Source of the DNA: Poseidonia sp.
GTDB lineage: Archaea > Thermoplasmatota > Poseidoniia > Poseidoniales > Poseidoniaceae
Assembly (NCBI GenBank): GCA_965661285.1
Contig: CBFIDD010000003.1
Location: 160,001 to 224,000, forward strand
Length of the DNA: 64,000 nt
Direction of reading: 5' to 3'
The notes under the pieces were generated by a model, which saw nothing but the letters and a program-made list of their open reading frames with translations, ran no database searches and was not told where the DNA came from. This document shows, piece by piece, positions 1-64,000 of the stretch. How positions within the stretch are numbered: position 1 is the stretch's first letter; every line of letters starts with the position of its first letter. The translations under genes and the position numbers were made by a program.

Positions 1-851
1 TAGTGGGGCACTTGTTGTGGCGTGTAGAGTTGGAGACGCCCGTTCGGGTCCCAATGGGCCACCACCGCATGGGGTTCTGTGAAACCGTGATGAACTCCCA
101 TCATGGTCCACGAGCCGTGGGACGAGGCGTGGGGCGTCTTGACCAGCGAGCGGTCGCCAAATTCCTGGAACACGCGCTTTTGCACGTTGGTGCGAGCGAG
201 GTGGTACTTTCCGCGCCAATGAATGGGCTCGTCGTGGTCCTCAAGGCCCTTTTTCGGGTCGAAGACCGGTTCCAACTCTTCCCATTCGATGTCGAACAAC
301 GAGAGGGCTTCGATGGCGGTGGCTTCGTCCACAGCAGCCACGCAAGCGACCAAATCTCCGACGTGGCGGACTTTCTCAACCGCCATGGCATGCTCGTCCT
401 TGGTCACGGGAAGCACACCGAATCGGTTGGGTGCGTCCTCACCGGTCGAGACGGCAATGACGCCAGGCAGGGCTTCCACCCGGCTGGTGTCGATGGATTT
501 GATGCGAGCATAGTGGTGCGGTGAACGGAGGATTTTACCAATCAGTTCACCGGGGAGACGAACATCATCGCCATACCACGCCTGTCCGGTGACTTTGGCG
601 TTGGAATCAACCAGCGGTATCGATTTCCCAACCACCGTGCCGGTTCGGTCACGGTCGTGGATGTGGTCGCCAGCAGGTTTGGCCTCTTTTCCACCCACGG
701 TTTCGGGAATGAAGTCCAAATCCCTCGGGCGCATGACGGGTTCGCTCCCGCCGGAACCTGGAGGCGGGAAGACCTGTTTTCCTGCCACCCGCTTCCCGTC
801 CTTGCGCACCTCTGAGGAGGAGGCCCCTGGTTGTTGACGATAGCTTCCCAT
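1..851 (-). CDS. Xanthine dehydrogenase family molybdopterin-binding (large) subunit, 3' end truncated by the window
   Basis: Absent from the ORF track. Read manually from the ATG at 851: MGSYRQQPG...VVGKSIPLVDSNAKVTGQAWYGDDVRLPGELIGKILRSPHHYARIKSIDTS...EKVRHVGDLVACVAA...HGFTEPHAVVA...TPQQVPHY. These are typical XdhA/CoxL/HcrA N-terminal motifs. It lies directly downstream of the 2Fe-2S subunit gene. Confidence 0.92.
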   Translation of the reverse strand, partial: MGSYRQQPGASSSEVRKDGKRVAGKQVFPPPGSGGSEPVMRPRDLDFIPETVGGKEAKPAGDHIHDRDRTGTVVGKSIPLVDSNAKVTGQAWYGDDVRLPGELIGKILRSPHHYARIKSIDTSRVEALPGVIAVSTGEDAPNRFGVLPVTKDEHAMAVEKVRHVGDLVACVAAVDEATAIEALSLFDIEWEELEPVFDPKKGLEDHDEPIHWRGKYHLARTNVQKRVFQEFGDRSLVKTPHASSHGSWTMMGVHHGFTEPHAVVAHWDPNGRLQLYTPQQVPH

Positions 852-856
852 GGTGA

Positions 857-1486
857 TCACTTCGCATGGCCAGGCGGCATCGTGGGCTCTCCTGGACCCG
901 AAGGATGCGGGTCAGGATGGGGATGGCTGGCCGGTTCGCTCGGGGCGACATCGCCACGGTGGATGGCTGCGGCTGCTTCGATGGAATCGATGATTTGTTG
1001 GTAGCCCGTGCAACGACAGAGATTGCCTTCAATGGCACAGGCAATTTCTTCTCGCGTCGGGTTGTCGTTTTCGTTGAGCAGGGCCTGAGATGCCACCAAG
1101 AATCCCGGGGTGCAGAATCCGCACTGAGAACCTCCGTGCGTGGCGAAACACGTCTGTATGGGTGCAAGATGAGCGCCGTCGGAAAGGCCCTCAACCGTGA
1201 TGATGTCAGCGCCCTGAACTTGACCTGCGAGGGTGAGGCACGAGAGTTTTGGCACTCCGTCGATCATCACGGTGCAGCATCCACAGGTGCCCAAGTCACA
1301 TCCACGCTTGACGCCGAGGGTGCCGACCTTATCGCGGAGCACATCGAGGAGGACGGCATTGCTCGGTGCGAGGACTTCATGAGGCCGACCGTTGACGGTT
1401 GCTGACCACCGTTTGCCCTCCGGCGCAGGAATCATCGAAACGTGCTCTTCACCCACCATGGTCGCCCCTGTTTGGCCGTAGGCCAT
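857..1486 (-). CDS. 2Fe-2S small subunit of a molybdenum hydroxylase (CoxS-like)
   Basis: GVKRGCDLGTCGCCTV...SC and SQCGFCTPG...GNLCRCTGY motifs. Confidence 0.95.
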   Translation of the reverse strand: MAYGQTGATMVGEEHVSMIPAPEGKRWSATVNGRPHEVLAPSNAVLLDVLRDKVGTLGVKRGCDLGTCGCCTVMIDGVPKLSCLTLAGQVQGADIITVEGLSDGAHLAPIQTCFATHGGSQCGFCTPGFLVASQALLNENDNPTREEIACAIEGNLCRCTGYQQIIDSIEAAAAIHRGDVAPSEPASHPHPDPHPSGPGEPTMPPGHAK

Positions 1487-1518
1487 TGACTCTTTGATGA
1501 TTGGGGGGCTGTGGCCTC

Positions 1519-2580
1519 TTATTCTTCCTCAGACGATGTACCGATGAGGTCGTTTTCTGCATATTCGATGGCGTTGCGAAGAACCAGCCCGTGATAGACG
1601 CGAATGTTGCGCTGTTTGACTGCATCATTGACCTCCGTCTCGATTTTTCTCAACACATCGGAGTCCTCCGCCTCCTCAATTTCTTGAAGCAGACGGTTGA
1701 ACTCACGTCGCCGAGCAAAGAAAACGGCGAAGTAAACGGGCACCAAAAGCAACGGAATAACCAATTCTTCAAACACGATTTCGCTGACAAAGGAAAGCGA
1801 AAATTCTGAATAATCGGAATCGTACTCAAAACTGAACGAACCGGGTCCAAGGCCACCGGTGTAGAAGATGCCGGTATTGGCACCAAAATACATGGTAAAC
1901 GGCGTTTCGTCCTCGTCAAAGATATCCGAACCCCGGTCGATTTCGATGTAGTCGGGCCAGCCGTCGTTGTCGTTGTCCGGGTCGAGGACATCCGGGATGG
2001 TGTCCTGGTCGGCGTCGGGTGGGGTGGAGTCCGGATTGTACGGGTCATAGAGAACGGTACCCGAGGAGGCCGAACGCTCCATTTCGTTGCGAATGCCATC
2101 ACCGTCGGCATCGTCGTCGTATTCGTCGGGCAGGAAATCCCCGTCAATGTCGGAACATCCTATCAGCCGAATCTTGCTCTTTCCGTAGATGTTCGGGCAG
2201 TTATCACTGAGCGAATGAAGGCCTTGGTCAGCATAGCCATCGCCATCGGTATCGGACCAAATCATCCCGTCCTCGGGCCAAACATCAACCTCGTCCAGCG
2301 AACCGTCGCCGTCCATGTCCGGGTCGGCAACATCGCCAAGACCGTCACCGTCGAGATCGCGATGCTCAGAAGCGTTGTCGGGAAAAGCATCGGCCCCCAT
2401 GCTTTCGTTCCATCCCTCATCAGGGTCCGACCATCCGTCGCCGTCCGAGTCGAGGCACCCCTGCCGATCCTCGGTCGATGAGCCGGCAACGCACGGTGCA
2501 CCTTGATCCTCCTGTGCTGAAACAGGCATCAGAAGGCAGATGGCGAGCAGCATGGTGAAGGCGAGGCATCGTTCACCCAT
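1519..2580 (-). CDS. Secreted, membrane-anchored protein with thrombospondin type-3-like Ca-binding repeats
   Basis: Signal peptide; repeated DxDGDG/DxDxDG motifs with DAFP and DNCP; C-terminal TM helix followed by RRR and a short cytoplasmic tail. Confidence 0.85.
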   Translation of the reverse strand: MGERCLAFTMLLAICLLMPVSAQEDQGAPCVAGSSTEDRQGCLDSDGDGWSDPDEGWNESMGADAFPDNASEHRDLDGDGLGDVADPDMDGDGSLDEVDVWPEDGMIWSDTDGDGYADQGLHSLSDNCPNIYGKSKIRLIGCSDIDGDFLPDEYDDDADGDGIRNEMERSASSGTVLYDPYNPDSTPPDADQDTIPDVLDPDNDNDGWPDYIEIDRGSDIFDEDETPFTMYFGANTGIFYTGGLGPGSFSFEYDSDYSEFSLSFVSEIVFEELVIPLLLVPVYFAVFFARRREFNRLLQEIEEAEDSDVLRKIETEVNDAVKQRNIRVYHGLVLRNAIEYAENDLIGTSSEEE

Positions 2581-2699
2581 GCCTACTCCACCCAGCGTGC
2601 ACTAATGGCTTTTTTTCAACAAAAGGTCGGCGGGCAACCATGCTGTTGAGGTGACATTCCATCCAAGGTTTGAAAAAGAAACCCGCCGTATTTTACCAT

Positions 2700-3233
2700 A
2701 TGCAAAAGTTCACCGTGATGTTGACGCTCATGCTTCTTCTTTTCCCGCTTACGGGTTGCACGGCTGACGAGGAGACCGAACGCCAAGCCTTCCCTTCCTT
2801 TTCTGCCGTAGCCGACGACAACCAAACCTACGACAATGCGCGAATGGCCGGAAGTGCCTTCATCGTTGTGTTTTCTGCGGAATGGTGCAACAGCCCCTGT
2901 CACACCACGATGCACGCAATTTGGGATGCAAAAGCCGGACTCCCCGTTCTGGTCATGTCCACCGACCCCGCAGAAAACGCAGGGAGCATGACACTGAGCG
3001 ATTGGCATGCTTCGGCCAACGCACACGACGACGAGGAGGGCGATACAGGCGTCGACCTCACAACGTATGCGTTCATGAAGGGCAGTGAGGTGGCGGCCGA
3101 ACTCGATATCACACGGCCCGGTTCGCTGGCGTTCGTTAACGGAGAGGGTGAAATCACCTATCTTCACGAAGGTCGTTTGGACGACATTGCAGAGATCCTC
3201 GCAAAGTGGAACGAAGCCAATGGAACGGCTTGA
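2700..3233 (+). CDS. Thioredoxin-fold (redoxin-like) lipoprotein
   Basis: Lipobox LTGC; redoxin-like segments VVFSAEWCNSPC and FVNGEGEITY; start taken at ATG 2700. Confidence 0.7.
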   Translation: MQKFTVMLTLMLLLFPLTGCTADEETERQAFPSFSAVADDNQTYDNARMAGSAFIVVFSAEWCNSPCHTTMHAIWDAKAGLPVLVMSTDPAENAGSMTLSDWHASANAHDDEEGDTGVDLTTYAFMKGSEVAAELDITRPGSLAFVNGEGEITYLHEGRLDDIAEILAKWNEANGTA

Positions 3234-3238
3234 ACGAA

Positions 3239-5218
3239 TCACTCCACCAGTTTGGCGTCGTCAACGACGGCTGCAATATCAGCGTCGTTCTTCGTCCAGT
3301 CGATGACTTCAACGTGAGCTGAACCCTCAGCCTTGTTGAGAACGATCATCGCCGTAATGAGCAAGAGCACCAGGAGCAGCACGATGCTCGGTGCCACCCA
3401 TCCGGGGAGGTCGCCAAACAAGCCGTCGTCATCACCGTTTGCAAAGGTCTTCGCATTGGCCGTGTCCATCAGCATCACGTTCACGGAGACGAGGGAAGTG
3501 GCAGAATGCCCGCCGCTTTCGTTGGCGGCCAAACCTCGCAGAGAAAGCGTATGGTTCCCTTCCACCTCAATCCCGGGAAGGTGTTCGAGTTGGTGAACGA
3601 TGGTGGTCAAGTCAAGCGTGGCTTTCTCGTCGCCTTCGTCAAACGTGTGAAGGTTCGCCCAGTCGTCCCTCAGATGGTTGCTGCGCCACTGTACGGTGTC
3701 AAGATAGCCGTTGAGGTCAATTTCAATCTCATCGCCTGGCATGAGGTGAATGCGGTCGTCAACGCCAACTTCGGTGGTCACCGTCAACGCAACGGAGGCA
3801 TCGAGTTGGTAATCGCGCTGAGCGGCCTCCATCACGGCAGCAAGGGCCTCAACATGGCCGTGGCCGTACACGTTGTTTTGACGGTTTTTCGGAATCTGAT
3901 CCTCCAAACAAGGTTCGTTGGCCAGCATGTAATGACATTCTCGGTAAGTGGCTGTTTCTTGGAGAATGTTTCGAACGTCAAACGGTGAAAGGTCCGGATT
4001 GGCCTGCAACATCAAGGCCACCGTTCCGGCCACACCGGGTGTGGCCATGCTCGTGCCGCTGAAGGCCACGTACCCGTCGCCAGAATTGTGCTGTGCGGAC
4101 ATGACGTCCGAGCCAACAAAGGCCACATTCGGTTTGACCCGGCCTTCTTCCGTTGGCCCCTGACTGCTGTACACGGCGATGGCTGTGTTCTTGTCCAGGG
4201 CGCCCACCGTGATGACATCCTCTGCGGAACCCGGGGTGCCAATTTGAGCGGAGGCGAAACTGTTTCCGGCAGCGATGAGCATGGTGATACCGGCGCGAAC
4301 CATCTCGTTGGCGTAGCGGTTCACGCTGTCCTCCTCAGCGGATGTCCATTCAATGGGACCCGGACCGCCCAAACTCATGGAGGCTGCGCGGATGTTGAAT
4401 TCATAGCGGTGGTCGACCGTCCACTGCATGCCGGCCATGACGGTAGCAAAGCTTCCTGAACCGTCGGCGTCGAGGACTTTCACGCCCACCAAAAACGCCT
4501 GAGGCGCCATACCCGGGTGTTCAAAGGTCGGAGCACCCGTCCCCGCTACGGTTCCAGCGCAATGCGTGCCGTGCCCTTGGTCGTCATACGCTTGAATTTC
4601 GGTGCCGTTGGTTTTGTCTGGATTGTTGACGGCGTCGTAGAAGGCGATGACCTTCGGGTCCATCGTGCTGTTGTCGTCGTCCAAGTCATCAAGGCCGACG
4701 TGGAGACTGTCAATGCCGGTGTCGATGACGGCGACCGTTACACCCGAGCCATCATAGCCGGTTTGCTGCTGAGCGAGATCCACTTCGTGAATGACGGCAG
4801 CATCGCCGTTCTGCACCTCAAGCATACCGTCAAGTTCCAGCATGACAACACCCGGAAGGGTGGTCGTTTCGAGGATCATGTTGTGAGGAATACGACCGGC
4901 AACAGCATCGATAAGCGGGAGGTTCCACTGGTGGACGTAGCCCACTTCACGCTCAAGCATGGCGATGTCCGACTCGGTGGGGGTGTGGTCGAAATCAACG
5001 ATGAGCGGGAGGGTGCTGGCCTCGTCAAGGAAAAGAGGGTGGTCGTGGTATTTCTCAACCATGTCCGCAATGTTGTTGCGGTTCTTGTCCATGGAGGTGG
5101 TGTGCCACCACGCCTCTTCCGAGGGCGACGGCTCCCCTGCGTGGACCGGCATGGCCAAGGCCAAGACCGGCGTGAGCATCAGGCAAAAACACAGCACACT
5201 GAGCAGGGGACGCATCAT
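3239..5218 (-). CDS. S8 subtilisin-like serine peptidase, secreted, with C-terminal TM anchor
   Basis: Catalytic triad motifs VIDTG, HGTHCAG, GTSMATP; oxyanion motif AAGN; signal peptide from MMRPLLSV. Confidence 0.95.
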   Translation of the reverse strand: MMRPLLSVLCFCLMLTPVLALAMPVHAGEPSPSEEAWWHTTSMDKNRNNIADMVEKYHDHPLFLDEASTLPLIVDFDHTPTESDIAMLEREVGYVHQWNLPLIDAVAGRIPHNMILETTTLPGVVMLELDGMLEVQNGDAAVIHEVDLAQQQTGYDGSGVTVAVIDTGIDSLHVGLDDLDDDNSTMDPKVIAFYDAVNNPDKTNGTEIQAYDDQGHGTHCAGTVAGTGAPTFEHPGMAPQAFLVGVKVLDADGSGSFATVMAGMQWTVDHRYEFNIRAASMSLGGPGPIEWTSAEEDSVNRYANEMVRAGITMLIAAGNSFASAQIGTPGSAEDVITVGALDKNTAIAVYSSQGPTEEGRVKPNVAFVGSDVMSAQHNSGDGYVAFSGTSMATPGVAGTVALMLQANPDLSPFDVRNILQETATYRECHYMLANEPCLEDQIPKNRQNNVYGHGHVEALAAVMEAAQRDYQLDASVALTVTTEVGVDDRIHLMPGDEIEIDLNGYLDTVQWRSNHLRDDWANLHTFDEGDEKATLDLTTIVHQLEHLPGIEVEGNHTLSLRGLAANESGGHSATSLVSVNVMLMDTANAKTFANGDDDGLFGDLPGWVAPSIVLLLVLLLITAMIVLNKAEGSAHVEVIDWTKNDADIAAVVDDAKLVE

Positions 5219-5376
5219 GGAATTCTCCTCGTATCTCGCCACTCCTCGGCAGGTTTTCAATTCATTGGAGGCTTGTGAGGCCCCGCAGAGACACCACGCT
5301 CCACGAGAGAGTCTATTCCTCGGGTGCCGCGGGTATAATATTAAGTGGAGAAGCAGGAGATTCCACCGCGATTCCG

Positions 5377-8300
5377 ATGGCAGCCCCAAAGAGAAGAGCC
5401 GCACCTGTACGAGCCAAAGCACAACCCGCTGGAACCCCAGCCCTCTCCGGCGGACTGGTGGCTGGCATGGAAACTCCGCAAGAAAGCATCACCTTGGTAC
5501 GCCCGAACCAAAATCTCAACCGAGACGATTTGCTGTTGATGAAGCTCTCGCAAATCGTCATGATGGGCATTGGGTTTCTTTCCATTTGGGGAGGCGTTTT
5601 CAGTGTCGCCTTTGATGAGGACGCAACGAATCAAAATTTCCTCGTTCTGTTCGTAGGCGGCCTCGCCTCGTTTTTGGTCTCAATCTTTTTGATTGAAGTT
5701 CAATCAAAGAAAAATGACTACAGGCTGAAAGACATTCAGAATTATTTCCTCGGTATCGCATTTTTCTTTTCCACCGTCGGCGTGTTGTGGGGAACCCGTT
5801 TCATGATGGGGTATGCAACAGGCACGCTCGAGCTTGATTGGTTTGGCTCGCCAGACGCCTACACCGAAGTGGACTGGTCGCCAAACGCCAACGGCATTTA
5901 CGCACAGACGGTCACGTGTTTGCTGCTCACGTTCGGTCATTTCTTGCTGCTTAAGCGCTACAGTGGCGATACCAGTTTCGGCTGGGGTGTGGCAACCTAT
6001 GCTCCCATGGCCGTCCTCATCGCCGGGGTTGGCCCTTGGATTCGCTGGTCGGAGAACCTGGTAAGTTGGGAACTTGGCGTCGCTATTGTGCTGATCTCCT
6101 TCGTCTCCATGGAGATGGCCCTTCGCTCAAACCGCGCCCTCAATTTTGTCGTGGTGGCGGTTGCAGCCTGTATCGTCCCCATCATCTACGAAGTCCTGAA
6201 CAGCGAAGCCCCTGATGACGGCATTGGCGGGGCCCTCTCCCTGATGGTCTTCATCATCGCCATGCAGGGCTACTATGCGTCTCGTCAAGACCTGCGCAAG
6301 GAAGTCATGGAGCGAGCCTCGGCGGTGCTCATCGGCACCGTCGTTGTCGCTATCGCCCTGGCCCGAACCGAGCCCGATTTCAACCTCATTCTCGGGCCGT
6401 TCCGAGCGGGCGATTATCCAGAACTCGCCTCCTATCTCAACATCCCCGTAGCGCTGTGGATTACGGTCCTGTTGGCCTATTTCCCCGCTGTCCTCCAGCA
6501 GCGTGTCCCATGGATGCCCGTTGGACTTGCGGTGGCCCTGGCGGTGCTGCCTCCCGAAGCCTCCACGGTCCCTTGGGTGCTGAGCATGGTGATGATTCCC
6601 TACATGGTGTTCATCTCAAAGGTCGCACGCCCGTGGGTGGTCAACATCACCATATTGGCCTTCAGCGGTGCTTACCTGCTGACGGATTGGGCGGGCATTG
6701 CTGCCGACTTGACCGCCAAGGAAACGTACGGTGGAACCTGGCTCCACGTCTTGCTCCCCGTCTTTATGGTGGCTGTTTCGGAAGCAGGCCGACGAACGGA
6801 GAAACTCGAAACGAGCACGAGTCTGGCCTTGCTCGGTGCGGTTGTGCTCTCCAGAGCCGTGCTTGACCCCGAATGGTTCCTGCCCTGGCTCTTGGTGGCC
6901 TACATGGCGTTCATGAGCTACAGCATGTTGCTCCAGTACCCTTCTCCGACCGTGAAACAACGAAAGGACATCACCCTTGCACTCATTGTGACATCCCTCA
7001 CCGTGCTGCTGCTCGCTGCTCTTGATAATCTCAAATTACCGCCCAGTTCAGCCTTTGACAGCATCGTGGACATGGGGATGCGACCGCAGTTCTTTGTGGT
7101 CAGCATCGTCCTGTATCTTCTCGCAGCAAAGGCGGCAGGGAAAGAGTTCGATGTTGGTTCCATCTTTTCCTGGTTCGGCCAAGGCAACCAAGACGAACTT
7201 GTTTACAACACGGCATCGAATGCGTGGGAAGTTCAGGACATCAGTAAGTTGGACCGCGACGCACTCATCGCATCGGCCGAACTCACCCCGCTTGCGCGAT
7301 TCAGTTTGCTGTCGTCCTTGGTGATGTTTACCTTCTCCATCAGCGATGTGAACGCCACCACGTGGGCCGACCAGCCCGCTCTTGTGTTGCTCATGGTGAT
7401 TCCAGTTGGTATGCTGATTCGAGAAGTCCTTGCCATGGACAGCATCAGTTCAGCCACCCGGGCCACGGCCGTGACCCTGCTGGTGCTCATCGCTGCACCG
7501 CTGTCAATCTCTCTGGGAGAGAATGTTTGGGGGACATCCGCGGACATTCAAACCTCTAACATCTTGCTTGACGGCATTCTGGTGAGCGCACCCCTCATCG
7601 TCAACGCCGTCATTGCGAGGCGAGGACTGGACAAGGGTGAATTGGACAGAAACAGCGACGGAGTGGCCTACATTATGCTGCTTCTTCTTGGGATGCTCGA
7701 TACGTCCGGGGGCTTGCTCCTGCTGCCCATCCTGCTGTTGGTCACCGCCCGACTCGTTCAGTTCAGGTTCTACCTCCTGCTTTCGTTCACGCCGCTTGCC
7801 CTCGTCTTCCTGGGCTCCGGATGGTACTCACACGGCCTGTTCAACGCCTTTTTGGACACCCTGCCAGCGAGTTTCCAAGATTACCTTCTCGACCGGCATG
7901 CTGGACCCTTCCCCGCCTTTATTGGATTGCTGGTCGGCACGCAGATGCTCTTCGGGCTGTCCCGCCTCTACACCTCTGATGAAGATGAGCTGGAATCGAG
8001 CTTGACGATGTTGTTGATGGCGCTTTGGCTGATCATTTCACTGTTCAGCAGCGTTCCTGATGGCTATTGGCTGCCCACGTTGGCGTGTGTGGTTTTGTTG
8101 CCGTATTTCTGGTACACCAACAACAGCCAAACCTTCCCCTACATGCTCGGCGCCCTGTTTGTTTCGCTTTACATTGGATTCTCCCTCAGCGAAACCTTCC
8201 AACCCATCACCGAAGCCGACGCCATCGGCTGGAGCGGGATGCTCACGGGCCTCACCGGTAGTGGAATGGGTCTCATGCATCAACGAGGCATCCTGTTTCG

Positions 8301-9519
8301 GTCCCCACCCGAGACCGATGACGACATCAAACTGGCCGACTCCACCGCCTCGCTCGCCCTCCAACTCGGAGCGCTCGGTTATGTTGGTGGCTACTCGGTG
8401 TTCTTTGGCATCGGCCCTGTCATTGGATTGGTCCTGCTCGGGCGGTCTGCGCTCAAGGACGGACGTCCGAACAGCATCATCGCTTTGCCAATTTTGTTGA
8501 CCTTCAGCATCGTGAACATGTTGGTTCAAGCGGACATCGGAACCGATGACCAACGCCAGACCATCACCGGGTTGACGCTTGCCGTGCAGGGCATCATGCT
8601 CACGTTGCTCTCAGCTAGGGACGACATGGTCTACGATTACAAGGCGTTGAAGTGGGACTCGGATGAGTCCTTCTTTGCGTTCATGGACCGCTTGGGCGTG
8701 AGCGGTGCATTTTATTCCATCATCGGGTTCTTCATCGCCTTTGACAGTGTTAATCTCGACTCTGTTGCCTACTTGCTGACCACGGTGTATCTGGTCGTCA
8801 TCGGCATCCAAGGCTTTAGCGACGAGGCCGATGCCCGTTGGCGTCGTGGGATTGGTGGCTACGGTTCGATTCTCACGGCGTTCCTGTTCGCTAACTCCTT
8901 GGACAGCGTGTTGTACAGTGCCATCGGCATCGTCATGACCGGTATGGTTGCGCTTGGATTTGGATTCCTGTTCATGCAGAGAATGAACGAAGAAGATGGC
9001 ATCTATGAAATGAGCGAGGCTCTGCCTCTGCCTCCATCGGATGATGAACCAGAAGACATCCCTGCCATGGTTGACCTTGACGATGCCGTAGAGGAATCCG
9101 ATGACGACGAGACGATTGATGGGGACGGACCTGTAGACGTCCAAGACGAGGAAGAAGACGCGTTTGATTTCGAGGATTTGGAGGACATCGAAGACGAGGA
9201 AGAAGACGACTCCGACATTGAGCTGGTCGATGAACCTGAGGAGGATGAAGCGGTTGAAGAAGTCAAGGAGGTCATCCCCGAACCTGTTGAAAAGAAGGAA
9301 ACAAAACCAGCCGCTCAAGCAAAACCAAAACCTCAGAAGACCCACAGTGGACTGTTGGACACCGGCGAAGGATTTGCTCTGCGGCTGCCAAAGGACGCGG
9401 TTCAAAACATTCTGAGTTCACTCGACCAAACACCCCACGAGGGGTATGTTCCGGTCGTGGCCTTTGGACCGAACGGTCAGATCATGCTGACGTTTGAATC
9501 CGAGAACACCAATGCATGA
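5377..9519 (+). CDS. Very large polytopic membrane protein with acidic C-terminal region, function unknown
   Basis: About 1380 aa open frame with dozens of hydrophobic helices, then a D/E-rich linker and a small terminal domain; start at MAAPKRR chosen by inference. Confidence 0.8.
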   Translation: MAAPKRRAAPVRAKAQPAGTPALSGGLVAGMETPQESITLVRPNQNLNRDDLLLMKLSQIVMMGIGFLSIWGGVFSVAFDEDATNQNFLVLFVGGLASFLVSIFLIEVQSKKNDYRLKDIQNYFLGIAFFFSTVGVLWGTRFMMGYATGTLELDWFGSPDAYTEVDWSPNANGIYAQTVTCLLLTFGHFLLLKRYSGDTSFGWGVATYAPMAVLIAGVGPWIRWSENLVSWELGVAIVLISFVSMEMALRSNRALNFVVVAVAACIVPIIYEVLNSEAPDDGIGGALSLMVFIIAMQGYYASRQDLRKEVMERASAVLIGTVVVAIALARTEPDFNLILGPFRAGDYPELASYLNIPVALWITVLLAYFPAVLQQRVPWMPVGLAVALAVLPPEASTVPWVLSMVMIPYMVFISKVARPWVVNITILAFSGAYLLTDWAGIAADLTAKETYGGTWLHVLLPVFMVAVSEAGRRTEKLETSTSLALLGAVVLSRAVLDPEWFLPWLLVAYMAFMSYSMLLQYPSPTVKQRKDITLALIVTSLTVLLLAALDNLKLPPSSAFDSIVDMGMRPQFFVVSIVLYLLAAKAAGKEFDVGSIFSWFGQGNQDELVYNTASNAWEVQDISKLDRDALIASAELTPLARFSLLSSLVMFTFSISDVNATTWADQPALVLLMVIPVGMLIREVLAMDSISSATRATAVTLLVLIAAPLSISLGENVWGTSADIQTSNILLDGILVSAPLIVNAVIARRGLDKGELDRNSDGVAYIMLLLLGMLDTSGGLLLLPILLLVTARLVQFRFYLLLSFTPLALVFLGSGWYSHGLFNAFLDTLPASFQDYLLDRHAGPFPAFIGLLVGTQMLFGLSRLYTSDEDELESSLTMLLMALWLIISLFSSVPDGYWLPTLACVVLLPYFWYTNNSQTFPYMLGALFVSLYIGFSLSETFQPITEADAIGWSGMLTGLTGSGMGLMHQRGILFRSPPETDDDIKLADSTASLALQLGALGYVGGYSVFFGIGPVIGLVLLGRSALKDGRPNSIIALPILLTFSIVNMLVQADIGTDDQRQTITGLTLAVQGIMLTLLSARDDMVYDYKALKWDSDESFFAFMDRLGVSGAFYSIIGFFIAFDSVNLDSVAYLLTTVYLVVIGIQGFSDEADARWRRGIGGYGSILTAFLFANSLDSVLYSAIGIVMTGMVALGFGFLFMQRMNEEDGIYEMSEALPLPPSDDEPEDIPAMVDLDDAVEESDDDETIDGDGPVDVQDEEEDAFDFEDLEDIEDEEEDDSDIELVDEPEEDEAVEEVKEVIPEPVEKKETKPAAQAKPKPQKTHSGLLDTGEGFALRLPKDAVQNILSSLDQTPHEGYVPVVAFGPNGQIMLTFESENTNA

Positions 9520-9571
9520 ACGACGTGAGCATCGGCGAAGAATCAAGACCCTTCGCCCTTAACGGTCGTGC

Positions 9572-10120
9572 ATGGACAAGCGAGAGCAACGCATGGTTTG
9601 GATTGACCTTGAAATGACCGGCCTTGACCTCAGCAAAGAGTCCATCATCGAAATCGCCACCGTCGTGACCGACAGCGAGTTGAACGTGCTCGCCACCGGC
9701 CCAAACCTCGCCATCACCGTGGATGAATCCTTGATTGAAGGGATGGACGAATGGAACACGAGGCATCATCATCGCAGCGGACTTGTGGACCGCATTCGCA
9801 ACGAAGGTGTGAGCGTGCAAGAAGCCGAACAGGCCACCCTTGCGTTCCTCAATCAGTGGGTGGATGAAAACAAAGCGCCGCTGTGTGGCAACAGCGTTTG
9901 GAACGACCGCCAATTCCTCGCCAAGGAAATGCCCGAACTGTTGGCGTTCCTTCACTATCGCATGGTCGATGTTTCAACCATCAAAGAACTGAGCAGGCGC
10001 TGGTACACGGGTCTGCCACGATTTCCCAAAAAAGGCGCCCATCTGGCCCTTGACGACATTTTGGAATCCATTGAGGAGTTGAAGTACTTCAGGGCGCACG
10101 TTTTCGTTGCTCAAGCTTGA
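9572..10120 (+). CDS. orn: Oligoribonuclease (DEDDh family)
   Basis: MVWIDLEMTGL, IIEIAT, PLCGNSV, HYRMVDVSTIKEL, HLALDDILESIEELKYFR. Confidence 0.95.
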   Translation: MDKREQRMVWIDLEMTGLDLSKESIIEIATVVTDSELNVLATGPNLAITVDESLIEGMDEWNTRHHHRSGLVDRIRNEGVSVQEAEQATLAFLNQWVDENKAPLCGNSVWNDRQFLAKEMPELLAFLHYRMVDVSTIKELSRRWYTGLPRFPKKGAHLALDDILESIEELKYFRAHVFVAQA

Positions 10121-10983
10121 CGCCACGTCGCCTCAAGAGGGTCAACCCCTTTGTGAAGGGCCATGATTTGAGCCACCACGGCGACGGCGATTTCCTCGGG
10201 TGATTGCGCACCGATGTTGAGACCGATGGGGCAGATCACCTGGTCCAGCAGGGGTTGAGGTAACCCTTCATCGCGACATGCTTTCTCAAACGCTTGCCAT
10301 TTGGAACGGCTGCCGATCACACCGATTCTTGGCGCCCTCGTACCGTCGAGTGAAACCTCAGGTGTGTTCAGCCGGTGAAGCAGACCAAGCAGTCGTTCCT
10401 GATCTTCGGCCCAATCGTGCCCGAGGAGAATGACGTCGGAAAACCGCTGAAGTGACGTCGTGGTTTCTTCACTGAGCCAGTCGAGAATGGCAGCCGATGA
10501 GCGCTCGACGGCGTGGGGGTATTTATCAGAAGAAACATACGCTTCGCGGGTGTCGTGGACAGAATAACGCCAGCCAAGGCTGTGAAAGGTCGCCGCCAGC
10601 GCCTCGCCGCAATGACCGCCCCCCATGATGTGAACGTGTGGCATGGGAATCATCACCTCGATGGCGATCGACACCCGACCGCCGCAAAGAGAATCAAGCG
10701 GCGTTACCTCATAGCCCTTCGCACCTTTGTTCAAGCCGAAGTTCAGCACCTCCGCAAAGGGTTGGTTGGCCTCACTGAGGAGACGGCGACATCGCTCGAG
10801 CACCTTGTGCTCAAGCCCGGCCCCGCCCACCGTTCCGGTCCAGGATTCTTCATTGGACGACATCGCAAGACGAGCGCCCGTTTTTCCCGGAACACTCCCC
10901 GAGGTGTTCAACACCGTGGCCATGACAACCTTGCGTTGCGAAGCGAGTTCGCTCAGGACCCAATGGAGAACGTGAGCGGTCAT
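10111..10983 (-). CDS. xdhC: XdhC/CoxI family Moco chaperone
   Basis: GSVPGKTGA, GTVGG, CGG, IGVIGSRSK, PIGLNIGAQSPEEIAVAVVAQI. Confidence 0.92.
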   Translation of the reverse strand: MTAHVLHWVLSELASQRKVVMATVLNTSGSVPGKTGARLAMSSNEESWTGTVGGAGLEHKVLERCRRLLSEANQPFAEVLNFGLNKGAKGYEVTPLDSLCGGRVSIAIEVMIPMPHVHIMGGGHCGEALAATFHSLGWRYSVHDTREAYVSSDKYPHAVERSSAAILDWLSEETTTSLQRFSDVILLGHDWAEDQERLLGLLHRLNTPEVSLDGTRAPRIGVIGSRSKWQAFEKACRDEGLPQPLLDQVICPIGLNIGAQSPEEIAVAVVAQIMALHKGVDPLEATWRQA

Positions 10984-11006
10984 GGAGGGTCCTCAACGGG
11001 TGGCCC

Positions 11007-11618
11007 TCATATCCCTTCGCTTTGAGAAAAACAAGCGGAAAGATGTGGACCGGTGGACCTCAATTGGTCGACGTCGTCCTGCGCATCAATGTTCATGTGC
11101 AACCACGGGGCATCGAAAGCGACACCGGTAAACGATACGATGTCGCGAAGCCGCCGGTCTTGGCCTGCATGACGCACGGCATCCACGGCCTCAGCATCCA
11201 ACACAACCGGATGCCCTTTTCGCTCCAAGGCCATAGGCGCCGTATTCCCATGATGACGAAGCAAGGTTTGGAGGAGGTCCACATCCCAACACGGACGGTC
11301 GACCGGCACCATCACCACGCGCGACAGCGAACTCCCAAAAACCTCCAAGAGGTGATGAAGGCCGAGTTGCAGCGACCCGGTCCGTCCCGCATCCGGATGG
11401 GGATTCACCACGATGGAGGCTTCGGGGAGCCGTTGGCGAACATCGGTTTCAATCGCAGCGTTCACCACCACCACCGGCCTGCATCCTGCGCTTCGTAGTC
11501 GATGATACGCCCACTCGACCAACGTTTTCCCGTTGACCGATACCAGTGCCTTCGGCCTGCCGAGACGGCGGCTGTGGCCGGCTGCAAGGACCACCGCCGG
11601 CACGAGCGTCGTATCCAT
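11007..11618 (-). CDS. MocA/MobA-like nucleotidyltransferase, probably molybdopterin cytidylyltransferase
   Basis: VVLAAGHSRRLGRPKAL, PVDRP, GHPV and NID motifs; adjacent to xdhC. Confidence 0.85.
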   Translation of the reverse strand: MDTTLVPAVVLAAGHSRRLGRPKALVSVNGKTLVEWAYHRLRSAGCRPVVVVNAAIETDVRQRLPEASIVVNPHPDAGRTGSLQLGLHHLLEVFGSSLSRVVMVPVDRPCWDVDLLQTLLRHHGNTAPMALERKGHPVVLDAEAVDAVRHAGQDRRLRDIVSFTGVAFDAPWLHMNIDAQDDVDQLRSTGPHLSACFSQSEGI

Positions 11619-11694
11619 GAAGCGAAGAATGGACCTCCGTCCTTTGGGTTTACGCCCCTTTGAACTTGATATATACTTGAGCAATCAACACCGC

Positions 11695-12465
11695 ATGGTC
11701 GCATGGACACCGCCCGGACACTGGTTAAGCGCCAGCCGTGACGCCTACAAACGTTCCATGGAATTTCTACAGGGCATCGTAACGGGTTCACCGCATATGG
11801 AACTCAAAGAGAACGTGCAATCACTCCCAAAAATCACCGTCCAAGGCACATCAAGACGTTGGTACAGCATCAACACGCGAGCGCACTACATTGAGGACTA
11901 CATCGAAGTTGAAGGCGACTACCGTGAAGTCAAGGAAGTGCATTGGAACATCAGTATCCTCGGCGCCGCATGGAAAACAGACCTCGACCACGAAACGCCG
12001 TTTGCGGTTTCACTGTGCATCAATCCCCGGTCCGAATCAAGAGGCTTGCCCGTGGGCGACCAAGTGGCTGCGCTTGCGCTTGCCCTGCGCAACGACAAGA
12101 CCACGGCAATGCGGATACCGCTGCTCGCTCAGTTCATTGTTTCACCACGGAATGCGCTGCGTGGCGTCTATCAGTTCAGCGAGGAAGGCGTGGTCATGGA
12201 AGACGATGTATTCATGGAACCCCCCGATGAATTTGAGATTGAGGACCTCGACGAATACGCTGACATCCCACAGGATTGGCCAGGCGTCGGCGTGTTCGAG
12301 CCTTTTGAATTCGAACATTTTGCATCCGAAATTGAAGACCGCCAACTCGACTCCTGGATGGAAAAGCAGGAAGAGCGCGCCTCGCGAAGCAGCAGGTCAC
12401 CTTGGCATCATGACGAGGATCGAATCTGGGAGATGGAGGACAATCTCCGAAAAGGCCGCCGCTAA
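11695..12465 (+). CDS. Hypothetical protein with acidic C-terminal region
   Basis: Long ORF divergent from the MocA-like gene, with an AT-rich TATA-like element (GATATATA) about 25 bp upstream of ATG 11695. Confidence 0.75.
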   Translation: MVAWTPPGHWLSASRDAYKRSMEFLQGIVTGSPHMELKENVQSLPKITVQGTSRRWYSINTRAHYIEDYIEVEGDYREVKEVHWNISILGAAWKTDLDHETPFAVSLCINPRSESRGLPVGDQVAALALALRNDKTTAMRIPLLAQFIVSPRNALRGVYQFSEEGVVMEDDVFMEPPDEFEIEDLDEYADIPQDWPGVGVFEPFEFEHFASEIEDRQLDSWMEKQEERASRSSRSPWHHDEDRIWEMEDNLRKGRR

Positions 12466-13614
12466 TCAAAGCCCTTTGGTGATTTCTCGACCGATGATCA
12501 TCCGCTGAACTTGGGAAGAGCCTTCGTAAATCTGCATGACCTTGGCCCCTCGCATCAAACGAGCAACGGGGTATTCCTCAGAGTAGCCGTAGCCGCCGTA
12601 AATTTGCACCGCATCGGTGGCGACCTGCATGGCCATATCGGCAGAGAATCGCTTGGCGTGGGCTGCAGATTCGGTGTTGCGCACCCCTGCGTCGTATTCT
12701 GCCGCAGATTTCCAGGTCAGCATTCGTGAAGCCTCGATGTTGGTTTTCATGTCGGCGAGCATGAATTGGATGGCTTGATGTTGATGAAGCGGCTTTCCGA
12801 ACGTCTGGCGCTCATTGGCGTATTGGAGCGCATGTTCGTAGGCTGCACGAGCAAGACCCGTGGCATGGGCTGCGATGTTGGGTCTGCTCATGTCGAAGGC
12901 CTTCATGGCGTTCATCCAACCGCCCGATTCAGAACCACCGATCAAGTGGTCCGCAGGCACCCGAACATCGTCGAAGGAAATTGAGCGCGTGTCCGAGCAG
13001 CGTTGCCCCATGTTGGTTTCTTTCTTACCGAGGGAGAAGCCGGGCGTGTCCTTTTCGACCACAAAGCCCGACATGCCGCGATAACCTGCATCGGGGTCGG
13101 TCTTGGCCAAGACAAAGAAGAAATCTGCGTGGCCGGCACCGGTGATCCACATCTTCGAGCCGTTGATGACATAGTCATCGCCGTCTTTGATGGCGGTGGT
13201 TTTGCAGGCGGCAACGTCCGAGCCTGCGCCCGGTTCGGTGACGGCATAGGAAGCGAGCGCTCCCTCTTCTGCAATTTTTCCCAACCAGTGTTCTTTCTGC
13301 TCCTCCGTAGCACCGGTGATGATGGGCGCACTGGCGAGGGCCGTAGCGTAGGCGGCCGTGGCAAATCCAGGGTCGCCCCAAGCCAGTTCTTCGTTAACGA
13401 GCACTTCCTCAAAAGAACCGAGTCCAGCGCCACCATAGGCTTCAGGAATGTGGAGGTTCAGCAACCCCATCTCATGAGCGGCTTGGATGGTTTCTTTCGG
13501 GTAGTGGGCGGATTCGTCCCAGTGTTCGGCCTTGGGTCGTATTTCGTCTTGGGCAAACTCATGAGCGAGTTCCTTCAACATGGCTTGCATCTCATCGAGT
13601 TGGAAGTCCACCAT
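12466..13614 (-). CDS. Acyl-CoA dehydrogenase
   Basis: YAVTEPGAGSD, INGSKMWIT, RQTFGKPL, QIYGGYGY, QIYEGSSQVQR. Confidence 0.97.
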   Translation of the reverse strand: MVDFQLDEMQAMLKELAHEFAQDEIRPKAEHWDESAHYPKETIQAAHEMGLLNLHIPEAYGGAGLGSFEEVLVNEELAWGDPGFATAAYATALASAPIITGATEEQKEHWLGKIAEEGALASYAVTEPGAGSDVAACKTTAIKDGDDYVINGSKMWITGAGHADFFFVLAKTDPDAGYRGMSGFVVEKDTPGFSLGKKETNMGQRCSDTRSISFDDVRVPADHLIGGSESGGWMNAMKAFDMSRPNIAAHATGLARAAYEHALQYANERQTFGKPLHQHQAIQFMLADMKTNIEASRMLTWKSAAEYDAGVRNTESAAHAKRFSADMAMQVATDAVQIYGGYGYSEEYPVARLMRGAKVMQIYEGSSQVQRMIIGREITKGL

Positions 13615-13700
13615 GCTACGGCGAAGCATCGCTCCCTTAAGAGCGATGAGTTTGGCACCTCACCTCTTGATTCACCATCAATTGAAAAGGGCCGGGTCGA

Positions 13701-14831
13701 TTAGAGCACGAGGTAGCCTTGGTGTTCAGCAGCGAGGAACGCCAAGAAAATCAAGTAAATCAGGATGAGCACGACGCCCTCCCATCGCTTGAATTCGTAT
13801 TCTGAACGCATCATCAAAAGCGCCACGCCCGTGCCGACAAAGGTGGCCGGAATGATGAGGTAGGCCGTCAGGGCAAAGCTCGCTGAGGTGAGTGCAAGCG
13901 GGTGGACAACAGCGGCAAAGCCGATGGAGAGGAGCGGGTCGGTGATGTTTGAACCGATGAGCGTGCCGATGGCGACGCCCTGGCTACGCTTGGCTGCGAG
14001 GAAGGCGATGGTCAATTCAGGAAGCGACGTGCCAAGGCCGGAAACCGTCGTGCCGATGACAGCGTGTGGAACGTTGAACGCGTAGGCCATGTCGCTGGCG
14101 ACGTTGACCAGATGGTGGGCAGCAAACAAGGCGAGCAACAAGCCGCTGGTGACCATGAACGCATAGGAAGCGGTGGTGCGTGTGACTTTTCGCTCAACGT
14201 GTTCACCTCCACTGAGTTCTTCTTCGAGAATCTCGTCCCTGTGGGATAAGAGCCAGTAGATGTAGGCGATGTACAACGACATCAAAAAGGCCCCCTCGAG
14301 ACGACTGAGGCCATCGCCCGTGAACAAGAAGAGCGTCAGGAGACCGATGGATGCGAACATGATGAAACCGTCTCGCTTGAGCCATGACGGTCGGACTTTG
14401 ACGCCACGAAACGCCACCACAACCCCCAGAATTAGGGTGATTTGAACAAGAATGGAACCGAAGATACCACCGATGGCCAAGTCACCGATTTCGGGGTTGT
14501 TGGGGATGTCCGCAGCGGCCGTGGAGGTGACCAAGATCTCGGGGAGCGACGTCCCGATGGAAACGATGGTCAGTCCGATGACAACTTCAGGTAAGCCAGC
14601 CCGATAGGCCAATCCTTTGGCCCCTTCGATGAACACATCAGCCGATTTGATGAGCAACGCAAGCGCCATAGCGAGCAGCGCAAACGACAACCAATTATTG
14701 TTGATGCTTGAGTCCTCAACGACGGTGTGAAGGGCCAAAATACCCAAAAAAAGCGCACCGTTGAGAACCAGCGTGTTACTAAAGACAAATTGGGGAATGC
14801 CGCTTTCGTTCGAAGCCGCTTCTTCACCCAT
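13701..14831 (-). CDS. Calcium/sodium antiporter (CaCA family, YrbG-like)
   Basis: Two alpha repeats: GTSLPE...GSI and GTSLPE...GSNI. Confidence 0.93.
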   Translation of the reverse strand: MGEEAASNESGIPQFVFSNTLVLNGALFLGILALHTVVEDSSINNNWLSFALLAMALALLIKSADVFIEGAKGLAYRAGLPEVVIGLTIVSIGTSLPEILVTSTAAADIPNNPEIGDLAIGGIFGSILVQITLILGVVVAFRGVKVRPSWLKRDGFIMFASIGLLTLFLFTGDGLSRLEGAFLMSLYIAYIYWLLSHRDEILEEELSGGEHVERKVTRTTASYAFMVTSGLLLALFAAHHLVNVASDMAYAFNVPHAVIGTTVSGLGTSLPELTIAFLAAKRSQGVAIGTLIGSNITDPLLSIGFAAVVHPLALTSASFALTAYLIIPATFVGTGVALLMMRSEYEFKRWEGVVLILIYLIFLAFLAAEHQGYLVL

Positions 14832-14931
14832 GTCGTGCGGTGAGGCATCCACTTCTTGACGGTTACCTCCCAGCGAGAGTGAAGAAGGCGTCTTAGCGAT
14901 ACTTTTCAACTACCGATTGGTGGTTGCAGCG

Positions 14932-15540
14932 ATGCGGAAGGCGTTCGCCGGAGAGTTTCTCGGTACCGCCTTCATGGTCGCCGTTGGATGCGGCAGTGTT
15001 GCCCTTGGCGCCAGTCATGTGATGGTCTCGCTCGCCTTCGGCGCCGCCGTGACGGTGGCCATCATCGCCTTCGGCGCCATGAGCGGCGCTCATATCAACC
15101 CGGCCGTGAGCATCGCTTTTTGGAGGGACGGACAGTTGGAGGGGAGGCTGCTTCCCACCTACATCCTGGCGCAATGCCTTGGCGGAATAACGGGAGCGCT
15201 CCTGGTCAGCGGTGCAGCCCCGACCACGGTCGCCCCTTCCTTGACGCTGGTTGAGGGATTCGGAATTGAAATCGCCATCACGGCCGCCCTCATGGCCAGC
15301 ATCCTTCTCATCGTTCAGCGCTCTTCTTCAAGGCCCGTCATCGCCGTTTGGGTCGGCGCAACGGTGGCCCTCCTGGCGTTCCTGGCCGGACCCTCCACCG
15401 GTGCAAGCATGAATCCTGCCCGCACCCTGGGGCCCAATGTACTCAACAGCATGTGGGCGTCGTTGCCCATTTACCTGGTTTCAACCACGCTCGGTGCCTG
15501 GTTTGCTTGCGACATCAAGCATCGGTTCTTTCCCGATTGA
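14932..15540 (+). CDS. MIP family aquaporin/aquaglyceroporin
   Basis: EFLGT, SGAHINPAV, GASMNPART. Confidence 0.95.
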   Translation: MRKAFAGEFLGTAFMVAVGCGSVALGASHVMVSLAFGAAVTVAIIAFGAMSGAHINPAVSIAFWRDGQLEGRLLPTYILAQCLGGITGALLVSGAAPTTVAPSLTLVEGFGIEIAITAALMASILLIVQRSSSRPVIAVWVGATVALLAFLAGPSTGASMNPARTLGPNVLNSMWASLPIYLVSTTLGAWFACDIKHRFFPD

Positions 15541-18144
15541 TCACGCATCAACGGAAGTTCGCAGCATCGCTGCAACGTGCTCCAACGATGGAATGGTGTG
15601 GTTTTCGAGCGGTGGAGCAAACGGGACCGGGGTGTCGAGCGCACCAATCACCGTAGGAGCAGATTCCAGTTCGTAGAAGCAATCTTCCATGATCCGTGAT
15701 TGAACCGTGTGGCCCAGTCCGCCGGCCCACTGGCCCTCTTGGAGAACGACCAAGCGTCCGGTTCGCTGGACAGAAGCAATGCAGGTCTCCGCATCAAACG
15801 GAAGCAGGGTGCGCAAGTCGACCACTTCAACCTCGATGTTCTCGTGTGCGAGAAGGTCAGCTGCTTGGAGAGCGATATGAACCATGGCGCCCCACGTCAC
15901 CAGTGTAATGTCCCGGCCGCCGCGAATGATCTCAGCCTTGCCGAGTTTGTATCGCTCACCCTTTTCGATATGCGTTGTGACGGTCTCGGTGTCAACGCGT
16001 TGGTTGATGTTCATGCCCCACCCCGTAAGGCCTCCACGAAGCCCGTACAAGCCGATGTGCTCGAGCATGAGAACGGGGTCGGGCAGTTGGGCGCCCTCCA
16101 TCAGCAAATCGTAGGCGTCCTGCGGTGTGCCTGGAGCCATCACCACCAGGCCCGGGTCGTTGGCAAACCAGGATTCAATCATGTTCGCATGAAACGGTCC
16201 GGAGCGTGTGCGAGCGCCCAATGGAATGCGAACCGTCATCGGGCAGTCGGCACCCCATCGCCAACGCAACATGGCGGCATTGTTGACCAGTGCGTTGAAT
16301 CCGAGGGCGGCAAAACCGCCGAATTGAATTTCAACCATGGGCTTCATTCCAGAGAGGGCTGCGCCAACACCGGTGTGAACGATCACGGCTTCGCACAAGG
16401 GCATGTCGATGAGTTTGTCGGTATGCCCTGCATTTTTCAGCGCCATGTTCATGCCGAATGCCCCGGCGACTTCCATGTCTTCTCCGATGAACACACAGTC
16501 CTCTCCATGCATGGTCGCAATGTCGGCCATGGCTTGTTGGATGGCTCGAGCGTAGGTCCATCCGCCTTTCTCGGCATACGACCATGCATGCTCGCCCACC
16601 GCCAAAGGAGCGGAGGTGTTGCGAGGTGGTTGCTGGCCTGAAAAGCGCTGCAGATGGTCCTCGTGGGTGTCGGCATCGTGCAATGTTGTGATCCCCTTGG
16701 TCACGGTTTCGGGTTCTGGCCACGCCATGGCAAGAAGTTCGGCCCTGGCGGCCTCAACCGCTTCCATCTCTTCTGCCTCCATCGCTTCGAGCAGGGATTC
16801 GTCAACACCCATGTCGACCAGCAGTGTCCGATGTGTTGGAATGGGGTCTTTTTGTTCCCAATATTCCAAAAGTTCCCGGTCAACATAGCCTGAGGGGGTT
16901 CCGCTTGGATTGCCAAGGTAGAGGTCGTCGTGGTGGTGCGCATGACCACACCCGCGCATGGTTTCGACATGGATAAGGGTCGGACCGCCACCGGCCATGG
17001 CAAATTCTCGTGCCACGGCCGTTGAAGCATGCCAGGCCGCGGGGTCGGAGCCGTCGATGGTCCAGGCCGGGAAGCCCATGGCGCCGGCCTTGTCGGCCCA
17101 TACCTCAACACCGGACTGTTTTGCTGGCGGCGTATCGAGAGCGATTTGGTTGTTCTGAAGGATGTAGGTGATAGGCAAGCCCCGGGCGCCGGCGAGGTTC
17201 ATGGCTTCCCAAAATTCTCCAGATGAGGAAGCACCTTCTCCGATACAAGCCACGTGGAACCGGTCGAGTGATTGGCGCCAAGCTGCAAAGGCGAGACCGG
17301 TCATGGTTGCGCTGGCGATGGGCAGCGGGGCAGTGGGTGGAAGCACGCCCACGTGCCATGCACCCACGTGAAGGTCGCGACCCCCAGCATCGTCCCAACC
17401 GCCGTTTTGGTTGGAACCGGCTTTTCCAAGATTCGCAGCCATGACGTCAAGCGGCGTATCGCCCATCGCAAGACCAAGGCCAACATCTCGAATCATCGGA
17501 GCGACCAGGTCGCCATCATAACCCTCTCCGGGATGTGCGTCCCGAGGCGCGTCGGGTTGGCGCTTGAGTGCCGTAGCGACCGCCACCACGCCCTCCTGCC
17601 ATGTGGAACGGAAGCCTTTGCCCCCAAATCGCCCACCGTCTGGCGTCTCGACACCATCGGTGAAGATCTCTTTCAGCGCACCGTCCAAGCATCGTGTTCG
17701 GGTCATCAGGCGTTGCCATTCAAGCCGTTGTTCAACGGTGACCGCCATATAATGTGCCAAGCGACGCAGCATCAGTCGCATGTCAACAAGAAAGTGCGTT
17801 CGTCGCCGTTCAAGCATGAGCTCCATGCTACGGCGAGGGATGACCTCCCGTTCGAGGTCATCGCCGAGGGTGGATTTCATCTGTTTTTTCAAGCCGCGCT
17901 CAAGACCGTCAACGAACCGTGTTGCGAACGTGTTCCACGAAGCCCCTTCAAAGGTTTCAGGCTCGCCGTCCACCAAGTGGTCCCAAACATTAGCGACGAG
18001 GAAGAGATGGGCGTCGTGTCGCTGAGCCACAAAGGTGAGGACCTCCGTGCGAGCGGCATCTTTGGGAAGCGGTTGGACAAACATCAGGGGCTGGTCCGCT
18101 CGCCAATCTTGGCCAAAGATTTCCGGAAGGTCTCCCTGCGACAT
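15541..18144 (-). CDS. Fused alpha/beta E1 component of a 2-oxoacid dehydrogenase with an N-terminal extension
   Basis: ThDP motif GEGASSSGEFWEAMN...NN; beta-subunit motifs IGEDM, EIQF, GPFH, EVVDLRTL. Confidence 0.9.
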   Translation of the reverse strand: MSQGDLPEIFGQDWRADQPLMFVQPLPKDAARTEVLTFVAQRHDAHLFLVANVWDHLVDGEPETFEGASWNTFATRFVDGLERGLKKQMKSTLGDDLEREVIPRRSMELMLERRRTHFLVDMRLMLRRLAHYMAVTVEQRLEWQRLMTRTRCLDGALKEIFTDGVETPDGGRFGGKGFRSTWQEGVVAVATALKRQPDAPRDAHPGEGYDGDLVAPMIRDVGLGLAMGDTPLDVMAANLGKAGSNQNGGWDDAGGRDLHVGAWHVGVLPPTAPLPIASATMTGLAFAAWRQSLDRFHVACIGEGASSSGEFWEAMNLAGARGLPITYILQNNQIALDTPPAKQSGVEVWADKAGAMGFPAWTIDGSDPAAWHASTAVAREFAMAGGGPTLIHVETMRGCGHAHHHDDLYLGNPSGTPSGYVDRELLEYWEQKDPIPTHRTLLVDMGVDESLLEAMEAEEMEAVEAARAELLAMAWPEPETVTKGITTLHDADTHEDHLQRFSGQQPPRNTSAPLAVGEHAWSYAEKGGWTYARAIQQAMADIATMHGEDCVFIGEDMEVAGAFGMNMALKNAGHTDKLIDMPLCEAVIVHTGVGAALSGMKPMVEIQFGGFAALGFNALVNNAAMLRWRWGADCPMTVRIPLGARTRSGPFHANMIESWFANDPGLVVMAPGTPQDAYDLLMEGAQLPDPVLMLEHIGLYGLRGGLTGWGMNINQRVDTETVTTHIEKGERYKLGKAEIIRGGRDITLVTWGAMVHIALQAADLLAHENIEVEVVDLRTLLPFDAETCIASVQRTGRLVVLQEGQWAGGLGHTVQSRIMEDCFYELESAPTVIGALDTPVPFAPPLENHTIPSLEHVAAMLRTSVDA

Positions 18145-18179
18145 GGCCTGTCCCCGACCCTCCCAAGGGATGGGTGGTT

Positions 18180-19484
18180 TCAATCCTCTTCTTGTCCGAT
18201 TTGCAGGTGTGCTTCAGCAACCGAATGGATTGATTTTCGTTTCGTGATTTCTTCCTCGTAGCATTCGTGAAGCAATTCCCGGTTGGTCAAGGTCAACACC
18301 AGCGCACCAATTGCAGGAAGAGCAAGCCCCCCAAGCGCAAGTGCCCAGGACCCAAACACATCGAACACGGGGCCCACCAACAACGGCCCAACAATGGTGC
18401 CAGCAGCCCATGCAGCACCGAAGACGCCGAAGGCAAGCCCGGGGTTACCCTCTCCAAGGGCACGGTTTGTGGCGGTGTCGATCATCGGGAGCATCGGTAT
18501 TTGTGCGGCGGCGATGAAAAATTGGAACGAGCCCAGGAGCAGAATCATGCCCAAGATGGCCATCTGACCGGACAAGATGTAGCCGACCAAGCCGACGCCC
18601 AGAAGCGAGACGACGACGAAGGACCAACCGATGAGCATGTACCTCGTCGGGCCGTTTCGGTCAACCCATCGGCCCCAAACCACCGAGCCGAGCCCCTGCA
18701 TCAAGACCATGACCAAAAGAACGCCTCCAATGGCCGCCGAAGAGAGACCGAGGGCGTCATCAAGGAAGAGAGGAACACCCGCTTCAAGCGCCCCGGTGGC
18801 CAGGGTGGTGATGGCCAACAGCACACCGACTCGAAACAAAATCCGGTCGGTGAAGAACACGCGAATCGACACCGCAGAAGACGTGTGTTCACGCGGTCCA
18901 CCCACCACTTCCCTGGACGTCCACATCAACGGGCAGACCAACCCCGTCAGCAACGCCAACACGGTGAAGGCTGAAGCCTCGCCCCAGGTGAATAAAACGC
19001 CGCCAAGCACCGGTCCGAACAGCCCACCGATGGCTGCCATGCCGAGGAGTTTGCCCGCTTGCTCACCAAATTTCGTCGGCCACAGTTGTGAGGCTGCAGC
19101 TAAGCCTGCGGTCATGATGGTGGCGCCGGATGCACCGTGCACCATCCGAGCAAAAGCGAGCAACAGAAACGGTCGGCCCACCCATTCGTTGGTCGCCACC
19201 ACGTACAGGCCGCTTGACAAGGTCAGGAGCACCAAACTGACGAACACCGTACGGCCTGCGCCAAAGCGGTCGGTGATGCGACCGGTCAGTGGGCCAAAGA
19301 GGAGCAACGGGACCGCCCAAAGCGACACTAAAAGGGTGGCCTGGGTGGCGTTGAGGTCAAACTGTGTTTGCCAGGATGGTAAAATGGGGACGATGAACGC
19401 ATAACCGAGAAAGTTGACGAAAAAGGCCAGCAGAAGCGCCAGAAAGGCTCGCTGGAGTCGTCGCTCCACCTCATGGGCATTCAC
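18180..19484 (-). CDS. MFS transporter
   Basis: About 12 TM helices; motif A GRITDRFG and its second copy GRWVDRNG; GTG start overlaps the upstream stop. Confidence 0.9.
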   Translation of the reverse strand: MNAHEVERRLQRAFLALLLAFFVNFLGYAFIVPILPSWQTQFDLNATQATLLVSLWAVPLLLFGPLTGRITDRFGAGRTVFVSLVLLTLSSGLYVVATNEWVGRPFLLLAFARMVHGASGATIMTAGLAAASQLWPTKFGEQAGKLLGMAAIGGLFGPVLGGVLFTWGEASAFTVLALLTGLVCPLMWTSREVVGGPREHTSSAVSIRVFFTDRILFRVGVLLAITTLATGALEAGVPLFLDDALGLSSAAIGGVLLVMVLMQGLGSVVWGRWVDRNGPTRYMLIGWSFVVVSLLGVGLVGYILSGQMAILGMILLLGSFQFFIAAAQIPMLPMIDTATNRALGEGNPGLAFGVFGAAWAAGTIVGPLLVGPVFDVFGSWALALGGLALPAIGALVLTLTNRELLHECYEEEITKRKSIHSVAEAHLQIGQEED

Positions 19485-20575
19485 TCTTCTTCCTCCGTTG
19501 CGGGAAGGGCATCAAGCATGTCCGCCGCAAGGGTGCTTGCATCCTCAACTTGGGTGAGCAAGGTCAAATCAGAAAGCGCTCCGGGGCGCTTCAACGCCTC
19601 CATCAAGTCCAAGAGAACCTCTGCGGTCAAGCGTGTGAGCGCCAGGGCCTCGGGGTCGATGCCCACCTGCTGGGTTTCTTCGAGCAGGGAGACGTAATCG
19701 GGTTCCTCGGAGAGAATACCCTCCATCTCCGCTTCCACTTGACGGGCAATGTCCTGTGCCTGACGTTCGAGAATGTCCTCCATCGAGGAGCGCGGGCCGG
19801 ATGCAAGGGTTGGTGTTGCCCCCTCACCGAGCGTGGTACCTTTTTTGAGGTCCTTGAAGGAAGGAACGTTGGTCGATGCCTGCTGTTGCGGGGCTTTATC
19901 GCCTTGTACGACCGGTTCAGGACCGGGGGGTGGCCCAGAGCCAACCAGCCGGTTGAGAGCCAAACGCACCATCGTCGTCATGACTTCAGCGGAGAGACCG
20001 CCCTCGTCCTCGTCGGGGTGGTCCTCGCCCATCTCTTCGCGTATGGAAGCGATGAACGTGTCATCGATGTTTCCACCCTCAACCAAGCGCTGGAGCATCG
20101 GAAGGGCCCACTGACTGTCGTTCATCGCCATGCCGACTTCAAAACGCTGACCGCCCAATCCCCCGCCGCCCGAGCCAGCGGAAACATCGGCTGGCGGCGG
20201 CACGAATTGCTTGGCAGCGTGTCGCCCGATTTGGCCGATGAGTTGGTTCATGTCAACCGGCTTTCCAATCACCTCTGCCACGCCAGCCAAAGCAGCTGAC
20301 GAAAGAAATTCCGGGGCGGTGGTGCGAGAGAGGATGACGGTTCGGGTTGCAGAACGAAAGCGCGGTTGGCCGGCCAGGGATTGGCATACGTCCATCACGC
20401 TTCCTTGCCCCCATTCGCCCTCCAACAAGAGAACATCGGGAAGGACAGCACCCGCCGTCGCTTCGGTTTGGGCAAGCGTGCTCAGCCGGGTCACTTCGTA
20501 CCCCTCACGCTCGAAGGTGTTGGCCAGAAGGTTGCGTCGACCTTCGTTTTCGTCGGCGATGATGATGCTTGGCGT
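19481..20575 (-). CDS. Receiver (REC)-like domain protein with an unknown C-terminal region; probable non-canonical start
   Basis: The frame stays open upstream of the track start and reads PSIIIADENEGRRNLLANTFEREGYEV...PDVLLLEGEW...TVILS...VIGKPV, a REC fold. Confidence 0.75.
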   Translation of the reverse strand, partial: TPSIIIADENEGRRNLLANTFEREGYEVTRLSTLAQTEATAGAVLPDVLLLEGEWGQGSVMDVCQSLAGQPRFRSATRTVILSRTTAPEFLSSAALAGVAEVIGKPVDMNQLIGQIGRHAAKQFVPPPADVSAGSGGGGLGGQRFEVGMAMNDSQWALPMLQRLVEGGNIDDTFIASIREEMGEDHPDEDEGGLSAEVMTTMVRLALNRLVGSGPPPGPEPVVQGDKAPQQQASTNVPSFKDLKKGTTLGEGATPTLASGPRSSMEDILERQAQDIARQVEAEMEGILSEEPDYVSLLEETQQVGIDPEALALTRLTAEVLLDLMEALKRPGALSDLTLLTQVEDASTLAADMLDALPATEEEE

Positions 20576-20689
20576 CCTCGTCCCCTCCGTGGTGAAAGGA
20601 GGGACTCAGCGCCTTTGAATCTCACCCCGAGCGGGTCCACCATTGGCGGTGTTTTGGTCGACCAAGCGAGGGTGCGCGTGCGTGGGCGT

Positions 20690-21856
20690 TCACTCTACGT
20701 CGCTCGGCACTGCGGCCGCCCAACCCATGATGCCGCCGTCAAGGTTGTACAGGTGGTCGGCCTTCCAACCCGCTTGAATCAAGGTCATGGCCGCCAGTTG
20801 AGAGCGCATGCCGCTCTTGCAATGGATGAGAATATCGGTTTTTTTGGGAAGCCGCTCAAGAACGGACAACACGTCGGTGTGGGGCACGTGGACGTCACAG
20901 CTCTTGGCGCGTAACTCTGCATATTCTGCATCCGAACGAACATCAAGGATGAACGGCGCCCAACCGTTTTCTCGCCGGTCAAGGAAATCTGCAACGGAGA
21001 CATGGTGAAACATTACTTCGGCTGAGGGGGCCTCGGATTTTTGTTCTTGCGGCGCTCTTTCGACGGCTGTAGAGACCGTGCACCATGCTTCTTCGCTCAA
21101 CATGGCGGCTGCGTTGGAGAGGTCAACCACCGGCTCCCGGTCATTATCGGCGCTGAAATTGAGCGTGTCGAAGGCCATGGATTGTGCGTCATACAGCAGC
21201 AGTTTTCCGCTAAGGGAGACCGGCATATCGGTCAGGAGTTTGATGGCCTCGGTGGCCTGGAGCAGACCGATCACACCGGGAAGCACACCGAACACACCCG
21301 CCTCGGCGCAGGTCGGGACGGCTTCGGGTGGCGGAGGGTCGGGGAACAAATCTCGATAACACGGACCGCCGTTGTGGTTGAACAGCGAGACTTGGCCCTC
21401 GAAGCGAAACACGGAACCGTAGACCCACGGAAGACCGAGCAAAGAGCACGCATCGTCGATGAGGTAGCGGGTGGGAAGGTTATCGGTGCCGTCGATAACG
21501 AGGTCCCAACCCTCCATGATGTCCATGGCGTTGTTGGGATTGAGACGCTCGTGGAACACCTCAACGCTCACGTTCGGGTCCAGAGCGTGGAGGCGCGCCT
21601 TCGCAGAAGCCACCTTGGGTTGACCGACATCGGGCGTGGCGTGCAAGATTTGACGCTGAAGATTGCTCACATCAACGGTGTCGTTGTCCACCAACCCCAA
21701 ACGACCGACCCCTGCGGCGGCCAGATACAACGCTGCGGGGGAGCCCAGTCCACCCGCCCCGATGATCAGGACACTCGCTTGATTCAACTTCCGCTGGCCT
21801 TCAACCCCAACATTGGGCAGGCTGATATGACGAGCATGCCGTGTGACATCAACCAT
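20690..21856 (-). CDS. moeB: MoeB/ThiF-family E1-like adenylyltransferase fused to a rhodanese domain (MoeZ/UbaA-like)
   Basis: IGAGGLG, SNLQRQ, CYR...PTCAEAGV; rhodanese loop HCKSGMRS. Confidence 0.93.
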   Translation of the reverse strand: MVDVTRHARHISLPNVGVEGQRKLNQASVLIIGAGGLGSPAALYLAAAGVGRLGLVDNDTVDVSNLQRQILHATPDVGQPKVASAKARLHALDPNVSVEVFHERLNPNNAMDIMEGWDLVIDGTDNLPTRYLIDDACSLLGLPWVYGSVFRFEGQVSLFNHNGGPCYRDLFPDPPPPEAVPTCAEAGVFGVLPGVIGLLQATEAIKLLTDMPVSLSGKLLLYDAQSMAFDTLNFSADNDREPVVDLSNAAAMLSEEAWCTVSTAVERAPQEQKSEAPSAEVMFHHVSVADFLDRRENGWAPFILDVRSDAEYAELRAKSCDVHVPHTDVLSVLERLPKKTDILIHCKSGMRSQLAAMTLIQAGWKADHLYNLDGGIMGWAAAVPSDVE

Positions 21857-21895
21857 GCACCGGCCAAACCGCCGGTCCTCATCAAGGAAACGGCT

Positions 21896-22825
21896 TCAAT
21901 GGACGTTCTCTTCAAGCCACTTTTCAACGTCCATGGCCGCAGAACACCCCATCCCAGCGGCGGTGATGGCCTGCTTGTAGCGCGTGTCAACCACGTCGCC
22001 CGCTGCAAAGACACCGGGAACCGAGGTCATCGTGTGCTCTTTGTGAAGGATGTAGCCGTTCTCATCGGTCTCCACCTGACCCCCGAGGAAATCGGTGATG
22101 GGTGTGTGTCCGATGGCGATGAAGGCACCGGTGGCTTCGATGGTTTCGGTGCTGCCGTCTTGCGTGTTTTCGAGCACGGCGCCGGTCAGGCCTTTGTCGT
22201 CGGACAGCCATTCCTTAATTTGGCGGAAGGTGCGAATCTCAATTTTCGGGTTGTTGGCCGCTCGCTCGTACATGATGGTCGAGGCTTTGAACACATCACG
22301 GCGGTGGATGAGCGTGACCTTGCTTGCAAATCGGGTCAGGAAGGTCGCTTCCTCACAAGCGGAATCACCGCCGCCGATGACCAGCACGTGTTCGTTGCGG
22401 AAGAACGCCCCGTCGCAGGTCGCACAGGTGGAAATGCCTCGTCCCTTTTGCTCGGCCTCACCGGGCGCATCAAGCCACAACGATTCAGCACCGGTGCAGA
22501 CGATGATGGAATGCGCGCGGAAGGTCTCGCCTTCGACCGTAACCTTGTACGGTCGCTCGCTGAGGTCCACTTCGTCGACGTTTTTGTCCTCAACATCCAA
22601 ACCAAAGCGCTCGGCTTGTTCGCGGAGTTGCATCATCATCTCGGGCCCGGCAATGCCTTCGGGGTAGCCGGGGAAATTTTCGATGTCGCTGGTGAGCATC
22701 AACTGGCCTCCCGACATGTAGCCGGCGAACATGAGCGGGTTGAGCATGGCTCGTCCAGCGTAGAGTCCAGCGGTGTAGCCTGCAGGTCCGGAACCGATGA
22801 TGATGACGTTTCGTACTTCGGACAT
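21896..22825 (-). CDS. trxB: Thioredoxin-disulfide reductase
   Basis: IIGSGPAG, CATCDG, GGGDSA, FAAGD, QAITAAG. Confidence 0.97.
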   Translation of the reverse strand: MSEVRNVIIIGSGPAGYTAGLYAGRAMLNPLMFAGYMSGGQLMLTSDIENFPGYPEGIAGPEMMMQLREQAERFGLDVEDKNVDEVDLSERPYKVTVEGETFRAHSIIVCTGAESLWLDAPGEAEQKGRGISTCATCDGAFFRNEHVLVIGGGDSACEEATFLTRFASKVTLIHRRDVFKASTIMYERAANNPKIEIRTFRQIKEWLSDDKGLTGAVLENTQDGSTETIEATGAFIAIGHTPITDFLGGQVETDENGYILHKEHTMTSVPGVFAAGDVVDTRYKQAITAAGMGCSAAMDVEKWLEENVH

Positions 22826-22928
22826 GTGACTCTCCAAGCATCGGTGAAGAGCGGTGGTGTTTGAAGATTCGCCCGAAAGCCCCTTGGAGAGCAAAAAGGT
22901 AGAGATACCCTGCGAGGATGCCCCCGTT

Positions 22929-23126
22929 ATGGTCAATCAACTCGCTGCGGCTGCCGGCATGGGCGTTTACGTGCCTCTGGTGCTCTGAGCCACCAAACTC
23001 CCGTACACGATGATGGTCAACCGCGGCATGGCGCACATTCGAGCCGTCGACGACAACCGAAAAATCGTCCACATGTTCGCCGGCGGTGTAGGCTCACTCG
23101 GCGTGCCCTTCGGTCCGCTCCTCTAG
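22929..23126 (+). pseudogene. Probable remnant of an archaeal dolichol/phytol-kinase-like membrane protein gene
   Basis: Translates as MVNQLAAAAGMGVYVPLVL*ATKLPYTMMVNRGMAHIRAVDDNRKIVHMFAGGVGSLGVPFGPLL*, with an in-frame TGA at 22986-22988; RKIVHMFAGG resembles the family RKxxH motif. Confidence 0.55.
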
Positions 23127-23143
23127 CGGGAGCCCGAAGGCGT

Positions 23144-23488
23144 TCACTGGCCGATGAGCTTGTAGTCGTCGCTGAGCGGCGTTGCACCGGTCTCGACATG
23201 GACGATCTTGCCGTCTTGGTAGCGGTAGAAGGCCAGCACGGCCTCAGAGTCCGAGCCGTTGGCAAAGTGTGCGATGGAGTGGGCGACGCCAACTTCATCG
23301 TTCTCGAACAAGATGCGGTGGGCTTCGCTGCGAACCATATCGGTGCCTGCGAAGGCCATGATGTCGCTCTTGGTCATGACGGCCCCGCCGACGTGGGGGT
23401 AAAACTTGCAGTCGTCGTGAATGACAGCGTCAAGCAATTCTTTGTCTCCGGATGTAAAGGCTTCTTCGTATTTGGCTAGGATGCTCAT
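23144..23488 (-). CDS. NTF2/SnoaL-like fold protein
   Basis: 114 aa; pattern YEEAF..GD..LLD..IHDD, with terminal DGKIVHVETGATP. Confidence 0.75.
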   Translation of the reverse strand: MSILAKYEEAFTSGDKELLDAVIHDDCKFYPHVGGAVMTKSDIMAFAGTDMVRSEAHRILFENDEVGVAHSIAHFANGSDSEAVLAFYRYQDGKIVHVETGATPLSDDYKLIGQ

Positions 23489-23589
23489 GGTTCGTGGCTA
23501 GGCCGGAACCACATAATGACTTCCTCTGTTGTCTATGGAGAACGGAGGTGAAGGGAAACCTTTGAATCCCGTTTCCCAAAGTTGATTTC

Positions 23590-24582
23590 ATGAGGGTGCA
23601 CTGCCTTGGTGGCGGCTTGGTCGGCTCTTTTGTGACCCGAAAACTGTACGAAGCAGGGTTTGAGGTCCACCTGTTCGACATTGAACCGCGCGAAACACCC
23701 GCCACCTTCCATTTGGGTGATGCTGCATCCGCCGACCACAGCGGTGCGGACATCATCGTCAACATGGTCCCCGGCGACATTGGCCACGCCGTCTTGCAAG
23801 CCCTCCAACCTCACGGCCATCGCATCGTTGACCTTTCGTTCAGCGAAACCACCCCCGACCGCCTGCCCGAAGGGGCCAGCACCGTCCTGTGGGACGTTGG
23901 CATCGCTCCTGGGCTCTCCAACATGCTCGTCGCGTTGGCTCATCGAGAACTCGGCGCCCTCGACAGCGTGAGCATCAAGGTGGGCGGCAACCCTTCCCGT
24001 CCCGACGATGCCTGGTCGTACATGGCACCCTTTTCACCGCACGACGTCATCGCCGAGTACACGCGCCCCGTACGGGTTGTTCGAGACGGCACCGTCGTCA
24101 CCCTGCCCGCCATGTCAGAACTTCACAGCATCGATGCCAACGGCAGAGCCATGGAAGCCTTCCTGACCGACGGGTTGCGCTCGCTCATCAATGTGCCAGC
24201 CAGCACCATGGGTGAATACACCGTCCGTTGGCCCGGACACATCCAACGCTACCAATCCACCGACCTCGGACCCGAAAATCTTGTCGAAGCCTGGCGTTTT
24301 GACCCCACGCGCCCCGAGTTTACCTGGATGGAGGTGCGGGTTGAAGGCGGCGGCAAGACCCGTGTCTGGACGGTAGAGGATAACGGAAAGGACGGGGATT
24401 CGAGCATGGCAAGGACGACGGGCCTGGTGACCTATGCCTGCGTGGTCGCTTGGAGCCAGCACGAACTGTTCACAGAGGGCATCCATCCTCCCGAGGACCT
24501 CCCCTCTGAGGTCATTCACGACGTGATTCAAACGCTTGAGGACGAAGGCGTACGTATCGAGCATCAAACGGGGCATGAGTGA
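23590..24582 (+). CDS. Saccharopine dehydrogenase family (lysine 6-dehydrogenase-like) protein
   Basis: GGGLVG Rossmann motif, DVGIAPGLSN, EAFLTDGLRSL, SSMARTTG. Confidence 0.9.
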   Translation: MRVHCLGGGLVGSFVTRKLYEAGFEVHLFDIEPRETPATFHLGDAASADHSGADIIVNMVPGDIGHAVLQALQPHGHRIVDLSFSETTPDRLPEGASTVLWDVGIAPGLSNMLVALAHRELGALDSVSIKVGGNPSRPDDAWSYMAPFSPHDVIAEYTRPVRVVRDGTVVTLPAMSELHSIDANGRAMEAFLTDGLRSLINVPASTMGEYTVRWPGHIQRYQSTDLGPENLVEAWRFDPTRPEFTWMEVRVEGGGKTRVWTVEDNGKDGDSSMARTTGLVTYACVVAWSQHELFTEGIHPPEDLPSEVIHDVIQTLEDEGVRIEHQTGHE

Positions 24583-24644
24583 AGGTCGGCGAGGGATGAT
24601 TTAGAAGCGGGAACAAATAAGAACTAAACCATTAACCCCGGCCC

Positions 24645-25187
24645 ATGAAGGGCATTGTTTTCCGAGAGTTCATGGAGATGGTTGAGTCCACGTTTGGCGA
24701 TGAAATGACGGAAAAATTGGTTCAAGACAACGACCTGGTAAGCGGCGGAGTCTACACCGCCGTTGGGACGTACGACCACCAAGAACTCGTGGCGATGGCC
24801 ATCACACTCTCAAAAGAGACCGACTTACCCGTGGAGGCTCTTGTCGAGGCGTTTGGAAACTATTTGTTCGGGCGTTTCTTGGAGTTGTTCCCTGTGTTCT
24901 TTGATCACAAAACCTCATTTGAATTCCTCGACACCATCCATGATGTGGTTCACGTTGAAGTTTTGAAGCTTTACCCCGAAGCAACCCTTCCCGATTTCGT
25001 CAGTGAAATCAAAGACGACGGAAGAACCCTGCACTTTGAGTATCACAGCCCGAGGCATTTCGCCGATTTAGCAGTTGGACTGATGAAAGGCGCGTTTGAC
25101 CACTGGAACGAAACGGTGGAGATGACACGGGAAGACAAGGTCGTTGATGGAAATCAAGTCACCTTGTTCATCTGCACGTTGGTCTGA
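24645..25187 (+). CDS. H-NOX (heme NO-binding, HNOB) domain protein
   Basis: N-terminus MKGIVF, YTAVGTYD, proximal-His segment HVEVLKLYP, YxSxR signature YHSPR. Confidence 0.93.
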   Translation: MKGIVFREFMEMVESTFGDEMTEKLVQDNDLVSGGVYTAVGTYDHQELVAMAITLSKETDLPVEALVEAFGNYLFGRFLELFPVFFDHKTSFEFLDTIHDVVHVEVLKLYPEATLPDFVSEIKDDGRTLHFEYHSPRHFADLAVGLMKGAFDHWNETVEMTREDKVVDGNQVTLFICTLV

Positions 25188-25202
25188 TGACGAGGACTCG
25201 CG

Positions 25203-25829
25203 ATGGATTTCAAAGAACTGGCAAAAATCGCCGCTGCAAGAAAAAAAGCATCAACCTCTACGCCCGAAGAGGAGATTCAACGCCTCAAGAAGACCGTTGA
25301 GCGGGAAAAAGCAGCACGGCGACAAGCTGAGGAAACCATTGAGGAGAGTTCGCGCCGTTTGTACCTGGCCAACCAAGAAGCCGCTGCATTGAACAAGGAA
25401 CTGGAATCAACCCTTCAAGACCTCAACGAGACACTGGGGGCCCTCACCAGTGCGAAAGCAAAACGAATTGCGACGTTCATCACATTGGTGCTGGCAACCT
25501 TTCTGTTCTTTCTCACCGAGTTTGCACTCGAGCCAATTCTTGAAGAAAAAATAGAGAGTAGTTTCTTCCTTATTCTCGCCAAGGGTATGATTTTTGCGAC
25601 GCTCATTCCTGTTGAGATCATTGGCTCACGTCTCGCAGAGCGAAATCTTACCGAGTCAGGCAAAATCAACGAATCGATTTACAGGGATTTACTCCTCGCT
25701 GCCTATGAGGATGGCATCATCACAGAAATGGAACGCACATTGCTCAATTCATCTGCTCGACAACTCGGTATCAACAAAACACAAGCAAAACGGATTGAAC
25801 AAGAACTTGCTGATGGGCAAGCGCAATGA
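25203..25829 (+). CDS. H-NOX-associated coiled-coil membrane protein with TerB-like C-terminus
   Basis: N-terminal EREKAARRQAEETIEESSRRLYLANQ helix, two TM helices, C-terminal AYEDGIITEMERTLL...LGI. Confidence 0.75.
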   Translation: MDFKELAKIAAARKKASTSTPEEEIQRLKKTVEREKAARRQAEETIEESSRRLYLANQEAAALNKELESTLQDLNETLGALTSAKAKRIATFITLVLATFLFFLTEFALEPILEEKIESSFFLILAKGMIFATLIPVEIIGSRLAERNLTESGKINESIYRDLLLAAYEDGIITEMERTLLNSSARQLGINKTQAKRIEQELADGQAQ

Positions 25830-26092
25830 TGGGACGAAGGCGACCACATCCACCTGACTTCAAAGCGGGAGGCTCGTGCCGTGGTCACAGAAGGCAACTC
25901 TTGAGGCATTAATCCGAAGAGGACGGAAAAATCTTCATGATAATTCCGTGAGAGAGAACAGCCATTCCTGCCTCGGCATCGGACGACATTCTGTCCAAGT
26001 CCAGGCTGCTCAGGCAACGCATCGAGGCGCGAAACAACCCTCCACCACCGCATGCCGCACCTCGCAAGACAGCATCCCCCCATCGGGACGAA

Positions 26093-26356
26093 ATGGTGGT
26101 GGTGGTTGCTGAGAAACCAAAGCGAAGCCCATTCCTAACCCTCGCTTATGCGACGGTCGCGTTGATCGTGTTCAATCTCCCGTATTTTCTGTATCAAGCC
26201 AACGCTGAACCAGACGTCAACTATCCGTTTGCTGGATTTGATGAAGCCATCATCACGCTGATTTGCTTCGTCCCCCTGATGATCGTCTCGGTGGTTTTTT
26301 GGTGGTCTGCAGTCCTTCATATCATCATTCAACTGGTCAGCCGTGCACGCCGTTGA
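26093..26356 (+). CDS. Small membrane protein (2 TM)
   Basis: 87 aa with two hydrophobic segments; exact start uncertain. Confidence 0.55.
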   Translation: MVVVVAEKPKRSPFLTLAYATVALIVFNLPYFLYQANAEPDVNYPFAGFDEAIITLICFVPLMIVSVVFWWSAVLHIIIQLVSRARR

Positions 26357-26614
26357 CTCTGATGTCTACGTGTTCAACGGTAGGGTTGTGAAGGGCCCAC
26401 TGAGAGCCTTTGTAAACGGGTAAATTGTACATATGGGTGTTTCGTTCTTGTGGGCGAGCACCTTGAGTCGGAGGAATTCAAGCGCTGCATGAAGAGAGAG
26501 AAGCAGTGGGTTGAGGGAAATACTGTGGTGGGTTTTCCTTGAGATGCGATGAATGTGATAAATCTCCCGTGCGTCGGAAGAACAGATATAAACAAGAAAT
26601 GAGAAGTACGTCTC

Positions 26615-26878
26615 ATGTTCTCAAGCTTAATTCTTATTTTTGAGGAATATCCGGCGCTTTTGACCATCCTTTCTGGGATGGTGATTCTCGGAGCGATCGG
26701 GTTCGTTCTGATGATGGCCTTTAACATCAAATCCTTCCTGACTTACCGAAAACGGAAAGCCGATGACAAAAATGAAGAAGTGGAAAAGGAGCATTCAACA
26801 CTCTTTTGGGCCGTTGATGGGTTTTTCACATTCGCCTTATCTTTGGACTTCCTGTCGATTTTTCTCATTTTAATTTAG
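26615..26878 (+). CDS. Small membrane protein in an AT-rich segment
   Basis: 87 aa, TM-charged loop-TM layout; TATAAA about 25 bp upstream. Confidence 0.6.
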   Translation: MFSSLILIFEEYPALLTILSGMVILGAIGFVLMMAFNIKSFLTYRKRKADDKNEEVEKEHSTLFWAVDGFFTFALSLDFLSIFLILI

Positions 26879-27038
26879 AATACGACCCACTGCAAACCGT
26901 TGTGAACGTCATATCTGTGCACAAGGGCAACCCTCGTAGCCGTATACATCTACAACCGTACCCTAGAGTACACCCCCATACACAAGGGCCTCCCTCGTGG
27001 AGGCTGAGTTTCGATTCGGGTTCAGGGATGATGCACCG

Positions 27039-29219
27039 TCATGCGCTTCTTCGTCGCAGAACGACCAATGCACCAGCTGCAGCCACCATGGAGAGGTTGA
27101 CGCCAAAGCCAGGAAGTGCGCCGTCATTGTCTCCATCTGCGTCGTTGGACGTCTCATTTCCGCTCGTCTCGTCCGTGGTGTTGCTGGGTGTGCTTTCCAC
27201 GTAGGCACCGTCCACGCACGTCCCTGTACCTACGACGAGGTCGTTGCGTGTTTGCGAGAGAACGGTGGCGTTGGCCGCATCGATGTTGAAATCGTCCTGT
27301 TGATAGAGCGAAGTCTCGAGAACGTAGCATCCCGGCTGGAGAGAAAAGGTCCGGTTGTACTGTTCTCCGCTTGAGGTGATGTCGTTCCATAACCACACGC
27401 CTCGGTTGTCGCCGTTGTTCGTCGTGCTCACAAGAACGATCGCCGTGTAGGACTGACCAGATTGAAGTTCACTGACCTCTGCTTGATATTCGAACGTCCA
27501 CGGAGAAGTGCTGTTTGAGGACATGGTGGTTGCCTCGATGCTGTTGACGGTGATGTTTTCTCTGCTGACGATGGGGGCGTCGGGGTCCTGCCACAGCCAA
27601 ACCATGTTGTTCTCGTGTTTCCCGGTGTCCTCACCAACGAGCACACGCCCGTCGTCGAGCACCAGCAGGTTGTCGGGTCCAGCAAGGTTGTTGATGTCGC
27701 ATTCGTACCGGTCCGATGAGGTGTAAGGCCCACCGATGATGGCCGGCTCAATCCTGTCGACGTTCCACGGTGAGGTCATCGTCATTCGGTAAACGATGCC
27801 GCAGTAATTCTGAGTAAGCGCAATGTCGCCTTGACCGTCGGTCATGCCGTTGGCGATGTTTGACATGGCCAGGTAAAGGGTATCGGGAACCTTGGGATTG
27901 AAGGCCACGCCCTCCATCTTGTTCCATTCGTCGCTCGCCCCCAAGGCAGCCGCGGCTTTTCGAGATTCGAGGAACGCCACGCGGTCGTCTACAGCGGTGC
28001 CAATCACGCCGTCGCCGTTGAGGTCGTCGTTGCGTTTGGCTTCGGCCCAATCGTTGATTTCCTCGTCCGAGATGTAGGAGGATTCGCCGTTGACAAAGTC
28101 CGCTGTGGTGATGCCGTCGTACTCGTCAATCCAGGCTTGGATTTCTCGTGAGGATGAAGAAGCGAGTTCGATCCAATCAACATCAAATCCAGTGGTGGCG
28201 GAATCGGTGCCCCCGTCCTGTTCCACATGCGCAGCGTACAGCGTTCCTGCGCTCAAATCGCCGGCCGTTTCAGCAACGAACTTGAACAGAACCGTTTCGT
28301 AGCCGTCGTCGGTCAGATAGACGGTTTTCTCATCGGGCATGACGTTCGCATTTTCATGCGAGAAACGACCCATGGTGTAGTGGCGAGTCAAGTCCGGCTC
28401 ACCGGATGCAGCGTTTTCCAGTTCAATGATGTAGCCGTAGTCGTAAGGATTTGGATAATATCCGAGGTAGTCGGCGAGGCGGGTCTGGTCGGTGTGATAT
28501 CGGAAGGTCTCGTCGTTCCATCGCTCGGTGTTGTCGAAATACAGTTCCTCGGAGAACAGCGGCGAGCCCCACGGGCTGATGCTGCCAAAGCACAACACCC
28601 ACCCGCCGTTGATCGCACTCAAGTTGAGCATGCTGCTCTTCAAGACGTCCCACTGCGAAGCCTTTGCATTCCATTGAATCTCCATTTGACTGATGCCCGC
28701 TGGTCGGTCCTCCCAAGCGGTGTAGAGGAAACCATGCAAGCCGTCGTTGCTGGCGGGCACGTAGGCGTTGTAATCGGGCTTCTGGCTCAGTTTGAGTTGG
28801 GCGCCGTCGTCCGCTGCGTAAATGCCCCCTGCAAGGCCGCCTTCGGTCAGAACATCCCCCGCCTGCAGCAGCACTTGATACTCACCGTATGACGTCCGGA
28901 TGCCGTGCCAGACATCCTCGGGACTGCTCGATGCGTCCAAAGCGGGAACCGTTTCGGGAAGCGCATGCCAATCAACGCCGTGAACAACCCCCACCGTGGC
29001 CTTGTAGCGGTCGGTGTCGGGATGCATGGCGTTCACGAAGAAATGGCCGTTGCCGTCAACATGCATGCCCGTGACTTCAGCCTCGGGCGGTAACATCATG
29101 ATGCGGGTGATTTCATCGCCAAAGGCCGTCTCATCGCTTTGGGCGACGGCCACAGGAAAGGTCGTGAGCGCCAGCAGCATCCCAACGGAGCACAGCAGCA
29201 TCAACCCTTTCCGGCTCAT
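27039..29219 (-). CDS. phoX: PhoX/DUF839-type alkaline phosphatase with PGF-CTERM anchor
   Basis: GAE-like EAEVTG, CFGSISPWGSPLFSEE, MGRFSHEN, KMEG, PDNL, GED; C-terminus LPGF + TM + RRR. Confidence 0.85.
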   Translation of the reverse strand: MSRKGLMLLCSVGMLLALTTFPVAVAQSDETAFGDEITRIMMLPPEAEVTGMHVDGNGHFFVNAMHPDTDRYKATVGVVHGVDWHALPETVPALDASSSPEDVWHGIRTSYGEYQVLLQAGDVLTEGGLAGGIYAADDGAQLKLSQKPDYNAYVPASNDGLHGFLYTAWEDRPAGISQMEIQWNAKASQWDVLKSSMLNLSAINGGWVLCFGSISPWGSPLFSEELYFDNTERWNDETFRYHTDQTRLADYLGYYPNPYDYGYIIELENAASGEPDLTRHYTMGRFSHENANVMPDEKTVYLTDDGYETVLFKFVAETAGDLSAGTLYAAHVEQDGGTDSATTGFDVDWIELASSSSREIQAWIDEYDGITTADFVNGESSYISDEEINDWAEAKRNDDLNGDGVIGTAVDDRVAFLESRKAAAALGASDEWNKMEGVAFNPKVPDTLYLAMSNIANGMTDGQGDIALTQNYCGIVYRMTMTSPWNVDRIEPAIIGGPYTSSDRYECDINNLAGPDNLLVLDDGRVLVGEDTGKHENNMVWLWQDPDAPIVSRENITVNSIEATTMSSNSTSPWTFEYQAEVSELQSGQSYTAIVLVSTTNNGDNRGVWLWNDITSSGEQYNRTFSLQPGCYVLETSLYQQDDFNIDAANATVLSQTRNDLVVGTGTCVDGAYVESTPSNTTDETSGNETSNDADGDNDGALPGFGVNLSMVAAAGALVVLRRRSA

Positions 29220-29275
29220 GGTTTGGTCTCAAGGACGAGCGGGAAAAACGTTCCTGCATGCGTGATGTCAGCGGT

Positions 29276-29665
29276 TCACGCGTCGAGGACCGCTCGAATC
29301 GCTGCACGAGCATGCGGTTCAAGCCGAGGTTCGATGTGTTTGGGCTTTGCACCCGGGCCAATAATGCCCAGACCAATCGGCTTGTCGTGCTTGAGTTGAA
29401 GTTCAAGAATGGTTTTAATGACGGCTTGGCCCATCGCCAATCCATGTTGCGTCTCGCCCTTTTCGATGATGCCCAGGCACGCTGCAGCGTCGTGGTCGGC
29501 GAGCAAACGGTCCAGTGCTAACGGGACTTCCATCGAACCTGGCACCCACACGACATCACCGATGCTCAACCCGAGGTGCTCAGCCTCCTCGCTTGCGAAG
29601 GCCAACATCCGGTCAACCTCGTCCTTGTGAAAGGAACCGCAAACCAGTCCGACGCGCTTGGTCAT
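29276..29665 (-). CDS. ribH: 6,7-dimethyl-8-ribityllumazine synthase
   Basis: VPGSMEVPL, LGIIEKGETQH, PIGLGIIGP. Confidence 0.93.
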   Translation of the reverse strand: MTKRVGLVCGSFHKDEVDRMLAFASEEAEHLGLSIGDVVWVPGSMEVPLALDRLLADHDAAACLGIIEKGETQHGLAMGQAVIKTILELQLKHDKPIGLGIIGPGAKPKHIEPRLEPHARAAIRAVLDA

Positions 29666-30279
29666 GCCCTCGCCTCCTTGTTCTCCTCTTTCATCATTCG
29701 CTCAACCGTGGCGACGATGGTTTGGGTCATGGCGTCGATTTCGATGTTGATGCGATCGCCTTCGCTCGCCGAGCCAAAGGTGGTGAGGCTCAGTGTTTCG
29801 GGGATGAGGTGAATGTTGAATCGAGTCTCGTTGACCTCACCGATGGTGAGCGAGGCCCCATTCAGTCCGATGTAGCCCTTTTCATGGATGAATTTCATCA
29901 TGAACGCCGGCGCTTCAATGGTCATGTCAACGCCTTCTCCGACCTCTTGCCGGCGTGTGATTTCACCCAGGCCCATGATGTGGCCAGAGAGGAGGTGGCC
30001 ACCCAATTCATCGCCCATCTTGAGCGAGCGTTCCACGTTGACCTCGTCGCCTTCGTTCAGCGACGAAAGATTGGTTCGTTCAAGACTTTCTTGAATCACG
30101 TCAAAGGCCACGTGCTCGCCCTCGATGACGGTGGCGGTCAGACAAACGCCGTTGATGGCAACGCTGGCGCCCCGTTGAAGGCCGGAGATGTTTGGAAGCG
30201 AGATGTGGAAGGTCCAGACGGCGTTTTCCTTTTCTATAGAAGAGATGGTTCCTCGCCCTTGAACGATGCCAGTGAACAT
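29662..30279 (-). CDS. Riboflavin synthase, bacterial alpha type
   Basis: N-terminus MFTGIVQ, GASVAINGVCLT, GGHLLSGH, KGYIGLNGASLT, IPET. Confidence 0.95.
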   Translation of the reverse strand: MFTGIVQGRGTISSIEKENAVWTFHISLPNISGLQRGASVAINGVCLTATVIEGEHVAFDVIQESLERTNLSSLNEGDEVNVERSLKMGDELGGHLLSGHIMGLGEITRRQEVGEGVDMTIEAPAFMMKFIHEKGYIGLNGASLTIGEVNETRFNIHLIPETLSLTTFGSASEGDRINIEIDAMTQTIVATVERMMKEENKEARA

Positions 30280-30281
30280 CT

Positions 30282-30722
30282 TCAGGCCCCCTGCTTTTCG
30301 GCACGTTCGAGAATACGTGCGATGATTTTTCTCGTCCCGTCGAGGTCGTCGCTCAAGCCTTCCACACGCACCACCTGAATATCGCCGTGACCCCGTTCTT
30401 GGAGGGCTTTCCGGATGTTTTCCTCGGCGTGTTCTTGGTCGTAGCCAAGAGCGATGACATGGGGGTTGATGGAGGGGAGGATGTCGAAGATGGGCACTTC
30501 GGGAGGATTACCGATAACGACGACATCCACCGGTTTCAGACCTTCGACCATGCGTCGGCGGAGATCTTGGTTGGTCACCGGTTCGTGTTTTCGCTTGCGC
30601 ACCGTGTCGTCGTGGGCAACCACGACCGTGAGATGGTCGCCCAAAGCTTTGGCCTGTTCCAAGTAATGGAGGTGGCCGGCATGAAGGAGGTCAAACACAC
30701 CAACAGCAAGAATGCGCTTCAT
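30282..30722 (-). CDS. ribL: Archaeal FAD synthase
   Basis: GVFDLLHAGHLHYL and ALGYDQ; located within the rib operon. Confidence 0.88.
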   Translation of the reverse strand: MKRILAVGVFDLLHAGHLHYLEQAKALGDHLTVVVAHDDTVRKRKHEPVTNQDLRRRMVEGLKPVDVVVIGNPPEVPIFDILPSINPHVIALGYDQEHAEENIRKALQERGHGDIQVVRVEGLSDDLDGTRKIIARILERAEKQGA

Positions 30723-30753
30723 AGGACCACCAATTGCGGGTTGGGCTGTTGCT

Positions 30754-31482
30754 TCATGAGGATGACGGTGAAGACGCGACGCCAAGAGCAGCGACGACAT
30801 CTGCGCCCTCGAGGAACGGAATTTCCCGTGCTTCTGCCCACGCACGGGCGTGGTCGACCGAAAGCGCATGGTCGCCGTCTGGCTGAAGCATTTCAGCACC
30901 GATGACCACCGGAGCGGTGCCTGAGAGGCGAGCAAGTCCGACGGCGAGTTCAGTATGACCTTGACGCACCTCCAATCCACCCTTGGCTTCCCTGCATACC
31001 GGAATGTGGCCCGGCGTTCGGAATTCTGCACCAAGTCGCTCCATAGCGGGCTGGCCAACGACGCTTTCGTCCAAGCAAGCGGTTGCTAACTCGGCGAATC
31101 GACGGGTCGTCAGTGCACGGTCATGGTCGGTGATGCCGGTGTAGGTGTCGCGATGGTTGATGGAGAGGGTGAAGGCCGAGCGGGCGTCGTAGCGAAGGTC
31201 GTTGGTGACAAGGTGGTTCAACACCGGATTTCGCTCGACGGCATCGGGGGTCGTGTGGAGGTCTTGGAGGAAGGGAAGGCCGAAGCACTCGCCAACCTCG
31301 TCGCCGATGGCGAGGAAGAGCAAACCTCCGCAGTCTTGTCGCAATTGGCGCATCGTCGCAGGCTCAGCCAAGGCGGCTGGAAAGAGGAGGTCGGTTTCCC
31401 CCTCTCGCTTTTCCGAGTCAAACAAGCATACTGGATGCCCCTTTTGGAACGCTTCAACAGCTCGTTGCACATGGGCCTCCAT
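30754..31482 (-). CDS. ribB: 3,4-dihydroxy-2-butanone-4-phosphate synthase
   Basis: DSEKREGETD, TGITDHDRALT, FRTPGH, RQGHTE. Confidence 0.93.
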   Translation of the reverse strand: MEAHVQRAVEAFQKGHPVCLFDSEKREGETDLLFPAALAEPATMRQLRQDCGGLLFLAIGDEVGECFGLPFLQDLHTTPDAVERNPVLNHLVTNDLRYDARSAFTLSINHRDTYTGITDHDRALTTRRFAELATACLDESVVGQPAMERLGAEFRTPGHIPVCREAKGGLEVRQGHTELAVGLARLSGTAPVVIGAEMLQPDGDHALSVDHARAWAEAREIPFLEGADVVAALGVASSPSSS

Positions 31483-31625
31483 GGTCCCCGCTCTGGCCTC
31501 ACCTTCATGAAGAGTCGTATCACATCACTCTTGAACACCACCCGAGGCGACCGATTTTGCGGACAGCCAACAGAAAGGGATTATCATGTGATGTCCCTTG
31601 GATCGGTTTCGGGGGGAGGACACGA

Positions 31626-32801
31626 ATGGGAATTAAACTCGGACCGGCCGGCGTTCCACTCTCCTGCAAAGGACGAACCATCGTTGAAGGGATGGACGAC
31701 ATCATCTCCTTGGGATTGGAAACCATGGAGGTCCAAACCGTTCGTATGGTCGCACCGCAGCACTTTGAACAATATTGGCAAGCCGGCGTGCTGGCCAACA
31801 AAACCGATTTCGAGATGAACATCCACGGACCGTACTACTCCGAGTTGTTGGGTGGAAAGGTCGAACGAGGACGCTCGTTGGCCAAAATTGAGGCCACCCT
31901 GCAGGCAGCCCGAACCATCAACGCCCGCCACATCACCCTCCATACGGGTCATTATGGCGACTTCGGACGGGGCCAGGCAGCCAACCAGCAAGTGGCAAAT
32001 GTCTTCTCAGGCATTGTTGACCGCATCCACGAAATCTGGCACGATGATGAAGATGAGTTCCCCGTCTTCCCGTGGATCAAAAACGGAACGCCCTCGAAAA
32101 TCGGTATCGAAACCTCGGGCCGGCAAGAGCTCTGGGGAAGCCTCGAAGAGGTGCTTGAAGTCGTCAACCACGTCGAAGGGACCGTCCCTGTGCTCAACAT
32201 CGCACACATTCACGCCCGAGGTCACGGCCAGATGCGAACCTCCGAAGATTACGGTGAATTGTTCGATGTCGTCCGTGAAACCATCGGCACCAAGGAATTC
32301 TACTGCCATTTCTCGGGCGTAGAGCACCGAACGGGCAACGCCATGCACTACACTCAGATCAAGAAGTCCGACCTGAACTTCGAGCCCCTCGCTGAATTCA
32401 TCGTCGAAGACGGTGGTTGGCTTGACATCACCCTCATTTCCGATTCACCCTTGCTCGAGCACGATGCCATGTACATGATGCAAAACATCGAGAAATCCCG
32501 CCACAAGCAACTCGAGCGCAAAGCCCGAGAGGACCGACGACGCGCCCTTGCGTTGCAAACCGGCAAGAGCGAAGAAGAACTCCGCTCAAAGGAATCCCAA
32601 ATCTCCCAAGCCCGTAAAACGGCGGCTAAACCGGCCAAACCAGCCGAAGAAGCACCTGCCGAAGCAGCAAAGGAAAAAGCCCCAGCCAAAAAAGCCACCA
32701 AGGCAAAGGCGACCAAGGCCAAAAAAGCGACTGCCAAGGCCGAAGAAAAAGACGAGAACGATGTCTTCGACTTTGACGAAGAAGACGACGATTTGTTCTG
32801 A
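31626..32801 (+). CDS. Archaeal endonuclease IV-like TIM-barrel protein with Lys/Ala-rich and acidic tail
   Basis: LGPAGVP, IHGPYY, GIETSG, AHIHAR, HFSG, ISDSPLLEHDA. Confidence 0.85.
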   Translation: MGIKLGPAGVPLSCKGRTIVEGMDDIISLGLETMEVQTVRMVAPQHFEQYWQAGVLANKTDFEMNIHGPYYSELLGGKVERGRSLAKIEATLQAARTINARHITLHTGHYGDFGRGQAANQQVANVFSGIVDRIHEIWHDDEDEFPVFPWIKNGTPSKIGIETSGRQELWGSLEEVLEVVNHVEGTVPVLNIAHIHARGHGQMRTSEDYGELFDVVRETIGTKEFYCHFSGVEHRTGNAMHYTQIKKSDLNFEPLAEFIVEDGGWLDITLISDSPLLEHDAMYMMQNIEKSRHKQLERKAREDRRRALALQTGKSEEELRSKESQISQARKTAAKPAKPAEEAPAEAAKEKAPAKKATKAKATKAKKATAKAEEKDENDVFDFDEEDDDLF

Positions 32802-32895
32802 TGGAGGAGTGGCGTAAGCCCGCAAACCCGTGTTTTGCAGTCGAATGTTGCCCGAAACGGTATAAACCAAAGAAGGGGCGAAGTGGACGATTGTT

Positions 32896-33894
32896 ATGGC
32901 GCACATCGCAGTGTTGGGTCTTGGAAATTGGGGTACTGCCATCGCCAGATTGTGGCTTTTGGAAGGTCATAAGGTCAAAGGGTGGACCATTGAACAAGAG
33001 GTCTACGAATCCATCACGATGAGCGAGGTGAACGAAAAATACCTGCCTCACCATTCCGTACCCGGTCTGGATGCCACCATGCGCATCGAAGAAGCCATTG
33101 AGGGGAGTGAAATCATCGTTCTCGCCGTGCCCTCGTCGGTCATTCTTGACGTTGTTGAGGACATGTTGCCTCACCTCCAACCCGGTCATGTCCTGCTCGA
33201 CCTGGCCAAGGGATTGGCACCCGGAAAGCGACTGATATCCCATGCTATTCACACGCGTCTCAAGGAAGAGGGGAAAACCAATTCACTGGCCGTGTTGACG
33301 GGTCCTACCATTGCGCCTGAAGCGGCTGGTGGCGTGATGACCACGGCGTTGGTTGCCAGCGAAGACCAAGCCATTGCGCAGCGTCTCGCCCAAACCTTGA
33401 GCACACCGAGCTTCATTCTCCATCCCGCCAGCGACCCCGTCGGGGCAGAGCTTTGGGGCGCTTTCAAGAACGTGGTGGCGCTTGCCTGTGGCTTGGTTGA
33501 CGGCCTGAAACAGATCGGCGACCTCGGAGGTGATAATCTGAAGGCCGCCATTTTCATGTCCGGTTTCAAGGAAGGGTGCCTCCTGCTGGCAGAATTGGGA
33601 GCAAAAGCAGAGGTGGCGTTCGGTCCAGCCGGACTTGGCGACATGTACGTCACCGCGACCTCGCCGCACGGACGAAACAGAACCATGGGGGAAAAACTCG
33701 GTACAGGGCTGTCCCTCGACGAGGCGCTGAATGAGATGCACATGGTGGCAGAGGGTGTTCGTGCGTGCCGCATGTTTGTCGCACGCGCAGAAGACGCTGG
33801 GCTTTCTATTCCCTTTACCAAGGCCCTGAACACACTCCTGAACGGCGATATCGATGCGGAAGAATGTTGTCGTCGAATGGTCGCACTCGGATGA
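32896..33894 (+). CDS. gpsA: NAD(P)H-dependent glycerol-3-phosphate dehydrogenase
   Basis: GLGNWGTA, AKGL, GPT, KNVVALACG, GLGDMYVT, RNR, AEGV. Confidence 0.95.
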   Translation: MAHIAVLGLGNWGTAIARLWLLEGHKVKGWTIEQEVYESITMSEVNEKYLPHHSVPGLDATMRIEEAIEGSEIIVLAVPSSVILDVVEDMLPHLQPGHVLLDLAKGLAPGKRLISHAIHTRLKEEGKTNSLAVLTGPTIAPEAAGGVMTTALVASEDQAIAQRLAQTLSTPSFILHPASDPVGAELWGAFKNVVALACGLVDGLKQIGDLGGDNLKAAIFMSGFKEGCLLLAELGAKAEVAFGPAGLGDMYVTATSPHGRNRTMGEKLGTGLSLDEALNEMHMVAEGVRACRMFVARAEDAGLSIPFTKALNTLLNGDIDAEECCRRMVALG

Positions 33895-33937
33895 GCGGTA
33901 TCGGTGACATTTTGAGTCGGGGCCCCGTGAGGGATTC

Positions 33938-34153
33938 ATGGCCGACGAATTGACGGAGTTTGAGGCAAAGTTGCTGAAGTGGCTTGTGAAAAGCGACTTT
34001 CACATCCAGCCATGGTCCAGCAAAGATGCTGCCAAGGCGTTCAAGGTCAAGGAAGACGAGATTTACGAAGCCGTCGCTGCTTTGTCGAAAAAAGCAGCCG
34101 ACCAAATTCAAATTTTCTACAAAGACGGAAACGTCCACATCGCTGCCGATTGA
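33938..34153 (+). CDS. Small hypothetical protein, possibly winged-helix
   Basis: 71 aa with helix-helix-helix-hairpin pattern; typical codon usage. Confidence 0.7.
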   Translation: MADELTEFEAKLLKWLVKSDFHIQPWSSKDAAKAFKVKEDEIYEAVAALSKKAADQIQIFYKDGNVHIAAD

Positions 34154-34154
34154 T

Positions 34155-35069
34155 TCACTCGCTTTCATCCAGCGGTGCGCGTTTCTTCATGGGCGTTGGA
34201 TGCAAGGCCGAGGAGATCGAAGCGGGCAGGAACAGAGACGACCACGAAGGGCGATCGACATCGCCCTCCTCGGTTACCTTTGAGCGCAGGACCATTGAGA
34301 CGAAATCGATGACCACGACGACGAGGAAGACCACGACCAAGAGGGCGACGACCTTGTCGTACTGTGCGAGTTTCAGGTAGGTGTTGAGATAGAGGCCGAT
34401 GCCTCCAGCCCCCACCAATCCGATCACCGTACCGTGTCGCACGTTGTATTCGAACATGAACAGCAAATGGCTCAACAGGTGGTTAGCAGATTCGGGGATG
34501 GCCACGAGCCAGGCCGTTTCTGTTCGAGTCATACCCATGGCCTTGGCCGCCTCAAGAGGAGCGTTCTTGATGCCCTCCATCGATTCGAACTGCAACTTTC
34601 CAAGGTAGCCAACCGTGTAGAATGACATGGCACAAATGCCTGCAAGCGTCCCCATGTCGAAAATGATCATGAACAGCACCGCCCAAATGATGGAAGGTAA
34701 ACTTCGCATGCCAGCCAGCAAAATACGAGCAGGGATGGCGATTTCAATGGGCGAAAGGTTGCTCGCCGCCATGACCGAGAGGGGAAGAGCGACGATGAAA
34801 CCGATGACCGTCGCCACGAAAGCGATTTTGATGGTCTCCACCATACCGATCCATGCGACCGAACATGTGAATTCCAAGCGGGCCTCACAAACAGGGTAGG
34901 ATTGGGCCTCAAGCACCGACCAATCTGGAGGCCACAGGCTTTCTCGGAAAAAGACGCCAAGGTTGCTCATGCCACCGCTGAGGCGCCCAAGATGGCCCAC
35001 GAGGTCAATGAAAACGACCGCTGTCAACGTCAAGATACCGAGAATGATGAGCAGGAGGCGCTTGTTCAA
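34155..35069 (-). CDS. ABC transporter permease, PhnE/PtxC family
   Basis: RSLPSIIWA, EAAKAMG loop, FEYNVR...IGLVGAGGIG. Confidence 0.92.
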   Translation of the reverse strand: MNKRLLLIILGILTLTAVVFIDLVGHLGRLSGGMSNLGVFFRESLWPPDWSVLEAQSYPVCEARLEFTCSVAWIGMVETIKIAFVATVIGFIVALPLSVMAASNLSPIEIAIPARILLAGMRSLPSIIWAVLFMIIFDMGTLAGICAMSFYTVGYLGKLQFESMEGIKNAPLEAAKAMGMTRTETAWLVAIPESANHLLSHLLFMFEYNVRHGTVIGLVGAGGIGLYLNTYLKLAQYDKVVALLVVVFLVVVVIDFVSMVLRSKVTEEGDVDRPSWSSLFLPASISSALHPTPMKKRAPLDESE

Positions 35070-35737
35070 GGAACCACCTCCTCGACCAGCCGTCCGTCTT
35101 CAATCCGCCACACACGGTTTGCGACCTGACGGGCGAGTTCTTCGTGATGCTCGACCATGATCATGGCTGAGTTTTGGGCCTCAATAGCGGAACGAACAGT
35201 GCGCATGACCACCTCGACGTTGTCATCGTCAAGCTCGCCCAGGAATTCGTCCGCCAGCACCAACTTTGGCCGCTGAGCCACCGTTTTCGCTGTAGCCACG
35301 CGACGCTGCTGCCCTCCCGAAAGGATACGCACGGGCTGGTCAGCAAGGTGGAGGATGCCCAAATCTTCCATTGCTCGGTCGGCGAAGCCATGTCGCTTCG
35401 CTGACAAGGGGAAGAAGGGCAGGTGCCATTTTGAAAGGCCCACTCGAACACCCATCTCGATGTTGTTTCGAACCGTGAGATTGCCCACAAGACCCAAACG
35501 TTGGGGGATGTAACCCAGCCCGCCGCGTGAAGGGACGGCGAGTTCCACATCACCTTCCAGTGGACGAACAAGGCCCGCAATGGTGCGCAGCAAGGTGGTT
35601 TTTCCGATACCTGATGGACCGAGAACAGCGATGACGTCGCCCGCAAACACTTCGATGTTGATGTCCTCGATGAGCGGTTGATCGTAGCCAACCGCTACAT
35701 CGTGCAGGTGAACCAAGATTTCCTTCACCACAATCAC
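35066..35737 (-). CDS. ABC transporter ATP-binding protein, PhnC-like
   Basis: Walker A GPSGIGKT, signature LSGGQQRR, Walker B LVLADE. Confidence 0.95.
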   Translation of the reverse strand: MIVVKEILVHLHDVAVGYDQPLIEDINIEVFAGDVIAVLGPSGIGKTTLLRTIAGLVRPLEGDVELAVPSRGGLGYIPQRLGLVGNLTVRNNIEMGVRVGLSKWHLPFFPLSAKRHGFADRAMEDLGILHLADQPVRILSGGQQRRVATAKTVAQRPKLVLADEFLGELDDDNVEVVMRTVRSAIEAQNSAMIMVEHHEELARQVANRVWRIEDGRLVEEVVP

Positions 35738-36780
35738 GCCTCTGAGTACTTGTCATCGAGATAAGTTTGGATGCCAGGGACGTGTTGAATCAGGCCACCG
35801 TACGAACCGAGATGGGTTTGGGCGTCCGTTTCGATGAGACCGGGGGTGTTGAGGATGTTCTCCAACATGGATTTCCCGTCATCGGTGGCGTTCAAATCAA
35901 GCAGCGCAGCGACGATGAGGTCTCGAGTTGCATCGTCCACAGTATTGGGCTGATACATCAACGGATGAGAGGGCGCCAGACCAAAAGCAGGGAGCGGCAC
36001 GTAGCGGTCGCGGTCAAGGCACCACGATGCTCGCTCTGCATCATCCTCGGCGCAATAGGAATCCACGGTTGAATCCTTGGCGAAGGCCACGGCGCCCTCA
36101 CCTTCGCTGAGACAGCGCAGGGCTCCGGAATAACCGTAGTACAAGGCGCCAGATTCAGGGATGGAAGCGTCCTCTGAAAAATGATTGAAGATGGTGTTTC
36201 TCAACGACTCAATGTCCTCTTCGTCGCCAACAACTTCGGCATAGCCTTGGCCGATAAAGTAGCCCATGGGAATGAGCATGCCGGCGGATTTGAGCCAGCC
36301 CGTGTGGCATGAGGCTTGACCGGCGAGCTCAGCAAACGGATCGGTGCTTTCGTCATCATCGAGGGCTGCTTGACCTGCTGCGCTGTCGTTGAGCACCCAT
36401 GCATGAGCGCTGTAGTGGGTGCGGCCGTCGCTCTTCATGTCGGCCGCCATGGCTTCCAAACCGTAGGATTGCCAACCCATCCAAGCGGCTCCACCGTCAA
36501 GGAACGCCATGTCGGCGCTTCCAAACCTGAGAGCTTCGAGGGCGAGATTGTCGGACGTGATGGGATAAAGTTCGATGTTCAGTCCAGTCACTTCGCTGAG
36601 GTGGTCTGCGAGTTTCTGCGGATTTTCATCAAAAGAGGCATAGTCGTCCTTGACCGAGAACGCAATGCGAAGGGTGTCGTCGTCCTCACCACCTCCGATA
36701 CAACCGCTCAAGCAAGCCGTCATCATGACCAAAACAACCAGACTGCAAGCGATTCTGTTGTTATTAATTCGCGCAAACAC
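35734..36780 (-). CDS. Lipoprotein solute-binding protein, PhnD superfamily, resembling a single transferrin lobe
   Basis: GTG start at 36780 behind GGAGGTGA; lipobox LSGC; transferrin-like motifs ADMAFLDGG, THYSAHAWV, SCHTGWLKSAGMLIPMG, YYGYSGALRCLSEGEGAVAFAK, APSH. Confidence 0.9.
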   Translation of the reverse strand: MFARINNNRIACSLVVLVMMTACLSGCIGGGEDDDTLRIAFSVKDDYASFDENPQKLADHLSEVTGLNIELYPITSDNLALEALRFGSADMAFLDGGAAWMGWQSYGLEAMAADMKSDGRTHYSAHAWVLNDSAAGQAALDDDESTDPFAELAGQASCHTGWLKSAGMLIPMGYFIGQGYAEVVGDEEDIESLRNTIFNHFSEDASIPESGALYYGYSGALRCLSEGEGAVAFAKDSTVDSYCAEDDAERASWCLDRDRYVPLPAFGLAPSHPLMYQPNTVDDATRDLIVAALLDLNATDDGKSMLENILNTPGLIETDAQTHLGSYGGLIQHVPGIQTYLDDKYSEA

Positions 36781-36785
36781 AACAG

Positions 36786-36793
36786 TCACCTCC
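36786..36793 (-). promoter_or_regulatory. Shine-Dalgarno site
   Basis: GGAGGTGA on the minus strand, 5 nt upstream of the GTG at 36780. Confidence 0.8.
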
Positions 36794-36798
36794 ACCGG

Positions 36799-36814
36799 TT
36801 TAGGGCGCCCTAAA
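36799..36814. promoter_or_regulatory. Palindromic operator 1 (DtxR-family-like)
   Basis: Perfect 16-bp palindrome TTTAGGGCGCCCTAAA. Confidence 0.75.
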
Positions 36815-36820
36815 AACAAA

Positions 36821-36830
36821 ATACATATAA
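36821..36830 (-). promoter_or_regulatory. Putative archaeal TATA box of the ABC operon
   Basis: Minus strand reads TTATATGTAT, between the two palindromes, 40-50 nt upstream of the start codon. Confidence 0.65.
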
Positions 36831-36850
36831 TTTTTAGGCTGACCTAAAAA
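36831..36850. promoter_or_regulatory. Palindromic operator 2 (DtxR-family-like)
   Basis: TTTTTAGG-CTGA-CCTAAAAA, 8-bp arms around a 4-bp spacer. Confidence 0.75.
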
Positions 36851-36894
36851 TACGCAATCTTCCGCCACCGCGGCCGTTGGAGATCGGGCTGCGG

Positions 36895-36970
36895 TGGTAG
36901 TCCCTCCCGGATTCGAACCGAGGTCGGAGGAACCAGAATCCTCCATGATGGACCGCTACACTAAGGGACT
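36895..36970 (-). tRNA. tRNA-Gln(CTG), CCA encoded
   Basis: AGTCCCT/AGGGACT acceptor stem, anticodon arm GAGGA-TTCTGGT-TCCTC, T loop TTCGAAT, ends ACCA; A1-U72 is typical of archaeal tRNA-Gln. Confidence 0.95.
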
Positions 36971-37022
36971 GTGGTCGTGCGAAAGCCGTCGCCTTCTTCA
37001 ATTCAGCGGTCTGAAAAGCGAC

Positions 37023-37217
37023 CTAGACGGTGGCGAATCGAAACATCACTTTGGAGACCCAGGACAACATCATGATGATCATGAACGAAGCCAGAGCGTA
37101 CTTCGCCCACGGCCGAGCAGGTTTGGTCTCGGGCCACAAATCCACGCCCATGGCTTCGGCTTGGGCGACCAATTCGGCCAACTCGGCCAGGTGTTCCTCC
37201 ACCGAGTCGTGAGTCAT
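37023..37217 (-). CDS. Small single-TM protein
   Basis: 64 aa, acidic helix followed by a TM segment; fills the gap between the tRNA and the next gene. Confidence 0.65.
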   Translation of the reverse strand: MTHDSVEEHLAELAELVAQAEAMGVDLWPETKPARPWAKYALASFMIIMMLSWVSKVMFRFATV

Positions 37218-37317
37218 GACTTACGGTCCATTCCCGCTTTATTTGAATCCGCCGCAATGCCGCGCCCCGTACATCGCCTTCACAAGGCTTTGAAAGGGCG
37301 ACGGTGAAGGCCGGAGT

Positions 37318-38826
37318 ATGAGTGAAGTCCCTGAGGGTTTGGACATGTCCGCTCGAACCCGAGGGGCGCCGCGCCCGACCGCGACCATGACACTGACTCG
37401 GGACGGGCCCGACGGTGTGGAGGTGCTCCTGGGGCTTCGAGCCAAAACCATGCGAGCCTTTCCCAACTACTGGGCGTTTCCCGGAGGCGGTGTTTCATCG
37501 GTTGACCGCGCCGCCGTCGAAGCCTTGCCTGCGCTTCACGGGCCTGAAGCGGAATCCATTGCGTGCATCCTTCGAGAAATGAGTGAAGAACTCGGTTTGG
37601 TTCCTACCGGCGAAGGCGTGGAGGCGATGGAGGACGCAGCACGTCGTGCGGTCATCGAGGACAAAAAGGCGTGGCTTCCCCTCGCCCTCAACGGCGCCTT
37701 TCCCGTTCAGCGGGCCCAAATTCGAACCCTTAGCCACCGAATCACACCACCCTTTGGCCCGGTGCAATTTGACAACGCCTTCCTCCATCTTCACCTCGGT
37801 GATTGGAGGGGCGTTCCTGAAATCGATTTGGAGCCTCAAACCGAATTTACCGAAGTCATGTGGGCCAAACCCCTCGATATTCTCGCTCGTTGGAAAAACC
37901 ACGAAATCAAGGTCGCTCCGCCGGTGGTCACCCTGCTGATGGAAATTGAGCGAACGCTGGACCGGTTCGAGCGAAACATGGACCAAGCCGCAGTGGACAT
38001 CGCAGAACGTCTGCCAGGCCGCCGCTCAATTCTCTTTGCTCATGGCGTGGAAGTTGTGCCCATCAAAACCGCCACACTTCCGCCTGCTGACCACACCAAT
38101 TGCTACCTCGTGGGCGACCCGGAAGGCGATTTTGTCTTGGTCGACCCCGCCGTTCGCATGCGAGAGGATATGGAAGCCCTCGCCACAGCGGTTGAACGCC
38201 ATCGTGGGACGCTCGTCGCCGTCGTGTTTACACACAGTCATTCCGACCACCTGGCGGATATGTCGCTGCTGAGAGAAGCGTTTGATGTTCCGCTGTGGGG
38301 AAGTGAATACACCGCCCGCTCCGTGCCCTGCGATCGTATTCTCATCGACGGCGAAGTGCTGAGGCTCGGCAGCCAATCATGGACGGTGCTCATCACGCCC
38401 GGCCACCATCCAGGGCACGTTTGTTTGTTCAGCGATGCTGGCCTGGTGGCAGGGGACATGGTTGCGGGCATCGGCACCATCCTCATCCCGCCCGGTACTG
38501 GCAACATGAACCACTACATTGAGCAACTCGAGCGACTCCGTGCGCTCAAACCGCACCTTGTTTTTCCCAGCCACGGCCCAGTGGTAGCCGTTCCCGACCG
38601 CTTGATCGAGCACTACATCACCCACCGGCTGGCGCGCCATCAGCGTGTGCTTGACGCCGTGCTGGGCGGTGCAAGCAGCCTTGATGATATCGCCGTTCAG
38701 GCCTACAGCGACACGCCTGACGCCCACCCCGGACTTGCAGTTGACCAGACGCTCTCACATCTTCTGGCCCACGAAGAAGACGGTAGGGTCAAACGCCATG
38801 AAGCGGGTTGGACCACGGAGGGATGA
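37318..38826 (+). CDS. Nudix hydrolase + metallo-beta-lactamase (LACTB2-like) fusion
   Basis: FPGG...LREMSEELG Nudix box; THSHSDH, TPGHHPGH, GD and PSHG MBL motifs; C-terminal winged-helix-like segment. Confidence 0.9.
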   Translation: MSEVPEGLDMSARTRGAPRPTATMTLTRDGPDGVEVLLGLRAKTMRAFPNYWAFPGGGVSSVDRAAVEALPALHGPEAESIACILREMSEELGLVPTGEGVEAMEDAARRAVIEDKKAWLPLALNGAFPVQRAQIRTLSHRITPPFGPVQFDNAFLHLHLGDWRGVPEIDLEPQTEFTEVMWAKPLDILARWKNHEIKVAPPVVTLLMEIERTLDRFERNMDQAAVDIAERLPGRRSILFAHGVEVVPIKTATLPPADHTNCYLVGDPEGDFVLVDPAVRMREDMEALATAVERHRGTLVAVVFTHSHSDHLADMSLLREAFDVPLWGSEYTARSVPCDRILIDGEVLRLGSQSWTVLITPGHHPGHVCLFSDAGLVAGDMVAGIGTILIPPGTGNMNHYIEQLERLRALKPHLVFPSHGPVVAVPDRLIEHYITHRLARHQRVLDAVLGGASSLDDIAVQAYSDTPDAHPGLAVDQTLSHLLAHEEDGRVKRHEAGWTTEG

Positions 38827-39869
38827 TGATGGGCAAGCGCGTGGTCATCACCAAAGCCGGGGGCGTCAACGCCATCACCACTCAACCCATGAAACCGCCA
38901 ACACCGGGCAATGGGGAAGTGAGGATCAAAGTGGCTTACGCCGGCATCAATTTTGCCGATTTGCTCATGCGCATGGGGTTCTACCAACCCCGCCCTCCCT
39001 TCCCGTTCACCCCCGGTTACGAAGTGAGCGGCGTCATTGACGAACTCGGTGAAGGTGTTTCCGAGTTTGAGGTCGGCCAGCGCGTGGTGGCTGCCATGCG
39101 AAACGGAGGCCAAGCCAGTTTTGTGGTATCGTCGCTCGAGCGCGTCATTCCCCTTCCCGACGACATCTCACTCCAAGCAGCCGCCTCAACGCCGGTCACG
39201 TACATGACCGCCCATCACATGCTCCACCACCTCGGCCACCTGAGGCCCGAAGACAAGGTCCTCGTTCACGGTGGTGCAGGAGGCGTTGGCACAGCGGCCT
39301 TGCAGCTGTGCAAATGGGCAGGCGTCAAGCAGGTATGGGCCACCTCCTCAAAATCAAAACACCACATCATTGAGGCGTACGGCGCTCAACCCATTGACCG
39401 GCACAACCAAGATTTTGTTTCCATCATCAAAGGCGACACAGATGGAACTGGGGTCGACCATGTGCTCGACCCGATTGGCGGCGACAACTTGCGACGCAGC
39501 CTTTCTTGCCTTGCCGAGGGAGGACGCCTCTACACCTACGGCTTGTCAGCGGCTGCACCGTCAGGAAAACGCTCGCTGTTGAAGGCCTTCTTCGCTTTGC
39601 GAAAAACACCGAAATTCGACGCCCTCCGCCTGATGACGAGGAACCGTGCCGTGTTCGGTGTCCACATGGGTACATGGTCGAACGAAGCCGTGATGCAATC
39701 CCAACTTACTCGCATCGTTGAAGGCATTCAAACCGGTCACCTGGAACCCATCGTCGACCGTGTATTTGCCGCCGAACACGTGCGAGATGCCCACCAGTAC
39801 ATCCACGATGCCAAGAACATCGGAAAGGTCTTGCTCAAATTTGAAGACGTCGGCGAAGAGGATGCGTGA
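38823..39869 (+). CDS. Medium-chain dehydrogenase/reductase (VAT-1/quinone oxidoreductase-like)
   Basis: GINFAD, PGYEVSG, HGGAGGVG, NIGKVLL. Confidence 0.9.
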   Translation: MMMGKRVVITKAGGVNAITTQPMKPPTPGNGEVRIKVAYAGINFADLLMRMGFYQPRPPFPFTPGYEVSGVIDELGEGVSEFEVGQRVVAAMRNGGQASFVVSSLERVIPLPDDISLQAAASTPVTYMTAHHMLHHLGHLRPEDKVLVHGGAGGVGTAALQLCKWAGVKQVWATSSKSKHHIIEAYGAQPIDRHNQDFVSIIKGDTDGTGVDHVLDPIGGDNLRRSLSCLAEGGRLYTYGLSAAAPSGKRSLLKAFFALRKTPKFDALRLMTRNRAVFGVHMGTWSNEAVMQSQLTRIVEGIQTGHLEPIVDRVFAAEHVRDAHQYIHDAKNIGKVLLKFEDVGEEDA

Positions 39870-39929
39870 GTCAAACGGGTCTGAAACCTTCTTCACACCT
39901 CGCCCCTTGGAAACGACGAAGGTGAACGG

Positions 39930-42089
39930 ATGAAGAAGGCGATGTCCGGTTTTGACCTTCGCGTCATGGCACGCGAACTGGACGCACTGAAAGGCGCCTA
40001 TGTCAAAAAAGCCTACATGCCGCACTACGAACAAATCGTGCTTCGCGTGAATCCGAAAGAAGCCGACCAACGGGACATCGTGTTCGTCCGGGGCGCCCGC
40101 ATCTACACCGCACAACGAGACCGTCCGATGCCCATGACCCCTCCACCGTTTGCGATGGTGCTTCGAAAACATCTGCGAAACGCCCGATTAACCGGCGTTC
40201 AGCAGGTTGGTTTTGACCGTGTACTGGCGTTTTCATTCGACACAAAAAACGGGCAACGAACGCTGTACGTCGAGGTGTTCCGAGATGGAAACATCATCCT
40301 GGTGGACGAAGGAGGTGTCATCATTCAACCCTTAACCCACGCTTCGTATGCCGGTCGCACCCTCAAGAAGGGGGTTGAATACTCGCCTCCACCGCCTGCG
40401 ATGGACCCGTACCAACTGGATGAAGAAGCCCTCAAGCGGTTGTTGGAAGCATCGGACAGAGACCTGGTTTCCACCCTGGGTGGGAAGGTCAACCTCGGAG
40501 CAACCCATGCCAACGCCGTCTGTGCAGTGGCCAAGCACGAACCGAATTCTCCCCCACAAGAAGCGGACGCCGCAGCGGTTTACGAGGCACTGCATCTCTT
40601 GCTGACCCAACTCGACGAGAGCCAGCTCGGCCACGTCGTGCTGAAACTCCAAGAGGACGACGCAGAGGATTGGAAGAGCCATTACGATGGCCTCCCGGCC
40701 GGAGATCAACAGGTATGGTTGGAGAAACGGGCGGTGGAAGTCACCCCGATTTTACTGCCACAACACGCCGATATGGCACAGGTAAGTTTTGATTCACTTT
40801 GCGAAGCCATCGATGCTTGGAAAGGCGTTCATGACGCTCATGCCCTCCAGCGGCGAGAGGAAGAGCGGTTTGAACAAGCAGGACCGGGACGAGGCCAATC
40901 CACCGAGGTTGAGCGTTTGGAGCGACGGAAAGCGCAACAAGAAAAGGCGCTGTCCGGTTTTGCTGTCAAAATTGAGAAGCAACAGCGTCTGGGCCACCTT
41001 ATCCAAGAGCATTGGGGGCACGTTGAAGGCTTGCTTGAACAAACCAAAGAAGCCGTGGAGCGAGACGGATGGAGTGCGGTTCGAAAGGCCATCAAAGCCA
41101 TTCCGTGGATCCTCAGTGCATCCCCCGCAGAGCGGACCATCACCGCGGTTCTTCCCGATGACGAAGGGGAAGCGAAGGGGCCACAGGTGGTGCTCGAACT
41201 CGACGCATCCGTTCATCAAAACGCTCAGCGCTATTTCGAATCCGCGCGCAAGCAGAAAAACAAGACATCGGGGGCCGTTCAAGCCCTGGAGGAGACGGAA
41301 CGGAAGCTCAAACGAGCCCGTAAAAATGAGGCGAAGCAGAAGGCCAGTGGCAAACTCAACCGATTGAAACGGAGCAAACGCATGTGGTTCGAGCAACACC
41401 GCTGGGGCATGGTCGAGGGAGGTCACCTCATTGTGGGCGGGAAGGATGCCAAGGGGAATGACGCCGTGGTGAAGAAACACCTGTCCGGGGAGGACATGTA
41501 CCTTCACGCCGACCTTCACGGAGCGCCGTCTTGCAGTTTACGAGCAAGCCAGGGTTTTGCGCTTGAGGAGCGCCGACCATCGCACCTTCCCAGCGACATT
41601 CCTGCCTTCCGTTTGGTCGACAAATTGGAAACGCCGCACATCGACGAGGGCAAACTCCAGCAGGCCGCCGTTCTGGCGCTCTCTTGGAGTCGTGCATGGA
41701 ACGGAGGGGGCGCCCATGGCACGGTCTATAGCGTCAAACCGGCGCAGGTTTCCAAATCTGCTCAGACGGGTGAATTCGTCGGCAAAGGAGCCTTTGTCAT
41801 CCGAGGCCAGCGCACATGGTACAAGGACATGGATGTCCGCATCGGCATCGGCATCATCGCCGTGAACGGCGTACCCATGGTGGTCACGGGTACGCCCGAA
41901 CACATTCAGAACATGTGTCCTCGCTACGCCGTTTTGACGCCGGGTATGACGAAAAAAGACCAGTTGGCCAACAAGATTTACCGCAATACAGGCCTTTCAA
42001 CCGACGACCTTCTGGCCGTTCTTCCCGGAGCCTGTGATGTGATTGAGGAACACGGTATGCTCACACCTCCTTCTTCGGAAGAGGAATGA
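39930..42089 (+). CDS. rqcH: Ribosome quality control protein Rqc2/RqcH (NFACT/NEMF family)
   Basis: FAMVLRKHL, FDRV, GNIIL, NAQRYF, WFEQHRW, GGKDAKGND, LHADLHGA, QVSKSAQTGEFVGKGAFVIRG. Confidence 0.93.
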   Translation: MKKAMSGFDLRVMARELDALKGAYVKKAYMPHYEQIVLRVNPKEADQRDIVFVRGARIYTAQRDRPMPMTPPPFAMVLRKHLRNARLTGVQQVGFDRVLAFSFDTKNGQRTLYVEVFRDGNIILVDEGGVIIQPLTHASYAGRTLKKGVEYSPPPPAMDPYQLDEEALKRLLEASDRDLVSTLGGKVNLGATHANAVCAVAKHEPNSPPQEADAAAVYEALHLLLTQLDESQLGHVVLKLQEDDAEDWKSHYDGLPAGDQQVWLEKRAVEVTPILLPQHADMAQVSFDSLCEAIDAWKGVHDAHALQRREEERFEQAGPGRGQSTEVERLERRKAQQEKALSGFAVKIEKQQRLGHLIQEHWGHVEGLLEQTKEAVERDGWSAVRKAIKAIPWILSASPAERTITAVLPDDEGEAKGPQVVLELDASVHQNAQRYFESARKQKNKTSGAVQALEETERKLKRARKNEAKQKASGKLNRLKRSKRMWFEQHRWGMVEGGHLIVGGKDAKGNDAVVKKHLSGEDMYLHADLHGAPSCSLRASQGFALEERRPSHLPSDIPAFRLVDKLETPHIDEGKLQQAAVLALSWSRAWNGGGAHGTVYSVKPAQVSKSAQTGEFVGKGAFVIRGQRTWYKDMDVRIGIGIIAVNGVPMVVTGTPEHIQNMCPRYAVLTPGMTKKDQLANKIYRNTGLSTDDLLAVLPGACDVIEEHGMLTPPSSEEE

Positions 42090-42144
42090 AGGGGCAGGGA
42101 CAACCGACCCATGCCTTCATGACATCACCCGGCGTGGGGACTTC

Positions 42145-42471
42145 ATGCGATTTTACCACAACCCTCGATGTTCAAAATCCAGGCAAGCCCTCGCGTTGTT
42201 GGAAGAACACGGGGCTGCGATTGAGATCATCCGCTATCTTGACACGGGCGTCCTCGAAGAAGACCTGCCCGTTCTTGCCCAACTTGACAACATCGTCCGC
42301 AAAAAGGAGGCAGGTGCGGAGGCTCTCGCAAACCTCGACGGACCCGACGACATCGCAGCGTTGTTGCGCATCAACCCCCGAGCGCTCGAGCGCCCCGTTC
42401 TCATCGTTGACGGCAAAGCCGCCATCGGTCGGCCTCCGGAGAACGTTCTGGAACTTCTCAAGCGCCAGTAA
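42145..42471 (+). CDS. ArsC family (glutaredoxin-type) arsenate reductase-like protein
   Basis: YHNPRCSKSR, LERP, IGRPPENV. Confidence 0.9.
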   Translation: MRFYHNPRCSKSRQALALLEEHGAAIEIIRYLDTGVLEEDLPVLAQLDNIVRKKEAGAEALANLDGPDDIAALLRINPRALERPVLIVDGKAAIGRPPENVLELLKRQ

Positions 42472-42478
42472 GACGGCT

Positions 42479-43672
42479 CTATGGACGGCGCACGTACATG
42501 GCCACGGCGTTGCCGCCTCCCAAGCACAACGTGACGATACCCGAGGTGGCCTCCAGACGTCGCATGACGCCCAGCATCGTGATGAGGCAGCGTGTTCCAC
42601 TGGCCCCGAGCGGGTGACCCAAACTCACGGCACCCCCGTGAAGATTGAACCGGTCGTCGGGTATGCCAACTTCCTGAGCGACAGCACACGAAGCCGATGC
42701 AAAGGCCTCGTTGTGTTCGTAAACATCAACGTCCAGAACATCCAACCCGTTTCGCTCAAGCAGCGTCTTCACCGCCGGGATGGGAGCACTCATGACGCGA
42801 GCAGGCTCCACACCCGAGGTGCAGTAGTCCTCAATGGTCGCCAAAATCTCCCAGCCTTGGGCCTTCGCGAATTCGGCATCGGCGACCAACACCGCACTCG
42901 CACCGTCGTTGAGGGTGCTGGCGTTGCCTGCGGTGACGGCCCCGTTTTTGTCAAATACAGGGCGGAGCCCGGCAAGCGACTCGGCGGTGGTCGCACCGCG
43001 CACACCTTCGTCGGTGGAAAACACGACAGGGTCACCACGACGTTGAGGGACCTCAACGCTGAACGTCTCCCAGTCGAACCAACCGTTCTCCCAAGCCGTT
43101 GCAGCCCGTTGCTGGCTTCGAGCAGCGAATCCGTCCATGGTGGCGCGGTCGATGTTGCATTCCTTGGCCACCGTTTCACCGGTCGTGCCCATGTGAACGT
43201 CGTTGTAAACATCCCACAAACCGTCGTGAATCATCGAATCGACCAGCGTCGAATTACCCATTTTCGCACCTTTGCGCTGACCCATCAGGAGTTGAGGTGC
43301 GTTGCTCATGCTTTCCATGCCTCCGGCGATGATGGCCTTGTACTCTCCTGCCCGAATGCTGTTGGCGGCCATCATGGCGGCTTTGAGTGAGGACCCACAG
43401 ACCTTGTTCACGGTCACGCAGGGAGTTGAGACAGGAAGCCCCGCTCCCAACGCCACTTGGCGAGCGGGATTTTGACCCGCTCCTGCCTGCAGAACCTGCC
43501 CGAAGATGACCTCGTCGATGATGCCGCTTTCGGGCTTGACGCCGGCCCTTTGAAGGAGTTCGTTCACCGAAAGGATGCCCAAATCCACCGCTCGCATGGA
43601 CGAAAGCGTTCCCATGAATTTCCCAATCGGGGTCCTTGCGACCGCACAGATGACAGCCTTCGGTTGACTCAT
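42479..43672 (-). CDS. Thiolase (acetyl-CoA C-acyltransferase)
   Basis: NKVCGS, NEAFA, GHPLGASG, LCLGGG. Confidence 0.96.
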   Translation of the reverse strand: MSQPKAVICAVARTPIGKFMGTLSSMRAVDLGILSVNELLQRAGVKPESGIIDEVIFGQVLQAGAGQNPARQVALGAGLPVSTPCVTVNKVCGSSLKAAMMAANSIRAGEYKAIIAGGMESMSNAPQLLMGQRKGAKMGNSTLVDSMIHDGLWDVYNDVHMGTTGETVAKECNIDRATMDGFAARSQQRAATAWENGWFDWETFSVEVPQRRGDPVVFSTDEGVRGATTAESLAGLRPVFDKNGAVTAGNASTLNDGASAVLVADAEFAKAQGWEILATIEDYCTSGVEPARVMSAPIPAVKTLLERNGLDVLDVDVYEHNEAFASASCAVAQEVGIPDDRFNLHGGAVSLGHPLGASGTRCLITMLGVMRRLEATSGIVTLCLGGGNAVAMYVRRP

Positions 43673-43764
43673 GGGCAGGGGATATCGGTTCACCCCTTCA
43701 ACCTGACCTCGTCCCATCCTCGCCGTGAGGAAGGGTTGATGAAGACCACGCACTGGCGAGAAAC

Positions 43765-44589
43765 ATGGCGAAATTCAAAACAGAACTCAACCTTCACCGA
43801 GCCAACGATGAGATGCGCACCCCCGAGGTGACCCTGAACTTCACCCCCAACGCGCTCGCTTCGGTACTCTACAAGCAAGGCGATACGGTCATTCTGGCCT
43901 GTTGCACCAAGGAAGCTCGACTCCCCGGATGGTTCCCCAGAGACGCCACCAAAGGCTGGGTGCACGCCGAATACTCGCTTCTCCCAGGCTCCACCGATTC
44001 CCGTTTCCGTCGCGAGCGCCGCGGTGCAAAGGGAAGAACGCAGGAAATCGAACGCCTCATCGCTCGCTCCCTGCGAGCGGCTGTTGACCTCGACGCCCTC
44101 GGACCGATTGCATTGAACGTTGACTGCGACGTCCTGAACGCTGATGGAGGCACCCGATGCGCCTCCATCACGGCGGCCAACATCGCGCTCCGCTTGGCCG
44201 TTCGAAGGCTGATCGCTCAAGGCATCTGTCTGCCCGCCGACCTGCGACCTACCCCCGAACAACGCAAAGAAGGATGGACGCCTCCGACCCTTGATGCACT
44301 CGAGCGAGAGAACCACGAGAACACGGTCATCCCTCACGACCTTGCTGCTGTCTCGGTAGGCCTGCTCAACGGTGAAGTCTACCTCGATTTGGATTACGTG
44401 CTTGATTCAAATGCTGATGTCGATATGAACATCATTAAGACCAGCGACGGAAGGTACGTTGAAGTCCAGGGAACCGGCGAAGAATCCACCTTCTCTGCCG
44501 ATGAATTGTCAGCATTGCTTTCCGGAGCAGACAAGGGACTCGACGCCCTGTTCGCCTTCCAAAAGCAAGCGCTTGACGGTGCGCAATGA
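43765..44589 (+). CDS. rph: Ribonuclease PH, bacterial type
   Basis: GWVHAEYSLLPGST, GRTQEIERLIARSLR, DCDVLNADGGTRCASIT, DLDY..DS.ADVDMN, EVQGTGE. Confidence 0.93.
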   Translation: MAKFKTELNLHRANDEMRTPEVTLNFTPNALASVLYKQGDTVILACCTKEARLPGWFPRDATKGWVHAEYSLLPGSTDSRFRRERRGAKGRTQEIERLIARSLRAAVDLDALGPIALNVDCDVLNADGGTRCASITAANIALRLAVRRLIAQGICLPADLRPTPEQRKEGWTPPTLDALERENHENTVIPHDLAAVSVGLLNGEVYLDLDYVLDSNADVDMNIIKTSDGRYVEVQGTGEESTFSADELSALLSGADKGLDALFAFQKQALDGAQ

Positions 44590-44676
44590 TCCTGAGAAGG
44601 CTCGTTGGGCTCATCTGAGCCGCCAATCGTTCCATCGGAAGGCTTGATATGGCGAGGGCTTTGGCCAACCTTGCAC

Positions 44677-44752
44677 GGGTTAGTAGCTTAGTTGGGAGAG
44701 CGCGGCACTGAAGATGCCGAGGTCGCTGGTTCAAGTCCGGCCTAACCCACCA
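44677..44752 (+). tRNA. tRNA-Phe(GAA), CCA encoded
   Basis: GGGTTAG/CTAACCC acceptor stem, anticodon arm CGGCA-CTGAAGA-TGCCG, T loop TTCAAGT, ends ACCA. Confidence 0.95.
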
Positions 44753-44872
44753 ACATCTTCTGGTTCAGCAAAGCCTGTGTGGATTTCTTGAATCTATAGA
44801 ACAAGAGATAGGGCATCAGCCGCCTTGGGATTGAGGAAAAGGATTCTTGAACTTGAGTAGGTATGCCTCACC

Positions 44873-46993
44873 ATGGCGAAGGAGACCGACTCGGCTTCCG
44901 ACGCCAAAGAGTCCCCTGAAGAGCAGAGCAAGGCAATGGACAAGCAGGCAAAAGAACTGCAGGAAATTCGCCAGCGACGCAGCGGCGATGGCAAGCGGTT
45001 TCTCTCCAAAATTGAAGACTTCGTTTTGATGGGCGGCATCGCTTACGGGATGTTGTTCGCCATCCTTCTGTTTTCCATGTCGTCGGGCATGCTCGGCAAC
45101 TCGACCAGCCTCGATCATACGGCTTCAACCACCTTCCTCGATATCGGCGACGAATGCACAGAAATCACCGACGAGCCATGGCTCAACATCTTCCCCGACC
45201 CCGACCAAGAATTGTTTTCGCTGGCTGGTCACAACCTGCCGAACGGTGAAGCCTATCTCAGCTACACCTACGTCGCTGTCCCGGATGAGGGGCCCAGGGC
45301 GGTCGTCGCAGAGGACTACGGTTCAAACGAGACCGTGCGAAGCATCAACAAAGTTGACCAGTCCCAAGGACGTGCTTCCTTCAAGGCACCCTATTCCGAG
45401 CTTCCCGAAGGACACTACGAACTAAATTTCAGGATAACTGTCTACGAAGAGCGCAACCTGTCATCAAACATCACGATGGAGCCGATTTCGAAGACCATCA
45501 TGTTTGAGCACACGATCTCAACGGAAACGCTTGCCTTCTTGCCCTTTGTCGACGACGAAGAACACTCGGAGGTCAGGATTGAAGATGCCGGACCTCGCTC
45601 ATGCTGGACGGTTCAGGACCTTGGCGATTGGGGCTACATTCTGATGGGAGCCGAACTCGGCGGGGGCCGTGAAACCGCCATGCTCACGGGTGGTGCTGCC
45701 GGGATTCCTGCGTGGTGGATGGCGTTCATTTCGCTCTCCCTCTCCATCATCTCGTTGCTCATCATCTACCCTGTTATGTACAAGGTCTACCACCAAGAGG
45801 CCGACGATATCCTGTCTCGTAGCCACATTGTTCGTTTGGTTGAGGACACCGTTCACGCCATTGGAGACCAACTCGGGATTGACATCGACCATGACCTGTT
45901 CAAAACCGAGGTCCGGGAACTCTCCATCGACATCATGGTGCCCTACAAAAACACCGAAAACACCCTTTCAGACTCAACCGAAGTACGAGCAGATCTGCTT
46001 CGGGCACTCCTCGAGGAATTTGCCATCTTCCGCGTCTTCAAACCTGTCCAGTTGAACGTACGAGTGATTGGAGACGGTCAGATGGTCGATTTTGATTCAG
46101 GGGTTGGCGTCGGTTCCAGAGGAGAAGAAAAGGACCTCAAGGAAGAACAACAGGACTATTCGAGTTTCTTCTCTGAGTTGCACTCCCTGTCGAGAATTGA
46201 AGACGATGTGCGAGACAGTCTGGACCTGTTCTTCACCCGACGTCCCGATGTGGAGATGACGGGCGCCGTGGTCACCAGCGACGACCGCGTGGTGTTCGTT
46301 TCGGTGATTTTCCGGCCGACACAACGCTTTGCTTGGTTGAGATTCAACAAAACCTCCACCCAAATAAAAGACGAACTCTATCGCTTCATTCACGAACGAA
46401 ACGCTGACCTCCTCGGGTCCCAGGAATTGGTGGTCAAAACCCGAAACGAGGTATCGACCCTCGCTGACCGCTCGGGAGCGGGTCGTGTGGAGCGCAGGTC
46501 GCAAAAAGACGACGAACGCGTCGTGGCGGTCGCCAAACAAGACGGTTTGGGCGGTAGGGTGCTTCAAACCAAATTTTTGGGTGACACCCTTTCCACGGTG
46601 GAATACATGGCCAACGAGAAACGTGAGATGATCAACAAGTGGGGCTTTTGGGGACTCATACTCTTCGTATGGATTCCGTTCATGGCTTCCGGCGTGTTGG
46701 TCGGGGCGATGCTGGGGTTGCTCTCACGCATGCAGTTTATGCGCGTGCTCCTGGCCACCCTTATCGGGGGTTCCATCGCTTCAGTCACGTGGGCGTACAC
46801 GGCTGAAGGTATTGTGAAATTCATGCATCAATACAAGCTTGAAGTGTTCATTCCGCTGGTCATTGCTGTGTTTATTCTCATGGCCTTCCTGCACATCCGT
46901 TCCACAAAATTGCGCCGTCAGACCGAATTGTTCGAGGACACCCTCCTTGACAACTTTCATGCCGACATCGTGGCGAAATACGGCGATCAGTAG
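44873..46993 (+). CDS. Membrane protein with a small-multidrug-export-like membrane domain plus extracellular and cytoplasmic insertions
   Basis: C-terminal KWGFWGLILFVWIPFMASGVLVGAMLG motif; N-terminal TM and ectodomain. Confidence 0.7.
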   Translation: MAKETDSASDAKESPEEQSKAMDKQAKELQEIRQRRSGDGKRFLSKIEDFVLMGGIAYGMLFAILLFSMSSGMLGNSTSLDHTASTTFLDIGDECTEITDEPWLNIFPDPDQELFSLAGHNLPNGEAYLSYTYVAVPDEGPRAVVAEDYGSNETVRSINKVDQSQGRASFKAPYSELPEGHYELNFRITVYEERNLSSNITMEPISKTIMFEHTISTETLAFLPFVDDEEHSEVRIEDAGPRSCWTVQDLGDWGYILMGAELGGGRETAMLTGGAAGIPAWWMAFISLSLSIISLLIIYPVMYKVYHQEADDILSRSHIVRLVEDTVHAIGDQLGIDIDHDLFKTEVRELSIDIMVPYKNTENTLSDSTEVRADLLRALLEEFAIFRVFKPVQLNVRVIGDGQMVDFDSGVGVGSRGEEKDLKEEQQDYSSFFSELHSLSRIEDDVRDSLDLFFTRRPDVEMTGAVVTSDDRVVFVSVIFRPTQRFAWLRFNKTSTQIKDELYRFIHERNADLLGSQELVVKTRNEVSTLADRSGAGRVERRSQKDDERVVAVAKQDGLGGRVLQTKFLGDTLSTVEYMANEKREMINKWGFWGLILFVWIPFMASGVLVGAMLGLLSRMQFMRVLLATLIGGSIASVTWAYTAEGIVKFMHQYKLEVFIPLVIAVFILMAFLHIRSTKLRRQTELFEDTLLDNFHADIVAKYGDQ

Positions 46994-47001
46994 GTGATGC
47001 C

Positions 47002-47595
47002 ATGCAGGCCAGTACCGACTTTTCAGGAACCGATGATCACGTCGGCGACCTCGTTTGTTTGGGCATCGTCACGGTCAGTGACCGAGCCAGCAGAGGCGAA
47101 TACGCCGATGAGGGCGGGCCCGCCATTTTGGGGTTTTTCGAAGAGGCCATCAAGAGTCCGTGGACGGCCCACTATCGCTGCGTTCCCGACGAGCGAAACG
47201 CTGTGCAAGCAGCCCTGTGCCAACTTGTGGACGAGGTTGGCTGTCACGTGGTCGTCACCACCGGCGGCACCGGCCCGGCACTCCGAGACATTACGCCAGA
47301 GGCGACCGAGGCGGTCTGCGACCGCATGATGCCGGGGTTTGGTGAACAAATGCGAAACATTTCCCTGGCCTTCGTCCCGACAGCCATCCTTTCCCGCCAG
47401 GTTGGCGGACTTCGAGGCCAGAGCCTGGTGTTCAACCTCCCCGGTCGGCCAAAAGCCATCAGAGAAACCATTGACGAAATTTGGCGAGCCGTGCCGTATT
47501 GTGTTGACTTGATGAACGGGCCCTACATGGACATGAATCCGGCTGTATGCGACGCCTTTAGACCAAAATCCGCCCGCCGCACTTCTTCAGCGTAG
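47002..47595 (+). CDS. mog: Molybdopterin adenylyltransferase
   Basis: VSDRAS, TTGGTG..RDITPEAT, AILSRQ, NLPGRPKAI. Confidence 0.95.
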   Translation: MQASTDFSGTDDHVGDLVCLGIVTVSDRASRGEYADEGGPAILGFFEEAIKSPWTAHYRCVPDERNAVQAALCQLVDEVGCHVVVTTGGTGPALRDITPEATEAVCDRMMPGFGEQMRNISLAFVPTAILSRQVGGLRGQSLVFNLPGRPKAIRETIDEIWRAVPYCVDLMNGPYMDMNPAVCDAFRPKSARRTSSA

Positions 47596-47638
47596 CACAG
47601 CATATTCATGAGCCTCTCCGCGCTGGAATGAGACGAGG

Positions 47639-49054
47639 ATGAACATGGAAGGCAATCTCTTAATTCACGGCGCAACGATGGTCCTGCCCAACGAAACAGG
47701 TGTTGGCGACTTGAGAATTCGCAACGGCGTTATTGAGGCCGTCGCCCTCGGTGAGACCCTCAAACCCCTCGACGACGAACTCTTCATCGACGGGAGAGGC
47801 CTCCATCTCCTGCCCGGCATCATTGACCCACAATGCCACTTCAGGGACCCCGGTCAGCCCGAAAAAGAAGATTTAGGTTCGGGCTCAGCCGCTGCTGTCA
47901 GCGGCGGCGTCACTTCATTTTTGGACATGCCGAACAACAAACCTTCCATCACCGACATGGAGGGCATGAAGGGGAAACTCAAGACGGCGTCTGAAAAGTG
48001 CGTCAACAATTATGGCTTCTTCATCGGCGCCACACCGAACAACGTACCCGACCTCCAAGAAGCCGTAGGAACACCCGACGCACCGATGGCCGTTCCTGGC
48101 ATCTGTGGTATCAAGATCTTCATGGGCTCTTCAACCGGAACGCTGCTGGTCAACGAGCGAGAAGCACTCGAAGCCATCTTCGAGGGCACGGGTGGTCTTA
48201 TTGCGGTCCATGCAGAAGATGAAAAACGCATGATTGAGCGACGTGAGGGTATCAAAGGCCGAACGGACATCGCTGCTCACGCCGAATGGCGAGATGACAT
48301 CACCGCACTTCTCGCGACCCAACTGGCCGTTGAGTTGGCTCAGGAATCCGGACACCGATTGCATGTTCTTCACCTCACAAGCGGCATTGAAGCCGACTGG
48401 TTGAATGGCATCACTACATTGCCCTCGCAGGCCGACAAGGACACTGCCATCATCACAACAGAAACCCTCCCGCAGCACTTGACGTTCGATGAGACGGATG
48501 TTGCTCGCGAAGGAACCAGATTGCAGATGAATCCCCCGATTCGATACAAAAAGGACCGGGAAACCCTGTGGAAACAACTCAAGCAGGGGACCATCCAGTG
48601 CATTGCAACCGACCACGCACCTCATACGCTGGAAGCCAAGAGCGCAGGTTTCCCACATGCCCCTAGCGGCATGCCGGGGGTTGAAACTTCACTGGCAGTG
48701 ATGCTCACCCACGCCCGAGACGGTGCATGCAACATCGAAGATGTGGCCAAATGGATGTCAACCAACGTTGCGGACTGCTTCAACATGGTTGGAAAAGGGG
48801 CGCTGGAACAGGGGATGGACGGAGACGTCGTCTTGGTTGACATGGAAAACGCACGAGAGGTTACCGACGAACATTCGTGGACCCGAGTGGGTTGGAACCC
48901 CTTCCGCGGACGCTCCCTAGTGGGTTGGGCTCAGGTCACTGTCGTGGCGGGTGTGCCCGTGTTTGAGCGAACCGAAGCCACCGGACCCAAAGGAGCGATC
49001 TTGGTTGAGCCAGGCGCAGTGGGTGAACCCATCGTGATGGCGCCGTGGCGTTAG
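47639..49054 (+). CDS. pyrC: Dihydroorotase (amidohydrolase superfamily)
   Basis: IDPQCHFRDPG, DMPNN, KIFMG, VHAED, HVLH, MNPPIR, ATDHAPH. Confidence 0.85.
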   Translation: MNMEGNLLIHGATMVLPNETGVGDLRIRNGVIEAVALGETLKPLDDELFIDGRGLHLLPGIIDPQCHFRDPGQPEKEDLGSGSAAAVSGGVTSFLDMPNNKPSITDMEGMKGKLKTASEKCVNNYGFFIGATPNNVPDLQEAVGTPDAPMAVPGICGIKIFMGSSTGTLLVNEREALEAIFEGTGGLIAVHAEDEKRMIERREGIKGRTDIAAHAEWRDDITALLATQLAVELAQESGHRLHVLHLTSGIEADWLNGITTLPSQADKDTAIITTETLPQHLTFDETDVAREGTRLQMNPPIRYKKDRETLWKQLKQGTIQCIATDHAPHTLEAKSAGFPHAPSGMPGVETSLAVMLTHARDGACNIEDVAKWMSTNVADCFNMVGKGALEQGMDGDVVLVDMENAREVTDEHSWTRVGWNPFRGRSLVGWAQVTVVAGVPVFERTEATGPKGAILVEPGAVGEPIVMAPWR

Positions 49055-50547
49055 CCGAGCTGGTAGAGTTCGCCGTATTTTCGCTCAACGTATCGCAAGA
49101 AGGGTTCAGGACTTGGGGGTGAGCCCGTGGCGTCTTCGATCAGTTGCGCCGGTGAAACTTGGCTGCCTCGTTGGTGGATACGGGGACGAAGCCAATCCAA
49201 CATCGGCGCCCAATCTCCAGCAGCCACGAGTTTATCGATTTCGCCCAAGTCTTCCGCCATCGCTTCCAAGAGTTGCGCTGCGTAGAGATTGCCGAGGGTG
49301 TAGGTCGGGAAATAGCCGAAGGCACCCATCGACCAGTGGATGTCTTGCAAGCAGCCCAATCGGTCTTCGGGGACCGCAATGCCAAACCAGGCCTCAAACA
49401 TGCTGTTCCAAGCGTTGGGCAAGTCATCTACATCCAGGTCGCCGTTGAACAATTGTTTCTCTATTTCATAGCGGAGCATGACGTGCAAGTTGTAGGTTAC
49501 TTCGTCAGCTTCGACTCGAATGAACCCTTTTTCCACACGGTTTGCTAATCGATTCAACTGATGCTCATCCCATTGTGGGGCATCGGGGAAATTTTCGTTA
49601 AACCAAGGCATGACGACCTTCCAAAAAGCGGGCGTCCTGCCGATCTGGTTTTCCCAAAAGCGGCTCTGAGATTCGTGAACACCCAAGGAAACAGCAGCGC
49701 CGCGTGGCGTAAATCGATGATCGTGGTCCAGGCCCTGTTCGTAAAGCGCATGCCCGGTTTCGTGCATCACGGCGTACAAGCAAGAAAACGGGTCAACCTC
49801 ATCAAATCGAGTGGTGAAACGGGTGTCGCCGGGCCACAAGCCCGCAGAGAACGGGTGCGTTGATGCGTCCATCCGTCCGGCTTCAAAATCGAAGCCCATA
49901 TGTTTTGAGACCGCCTCACAAAACGCCTTTTGGCCGGCGATGGAAAACACAAGGCCCTCGGGCATAGAGGGCTCTTCAACCCTGCTTTGTGCCGCTGTTA
50001 TGGCTTCAAGCAGCGGGACAAGCCGTTCTCGCAAACCAGCAAAGAGCGGGTCGTAATCCTCAACCGTCATGCCCACTTCGTATTCGTCGAGAAGAACATC
50101 GTAGGGCGTTGTTTGGATGCCGAGCAGGGATATTTTTTCTCGGGTGAGTTCAATCAAGCGGCGCAAACTGGGCTTGAACGCTTCAAAATCGGATGCTGAG
50201 CGAGCCGATTGCCAAGCGACGAGAGCTTCGGAACGGGCTTCGGCGAACGTTTCAACAAAGGATTTCGGCAGGCGAATCGCTTGGTCGTACGTTCGGCGCA
50301 TCTCTCGTACGTTGGCCGCTTGGTCCACATCAAGGTCCTGTCCATCGAGTTCATCGAGCAGTTCTCCCATTCGCAAGTCTGTCAGTTGTTCGTGTCGCTT
50401 CCCAGCGAGCCACGCCATCATCTCGCCACGGGACGAAGCGCCCTTTGCGGGCATGAGCACTTCTTGGTCCCAGCCAAGGTGGCCTTGAAGAGCACCGAGT
50501 CGATGGATGTCTTGAACGCGCCGAAGAAATTCTTCGTAGGTTTCCAT
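49051..50547 (-). CDS. M32 family carboxypeptidase
   Basis: HPF, HETGHALYEQ, HESQ, IRVEADE, QDIHW, GYFPTY. Confidence 0.96.
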   Translation of the reverse strand: METYEEFLRRVQDIHRLGALQGHLGWDQEVLMPAKGASSRGEMMAWLAGKRHEQLTDLRMGELLDELDGQDLDVDQAANVREMRRTYDQAIRLPKSFVETFAEARSEALVAWQSARSASDFEAFKPSLRRLIELTREKISLLGIQTTPYDVLLDEYEVGMTVEDYDPLFAGLRERLVPLLEAITAAQSRVEEPSMPEGLVFSIAGQKAFCEAVSKHMGFDFEAGRMDASTHPFSAGLWPGDTRFTTRFDEVDPFSCLYAVMHETGHALYEQGLDHDHRFTPRGAAVSLGVHESQSRFWENQIGRTPAFWKVVMPWFNENFPDAPQWDEHQLNRLANRVEKGFIRVEADEVTYNLHVMLRYEIEKQLFNGDLDVDDLPNAWNSMFEAWFGIAVPEDRLGCLQDIHWSMGAFGYFPTYTLGNLYAAQLLEAMAEDLGEIDKLVAAGDWAPMLDWLRPRIHQRGSQVSPAQLIEDATGSPPSPEPFLRYVERKYGELYQLG

Positions 50548-50663
50548 GCCCGGTTCAAACACCTGTGCTTCTTCAATACTCCCATAGGTCAACATGAGCA
50601 ATCTGGACAAAACGATGAAAGAAAAATGCACACATTCAAGAACATTTGAACGGTACCCGTATC

Positions 50664-51812
50664 ATGGTCCTCCCGTTCCGCCGAAAAGGCTCGGACGAGG
50701 ATGAGGACGGTGTTGTCGACAAAGATATTGAAGACATCATGAACGAGGCCGAGGGCCTAGGTGATGCCTCTGGGATCACGCTCCCGGAAACGCCTGATGA
50801 AGGCGGCGATGAGGGCGAAATGGACCCCGCCGAAAAGATGGCCAACAGCGCACGAACCGTGATTGACACGTGCATGGACGTCCGTCGTGGAGAAAACATC
50901 CTCATCATCTGTGACCCAACCACGACGGAAATCGGGCAGGCCTTGCACGATGCCGCAAGCCTCCGTTCAGACCGTGTGCTCCTCGTGGTCATGCCGAAGG
51001 GCCGCCACCACGGGGATGAACCACCAACGCCCGTGGCCAACCTCATGCGACAACAACAGGTCGTCATCGCCCCTACTCGATATTCGCTCACGCACACCAA
51101 GGCCGTTCGCTTGGCGCTCAAAGACGGATGCAGGGTCGCAACGATGCCAGGGATGACGGCAGAGATGTTCACGGTTGGAGGCATGTCGGCCGACTTCAAC
51201 ATCATCAAGAAAAACATCGGCGAGATGAACAACCTTCTGCGACGAAAGCGCATCATCAACATCAAGTCAGAGACGGGCACAAACGTGACGTTTGAAGTCA
51301 ACTGGCGAGAGTGGAAACTGGACGATAACGGTATCTGCAACCGTCCACGCATGCTTACCAACCTTCCGGCTGGCAAGATCTTCACGCTCCCTCGAGAAGG
51401 AACGATGAACGGGACCATCGTGATTGACGGGTCCTGGGATTCTGACCTTGTCGATGAACCGGTGGTGCTTCAAGTTGAAAACGGCCTCGTGGTCGATGTC
51501 AAGGGTGGAACGGCAGCAGCACAGATCCGTCAAACCTTCGGAGAGGCCGCCAAACGCCTCAAGAGCAGGGACCAAGAAAACGTCTGGACCATTGCAGAAT
51601 TCGGATTCGGCATGAACCCCAATGCACGTGTCACCGGAAACGTTCTGGAAGATGAGAAACGCTTGGGAACCGCCTATTTTTCGATTGGCGACAACACAAG
51701 ACTCGGGGGCTCTGCTGCTGTTGGCATCCAAATCTCGGGCGTTCTTGAACAGCCGAGTATTTGGATGGACGAAACCTTGTTGTTTGAAAAAGGGCAATTC
51801 GTTGCCCATTAA
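50664..51812 (+). CDS. M29-like (thermophilic metalloprotease) aminopeptidase
   Basis: EPP, SLTHT, NLPAG, GTIVIDG, IAEFGFGMNP, LEDEK, IGDN. Confidence 0.85.
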   Translation: MVLPFRRKGSDEDEDGVVDKDIEDIMNEAEGLGDASGITLPETPDEGGDEGEMDPAEKMANSARTVIDTCMDVRRGENILIICDPTTTEIGQALHDAASLRSDRVLLVVMPKGRHHGDEPPTPVANLMRQQQVVIAPTRYSLTHTKAVRLALKDGCRVATMPGMTAEMFTVGGMSADFNIIKKNIGEMNNLLRRKRIINIKSETGTNVTFEVNWREWKLDDNGICNRPRMLTNLPAGKIFTLPREGTMNGTIVIDGSWDSDLVDEPVVLQVENGLVVDVKGGTAAAQIRQTFGEAAKRLKSRDQENVWTIAEFGFGMNPNARVTGNVLEDEKRLGTAYFSIGDNTRLGGSAAVGIQISGVLEQPSIWMDETLLFEKGQFVAH

Positions 51813-51815
51813 TCC

Positions 51816-53306
51816 TCAATATCCGAGGTTTTGTTGGCCGCATACCGGGCAGAACCGCCAGTACGGGTCCAATCCTATTCCACAACCTCGGCAGTGCACA
51901 CCGGAGCGAATCGTGGGCTGAACCACCGGTGCTTGCTTGCGAGGCCACCTCTGTTGCGGCGGCTGATGTTGTGGCCATCCCTGCTGCGGCGGTTGTTGCT
52001 GTTGCCATGGCTGTTGTGGCAACGGTTGAGGGCGTTGTTGTGGAGAGGGTTGCTGAGCAGCCGGCTGTTGGGGTTTGGGTTGTTGCTTGCCTGATAGGGG
52101 CCGGCGAACAGGAGCCACGGGCTTCGGGAGAGAAGCGGTCTTTTCTGCAGCAGGGGACGCAATGAACTCCGACAAGGATACAACGCCGTCCCCATCGGTA
52201 TCGGCTTCTGCGTGGAGTTCGGCTGCCTCATCAAGGCTGGTTCCGGTGGCTTGGGCCAGTTCTTCAACGTCCAAGGCACCGCTGCCGTCTTCGTCAGCGG
52301 CGATGAAATGTTCTGCGGCGCTCACGAATTCGTCATCTTCCCCCCCGGTTTCCGAAACTGGTTCTTCCACTGGTGCCACAGGAGCAGGCGTTGCGGGCTG
52401 TTCTTCTGTGATCAACTCGGAACTGAAGGCGCCCGAAAAGGCATCTTGCGTCGCTTTCGCAACCTGTTTCTCGCTCTCAATGTTCAACTCCGGTTCGGCC
52501 GTCTCGGTTTCCGGAACCTCTGGCAACGCCACCCCGCCGCTTGGTAGTGGAACCGGAACGCTCGTGGCTGGCTCGGGGGTTGAGGTTGGGAGCGGGACTG
52601 GATCGGGAGTGAAACCAACTGGCGCTGGTTCCGGTTTGGGCGGAGCGGGGGAGGGGGTTGATTCCCCTGCTGGTGTTGCCGGCAGGGGCGTCGCTTCAGG
52701 GACATCAACGCTGTCTGCCGAGGCGGAGCTGCTGGCCAAACTTCCAACGGGAAGAACATGACCGGCCACATCCAGAGCGGCATCCAATTCCTTGTTGATG
52801 GCCACCAAGGCGTCCACGGACCCTGCCACGTTATTGAGCAGTCCCTCAACGGCATTGAGGTAGTTGAGAACTTCATCCTTCGCCCCTGTTTGATACGCCA
52901 CCGCAAAGAGTTTCATCATGCGCATGGGGTCTGCGAGTTGCTCGAGAGAAGTGCGTTGTTCAGCGGCCAATCCACTCAATGCGTCCGCTCCGGCTTCGCC
53001 GGATGAATCCGGCATACCCAACGCCTGCAAAACAGGGTCTGGCATGCTCATCAAACCGAGATGGCCGGCCACGAGGTAGTAGATTTCACCGCCCTCGCAC
53101 TGCATGCGCTCACTCGCTGCTTCGAAGTCAAAGTCGCCCGGGCGGAGCACAATATCGGAGAGTAATTCGAAAAATTGAACCATGGCCTCATCTCGAGGCA
53201 TCGCCATCATTGCATGGAGAACGTCGCTGGATTCTGTAACGCCAAAATAAGCCGCTGCATCATCGACCTCAATTTGAGAGGTGGAGGGCGTGTTCTCGTC
53301 CGACAT
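51816..53306 (-). CDS. EF-hand pair + Pro/Gln-rich region + C-terminal zinc ribbon protein
   Basis: EF-hand loops DEDGSGALDVEE and DTDGDGVVSLSE; CRGC...FCPVCG. Confidence 0.82.
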   Translation of the reverse strand: MSDENTPSTSQIEVDDAAAYFGVTESSDVLHAMMAMPRDEAMVQFFELLSDIVLRPGDFDFEAASERMQCEGGEIYYLVAGHLGLMSMPDPVLQALGMPDSSGEAGADALSGLAAEQRTSLEQLADPMRMMKLFAVAYQTGAKDEVLNYLNAVEGLLNNVAGSVDALVAINKELDAALDVAGHVLPVGSLASSSASADSVDVPEATPLPATPAGESTPSPAPPKPEPAPVGFTPDPVPLPTSTPEPATSVPVPLPSGGVALPEVPETETAEPELNIESEKQVAKATQDAFSGAFSSELITEEQPATPAPVAPVEEPVSETGGEDDEFVSAAEHFIAADEDGSGALDVEELAQATGTSLDEAAELHAEADTDGDGVVSLSEFIASPAAEKTASLPKPVAPVRRPLSGKQQPKPQQPAAQQPSPQQRPQPLPQQPWQQQQPPQQGWPQHQPPQQRWPRKQAPVVQPTIRSGVHCRGCGIGLDPYWRFCPVCGQQNLGY

Positions 53307-53364
53307 CCATGACCCTCCCTTTTCTCTCCACCGTTGACACCCATTTAAGCCCTCATGACCGTCG

Positions 53365-56300
53365 TCAAGACCGCTTATTTTTTGCAAGGTTGCAAATCGC
53401 CCGAGATTGTTCTGCAGTCCATCCGGTTTCCTGAAGTTGCATCAACATCGTTCGTTCCTGTTCTCCATCCGTCATCGCTCCAACAACCCAATCCACAGCA
53501 GCCTCTCTATCATCGGCTTGCCAGTCCTCAAAGATGCTCAAGTCGACGGTGATTTTCGCTTTGCGAACCTTTGGTGAGGGCGAATCTTCGTCGTTCTGAA
53601 CGACCTTCTTTCTGCTCGCCTTCTTTGGCGCAGGTGCTTTCGTTGAAGCCGGCGGTGTGTTGGGGCCCCGTCGTGGTGGCCCACCAGGACCACGCTTTGT
53701 GGGGCCGCCGGATTGGCGAGCTGGTGACGAGGTGGGGCCGGGCCCGGAAGGCCCTGAACGTCGGCTCGGTGCCGTACGCTCAGGCATGGCTCGAGAACGG
53801 GTCGGAGGAGCAGCAGTTTTCCGGTCGAAGCGATCGAGGAAATTGTCTTCATCATCATCGTCATCGCCAAAGAAATCGGCGTAGTCGTCATCCTCATCGT
53901 CGTCATCATCGCCTCTTCGCATGACCCGTACAATCACCAGCGTCAAGAGAAGGAACGCACCAAGACCGCCGAGTGCGAGCATCACGATGCCTGCATCAAC
54001 GCCAAGGAGGCCTTCCTCACCATCACCAGAGGCGGGGATGTAAGGGCAGCCGTCATCGTAGCCGTCAACGCCTTTGGGGTCGTTGGGGCAGTTGTCGGAA
54101 TCGTCCATGACGCCGTCAAAGTCGGAATCTCGCTCTGAAATATGGCAACCTTCCTCGTCGACCTGAAGACCGAGCCTTGTCTTCGGACAGAGGTCGGGGT
54201 TGGTTGCTCCGATCACGAACTGGCCCGGCCAAGAGGCATTCCTGGTGGTGTTCCACGAAGATTCGCCCCAGTTGTCACCGTATCCATCGCCGTCGGTGTC
54301 CTTCCATTGGGTTGCATCTGTCGGCCATACATCGGAATCGTTGCCTGCTGGGTTGTCTCCATACCCGTCGCCGTCACGGTCAAACCACTGTGTCGAATCT
54401 CTTGGGAATGCATCACCCTGCTCGTTGATAATCTCGCCGGTGCTCTCATCCAAGCCATAGGTGTAGCGTCCTGTGTACCCGTCGCCATCGAGATCAACAT
54501 CCAAAGCGTCTTCGTCAGTGCAACCGTTCGGAAGGATAGGGAAGTCTTGGGGCGTATCATTACAGTCATCCTCAACGTCCAAAATACCATCACCATCACT
54601 ATCTCGTTGGCTTTCCGAACACCCGTTTTCATCCACAAGATCACCAAGACCGGTTTTGGGACAGGTATCTTCGGGGTCGTTCACGCCGTCAGAATCCGAG
54701 TCCAAGGTTCGTTGTTCAGGGGTGCAGCCATCCGCATCAACGGTGACCCCGGTTGGTGTCTCGGGGCACAGATCTGCATTGTTCTTTATGCCGTCATCAT
54801 CATCGTCCAGCTCGGATTGTGAGCACCCCTGCTCGTTCACCGGTTCGCCTTGGGGTGTGGTTGGACAACGCGTATCAAGTTCATTGATGATGCCGTCGCC
54901 GTCGTTATCGGCAGCGTCGATCACTCGACACCCAATCCCGTTTGTCCCGTTGAGGACACCGGGTTCTACAGGACACCGGTCGCCTTCCACACCCGTGGGA
55001 TTATCCCCAAACCCATCGCCGTCCCTGTCTCGCGATTGTGTCTTTTCGTACGGAAGAGCATCACCGAGTTCGTTGATGCGCAGACCTGTCTCTTGATCGA
55101 GGTCGTATGTGTACGCATCCGTGTACCCATCACCGTCCGCATCTGGACACCCGTAGACCGAGTCAGACAGACTTTGACGCGTTGAGTTGCCCCAAACCGT
55201 AGGGCACGCATCGAGTTCAATTCCTTGCTTGTAGGAGGTCTTCGGGAAGGCCACAGCTTGCTGCTCCTCATCGCATCCATTCGCACCGATCTCGAGGGAC
55301 GTGTTCGAATCAACGCAAATATCGATCAGATTCATCACGCCGTCGCTGTCGTCATCCATGCTGACGAAGGCCGTCCAATTATCGGCGTAACCGTCGTTGT
55401 CGGTATCGTTTGCTGCCGCTTTACGAAGTGGGAAACGGTCCGGGTTGGTAGCGTTTTCAGATTGATTGTCGCCGTACCCATCGCCATCCGAATCTTTCCA
55501 TTGCGTGGAGTCCTGCGGCCACAAATCGGCCCCACTTGTGCCGTTCCACTCAAAGATGGTACCTTCGTCCGACGGGTCGCTTGCACCATCACCATCGCTA
55601 TCGAGACAACCGTTTCGATCTCGATATGAGGTGCCGAAATTGAACGGACAATAATCGCCGTACACAAGATCTGTGTCGTTGTCGCCGTAGCCATCACCGT
55701 CGTAATCGCTGTTTTGTGTTGGAAGGTGAGGGAACAGGTCACCGTTGCCGGCATTCGGGTCCAAAACAGTCGCACAGCAGTCGACGCCGTGGTTATCGGG
55801 CACGCCATCCCCATCGGAATCACGCGCTTGTTTCCAGTTAGAATAGTAGCCATCGCCGTTAAGATAACCCTGAAGATTGTCCGACCAACCGTCCTGATCA
55901 CGGTCTTCGCATCCAAAGCGGTCGATCCAAGACGTCCCACCCTCATCATCGCATCCATCAATATCGTCGCGGAAACCGTCGGTGTCGAAATCTGCGCATC
56001 CTTGCAAAACATAGGCAGAGGTCCCTGCCGACGTTGGACAAGCATCAGGGAGGGGGCCCAGCGGATTATCACCGTAGGCGTCACCATCGCTGTTTTTCCA
56101 TTGATTGCCTACCGTTGGCATGGCATCGATCAGGTCGAACACCAAGTCTCTGTCCTGGTCAGCATAGAGACGAAGCACGACCACATCGTCATCCACCGTT
56201 TCCCAATACGCCATCTGAACGCTACCGTTGCTGTCGAGCACGGCGTTCACAGGTTCGTTAGCAATGATATTCCCGAACGAAACCGACATCCACTGTGCAT

Positions 56301-59300
56301 CAGGATGTGAACGGTTGATCTCGAGCGTATTGACGGTGAGCTGATGGGTGATGGGGTCACTGGTTAACAGGAGCAGGTGGTCGCCGAGGTGAACGATGTC
56401 CCACGCACCGTTCACAGCGGCATCTGGTCGTTCTGCCAGCGAGACCCAAACGCCCGTCTCATTGAGTCCCAATATGGATGTGGCTGCGTTGCCGCGAACG
56501 GCCAAGACAGGGTTATCGCCACCTGCGAGATCAAGACGGAATTCATTGGATGTACCACTCGGCTGTGGAACGGTATGTTCGTGCCATTCGCTGCTTCCAG
56601 GCCATAACTCGTAAGCACTCAGCGAGCCATCCACGGTGAGGCTTGCGAGGAGAAGGGAGCCGTTCGAGAGTGTCGTGAGTTGAAGTTCGCCGTTCAAATC
56701 GGAATGGTTCGTGATGTTATGACGGAACAAGGCAGTCCCGTCGTAAACCCACACGGCGAGATGCGTTCCGCTTTGGTTGGAGGCAACGAGGCCAACGGCG
56801 ATGGAGTCGTTGGAAAGGACGGTGGTCGGATGTTGCTTTGAGACTGCTTCGCCTTCTTCGCCCAAGGCAGTGAGCGACCAACTGGAACCGCCCACAGCCA
56901 ATTCCAACTGGCCAGTGGCATCGTGGCGGTAAACCAGATGAGGGATGTTTTGGCTGTCGACATTCACTTCAATGGCAGCTGCAAGGTTTGCGCTGTTCCT
57001 CACCAGATCGGTTGACCAACCCGTCCCCGTTTGGGTGGCGACATAAATTTGGTTTCCACCTCCCGATGTGTAAGCAAGGACCTGCTCGTTCGCTGTGGTC
57101 GTCGAGGACCCCAACCACTGCCCCATTGTTCCGGTGGTGACGACGTCTTGTTGTAAGGCCGTCATTGAGGAGGTGGTGTGCAACACCATGGAGGTTCTGT
57201 TTTCAACCAAAAGAACGGGCTGCCCTGAGGAACGAACCCCAAAGGCGATGCCAGGGTGGTCTGTGGTTGAGCTGGCTATGGTTTGGTCCACCCACTCGCC
57301 TGATGGGGTCCCGTCGTACATGTGTTCAATTTTCGAAACATGGTACTGAAGTGAATCGGCATGGGTGAACACCATGCTGGTTTCGCCGCGCGCAGCCGTA
57401 CCAAGTTCAAGTTCGTGCAACGTGCCTTGCTTCTCAAACATGATCGACTCCCAATCGCGCTCGCTGAGATGCACGTAATCCAGGCCGTAGTTTTCACCAC
57501 GGGCCGACGAACGAATCGAATAAATCAGATCACCCAAGCCGTCTCCATCCACATCCCCGCTACTTGCAAGACGTTTGCCAAGGTGTTCGTTGCTGTTGCC
57601 CTCTGCCAGAAGCTCACGGCTTTCGCTCAACCCATCAGCAGAACCAAGGAAGATTTCAACGCGTCCAGAGGATGAACCCATGCGACTCGAAACATAGACA
57701 TCGTCGAATCCATCTTGATTGATATCACCAGCAGCAGCAACGGCCTCACCCACGCGAGTGCCTGACGTTGTTGGCTCAAACTGCCAGTCGGGACTGCCCG
57801 GCAAGGCGGCGTTCGTCCCTTCAAACAACCAAAGCACACCCGAACCAAAGGTGCCGGTGCTGTTGAGAGGTTCGGTAATGATGTGTTCATCATATCCGTC
57901 GCCGTTGACGTCGCCGACGCACGCAATATCCAACCCGAAGAGCTTGGCTTGGGAAAGAGGAGCAAGGGTATGGTCCGGCGTACCGTCGTAGCCTGTTGTT
58001 GAGCCGTAGAAATATTCTATCGAAGAAAACGACAGCGGCTCTTCGAGAGAGCCAGTGTTACCGACGATGAGTTCATCATAACCGTCGTTATTGATGTCGC
58101 AACCTTCCAGAGAGCGACCAAACAAGTTCCCCTGTTCGCTTTGGGTGATGTTTCGCAAAGGATCCAATCCCGTTTCATCGGTTGAATACAGGTTGACTTT
58201 TCCATTGTTCGTTTGATTCGAGCTGACCTGCAGGGAATAATTTCGTGCCCCTACAGCGAGATAGTCCCCCCCTGCAGCGTTGTTGAGCGATTCTACCTCG
58301 CTGCCCAGCGATTCGCTGTCAGTGCCAACCACGGTGGCCCATGGCGTGGTCGCCATGCCGGAAACCTGACCCAAGAAAATGTGAACCTGGCCGTGTCTCG
58401 CTTCGCTGGCGTTGGATGGCCCCCACCCGGGTTCACCAACCACCAAATCAGAAATACCGTCATCATTGAAATCGCCGTGGTCAACATCAGACCCGTACTG
58501 AGCGCCATCGACCTCACCCGTGAGGGTGATGCTTGGGGCAGGAGAAAGACCGCCTGAGGATCCGTAGTAAATGTCAACCCGGCCGTTGTCAATGCGTGTG
58601 GGCCCGTCGGCATGAGGTGTGGCAACCACGAGATCATCAAAGCCATCGTGGTTGATGTCGATGAGAAGGAGTGTACCTTCTTCTTCGTCCGCTTCGCCTT
58701 GAAGGACGGACTTGGGCGTTGGATCGACACGACCTGTGTCTTGGCCGATGAGCGAACGAATGAGGTTGAGCGTAAAGGTTGAGCCGGTTTGCGTCGCCGA
58801 GACCACCTGTCCAATGTTGTTCCCATCGAGGTCCATGCCCAGAGCATCGATGAGTTCTTCATGCTCAAACAAAATATGCGTCTCATGCTGCGTCCCGTTG
58901 ACTTGGAGAAGTACAACCTCTCCGTCGTTAATCCTTGAATAGAGGACATGCGCAACACCGTCCTCGTCCATCTCGAGTTCAAAATCTTGGCCTACAGGGC
59001 CCTCATCAAGGACAGCGCTGGTCCAATATGTCCCTGTGAAGTTGACCCGGTGAAGCGCCCCTGTTGCCGTTCGCATCAAGCCCCACTCAACGCCCTCGGG
59101 AGTGATTTCAAGCGCCAAATTCGTCGGGTTGACGTCTTCCATGATGGTACGGGTGTGCCAGCGTGCACCGTCCCAGTAGGTTGGGCTTTCAAACGCATAT
59201 CGCCCCATTTTCAAATCCGGACCGTCGGCGTACAGCACTCTGGGCCTTTCGTTTGCGGTGATAGCGATGGCACAATCCACCAATTCGGAGGAGTTGGAGG

Positions 59301-59724
59301 AGGCAACCGTGTCGACCAGTGTTGTTGACCACTGACCGTTGGGTCGATGAATGGCCGTGCGAACCGGCCCTTCTTCCGTGCTCCAGCAGTAATGCTCTTT
59401 GTCGTACCGTGTCAGCTTCACGTCCGGCGTCCCGTGATGTTCGGTACTGGAGGTATTGAATGCCGTCGAGACCCACATGTCAAACATGGATTCTTCACGA
59501 ACACTCGCTTGAACCAAGCCGTCCACGTCAAGCGTGGTCGAGCCGATATCGTGTCCATAACCGGACGCCAAGCCGTAGGGCGCTGTGTTCAGGACACCCG
59601 TGTCTTCGGCCAATGTGTCCTCAGCAGATTCCTGAGCCAACATCGGTGCCCAGAGCGAAGCGACGAAGAGCAGAACGAGCAGAGTGCTCTTGAATTGAAG
59701 ATTCTGAACTTTGCCGCCCGCCAT
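53365..59724 (-). CDS. Giant surface protein with FG-GAP (integrin-alpha-like) repeats, TSP3 repeats, TM helix and cytoplasmic tail
   Basis: Signal peptide; repeats such as DINHDGFDDLVVATP, GDFNDDGISDLVVGEP, GDINQDGFDD; many DxDGDG...D.CP repeats; TM helix near the C-terminus. Confidence 0.9.
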   Translation of the reverse strand: MAGGKVQNLQFKSTLLVLLFVASLWAPMLAQESAEDTLAEDTGVLNTAPYGLASGYGHDIGSTTLDVDGLVQASVREESMFDMWVSTAFNTSSTEHHGTPDVKLTRYDKEHYCWSTEEGPVRTAIHRPNGQWSTTLVDTVASSNSSELVDCAIAITANERPRVLYADGPDLKMGRYAFESPTYWDGARWHTRTIMEDVNPTNLALEITPEGVEWGLMRTATGALHRVNFTGTYWTSAVLDEGPVGQDFELEMDEDGVAHVLYSRINDGEVVLLQVNGTQHETHILFEHEELIDALGMDLDGNNIGQVVSATQTGSTFTLNLIRSLIGQDTGRVDPTPKSVLQGEADEEEGTLLLIDINHDGFDDLVVATPHADGPTRIDNGRVDIYYGSSGGLSPAPSITLTGEVDGAQYGSDVDHGDFNDDGISDLVVGEPGWGPSNASEARHGQVHIFLGQVSGMATTPWATVVGTDSESLGSEVESLNNAAGGDYLAVGARNYSLQVSSNQTNNGKVNLYSTDETGLDPLRNITQSEQGNLFGRSLEGCDINNDGYDELIVGNTGSLEEPLSFSSIEYFYGSTTGYDGTPDHTLAPLSQAKLFGLDIACVGDVNGDGYDEHIITEPLNSTGTFGSGVLWLFEGTNAALPGSPDWQFEPTTSGTRVGEAVAAAGDINQDGFDDVYVSSRMGSSSGRVEIFLGSADGLSESRELLAEGNSNEHLGKRLASSGDVDGDGLGDLIYSIRSSARGENYGLDYVHLSERDWESIMFEKQGTLHELELGTAARGETSMVFTHADSLQYHVSKIEHMYDGTPSGEWVDQTIASSTTDHPGIAFGVRSSGQPVLLVENRTSMVLHTTSSMTALQQDVVTTGTMGQWLGSSTTTANEQVLAYTSGGGNQIYVATQTGTGWSTDLVRNSANLAAAIEVNVDSQNIPHLVYRHDATGQLELAVGGSSWSLTALGEEGEAVSKQHPTTVLSNDSIAVGLVASNQSGTHLAVWVYDGTALFRHNITNHSDLNGELQLTTLSNGSLLLASLTVDGSLSAYELWPGSSEWHEHTVPQPSGTSNEFRLDLAGGDNPVLAVRGNAATSILGLNETGVWVSLAERPDAAVNGAWDIVHLGDHLLLLTSDPITHQLTVNTLEINRSHPDAQWMSVSFGNIIANEPVNAVLDSNGSVQMAYWETVDDDVVVLRLYADQDRDLVFDLIDAMPTVGNQWKNSDGDAYGDNPLGPLPDACPTSAGTSAYVLQGCADFDTDGFRDDIDGCDDEGGTSWIDRFGCEDRDQDGWSDNLQGYLNGDGYYSNWKQARDSDGDGVPDNHGVDCCATVLDPNAGNGDLFPHLPTQNSDYDGDGYGDNDTDLVYGDYCPFNFGTSYRDRNGCLDSDGDGASDPSDEGTIFEWNGTSGADLWPQDSTQWKDSDGDGYGDNQSENATNPDRFPLRKAAANDTDNDGYADNWTAFVSMDDDSDGVMNLIDICVDSNTSLEIGANGCDEEQQAVAFPKTSYKQGIELDACPTVWGNSTRQSLSDSVYGCPDADGDGYTDAYTYDLDQETGLRINELGDALPYEKTQSRDRDGDGFGDNPTGVEGDRCPVEPGVLNGTNGIGCRVIDAADNDGDGIINELDTRCPTTPQGEPVNEQGCSQSELDDDDDGIKNNADLCPETPTGVTVDADGCTPEQRTLDSDSDGVNDPEDTCPKTGLGDLVDENGCSESQRDSDGDGILDVEDDCNDTPQDFPILPNGCTDEDALDVDLDGDGYTGRYTYGLDESTGEIINEQGDAFPRDSTQWFDRDGDGYGDNPAGNDSDVWPTDATQWKDTDGDGYGDNWGESSWNTTRNASWPGQFVIGATNPDLCPKTRLGLQVDEEGCHISERDSDFDGVMDDSDNCPNDPKGVDGYDDGCPYIPASGDGEEGLLGVDAGIVMLALGGLGAFLLLTLVIVRVMRRGDDDDDEDDDYADFFGDDDDDEDNFLDRFDRKTAAPPTRSRAMPERTAPSRRSGPSGPGPTSSPARQSGGPTKRGPGGPPRRGPNTPPASTKAPAPKKASRKKVVQNDEDSPSPKVRKAKITVDLSIFEDWQADDREAAVDWVVGAMTDGEQERTMLMQLQETGWTAEQSRAICNLAKNKRS

Positions 59725-59771
59725 GGCTCTAGCACAGCCCCCGACATAGAAAATCATTGTTCAGCCAAGAC

Positions 59772-59790
59772 TGACCCCCTAAGGGGGTCA
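59772..59790. promoter_or_regulatory. Palindrome in a divergent intergenic region
   Basis: TGACCCCCT-A-AGGGGGTCA, perfect 9-bp arms. Confidence 0.45.
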
Positions 59791-59846
59791 AATCCTTCAT
59801 TTCCATGACCGTTGGGTTGAGATAGGAACAACGCTTCTCGACGTCC

Positions 59847-60503
59847 ATGGGGCCATCACCCTGCCTTATTTTCACGGCTGGGGCGTGGTGCGACGAGAAA
59901 GTGATTAAGTACCAACTTGCATCTAAATCGTTGGTCCTCGCCTGTGACGAAGCCTTGGCCATGTGCCTCGATAGGGGCGTTGTTCCCAACGCTGTCATCG
60001 GCGATATGGACAGTGTCAGCACCGAGATGTTGGAGCGATTTGCCGAACTGGGGGGTGAGGTGGTTTACCGGCCAAACCAAGACAGCAACGATCTGGCCAA
60101 GGCCCTTGAATTTGCGACCCACTCGGGATGTTCTTCCTGCACGGTGGTTGGCGCCACGGGGGGTGACCGTGAACAAGAATGGGCCAATCTCCTGACGTGT
60201 GCGGCCTCAACCATGGACATCACATGCCTTGGAAGAAGGCACCAATATCGGTTCTTATGCCCCGGAAGAACTTACTCTATAGAAATAATGCCGGGCCAAA
60301 ATTTCTCGCTTTTCTCCCTCCCTGTTGCCGATGGCATCACCCTAAAGGGAGGGCAATTCGGACTTCAAAATGCCAGATTGACCATGGGCTCTGAGGGGTT
60401 GCACAACGTGGCAGTTTCCTCAGAACTGAGCCTCACCTATCAGGAAGGAAGGCTCATCCTTCTGATGGTTCATCCTTCGTCGAAGGAGGAAGGAACGACC
60501 TGA
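59847..60503 (+). CDS. thiN: Thiamine diphosphokinase
   Basis: VIGDMDSV, QDSNDLAKAL, GATGGDREQEWAN, GLHN. Confidence 0.88.
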   Translation: MGPSPCLIFTAGAWCDEKVIKYQLASKSLVLACDEALAMCLDRGVVPNAVIGDMDSVSTEMLERFAELGGEVVYRPNQDSNDLAKALEFATHSGCSSCTVVGATGGDREQEWANLLTCAASTMDITCLGRRHQYRFLCPGRTYSIEIMPGQNFSLFSLPVADGITLKGGQFGLQNARLTMGSEGLHNVAVSSELSLTYQEGRLILLMVHPSSKEEGTT

Positions 60504-61338
60504 GCATGGCCGAATAATCCTCCTTGCCGTCCCATGCTTGAGCCCGCTCGTCAATTCGGGCTTTCTCGAGGGTCGCTTCCAAGCCCCCCCAATCCTCGAT
60601 GAGGTTGAGCTTGAAGGCAGCCTTTGGCGTATACCCAGGAAGAAAATTTCGCCAAAGGAAGGGAATTCGGCCGGGTGTGACCTTGTTGACCATTTGGACG
60701 ATGGAGGTGTTGCAGGTGGTGAGCAAGGAATGATACCATTCCGGATTGACGGCGAGGTCGTTGAGTTTGTTCACCATACCAAGCAGGAGTTCCTTGTCCT
60801 TGCCCGGCGGTGTGACGGCGCGAAACATGTAGTCCTTGTTTTTGCGACCGTGCGTTCGCAACCCTGTCACGTCCCGTTCAAACCCGACCAAGAGGTAGAG
60901 TTCATACGCACGCCACATTCCATCCCACGGATGATAACGTTCATGTTTCTCACGCCGGGTTTCAAATGAAAAAGAGAGACAGGTGCCACAACCGAATTCA
61001 AAGGTGAGATAGGTGTGTGCGAGACCTTTCAACGAGTGGAAATGGTCGACGATGAACCAAATATGCTTGAGGTCGTCAGCATCAACTTCAACCTCTTCAG
61101 CCCAATCTTCGTCCCTGTCCCGGGTGGTCCTCCACGTGAAATCTCGAACCATGTGGAAGGTGATCTTGGAACCGTCAATCGTCGCCGTTGTGAGATGCTC
61201 ACAATCAGCAGCCCATTCAAGGTCAAGAGAGGGTTGCAACGGCCGAATTCGGGTGTACCACACGTAAAGAAGACGCAAAGCGACCACGACCACAACGGCG
61301 CCAACGGCCATCAGCAGATAGGTGATCCAATCCATCAT
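60454..61338 (-). CDS. DUF4105 (Lnb N-terminal-like) domain protein with N-terminal TM
   Basis: VRDFTW, AHTYLTFEF, SFETRRE, YEL, ERD, WYHSLLTTCNT. Confidence 0.8.
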   Translation of the reverse strand: MMDWITYLLMAVGAVVVVVALRLLYVWYTRIRPLQPSLDLEWAADCEHLTTATIDGSKITFHMVRDFTWRTTRDRDEDWAEEVEVDADDLKHIWFIVDHFHSLKGLAHTYLTFEFGCGTCLSFSFETRREKHERYHPWDGMWRAYELYLLVGFERDVTGLRTHGRKNKDYMFRAVTPPGKDKELLLGMVNKLNDLAVNPEWYHSLLTTCNTSIVQMVNKVTPGRIPFLWRNFLPGYTPKAAFKLNLIEDWGGLEATLEKARIDERAQAWDGKEDYSAMLRSFLPPSTKDEPSEG

Positions 61339-62645
61339 TCCCACCTGTGCCAGACGCTCCATTCGGCGTCCCACCAGTCGACCTCACCGCTTGGATGCTG
61401 ACGCCAAAGCACCCCTTGGTCGTCAAGTGTGGTCGGCAAACCTTGCGTATCGGGTGAGCCATCCGCAAGCACCTGAGGCGTCGGGCCGATGGCAGGAAGT
61501 TCAAGCGCCTCGGGTTCTTTGTTTCGAACCAGAGCGACGAAAACGATGATGGAGACCAGAAGTGCCAAAACGCCAATAGATAGCCAGCCTACAGATTCAG
61601 TAGGCGTGTCCATGCCCAGCGAGGAGGAAGGAAGGCTGGCAGATTCGTTCACCGAGAGGTCTGATGCTGGAAGCCGGATGAGATTCACACCTTCCGTTGA
61701 GGATATCATCTTCTCTGTGATCACCTCGAGCGTAATAAGATGAGCCCCGGCAGGCAAGAATGAGCAATCGAAGTTGCTGCCGTTGGCACCTTCGACGGGT
61801 TGTCCTTTGAGCGACCAGATGGTTGTCAAGCCAACCTCCGAACGTCCGTCATGAAGCATCATTTGAACCGCGCACGGCGTGTCCGTAGCGTTTTGATGAC
61901 CTGACACCGACAGCGAAAAGTCCGGTGCTGGCCTGTTGTTGATGGTGAAATTTAACGTGCTCTCCGCCGTTTGGCCAAGCCCGTTTCGGTATGTTTCTTT
62001 GAGTTCATAATCCCCTGCAGGCCATGAGGAACAATCCAAAATACCGTGCGAGTCCAGAACACTGAACGGTGCTCCGGTGAAAGTTCGAACACCGGTTTCC
62101 CCGTACCTTGGACCCGTTTCATCTGCGAATTCGCGGACAATTTCGCATGTTTCTCCCGTTTGGAGGCCAGCGCCAGCATTGAGTTCCAGCGACAAGCGGG
62201 GCACCTTGAGGGCAGGTGTCAGGACGAAAGTTGGGAGCGGATAAGAGGCGATGAAATCACCGTTCTCGTCGAGGAAATCCAAGCGAAGGACATGCTCACC
62301 TTGTGACCAAGCATCGTAGACCAGCGTGATGTTTGTTTGCCCTTCAAACGAGATTTCCTGAGACTCGAGCACTTCTCGTTCTTTGTGCAGACCGCGTAGT
62401 TTGACGATCATATCGTTCGAGGTCGCTGTCGAGTTGAGAACGACCACCACGCGCACGGCATCGATATCCCCGTCTTGGTTGGTGTCGATGGTGTCGTTTC
62501 GAAGAGCGAGGAGTGTGAGGCCTTGTTCGGATAACTGCTCATCCGTACTCATTTCCGCACCTGCTGGCAACGGCAACAGAAGGCAAATCATGAGCAGACC
62601 GATGAGAACGGCAGGACGGCGATTCGAAGCATCACGCACGCTCAT
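61335..62645 (-). CDS. Secreted, membrane-anchored hypothetical protein with Trp-rich cytoplasmic C-terminus
   Basis: Signal peptide, beta-rich ectodomain, TM helix, terminal DDQGVLWRQHPSGEVDWWD...W motif. Confidence 0.8.
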   Translation of the reverse strand: MSVRDASNRRPAVLIGLLMICLLLPLPAGAEMSTDEQLSEQGLTLLALRNDTIDTNQDGDIDAVRVVVVLNSTATSNDMIVKLRGLHKEREVLESQEISFEGQTNITLVYDAWSQGEHVLRLDFLDENGDFIASYPLPTFVLTPALKVPRLSLELNAGAGLQTGETCEIVREFADETGPRYGETGVRTFTGAPFSVLDSHGILDCSSWPAGDYELKETYRNGLGQTAESTLNFTINNRPAPDFSLSVSGHQNATDTPCAVQMMLHDGRSEVGLTTIWSLKGQPVEGANGSNFDCSFLPAGAHLITLEVITEKMISSTEGVNLIRLPASDLSVNESASLPSSSLGMDTPTESVGWLSIGVLALLVSIIVFVALVRNKEPEALELPAIGPTPQVLADGSPDTQGLPTTLDDQGVLWRQHPSGEVDWWDAEWSVWHRWE

Positions 62646-64000
62646 CACCCCCGTTGGCTTGTGGCAGCGCCGGCAATTGGTCAAGCGGGATGAGTTCGGG
62701 AACGGGTTGCCGGATGCCGGGTGTGTTCATGAGTTCGGTCTCCTTTTCCTCCATCAAGCGGTCGATCAACTCGCTGCGACGGCGAGCGCCTTTGACAACA
62801 AATGCCGCAAGTGCGCCGAGGAGGAAACCTGCGCTGATGACCGCATAGGTCAGCCACGAGGCAGCAGGGTCTTCGCCCATGATGGCGACAGCAGCGGCAA
62901 AGCCGCCATACGCGTCCGACCACCCGTCACCGTTGCCATCGGGACACCCTTGGACGTCGCGTTCGGAGGTGCCCGGTTCGGTGGGGCAATCATCACGGAA
63001 AGCTCCCAGAGGAAGGTCACCAAACCCGTCCTCGTCGGTGTCCATCCACTGAAGGGATTCGGTGGGGAAGGCGTCGCCCAGGCCGAAGGGATGTGCAGGC
63101 CAAGCGTCGGTGGGGTCGGACCAACCGTCCCCGTCCGTGTCCCGACAACCCAAGCGGTCGAGGAGCGAAGTCCCACGCATTTCGGGGCAGGCATCCCCTT
63201 GGTGACCATCCAAGCGGTCACCAAAACCATCTCCGTCGGAATCTCGCCATTGTGTCGGCTCGTGAATAAACGCATCACCGAGGTCTGACCATCCATCACC
63301 GTCGGTGTCCTTGCATCCCCACCGGTCACCGCCAGCGGATGGCCCGACCGAAGTACCGGCTACGGTGGGGCAGACATCAGCGGTGGTTCCTCGGGGGTTA
63401 TCGCCCCGTCCATCACCGTCTGAATCGTGCCACTGCGTCGGGTCCTCTGGCCATGCATCACCCGAACCGCCCGGACTGGCAAGCCAGTAGGAGGTGGGGT
63501 CCGACCAACCGTCTCCGTCGCCATCGGGGCAGCCCCAGCGATCGAAGGTGGATTCACCTTGTGTGGTTCGGCACCCATCGGGACGATAGGATGCACGCCA
63601 GGTCTGTCCGTCGAAGTATTCCTCGTTATCCCCGTAGCCATCATCATCGGTGTCGTGCCACTGTGAGGGATCGTCTGGGAAGGCATCGGCGAAGCCGTTT
63701 GGATGGGCAATCCAAAGATCGGTCGGGTCGGAGTAGCCGTCCTTGTCCACGTCTCGGCAACCGAGCCGGTCAAAGCGACTGATCCAGCCAGAGTCAACTT
63801 CCTCGGGAGTGGAATCGACACAGACATCGCCCTCAAAACCGGTTACGTTGTCGCCGTAGCCATCGCCATCGGTATCTCTGAACTGCGAAGGAACGAAGGG
63901 GAAGTCATCGATTTGCGTTGCGCCGTAGGTTTGGTTATCGCCCCATCCATCGCCGTCGGTATCTCGCCATTGGGTCGGGTTGAACGGGAAATCATCAATG
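62632..64000 (-). CDS. TSP3-repeat membrane-anchored surface protein, 5' end truncated by the window
   Basis: Frame is open from the window end (IDDFPFNPTQWRDTDGDGWGDN...); repeated DRxGCxDxDGDGWSD and QWxDxDGDGxGD units; C-terminal TM helix. Confidence 0.9.
   Translation of the reverse strand, partial: IDDFPFNPTQWRDTDGDGWGDNQTYGATQIDDFPFVPSQFRDTDGDGYGDNVTGFEGDVCVDSTPEEVDSGWISRFDRLGCRDVDKDGYSDPTDLWIAHPNGFADAFPDDPSQWHDTDDDGYGDNEEYFDGQTWRASYRPDGCRTTQGESTFDRWGCPDGDGDGWSDPTSYWLASPGGSGDAWPEDPTQWHDSDGDGRGDNPRGTTADVCPTVAGTSVGPSAGGDRWGCKDTDGDGWSDLGDAFIHEPTQWRDSDGDGFGDRLDGHQGDACPEMRGTSLLDRLGCRDTDGDGWSDPTDAWPAHPFGLGDAFPTESLQWMDTDEDGFGDLPLGAFRDDCPTEPGTSERDVQGCPDGNGDGWSDAYGGFAAAVAIMGEDPAASWLTYAVISAGFLLGALAAFVVKGARRRSELIDRLMEEKETELMNTPGIRQPVPELIPLDQLPALPQANGGDERA

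Follow-up and report, generated by a model that had tools for sequence, protein, structure and literature searches.

A probable kinase-free H-NOX signalling operon with predicted membrane output in a Poseidoniaceae archaeon of Marine Group II

H-NOX signalling is known from bacteria, in which H-NOX proteins act with kinases and c-di-GMP enzymes or occur in chemoreceptor fusions, and from the animal guanylate cyclase. Two HDX-MS studies reportedly may map the kinase side of the H-NOX interface. Marine Group II archaea are among the most abundant archaea of the surface ocean. In bacteria, NO-bound H-NOX controls its partner through direct contact, according to two reports (PMC7108781, PMC8846402). 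Among the full-text matches listed, judged by title and abstract start, no paper treated an archaeal H-NOX, and public databases annotate the H-NOX described here just as "heme NO-binding domain-containing protein". Here we describe a gene pair from a Poseidoniaceae (Marine Group II) archaeon that probably constitutes a two-gene, kinase-free H-NOX signalling operon with its output in the membrane. An archaeal H-NOX system in so abundant a surface-ocean group would be new, as would an H-NOX output without an enzyme. Within the window (the whole stretch of 64,000 nucleotides that was analysed), the locus is laid out as follows:

24583-24644, + strand: 62-bp spacer 5' of the H-NOX gene (sequence reading)
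24645-25187, + strand: stand-alone H-NOX gene, 180 aa (Pfam HNOB; alignment to solved H-NOX structures)
25188-25202, + strand: intergenic spacer of 15 bp, putative operon junction (sequence; contigs across the junction)
25203-25829, + strand: partner gene, 208 aa, without known family (ORF reading; Pfam, NCBIfam)

Judged by its sequence, the first gene (ORF1) encodes a complete H-NOX with a candidate heme-ligating His and a YxSxR motif. Residues 2-161 matched Pfam HNOB (PF07700) over profile positions 1-162 of 163, with E 4.7e-38 and 131.1 bits against a curated cut-off of 25.5 bits. H103, in the segment VVHVEVLKLYP, falls on the IHVEV/IHLEV His of 6ocv, 6bde and 2kii in the alignment, a position that we take to be the proximal His, the heme ligand. 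The heme-propionate motif is formed by Y133, S135 and R137, which have identical aligned counterparts in solved H-NOX structures and were invariant in an alignment of 18 H-NOX sequences. The closest solved relatives were 6ocv/6wqe (E 9.5e-34) and 4u99 (E 1.6e-17), which are NO sensors, and NO is most likely the ligand of ORF1. That the sensor answers O2, CO or redox state instead is in our view improbable: the host archaea inhabit oxic surface water and ligand preference is not readable from sequence with certainty, but, besides the kinship to NO sensors, the residue five after R137 (located by counting only) is L142, in the place where the O2-binding Thermoanaerobacter H-NOX presumably has its distal Tyr. 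Some H-NOX proteins are redox sensors through Cys/Zn sites, according to PMC7108781; the sole Cys of ORF1 is C177, which excludes a Cys3 zinc site.

Upstream of the H-NOX gene, the AT-rich stretch ACAAATAAGAAC at 24612-24623, about 22-33 nt 5' of the ATG, is possibly an archaeal TATA-like promoter element. The 15-bp spacer between the two genes holds a Shine-Dalgarno-like GAGGA, 6 nt 5' of the ATG of the second gene (ORF2), and contigs from four of four independent runs bridged the junction. No RNA run containing the stretch was among the 24 runs listed; from their spacing only, we infer that both genes are co-transcribed as one operon.

Neither Pfam nor NCBIfam assigned ORF2 to a family (E<=0.001). 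Its homologues with E<=0.001 numbered 147; of these, 120 were listed, all lacking a precomputed Pfam domain. Pfam likewise identified no HisKA, HATPase_c, GGDEF, EAL, HAMP or MCP domain in ORF2, nor any HisKA/HATPase_c match at E<=5 in the 29 members of the partner family. The hydropathy profile (Kyte-Doolittle, window 19) peaks twice, around residue 98 (2.09) and around residue 131 (2.06). The AlphaFold2 model was all-helical (pLDDT 83), with long helices at 21-116 and 120-151 and short ones at 154-170, 175-187 and 192-207. We divided the protein accordingly:

25254-25388, + strand: H-NOX-associated N-terminal helix, residues 18-62 (HMM of the archaeal copies)
25389-25466, + strand: coiled-coil segment, residues 63-88 (AlphaFold2 helix 21-116; conservation with the hairpin module)
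25467-25529, + strand: TM1, residues 89-109 (hydropathy; alignment of 29 members)
25530-25562, + strand: short acidic loop EPILEEKIESS, residues 110-120 (charge count; 29-member alignment)
25563-25622, + strand: TM2, residues 121-140 (alignment, AlphaFold2 model, hydropathy)
25656-25826, + strand: C-terminal three-helix domain, residues 152-208 (sub-threshold TerB/DUF533 matches; repeat recurrence)

Residues 63-88 run on from the N-terminal helix into TM1 and end in a K/R-rich juxtamembrane AKAKR. Across the 29 members, T94, L101, E106 and F107 are invariant in TM1, E114 in the loop, and K127, L134 and P136 in TM2. The loop has four D/E against one K/R, with K/R on both flanks, and is predicted by the positive-inside rule to face the outside. 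The preliminary description of this DNA had read a complete stand-alone H-NOX from its HVEVLKLYP and Y-x-S-x-R segments, followed 15 bp 3' by a 208-aa partner with a coiled coil, two TM helices and none of HisKA, HATPase, GGDEF or EAL, thus a kinase-less membrane output; the profile match, ORF and spacer coordinates, hydropathy peaks, helical model and Pfam scans agree with it on each of these points. Searching the ORF2 model against the PDB with Foldseek gave no match at E<=0.001. In a wide VIA-align search the best Z was 7.4 and all rows fell inside the band expected for helical hairpins, including the MscS TM hairpins 3udc and 7dlu, the TerB-family 2ou3 (Z 7.0) and the ENT domain 5zx1 (Z 6.4), the last two within the noise band and none of them standing out. 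The long helix with its two TM segments was also considered as CorA-like, a reading dropped for want of sequence or fold support.

The clearest link to described H-NOX systems is the N-terminal helix, with the pattern ..RL.R.VEREKAAR..AE.TIEESSRRLYLANQ.. and invariant L28, R34, E35, A38, E43, E47, S50 and R51. An HMM of residues 18-62, built from archaeal partner copies alone, was run on 75 bacterial loci. In 69 it matched the N-terminus of the ORF adjacent to H-NOX, with domain E from 1e-14 to 1e-4, and every other ORF of these loci had E of at least 3. Across five whole bacterial genomes (4.2-7.9 Mb), which contain seven PF07700 genes in all, seven of seven matches at E<=5.4e-4 adjoined a PF07700 gene and the next match had E 0.19. 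The archaeal genome itself gave the partner only (6e-22; next 0.017). The partner-family profile also matched tropomyosin in the PDB (E 6.9e-07), so part of the helix score is generic to coiled-coil-like helices; despite this share, the genome-wide control argues that the HMM is specific. Most of the bacterial H-NOX neighbours scanned (25/28) carry HisKA and/or HATPase_c, and the other three comprise one PAS-GGDEF-EAL protein (locus L108), one with GAF only and one without domain. Pfam leaves their helix unannotated, and the GAF-like paralogues of the partner, which have a fused sensor, lack it. By sequence comparison, residues ~25-58 of ORF2 are homologous to an N-terminal helix specific to H-NOX-adjacent kinases and c-di-GMP enzymes. 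The motif ERER.AR..AE..LE.KS.ELY..NQ, given earlier for such partners, agrees with what the bacterial neighbours carry, and the proposal that the archaeal partner has kept a docking helix is upheld at the level of sequence by the 69 loci and the whole-genome control.

A complex prediction for H-NOX with partner residues 1-88, a modelling step already proposed in the preliminary description, is consistent with docking on this helix. It scored 0.46 (runs 0.51, 0.46 and 0.39) against 0.00 for the best of three controls, with at least 96% of contacts shared between runs and partner pLDDT of at least 81; the interface stood out from the controls and the grade was weak support, a grade that, as the tool notes, errs more often than not for any guess that was not already probable. 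Of 157 solved complexes 116 reach the mark, as do 2 of 215 mismatched pairs; at a score <=0.60 it is reached by only 18 of the 157 and by both of these mismatches. The counts hold here only roughly, since alignments made by the analysts were used. On the computed evidence, this helix of about 40 residues appears to be a portable element that marks H-NOX partners specifically, in different phyla and domains, which would offer a simple route to H-NOX targets as well as a defined surface for mutation.

The coiled coil and the two TM helices were found well beyond H-NOX operons. An exhaustive search with the partner-family profile returned 1187 proteins at E<=1e-3, and matches over the hairpin (profile positions about 130-245) had E 1e-19 to 1e-9. 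Among 14 such hits scanned, the hairpin formed the C-terminus of REC-PAS, REC, PAS, TPR or GAF proteins in 11 and belonged to stand-alone proteins of about 170-185 aa in three. In these distant homologues the coiled coil of residues 63-88 is kept together with the hairpin; they share with the partner the pattern ..ELT.A+..+KA.. / LF..SE...EP..E / K..IAL.LKP.E..vE, in which the K...P.E of TM2 recurs and the invariant E, P, K and P positions align. All but one of the 14 stop right after TM2, without a tail (the exception is P0254, a GAF protein), hence the hairpin can be terminal by itself. Neither Pfam nor NCBIfam has a model for the module: in NCBIfam the partner had no match, and nine hairpin-module proteins matched in their PAS, REC or TPR parts only. 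We know of no described function for it. That the hairpin ends REC-PAS, PAS, TPR and GAF proteins speaks for an output role of its own. More tentatively, and with less confidence than we place in the operon itself, the coiled-coil plus 2-TM hairpin may represent an unrecognised class of intramembrane output or transducer serving many inputs, to which H-NOX would be coupled in Poseidoniaceae through the portable helix. Such a hairpin might be gated, oligomerising or ion-conducting, or might dock as a transducer onto another membrane protein. The enzyme-free H-NOX output draws attention to this unnamed module.

An automatic "Holin of 3TMs" label, carried by a Bacteroidota cluster of 183-aa proteins, came up in the ESM Atlas for residues 62-150 with a best score of 0.87, which, being below 0.9, is a lead only. 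Pfam GTA_holin_3TM matched 2 of the 29 partner-family members (best E 0.18). In a Bacteroidota sample 5 of 151 genomes gave a match, only one of them over the hairpin, too few for genomic context.

A GAF-like paralogue of the partner lies directly upstream of a rhodopsin gene in five of five genomes. On the tentative reading of the hairpin as a transducer for many inputs, these archaea may perceive both NO and light by way of a single, kinase-free family of transducers. The rhodopsin downstream of this paralogue, located for instance at G000:C3:99098-100120, is a second, non-canonical rhodopsin in the same genomes.

Given its lack of a catalytic domain, the partner could instead be a membrane tether or scaffold only, with the signal passing to a third protein. 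The genome has three receiver-domain genes that might be thought of in this role, one of them 4 kb upstream within the window. We nevertheless hold this to be quite improbable: HisKA had no match in the genome (93% complete), in bacteria the regulated enzyme itself bears the helix, and in other signalling proteins the hairpin module takes the place of output domains. GGDEF, EAL and MCPsignal likewise had no match in the genome, which thus showed no alternative output.

The C-terminal tail of ORF2, with the pattern ..LLLAAYEDGIITEMERTLL..QLGI.. and invariant L164, D170, E177 and G189, resembles one TerB-type repeat, below the Pfam threshold. Pfam TerB (PF05099) matched it over positions 83-117 of 118 with 12 bits (E 0.26), under the gathering cut-off of 24.4 bits, and DUF533 with E 0.19; 3 of the 29 family members matched TerB, with a best E of 0.04, and Tic110 (4bm5) matched the partner profile at E 0.22. 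Profile positions 245-303, which correspond to the tail, recur two to eight times in multi-stretch proteins, and 8 of 12 of those scanned matched Pfam TerB at E<=0.01. D170-G171...E177 fits what we take to be the acidic motif of TerB. The TerB-like domain claimed in the preliminary description is thus supported in part only, mostly through these intermediate proteins, the direct Pfam matches being sub-threshold.

The tail, through metal or small-ligand binding or protein recruitment, might be the real effector, with the hairpin a mere anchor and dimerisation device. Its four invariant residues, its recurrence as a repeat in many TerB-, DUF533- and Tic110-annotated proteins and its retention in the Poseidoniales paralogues and P0254 speak for this. 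We regard it as unlikely, since 13 distant hairpin-module proteins (REC-PAS, REC, PAS, TPR and stand-alone) have no tail, the hairpin is conserved at least as well as the tail, and the intramembrane E106, K127 and P136 exceed what an anchor would need.

We surveyed 201 sampled genomes of the order (Poseidoniales) and found H-NOX in 17, all of one family. These have 20 H-NOX places in five genera, in 19 of which the partner follows immediately 3', so that the pair is conserved, as the preliminary description requires; one H-NOX is without partner (G084:C363), and one partner copy without H-NOX (G050:C3). It could be argued from this patchy occurrence, and from one copy broken into two frames (G070:C14), that the operon is a decaying, functionless remnant of a transferred bacterial H-NOX/kinase pair. 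This is very improbable: both genes are under purifying selection (dN/dS 0.03-0.11 for ORF1 in three unsaturated pairs and 0.07-0.20 for ORF2), the copies keep their invariant residues across five genera at 47-78% identity, and the partner has a complete new architecture and is no truncated kinase.

The operon lies within a stretch of distinct composition:

24645-26878, no strand: low-GC stretch between conserved archaeal genes (GC count)

The GC content is 0.494 in H-NOX, 0.475 in the partner, 0.504 in orf87a and 0.413 in orf87b, against 0.566 in the genome and 0.57-0.61 in the flanking genes; the 263-bp spacer at 25830-26092 has 0.57. Of 29 loci from other genomes of the genus, 25 have the same left flank (TrxR-SnoaL-SDH-like), and all 29 have something else in the slot behind the SDH-like gene. 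In the H-NOX tree, which includes 75 bacterial rows, the 24 archaeal rows group together in a single clade (SH-aLRT 100). The patchy distribution, the single archaeal clade, the low GC and the variable insertion site support the horizontal acquisition suggested earlier, and a single transfer from bacteria is the most likely origin of the operon.

The low GC would also suit a bacterial segment mis-assembled into an archaeal contig, as would the breaks at about 26.4 and 26.96 kb, which the contigs of each of the four independent runs show; none of these contigs crosses the island's right junction (26383-26959). We consider a chimera hardly conceivable, however. Contigs from three different studies connect the SDH-like gene to H-NOX (X6, 23508-26389; X3, 24218-26067; X9, 23441-24717), and that gene is present in 34 of 41 genomes of the genus. 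The operon occurs in 17 genomes, its named relatives are Poseidoniaceae/Poseidonia MAGs, and the archaeal H-NOX rows have a clade of their own. Ribosomal_S3Ae is present in the assembly, which, together with the genus-wide flank and the three bridging assemblies, upholds an archaeal origin and speaks against the chimera named as a risk in the preliminary description.

For the two-gene operon with membrane output, we propose that the cytoplasmic H-NOX binds a diatomic gas, most likely NO, at its heme and changes conformation, and that it contacts the N-terminal helix of the partner as bacterial H-NOX contacts HnoK. The change would pass along the continuous helix 21-116, probably a dimeric coiled coil, and reach the membrane hairpin and the TerB-like tail, with a predicted N-in/C-in topology. 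Carried there, the signal would result not in phosphorylation or c-di-GMP but in a change in or at the membrane, for which oligomerisation, altered ion permeability and docking to another membrane protein are candidates. As for its history, acquisition from bacteria was most likely followed by replacement of the kinase part and by movement of the operon within the family. Should the signal be NO from phytoplankton or nitrite photolysis, the operon would give Marine Group II a route to sense its biological surroundings.

Among described systems, the locus is most like HnoX-HnoK of Shewanella oneidensis, Vibrio cholerae and Caulobacter, in which a stand-alone H-NOX is also followed by its partner in one operon and the partner starts with the same conserved helix. 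The archaeal partner differs in lacking HisKA, HATPase_c, receiver and Hpt domains; its helix leads instead to a coiled coil and a 2-TM hairpin predicted to insert in the membrane, and its host has no HisKA match in the genome. HaCE (Shewanella woodyi; Legionella Hnox1-Lpg1057) offers the precedent of an adjacent partner that is not a kinase, and bacterial locus L108 has the helix ahead of PAS-GGDEF-EAL, whereas GGDEF and EAL are absent from the archaeal partner and genome. By analogy only, the partner recalls the Htr transducers and chemoreceptors, non-enzymes in which a dimer-type coiled coil and two TM helices relay the state of a sensor, and a partner paralogue precedes the rhodopsin gene; unlike them, the partner has no HAMP or MCP domain, the genome has no MCPsignal, and the cytoplasmic coiled coil precedes the TM hairpin. 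Compared with the TerB/DUF533/Tic110 repeat, the last ~55 residues of the partner resemble the C-terminal third of the TerB model, although there is one repeat unit, sub-threshold and outside any ter-operon context. Finally, where the partner has its H-NOX-type helix, the hairpin-module proteins carry either a fused sensor or receiver or an N-terminal helix of their own, but they share with the partner the same juxtamembrane/TM1/loop/TM2 pattern.

The H-NOX gene and its partner gene lie on the same strand, separated by 15 bp in which a GAGGA motif precedes the second ATG by 6 nt:

24645-25187, forward strand, H-NOX gene (ORF1), 180 aa
25203-25829, forward strand, partner gene (ORF2), 208 aa

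ORF1 matched the whole length of the Pfam model PF07700 (HNOB; E 4.7e-38; 131 bits, cut-off 25.5). Among solved structures it is most closely related to stand-alone H-NOX proteins (6ocv/6wqe, E 9.5e-34; 6bde, 1.1e-32; 4u99, 1.6e-17). H103, in VVHVEVLKLYP, and Y133-S135-R137 align with the same residues in these structures. With C177 as its only Cys, ORF1 cannot form the Cys-rich zinc site that other H-NOX proteins are described to have in some cases (PMC7108781). We also observed a divergent archaeal H-NOX subclade (locus L020, 1498-2037, from G084:C363, and locus L021, 4-483, from G022:C14; 47-51% identity to the window's H-NOX), in which the His lies one position earlier (FHQLEV versus VHVEV) and the column that normally holds His has Gln; of these two, one lacks an adjoining partner and the other has a long partner of 308 aa.

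ORF2 matched no family in Pfam or NCBIfam. An AlphaFold2 model built with a 29-sequence alignment of the partner family (mean pLDDT 83.1, pTM 0.47) predicts an all-helical protein:

residues 3-16, short helix
residues 21-116, very long helix
residues 120-151, second helix
residues 154-170, 175-187 and 192-207, three short helices

Two hydropathy peaks, near residues 98 (2.09) and 131 (2.06), are separated by an acidic 11-residue loop (four D/E versus one K/R), and both outer ends are flanked by K/R. By the positive-inside rule this fits a hairpin with predicted N-in/C-in topology, so that the N-terminal helix and the tail would both be cytoplasmic, alongside H-NOX. The residues invariant in the family alignment are concentrated in the hairpin (T94, L101, E106, F107, E114, K127, L134, P136) and the tail (L164, D170, E177, G189).

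The preliminary description had stated that many H-NOX partners start with a similar helix, and this motif proved to be real and specific. We ran a profile of residues 18-62, built from archaeal partners only, on every ORF of 60 aa or more at 80 H-NOX loci (5 archaeal and 75 bacterial; contigs from one genome per species). At 69 of the 75 bacterial loci the best match was the N-terminus of the H-NOX-adjacent ORF (domain E<1e-3; range 1e-14 to 1e-4), and no other ORF fell below E 3. Among the six misses, two contigs end right after H-NOX (L072, L122), two matches are weak (L062, 0.004; L112, 0.03), the kinase ORF as called at L100 does not include the helix, and L119 has no co-oriented neighbour. 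Because coiled coils look alike, and the partner profile also matches tropomyosin in PDB (E 6.9e-07), whole genomes were searched as a control. Against five bacterial genomes, complete or draft (4.2-7.9 Mb), an alignment of 13 archaeal helices gave seven matches at E<=5.4e-4 and one more at 0.19; the same genomes hold seven PF07700 genes, and each of the seven matches is a gene adjoining one of them. In the own genome (GCA_965661285.1) the partner is the only helix match (6e-22; next 0.017), and the helix is absent from partner paralogues that have a fused sensor domain. The specificity of the motif follows from the 69 loci, the whole-genome controls and these paralogues.

Complex prediction for H-NOX with partner residues 1-88 scored 0.46 (runs 0.51, 0.46 and 0.39), the best of three controls scoring 0.00. 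Of 157 solved complexes 116 reach the mark, as do 2 of 215 mismatches; only 18 of the 157, and both of the passing mismatches, do so at 0.60 or under. All these counts are approximate because custom alignments were used. At least 96% of contacts agree between runs, the partner pLDDT is at least 81, and the prediction hints that H-NOX docks on this part of the partner.

A PF07700 search of 201 sampled genomes of the order Poseidoniales, a survey of the kind the preliminary description had suggested, found the pair to be conserved. H-NOX occurs in 17 genomes of a single family (16/99 in f1, 0/2 in f2 and 0/99 in f3), spread over 5 of 24 genera; of the 61 genomes with a completeness of at least 90%, 6 carry it. 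At 19 of 20 H-NOX places a partner homologue follows immediately 3' on the same strand, the sole place without one being G084:C363; the adjoining copy on G070:C14 is split into two frames. In one genus (g5) the partner reaches 419-434 aa through a long P/A-rich N-terminal extension on the same core. A partner copy without H-NOX was found on G050:C3, and another three copies sit at contig ends. Purifying selection acts on both genes: dN/dS is 0.07-0.20 for the partner in the five pairs where dS was usable, and three H-NOX pairs gave 0.03-0.11; the remaining pairs were saturated. We note that in g5 (L038, 1456-2712, reverse strand; L039, 829-2085, forward; L005, 177-1478, reverse) the extension, of about 200 residues with repeated ..VAPVPSL.DLFGKA.. 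units, diverges fast (partner 65% identity where H-NOX has 97%), and that the orphan partner on G050:C3 (L136, 1931-2566, 211 aa, no H-NOX nearby) has a degenerate helix (..TFKKSYEEL.. versus ..TIEESSRRLY..).

The host is archaeal, as the preliminary description had assumed. The assembly (8 contigs, 1.98 Mb, 93% completeness, 0.08% contamination) encodes Ribosomal_S3Ae, a family restricted among control genomes to the four archaeal ones, and the closest named H-NOX proteins come from 'Candidatus Poseidoniaceae archaeon' (66% identity) and 'archaeon' (67%), followed by bacterial ones (47-53%). GC content is 0.494 in H-NOX and 0.475 in the partner versus 0.566 in the genome and 0.57-0.61 in flanking genes. 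The possibility of a bacterial chimera was not upheld, since contigs from three different studies span from the SDH-like gene just 5' of H-NOX into H-NOX (runs X6, 23508-26389; X3, 24218-26067; X9, 23441-24717). The H-NOX/partner junction is bridged in all four runs; at the right junction the contigs of every run break at ~26.4 and 26.96 kb, with no independent confirmation among the four. Of the 41 genomes in the genus, 34 have the SDH-like gene, and SnoaL adjoins it in 25 of 29 loci examined from other genomes; none of these 29 has H-NOX or partner behind the SnoaL/SDH-like block, and G166 has a PhoX gene directly after it.

Two further features of the window were observed. The stretch 26367-26962, where the contigs of the four runs break at both ends and leave loose ends, has a depth 2-4 times that of its flanks in X3 and X6, slightly raised in X7 and not raised in X9; it holds an 87-aa membrane ORF (26615-26878, GC 0.413) and could represent repetitive, mobile or hypervariable sequence. 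On the reverse strand, 4 kb upstream of H-NOX, an ORF of ~370 aa (about 19481-20600) has an N-terminal receiver-domain match (E 1.3e-8), its remainder belonging to no assigned family; Glu seems to stand in place of the usual phospho-acceptor (LLLEGE), which suggests a pseudo-receiver.

In an unrooted maximum-likelihood tree of 99 H-NOX sequences, one branch (SH-aLRT 100) parts the 24 archaeal from the 75 bacterial ones; as the tree has no root and its bacterial sequences were selected as the best hits of the archaeal query, it does not identify a donor. The sister of the window's H-NOX comes from G118, which belongs to another genus (85% identity; partner 78%), and the copies of eight congeneric genomes have only 64-70% identity in H-NOX and 47-54% in the partner. 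Taken with the variable insertion site, this placement suggests mobility of the operon within the family as well.

A profile of the partner-family alignment, searched exhaustively, retrieved 1187 proteins at E<=1e-3 (100 at <=1e-10, 14 at <=1e-30), whose matches fall into two modules: the coiled-coil end plus hairpin (profile positions about 130-245) and the tail (about 245-303). The tail recurs 2-8 times in longer proteins, and 8 of 12 such proteins scanned match Pfam TerB at E<=0.01, several also DUF533, Tic110 or ENT. ORF2 itself matches TerB only at E 0.26 (positions 83-117 of 118) and DUF533 at 0.19; 3 of the 29 family members match TerB and 3 match DUF533. The TerB-like end proposed earlier has partial support, mostly by way of these intermediate proteins, with direct matches below threshold. 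A lone repeat unit of TerB type is the most apt description of the tail, which lies outside the family by Pfam standards.

A partner paralogue of 336 aa (G000:C3:98082-99092, outside the window; also L133, L134, L135 and L037) joins a ~150-aa N-terminal sensor-like domain to a coiled coil, the same 2-TM hairpin and a TerB-like tail; its relative P0254 matches Pfam GAF. It occurs in 5 of the 201 genomes, all five with H-NOX and all five with an adjoining type-1 rhodopsin gene directly after it (338-385 aa; Bac_rhodopsin E 2.1e-34; here G000:C3:99098-100120), and the G188 pair neighbours the H-NOX operon and is transcribed divergently from it. The own genome has a second rhodopsin (G000:C4:173476-174147, L132; 285 aa). 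Helix C reads D..T......T in the paralogue-adjoining rhodopsin (C in g5) and D..T......K in the 285-aa one; with residues mapped by counting, neither has a carboxylate at the presumed equivalent of the proton-donor site of proton pumps.

By sequence comparison, then, H-NOX is complete and its partner is adjacent, conserved, under selection and provided with a helix specific to H-NOX partners. Binding of a gas, probably NO, would alter H-NOX, which would touch the partner helix; the continuous helix would pass the change into the hairpin and tail, and the response would be a membrane event, not phosphotransfer. HisKA, GGDEF and MCPsignal gave no match in the own genome, a non-detection at 93% completeness that leaves absence unproven, and this makes a non-kinase output plausible; three receiver domains were matched. 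Among the papers listed on H-NOX in archaea, judged by title and opening of the abstract, none concerned an archaeal H-NOX, and among those listed on Marine Group II and nitric oxide none combined a Marine Group II term with H-NOX.

Among 28 bacterial H-NOX neighbours scanned, 25 have HisKA and/or HATPase_c, and most of these are hybrid kinases that contain REC and, at times, Hpt, PAS or GAF; the other three have PAS-GGDEF-EAL, GAF only, and nothing. The helix carries no Pfam annotation. No model in Pfam or NCBIfam covers the hairpin module. Of 14 hairpin matches scanned, three are stand-alone (about 170-185 aa, no Pfam domain). Such bacterial proteins of ~180 aa (P0261 and relatives) have their own conserved N-terminal segment, ..LIT.VSDRLQNKLN.., also found without a hairpin at the start of 250-355-aa ORFs (Bacteroidota sample; L169-L173), which could represent another portable adaptor helix, an analogue of that in H-NOX partners. 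In the other 11 the hairpin is C-terminal, behind TPR (5), REC+PAS (3), REC (1), PAS (1) or GAF (1). The hairpin proteins have a conserved pattern in common (juxtamembrane ELT.A+..+KA, LF..SE...EP..E, K..IAL.LKP.E). The membrane hairpin module occupies the position that output domains take in other signalling proteins.

Follow-up and report, generated by a model that had tools for sequence, protein, structure and literature searches.

Is the three-gene operon examined here a phosphonate transporter or an iron importer, and which regulator would read the two palindromes that enclose the TATA-like element of its promoter? A genome survey counts "the transport of phosphonates" as a core trait of Marine Group II (PMC6336850). 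In the Poseidonia genome that we studied, only this operon could yield a phosphonate-transport call. It lies within a stretch of 64,000 nucleotides (contig C3, positions 160001-224000), hereafter the window, and consists of genes for a binding lipoprotein, an ABC ATPase and a permease, placed head to tail on the minus strand. We address the question from the promoter outwards, considering in turn the architecture of the two palindromes, their conservation, the regulator likely to bind them, the genes that follow them in related genomes and the proteins of the operon itself.

Read along the minus strand, the promoter region starts behind the gene for tRNA-Gln(CTG) and comprises a 44-nt unconserved spacer, box 1, TTATATGT, 8 nt and box 2, followed by CCGGT, GGAGGTGA, 5 nt and the GTG start codon (coordinates in Table 1). 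Both boxes are exact inverted CCTAA pentamers 4 bp apart (TTTAGG-N4-CCTAAA), with GCGC and CTGA as their 4-nt centres. They are situated 19-70 nt upstream of the operon start codon and are centred at 36806.5 and 36840.5, which leaves 34 bp between them. The two palindromes, this spacing and the TATA-like element in between had been pointed out in an earlier reading made from the DNA letters only (the sequence-only reading), and all of them are found in place. Box 1 adjoins the TATA box on its upstream (BRE) side, whereas box 2, separated from the Shine-Dalgarno sequence by 5 nt (CCGGT), covers the inferred transcription start. A TBP is encoded in the genome, as detected by a profile search in which, among the controls, only 4 archaeal genomes matched, and this justifies reading the promoter as an archaeal TATA/BRE promoter. 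In archaea, the centre of the TATA box usually precedes the transcription start by about 26 nt. Applying this distance, transcription would start near 36800, box 2 would span approximately positions -15 to +1 relative to that start, and box 1 approximately -48 to -33, where its downstream half would coincide with the BRE. The placement of one box on the BRE and of the other on the start, as proposed in the sequence-only reading, thus fits the usual TATA-to-start distance, for a start that is predicted rather than mapped. Of 23 sequencing runs found, the RNA runs contained only 4-6% of the sampled words, and RNA contigs from 4 runs covered, within 35700-37000, only 36891-37000, that is, the tRNA-Gln and its flank.

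Table 1. Features of the locus, of the putative regulator and of box-bearing loci in related genomes. Coordinates without a prefix are positions in the window.
Feature	Coordinates	Strand	Remarks
Box 2, predicted proximal operator	36799..36814	.	TTTAGGGCGCCCTAAA, perfect 16-bp palindrome
TATA-like element	36823..36830	-	TTATATGT, between box 1 and box 2
Box 1, predicted distal operator	36831..36850	.	TTTTTAGGCTGACCTAAAAA, core 36833-36848
Shine-Dalgarno	36786..36793	-	GGAGGTGA, 5 nt ahead of GTG start codon 36780-36778
tRNA-Gln(CTG)	36895..36970	-	Upstream neighbour, delimits 114-bp promoter region 36781-36894
Substrate-binding lipoprotein	35734..36780	-	Single-lobe, transferrin-like; LSGC lipobox; starts MFARINNN
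ABC ATPase	35066..35737	-	PF00005 4.9e-26; start overlaps binding-protein gene stop
ABC permease, PhnE-like	34155..35069	-	PF00528
NUDIX + metallo-beta-lactamase fusion	37318-38826	+	502 residues
GpsA-like dehydrogenase	32896-33894	+	
DtxR-family gene	G000:C2:302188-302853		PF01325 4e-17, PF02742 4e-14, both above cut-off
Divergent DtxR-family paralogue	L106 (G029:C97:47642-47989); G028:C220:2147-2524		Two congeners
Weak intergenic palindrome	L091:1494-1513 (G000:C2:296793)		GTTTCGTGCCTACGAAAC, 12.5 bits on box matrix
Fea1 ("low iron-inducible periplasmic protein" family) behind box	L042:3064-3807; L049:2339-3622; L055:1728-2993; L056:6-533		Same operator pair
M28 peptidase or M28-ZIP fusion behind box	L045, L051, L052, L057		
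FTR1 iron permease behind box	L060		
Succinate dehydrogenase/fumarate reductase flavoprotein (SdhA/FrdA) behind box	L053		
Glutamyl-tRNA reductase (GlutR/HemA) behind box	L047		
Paralogous binding protein behind box	L048		
Boxes just past 3' end of large phosphodiesterase/metalloenzyme-family gene	L046:3050; L054:3071-3109; L048:6178-6216; L059:2540		Four genomes
FTR1 with box, other family	L082, L083		
Fea1 with box, other family	L084:6-1499		Same operator pair
M28 with box, other family	L074		
Binding protein with box, other family	L075, L076, L079, L080		
4Fe-4S ferredoxin with box, other family	L087:1569-1841 (G043:C22)		Also L085 (G050:C49)
Conserved secreted protein, no Pfam family	L075:840-2303; L076:1592-3013; L082:5-1489; L083:1570-3012		About 480 residues

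The number of boxes in the window is, taken alone, weakly unusual: searching for TTAGGNNNNCCTAA with at most one mismatch returns two matches, both exact, and the same search on 100 shuffles returns a mean of 0.28, with 4 of the 100 shuffles reaching two matches. Over the whole genome of 1,977,581 bases, these two boxes are the only exact matches to TTAGG-N4-CCTAA. A reversed control pattern occurs three times, which implies that single matches are expected by chance and that two matches 34 bp apart are not; what exceeds chance is less the number of boxes than the fact that they are paired. A weight matrix built from 49 distinct sites in orthologous promoters gives 32.6 bits to box 2 and 26.2 bits to box 1, the next-best site in the genome scoring 14.2 bits. 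We did not accept the five next-best sites (12.3-14.2 bits), of which four are located inside long ORFs. The fifth (C2:296793) is the intergenic palindrome GTTTCGTGCCTACGAAAC, flanked by the ends of an ORF of 496 residues and of a short convergent ORF of 110 residues; it is found about 5.4 kb from the DtxR-family gene described below and is probably unrelated. The same matrix scan detected no box at the DtxR-family gene itself.

The sequence-only reading expected the motif to be conserved upstream of orthologues, and this is what we observe. The binding-protein gene is present in 47 of 61 related genomes, and comparison of the upstream DNA of 30 orthologous loci, whose proteins share 48-100% identity, reveals two boxes in 28 promoters and one box in the other two, which are the most distant ones (48-50% identity). 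The spacing in the 28 two-box loci is 34 bp in 19 cases, 33 bp in six, and 35, 20 and 44 bp in one case each; it therefore stays within 33-35 bp in 26 of them, with diverged flanks. An alignment of 16 distinct 34-bp promoters anchored on box 2 yields the consensus TTTAGGGnnnCCTAAACnTTATA, 8 unconserved bases and AnTTTTCGGGnGnCCTAAA, and information content peaks on box 1, on nTTATA and on box 2. Conservation is zero upstream of box 1, and downstream it concerns the ribosome-binding region alone. This near-fixed spacing of 33-35 bp around a TATA box is a lineage-specific feature.

The same comparison bears on the idea that the palindromes act as hairpins, either as a terminator of the tRNA-Gln gene or as a 5'-UTR structure by the Shine-Dalgarno sequence. 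A run of T opens box 1, 45 nt downstream of the tRNA, and the end of box 2 lies 5 nt from the Shine-Dalgarno sequence, positions that would suit such structures. However, box 1 is retained at loci where the upstream neighbour is not a tRNA gene (L029, L031-L033, L038-L041), which indicates that it is not a tRNA terminator. Furthermore, box 2 reads TTTCGG...CCTAAA, an uncompensated change, in 14 of the 28 two-box promoters, and shows the compensated form TTTCGG...CCGAAA in only two; the sequence of the half-site is thus kept rather than the pairing, which favours a protein-binding site over a hairpin. The 4-nt centre of the boxes is also free to vary among orthologues. Hairpins are, in view of these patterns, an extremely unlikely explanation.

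If the boxes are protein-binding sites, their sequence points to a family of metal-dependent repressors. In Haloferax volcanii, the DtxR-family regulator TroR has the motif TTTAGGC-NNN-CCTAAAANAN, defined by ChIP-seq, RNA-seq and reporter fusions, and at a siderophore promoter the motif occurs in tandem about 30 bp apart, iron-dependent repression being abolished only when both copies are mutated (PMC10783522). The resemblance to our boxes comprises the 16-bp semi-palindrome (TTTAGGC-NNN-CCTAAA in Haloferax), its frequent tandem arrangement about 30 bp apart at iron-uptake promoters, the archaeal TATA-type promoter and iron-dependent repression, which is described for Haloferax and predicted here (PMC10783522). 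The two systems also differ: Haloferax belongs to a different phylum and habitat. The Haloferax motif is located about 100 nt upstream of start codons, whereas here the boxes occupy 19-70 nt and flank the TATA box, and the Haloferax regulon includes 26 high-confidence genes, in contrast with a single operon in this genome (PMC10783522). SirR, a manganese-linked paralogue in Haloferax, has a different motif, TTTwGAnnnnTCwAAA (PMC10783522).

The actinobacterial IdeR/DtxR proteins provide a second term of comparison. Their 19-bp box TTAGGTTAGSCTAACCTAA contains four CCTAA repeats bound by two dimers, and when a site was designed to have only two CCTAA repeats, a single dimer bound it with a KD of 78 nM (PMC8464063). 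From this consensus we read that each dimer recognises TTAGG-N4-CCTAA. Our boxes share with this system the inverted CCTAA pentamers and the TTAGG-N4-CCTAA unit for one dimer, which in the actinobacteria serves metal-bound repression of iron uptake (PMC8464063). By contrast, they have two repeats per box instead of the four of the 19-bp DtxR/IdeR box, with GCGC and CTGA rather than TTAG/CTAA as centres and no overlapping second pair of pentamers. One dimer per box would accordingly be expected, the second dimer sitting 34 bp away and not 5 bp away. By sequence, then, the boxes are of the DtxR-family operator type in its 16-bp TroR form. The sequence-only reading had assigned them more broadly to DtxR/IdeR/SirR/TroR operators; the assignment stands for the 16-bp TroR motif, and does not extend to the 19-bp DtxR/IdeR box or to the SirR motif.

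A regulator of the corresponding family is available. Both DtxR domains occur together in a single gene of the genome, located on contig C2 and unlinked to the operon, so that the DtxR-family protein on which the sequence-only reading depended does exist in this organism; the next-best helix-turn-helix match is an Lrp/AsnC protein. PF01325 finds no match inside the window at E <= 1, which agrees with the statement of that reading that no such regulator is encoded there. Homologues occur in 58 of the 61 relatives, the three misses being genomes of 70-84% completeness, a phyletic pattern that is consistent with the proposed role and non-discriminating. Between the two larger families of the order, overall identity is 31-40%, and both preserve the recognition helix S-[PA]-A-S-x-[TS]-E-M-x-[QK]-R-L; a third family (two genomes) has Gly at the position of the Glu, where two paralogues differ as well. 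Divergent second DtxR-family paralogues exist in two congeners, one of them (G029) a few kb from a box-bearing M28-ZIP gene. Their recognition helix carries Lys for Glu, which suggests that they may sense another metal.

A transcription factor of another family might also recognise the boxes, their likeness to the TroR motif being then convergent. The lack of linkage between the DtxR-family gene and the operon, together with the lack of a box of its own, would suit such a factor. Nevertheless, half-site and spacing are identical to those of an experimentally defined DtxR-family motif, the boxes fit the one-dimer geometry of IdeR, and the order as a whole has conserved the motif as well as the regulator, so that we regard convergence as very improbable. 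We consider it highly probable, on comparative grounds, that the two palindromes are operators of the single DtxR-family iron repressor of this genome, a TroR-like protein. It is likened to TroR by its operator motif, the protein itself having been compared only with PDB structures and family models.

The metal sensed by this regulator deserves separate consideration. Aligned to structures of the diphtheria toxin repressor, the protein keeps the equivalents of H79, E83, H98, C102, E105 and H106, and has Glu at the DtxR Met10 position in this genus; in another family of the order, Met occupies that position and the equivalents of H79 and H98 vary. The residue numbering and the metal-ligand roles are those that we take to apply to DtxR, and we presume Met10 to be linked to iron selectivity. 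The same protein could instead sense manganese or zinc, in the manner of MntR or SirR, and the operon would then import another metal. This possibility is in line with the Glu at the Met10 position, with MntR being the source of the best NCBIfam models for the regulator and with the ZIP-fusion genes that carry the box in relatives. Yet the MntR score is far below its cut-off (84.6 versus 350 bits), the equivalents of Cys102, Glu105 and His106 are retained, the genes behind the box in relatives are centred on iron (FTR1, Fea1, ferredoxin, SdhA, HemA), the binding protein keeps the putative transferrin ligand positions, and the motif of the Haloferax manganese regulator SirR is a different one (PMC10783522). 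Sensing of manganese or zinc thus appears unlikely, though less so than convergence, and we retain an iron-responsive, TroR-like repressor as the preferred candidate. A DtxR-family protein that binds these boxes would then use Fe2+ as co-repressor.

The genes that carry the box in other genomes of the order provide evidence of a different kind. The pattern TTTMGGNNNNCCTAAA is found in 51 of the 61 related genomes, compared with 21 for its reversed control, and totals 101 forward matches versus 27. Outside the orthologous promoter, we examined 20 site-bearing regions; in 12 of them a recognisable metal-related gene directly follows the box, which is often paired at 33-34 bp (Table 1). No recognisable gene was found behind the box in the other eight. 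Small ORFs behind the boxes of L043, L044, L050, L054, L058 and L059 have no Pfam match, are mutually dissimilar and were set aside as unknown or spurious. In four genomes, boxes occur just past the 3' end of a large gene (836-900 residues) of a phosphodiesterase/metalloenzyme family, with no recognisable gene behind them. Five genomes belonging to another family of the order supplied twelve further loci, among which the box accompanies FTR1, Fea1, M28, binding-protein and ferredoxin genes; at one of the four binding-protein loci it stands between a binding-protein fragment and the ATPase gene. Judged from their annotated families, the genes behind the box in relatives (Fea1, FTR1, M28-ZIP, ferredoxin, SdhA, HemA) are a predicted iron regulon. 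The search for the box ahead of iron genes, suggested in the sequence-only reading, is therefore positive in relatives, and in the present genome the operon is the only target.

Some of these loci deserve mention in their own right. The Fea1 family is known from algal low-iron proteins, and the archaeal members listed in Table 1 have this pair of operators too. In L042, L055 and L056, Fea1 and the operator pair adjoin the same NUDIX/metallo-beta-lactamase gene that neighbours the promoter in the window, from which it follows that sister species have Fea1 where this genome has the transferrin-like operon. This NUDIX and metallo-beta-lactamase fusion has thereby remained next to the iron promoter in several relatives. 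The window also encodes, in an archaeon, a bacterial-type NAD-dependent glycerol-3-phosphate dehydrogenase. Conserved secreted proteins of about 480 residues, 66-92% identical to one another, are encoded divergently from FTR1 or from a transferrin-like gene, with an operator common to both, and are a candidate new component of iron uptake. The box-bearing 4Fe-4S ferredoxin gene is located about 4 kb from the DtxR-family gene in two genomes that belong to another family of the order.

The proteins of the operon have features of both iron and phosphonate systems. The binding protein matches the Pfam families Transferrin (6.8e-19) and Phosphonate-bd (PF12974, 7.1e-20). It has 96 matches in the PDB, and every one of the 60 listed is a transferrin-family protein, with lactoferrin scoring best (2.1e-26). 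Against the PhnD models it scores 27.6 bits for TIGR03431 (cut-off 261.1) and 38.5 bits for TIGR01098 (cut-off 112), and thus stays below the values for membership in PhnDCE. The lactoferrin motifs LDGG, YYAVAVV, SCHTGLGRSAG and GYSGA align with D, Y, T, K (in place of Arg) and Y, and beyond the end of the lactoferrin alignment shown, the His of APSHP was assigned by eye; the D, Y, T, K, Y and H positions are invariant in all 29 orthologues of at least 250 residues. We take Asp, Tyr, Tyr and His of lactoferrin to be iron ligands, with Thr/Arg forming the anion site. As for the membrane-associated components, the best NCBIfam model for the ATPase is PhnC (129.6 bits versus a cut-off of 266.1), and the permease reaches 215 bits against the PhnE model TIGR01097, with a cut-off of 216.7. 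PF12974-like and PhnE-like genes occur nowhere in the genome but in this operon. We found no Fea1, FTR1 or ZIP genes in this genome, which is 93% complete, the Fea1 search having been run without a positive control.

Should the operon encode a true phosphonate or phosphite transporter (PhnDCE), the boxes would belong to a phosphorus-responsive regulator. The permease score, so close to the PhnE cut-off, the PhnC match of the ATPase and the PF12974 match of the binding protein are compatible with this, as is the naming of phosphonate transport as a core trait of Marine Group II in the survey (PMC6336850). Conversely, the binding protein remains far under both PhnD cut-offs, its listed PDB matches are all of the transferrin family, Fea1, FTR1 and ZIP genes, all unrelated to phosphorus, are found behind the same box, and the box equals the motif of an iron regulator, TroR. 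We therefore judge regulation by phosphorus to be very unlikely. The operator evidence and the transferrin-like binding protein together make the operon point to iron. That it would be repressed by Fe, where the sequence-only reading proposed Fe or Mn, is supported by the conservation of the boxes, the iron genes behind them in relatives, the TroR motif and the presence of one DtxR-family gene. A more specific proposal combines these elements: the DtxR regulator would have a single target, marked by the operator pair, and this target would be the one recognisable iron importer of the genome, made of a single-lobe transferrin with an anion site and of PhnE/PhnC-like membrane parts; in this full form, we see the chances for and against as evenly balanced.

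With these components, a simple mode of action can be envisaged. When iron is sufficient, one metal-loaded dimer would occupy each TTAGG-N4-CCTAA box. The dimer on box 1, abutting the upstream side of the TATA box, would block TFB/TBP, and that on box 2 would block the recruitment of RNA polymerase or promoter opening, such that with both boxes occupied the operon for the transferrin-like binding protein, ABC ATPase and permease would be shut off, presumably by steric blocking. Upon iron scarcity, the apo-protein would leave the DNA and the operon would be transcribed. By analogy with Haloferax, where either motif alone suffices, the two boxes may act redundantly rather than by obligate cooperation. 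In Archaeoglobus fulgidus, the operon of a metal ABC transporter is repressed by MDR1, a DtxR-family protein that occupies several operators over the start site and keeps polymerase from being recruited. The system proposed here would resemble it as a case of DtxR-family repression of a metal transporter in an archaeon. The proposed switch is of an already known kind, and its value is in annotation and ecology rather than in mechanism. Our literature search returned no description of DtxR operators in Poseidoniales/Marine Group II; a comparative study of archaeal DtxR regulons, reportedly published by Leyn and Rodionov in 2015, may already predict such motifs.

Our results provide regulatory evidence, independent of protein similarity, that an operon automatically named phnDCE is an iron importer, and what has been published as a "phosphonate transport" trait for these archaea may, from the sequence comparisons presented here, correspond to iron uptake. 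If this is true, the "phosphonate transport" of Marine Group II would be a transferrin-style, carbonate-assisted uptake of Fe(III), and one iron switch would govern prokaryotic relatives of transferrin and phytotransferrin of eukaryotes, namely the operon and the Fea1 genes that replace it beside the same neighbour in sister species. Searches for the 16-bp box in genomes or metagenomes of the order can list iron-responsive genes, which offers a sequence-level view of iron sensing in abundant, uncultured archaea of the surface ocean. A corrected annotation would alter how ocean surveys interpret these archaea with respect to phosphorus and iron.
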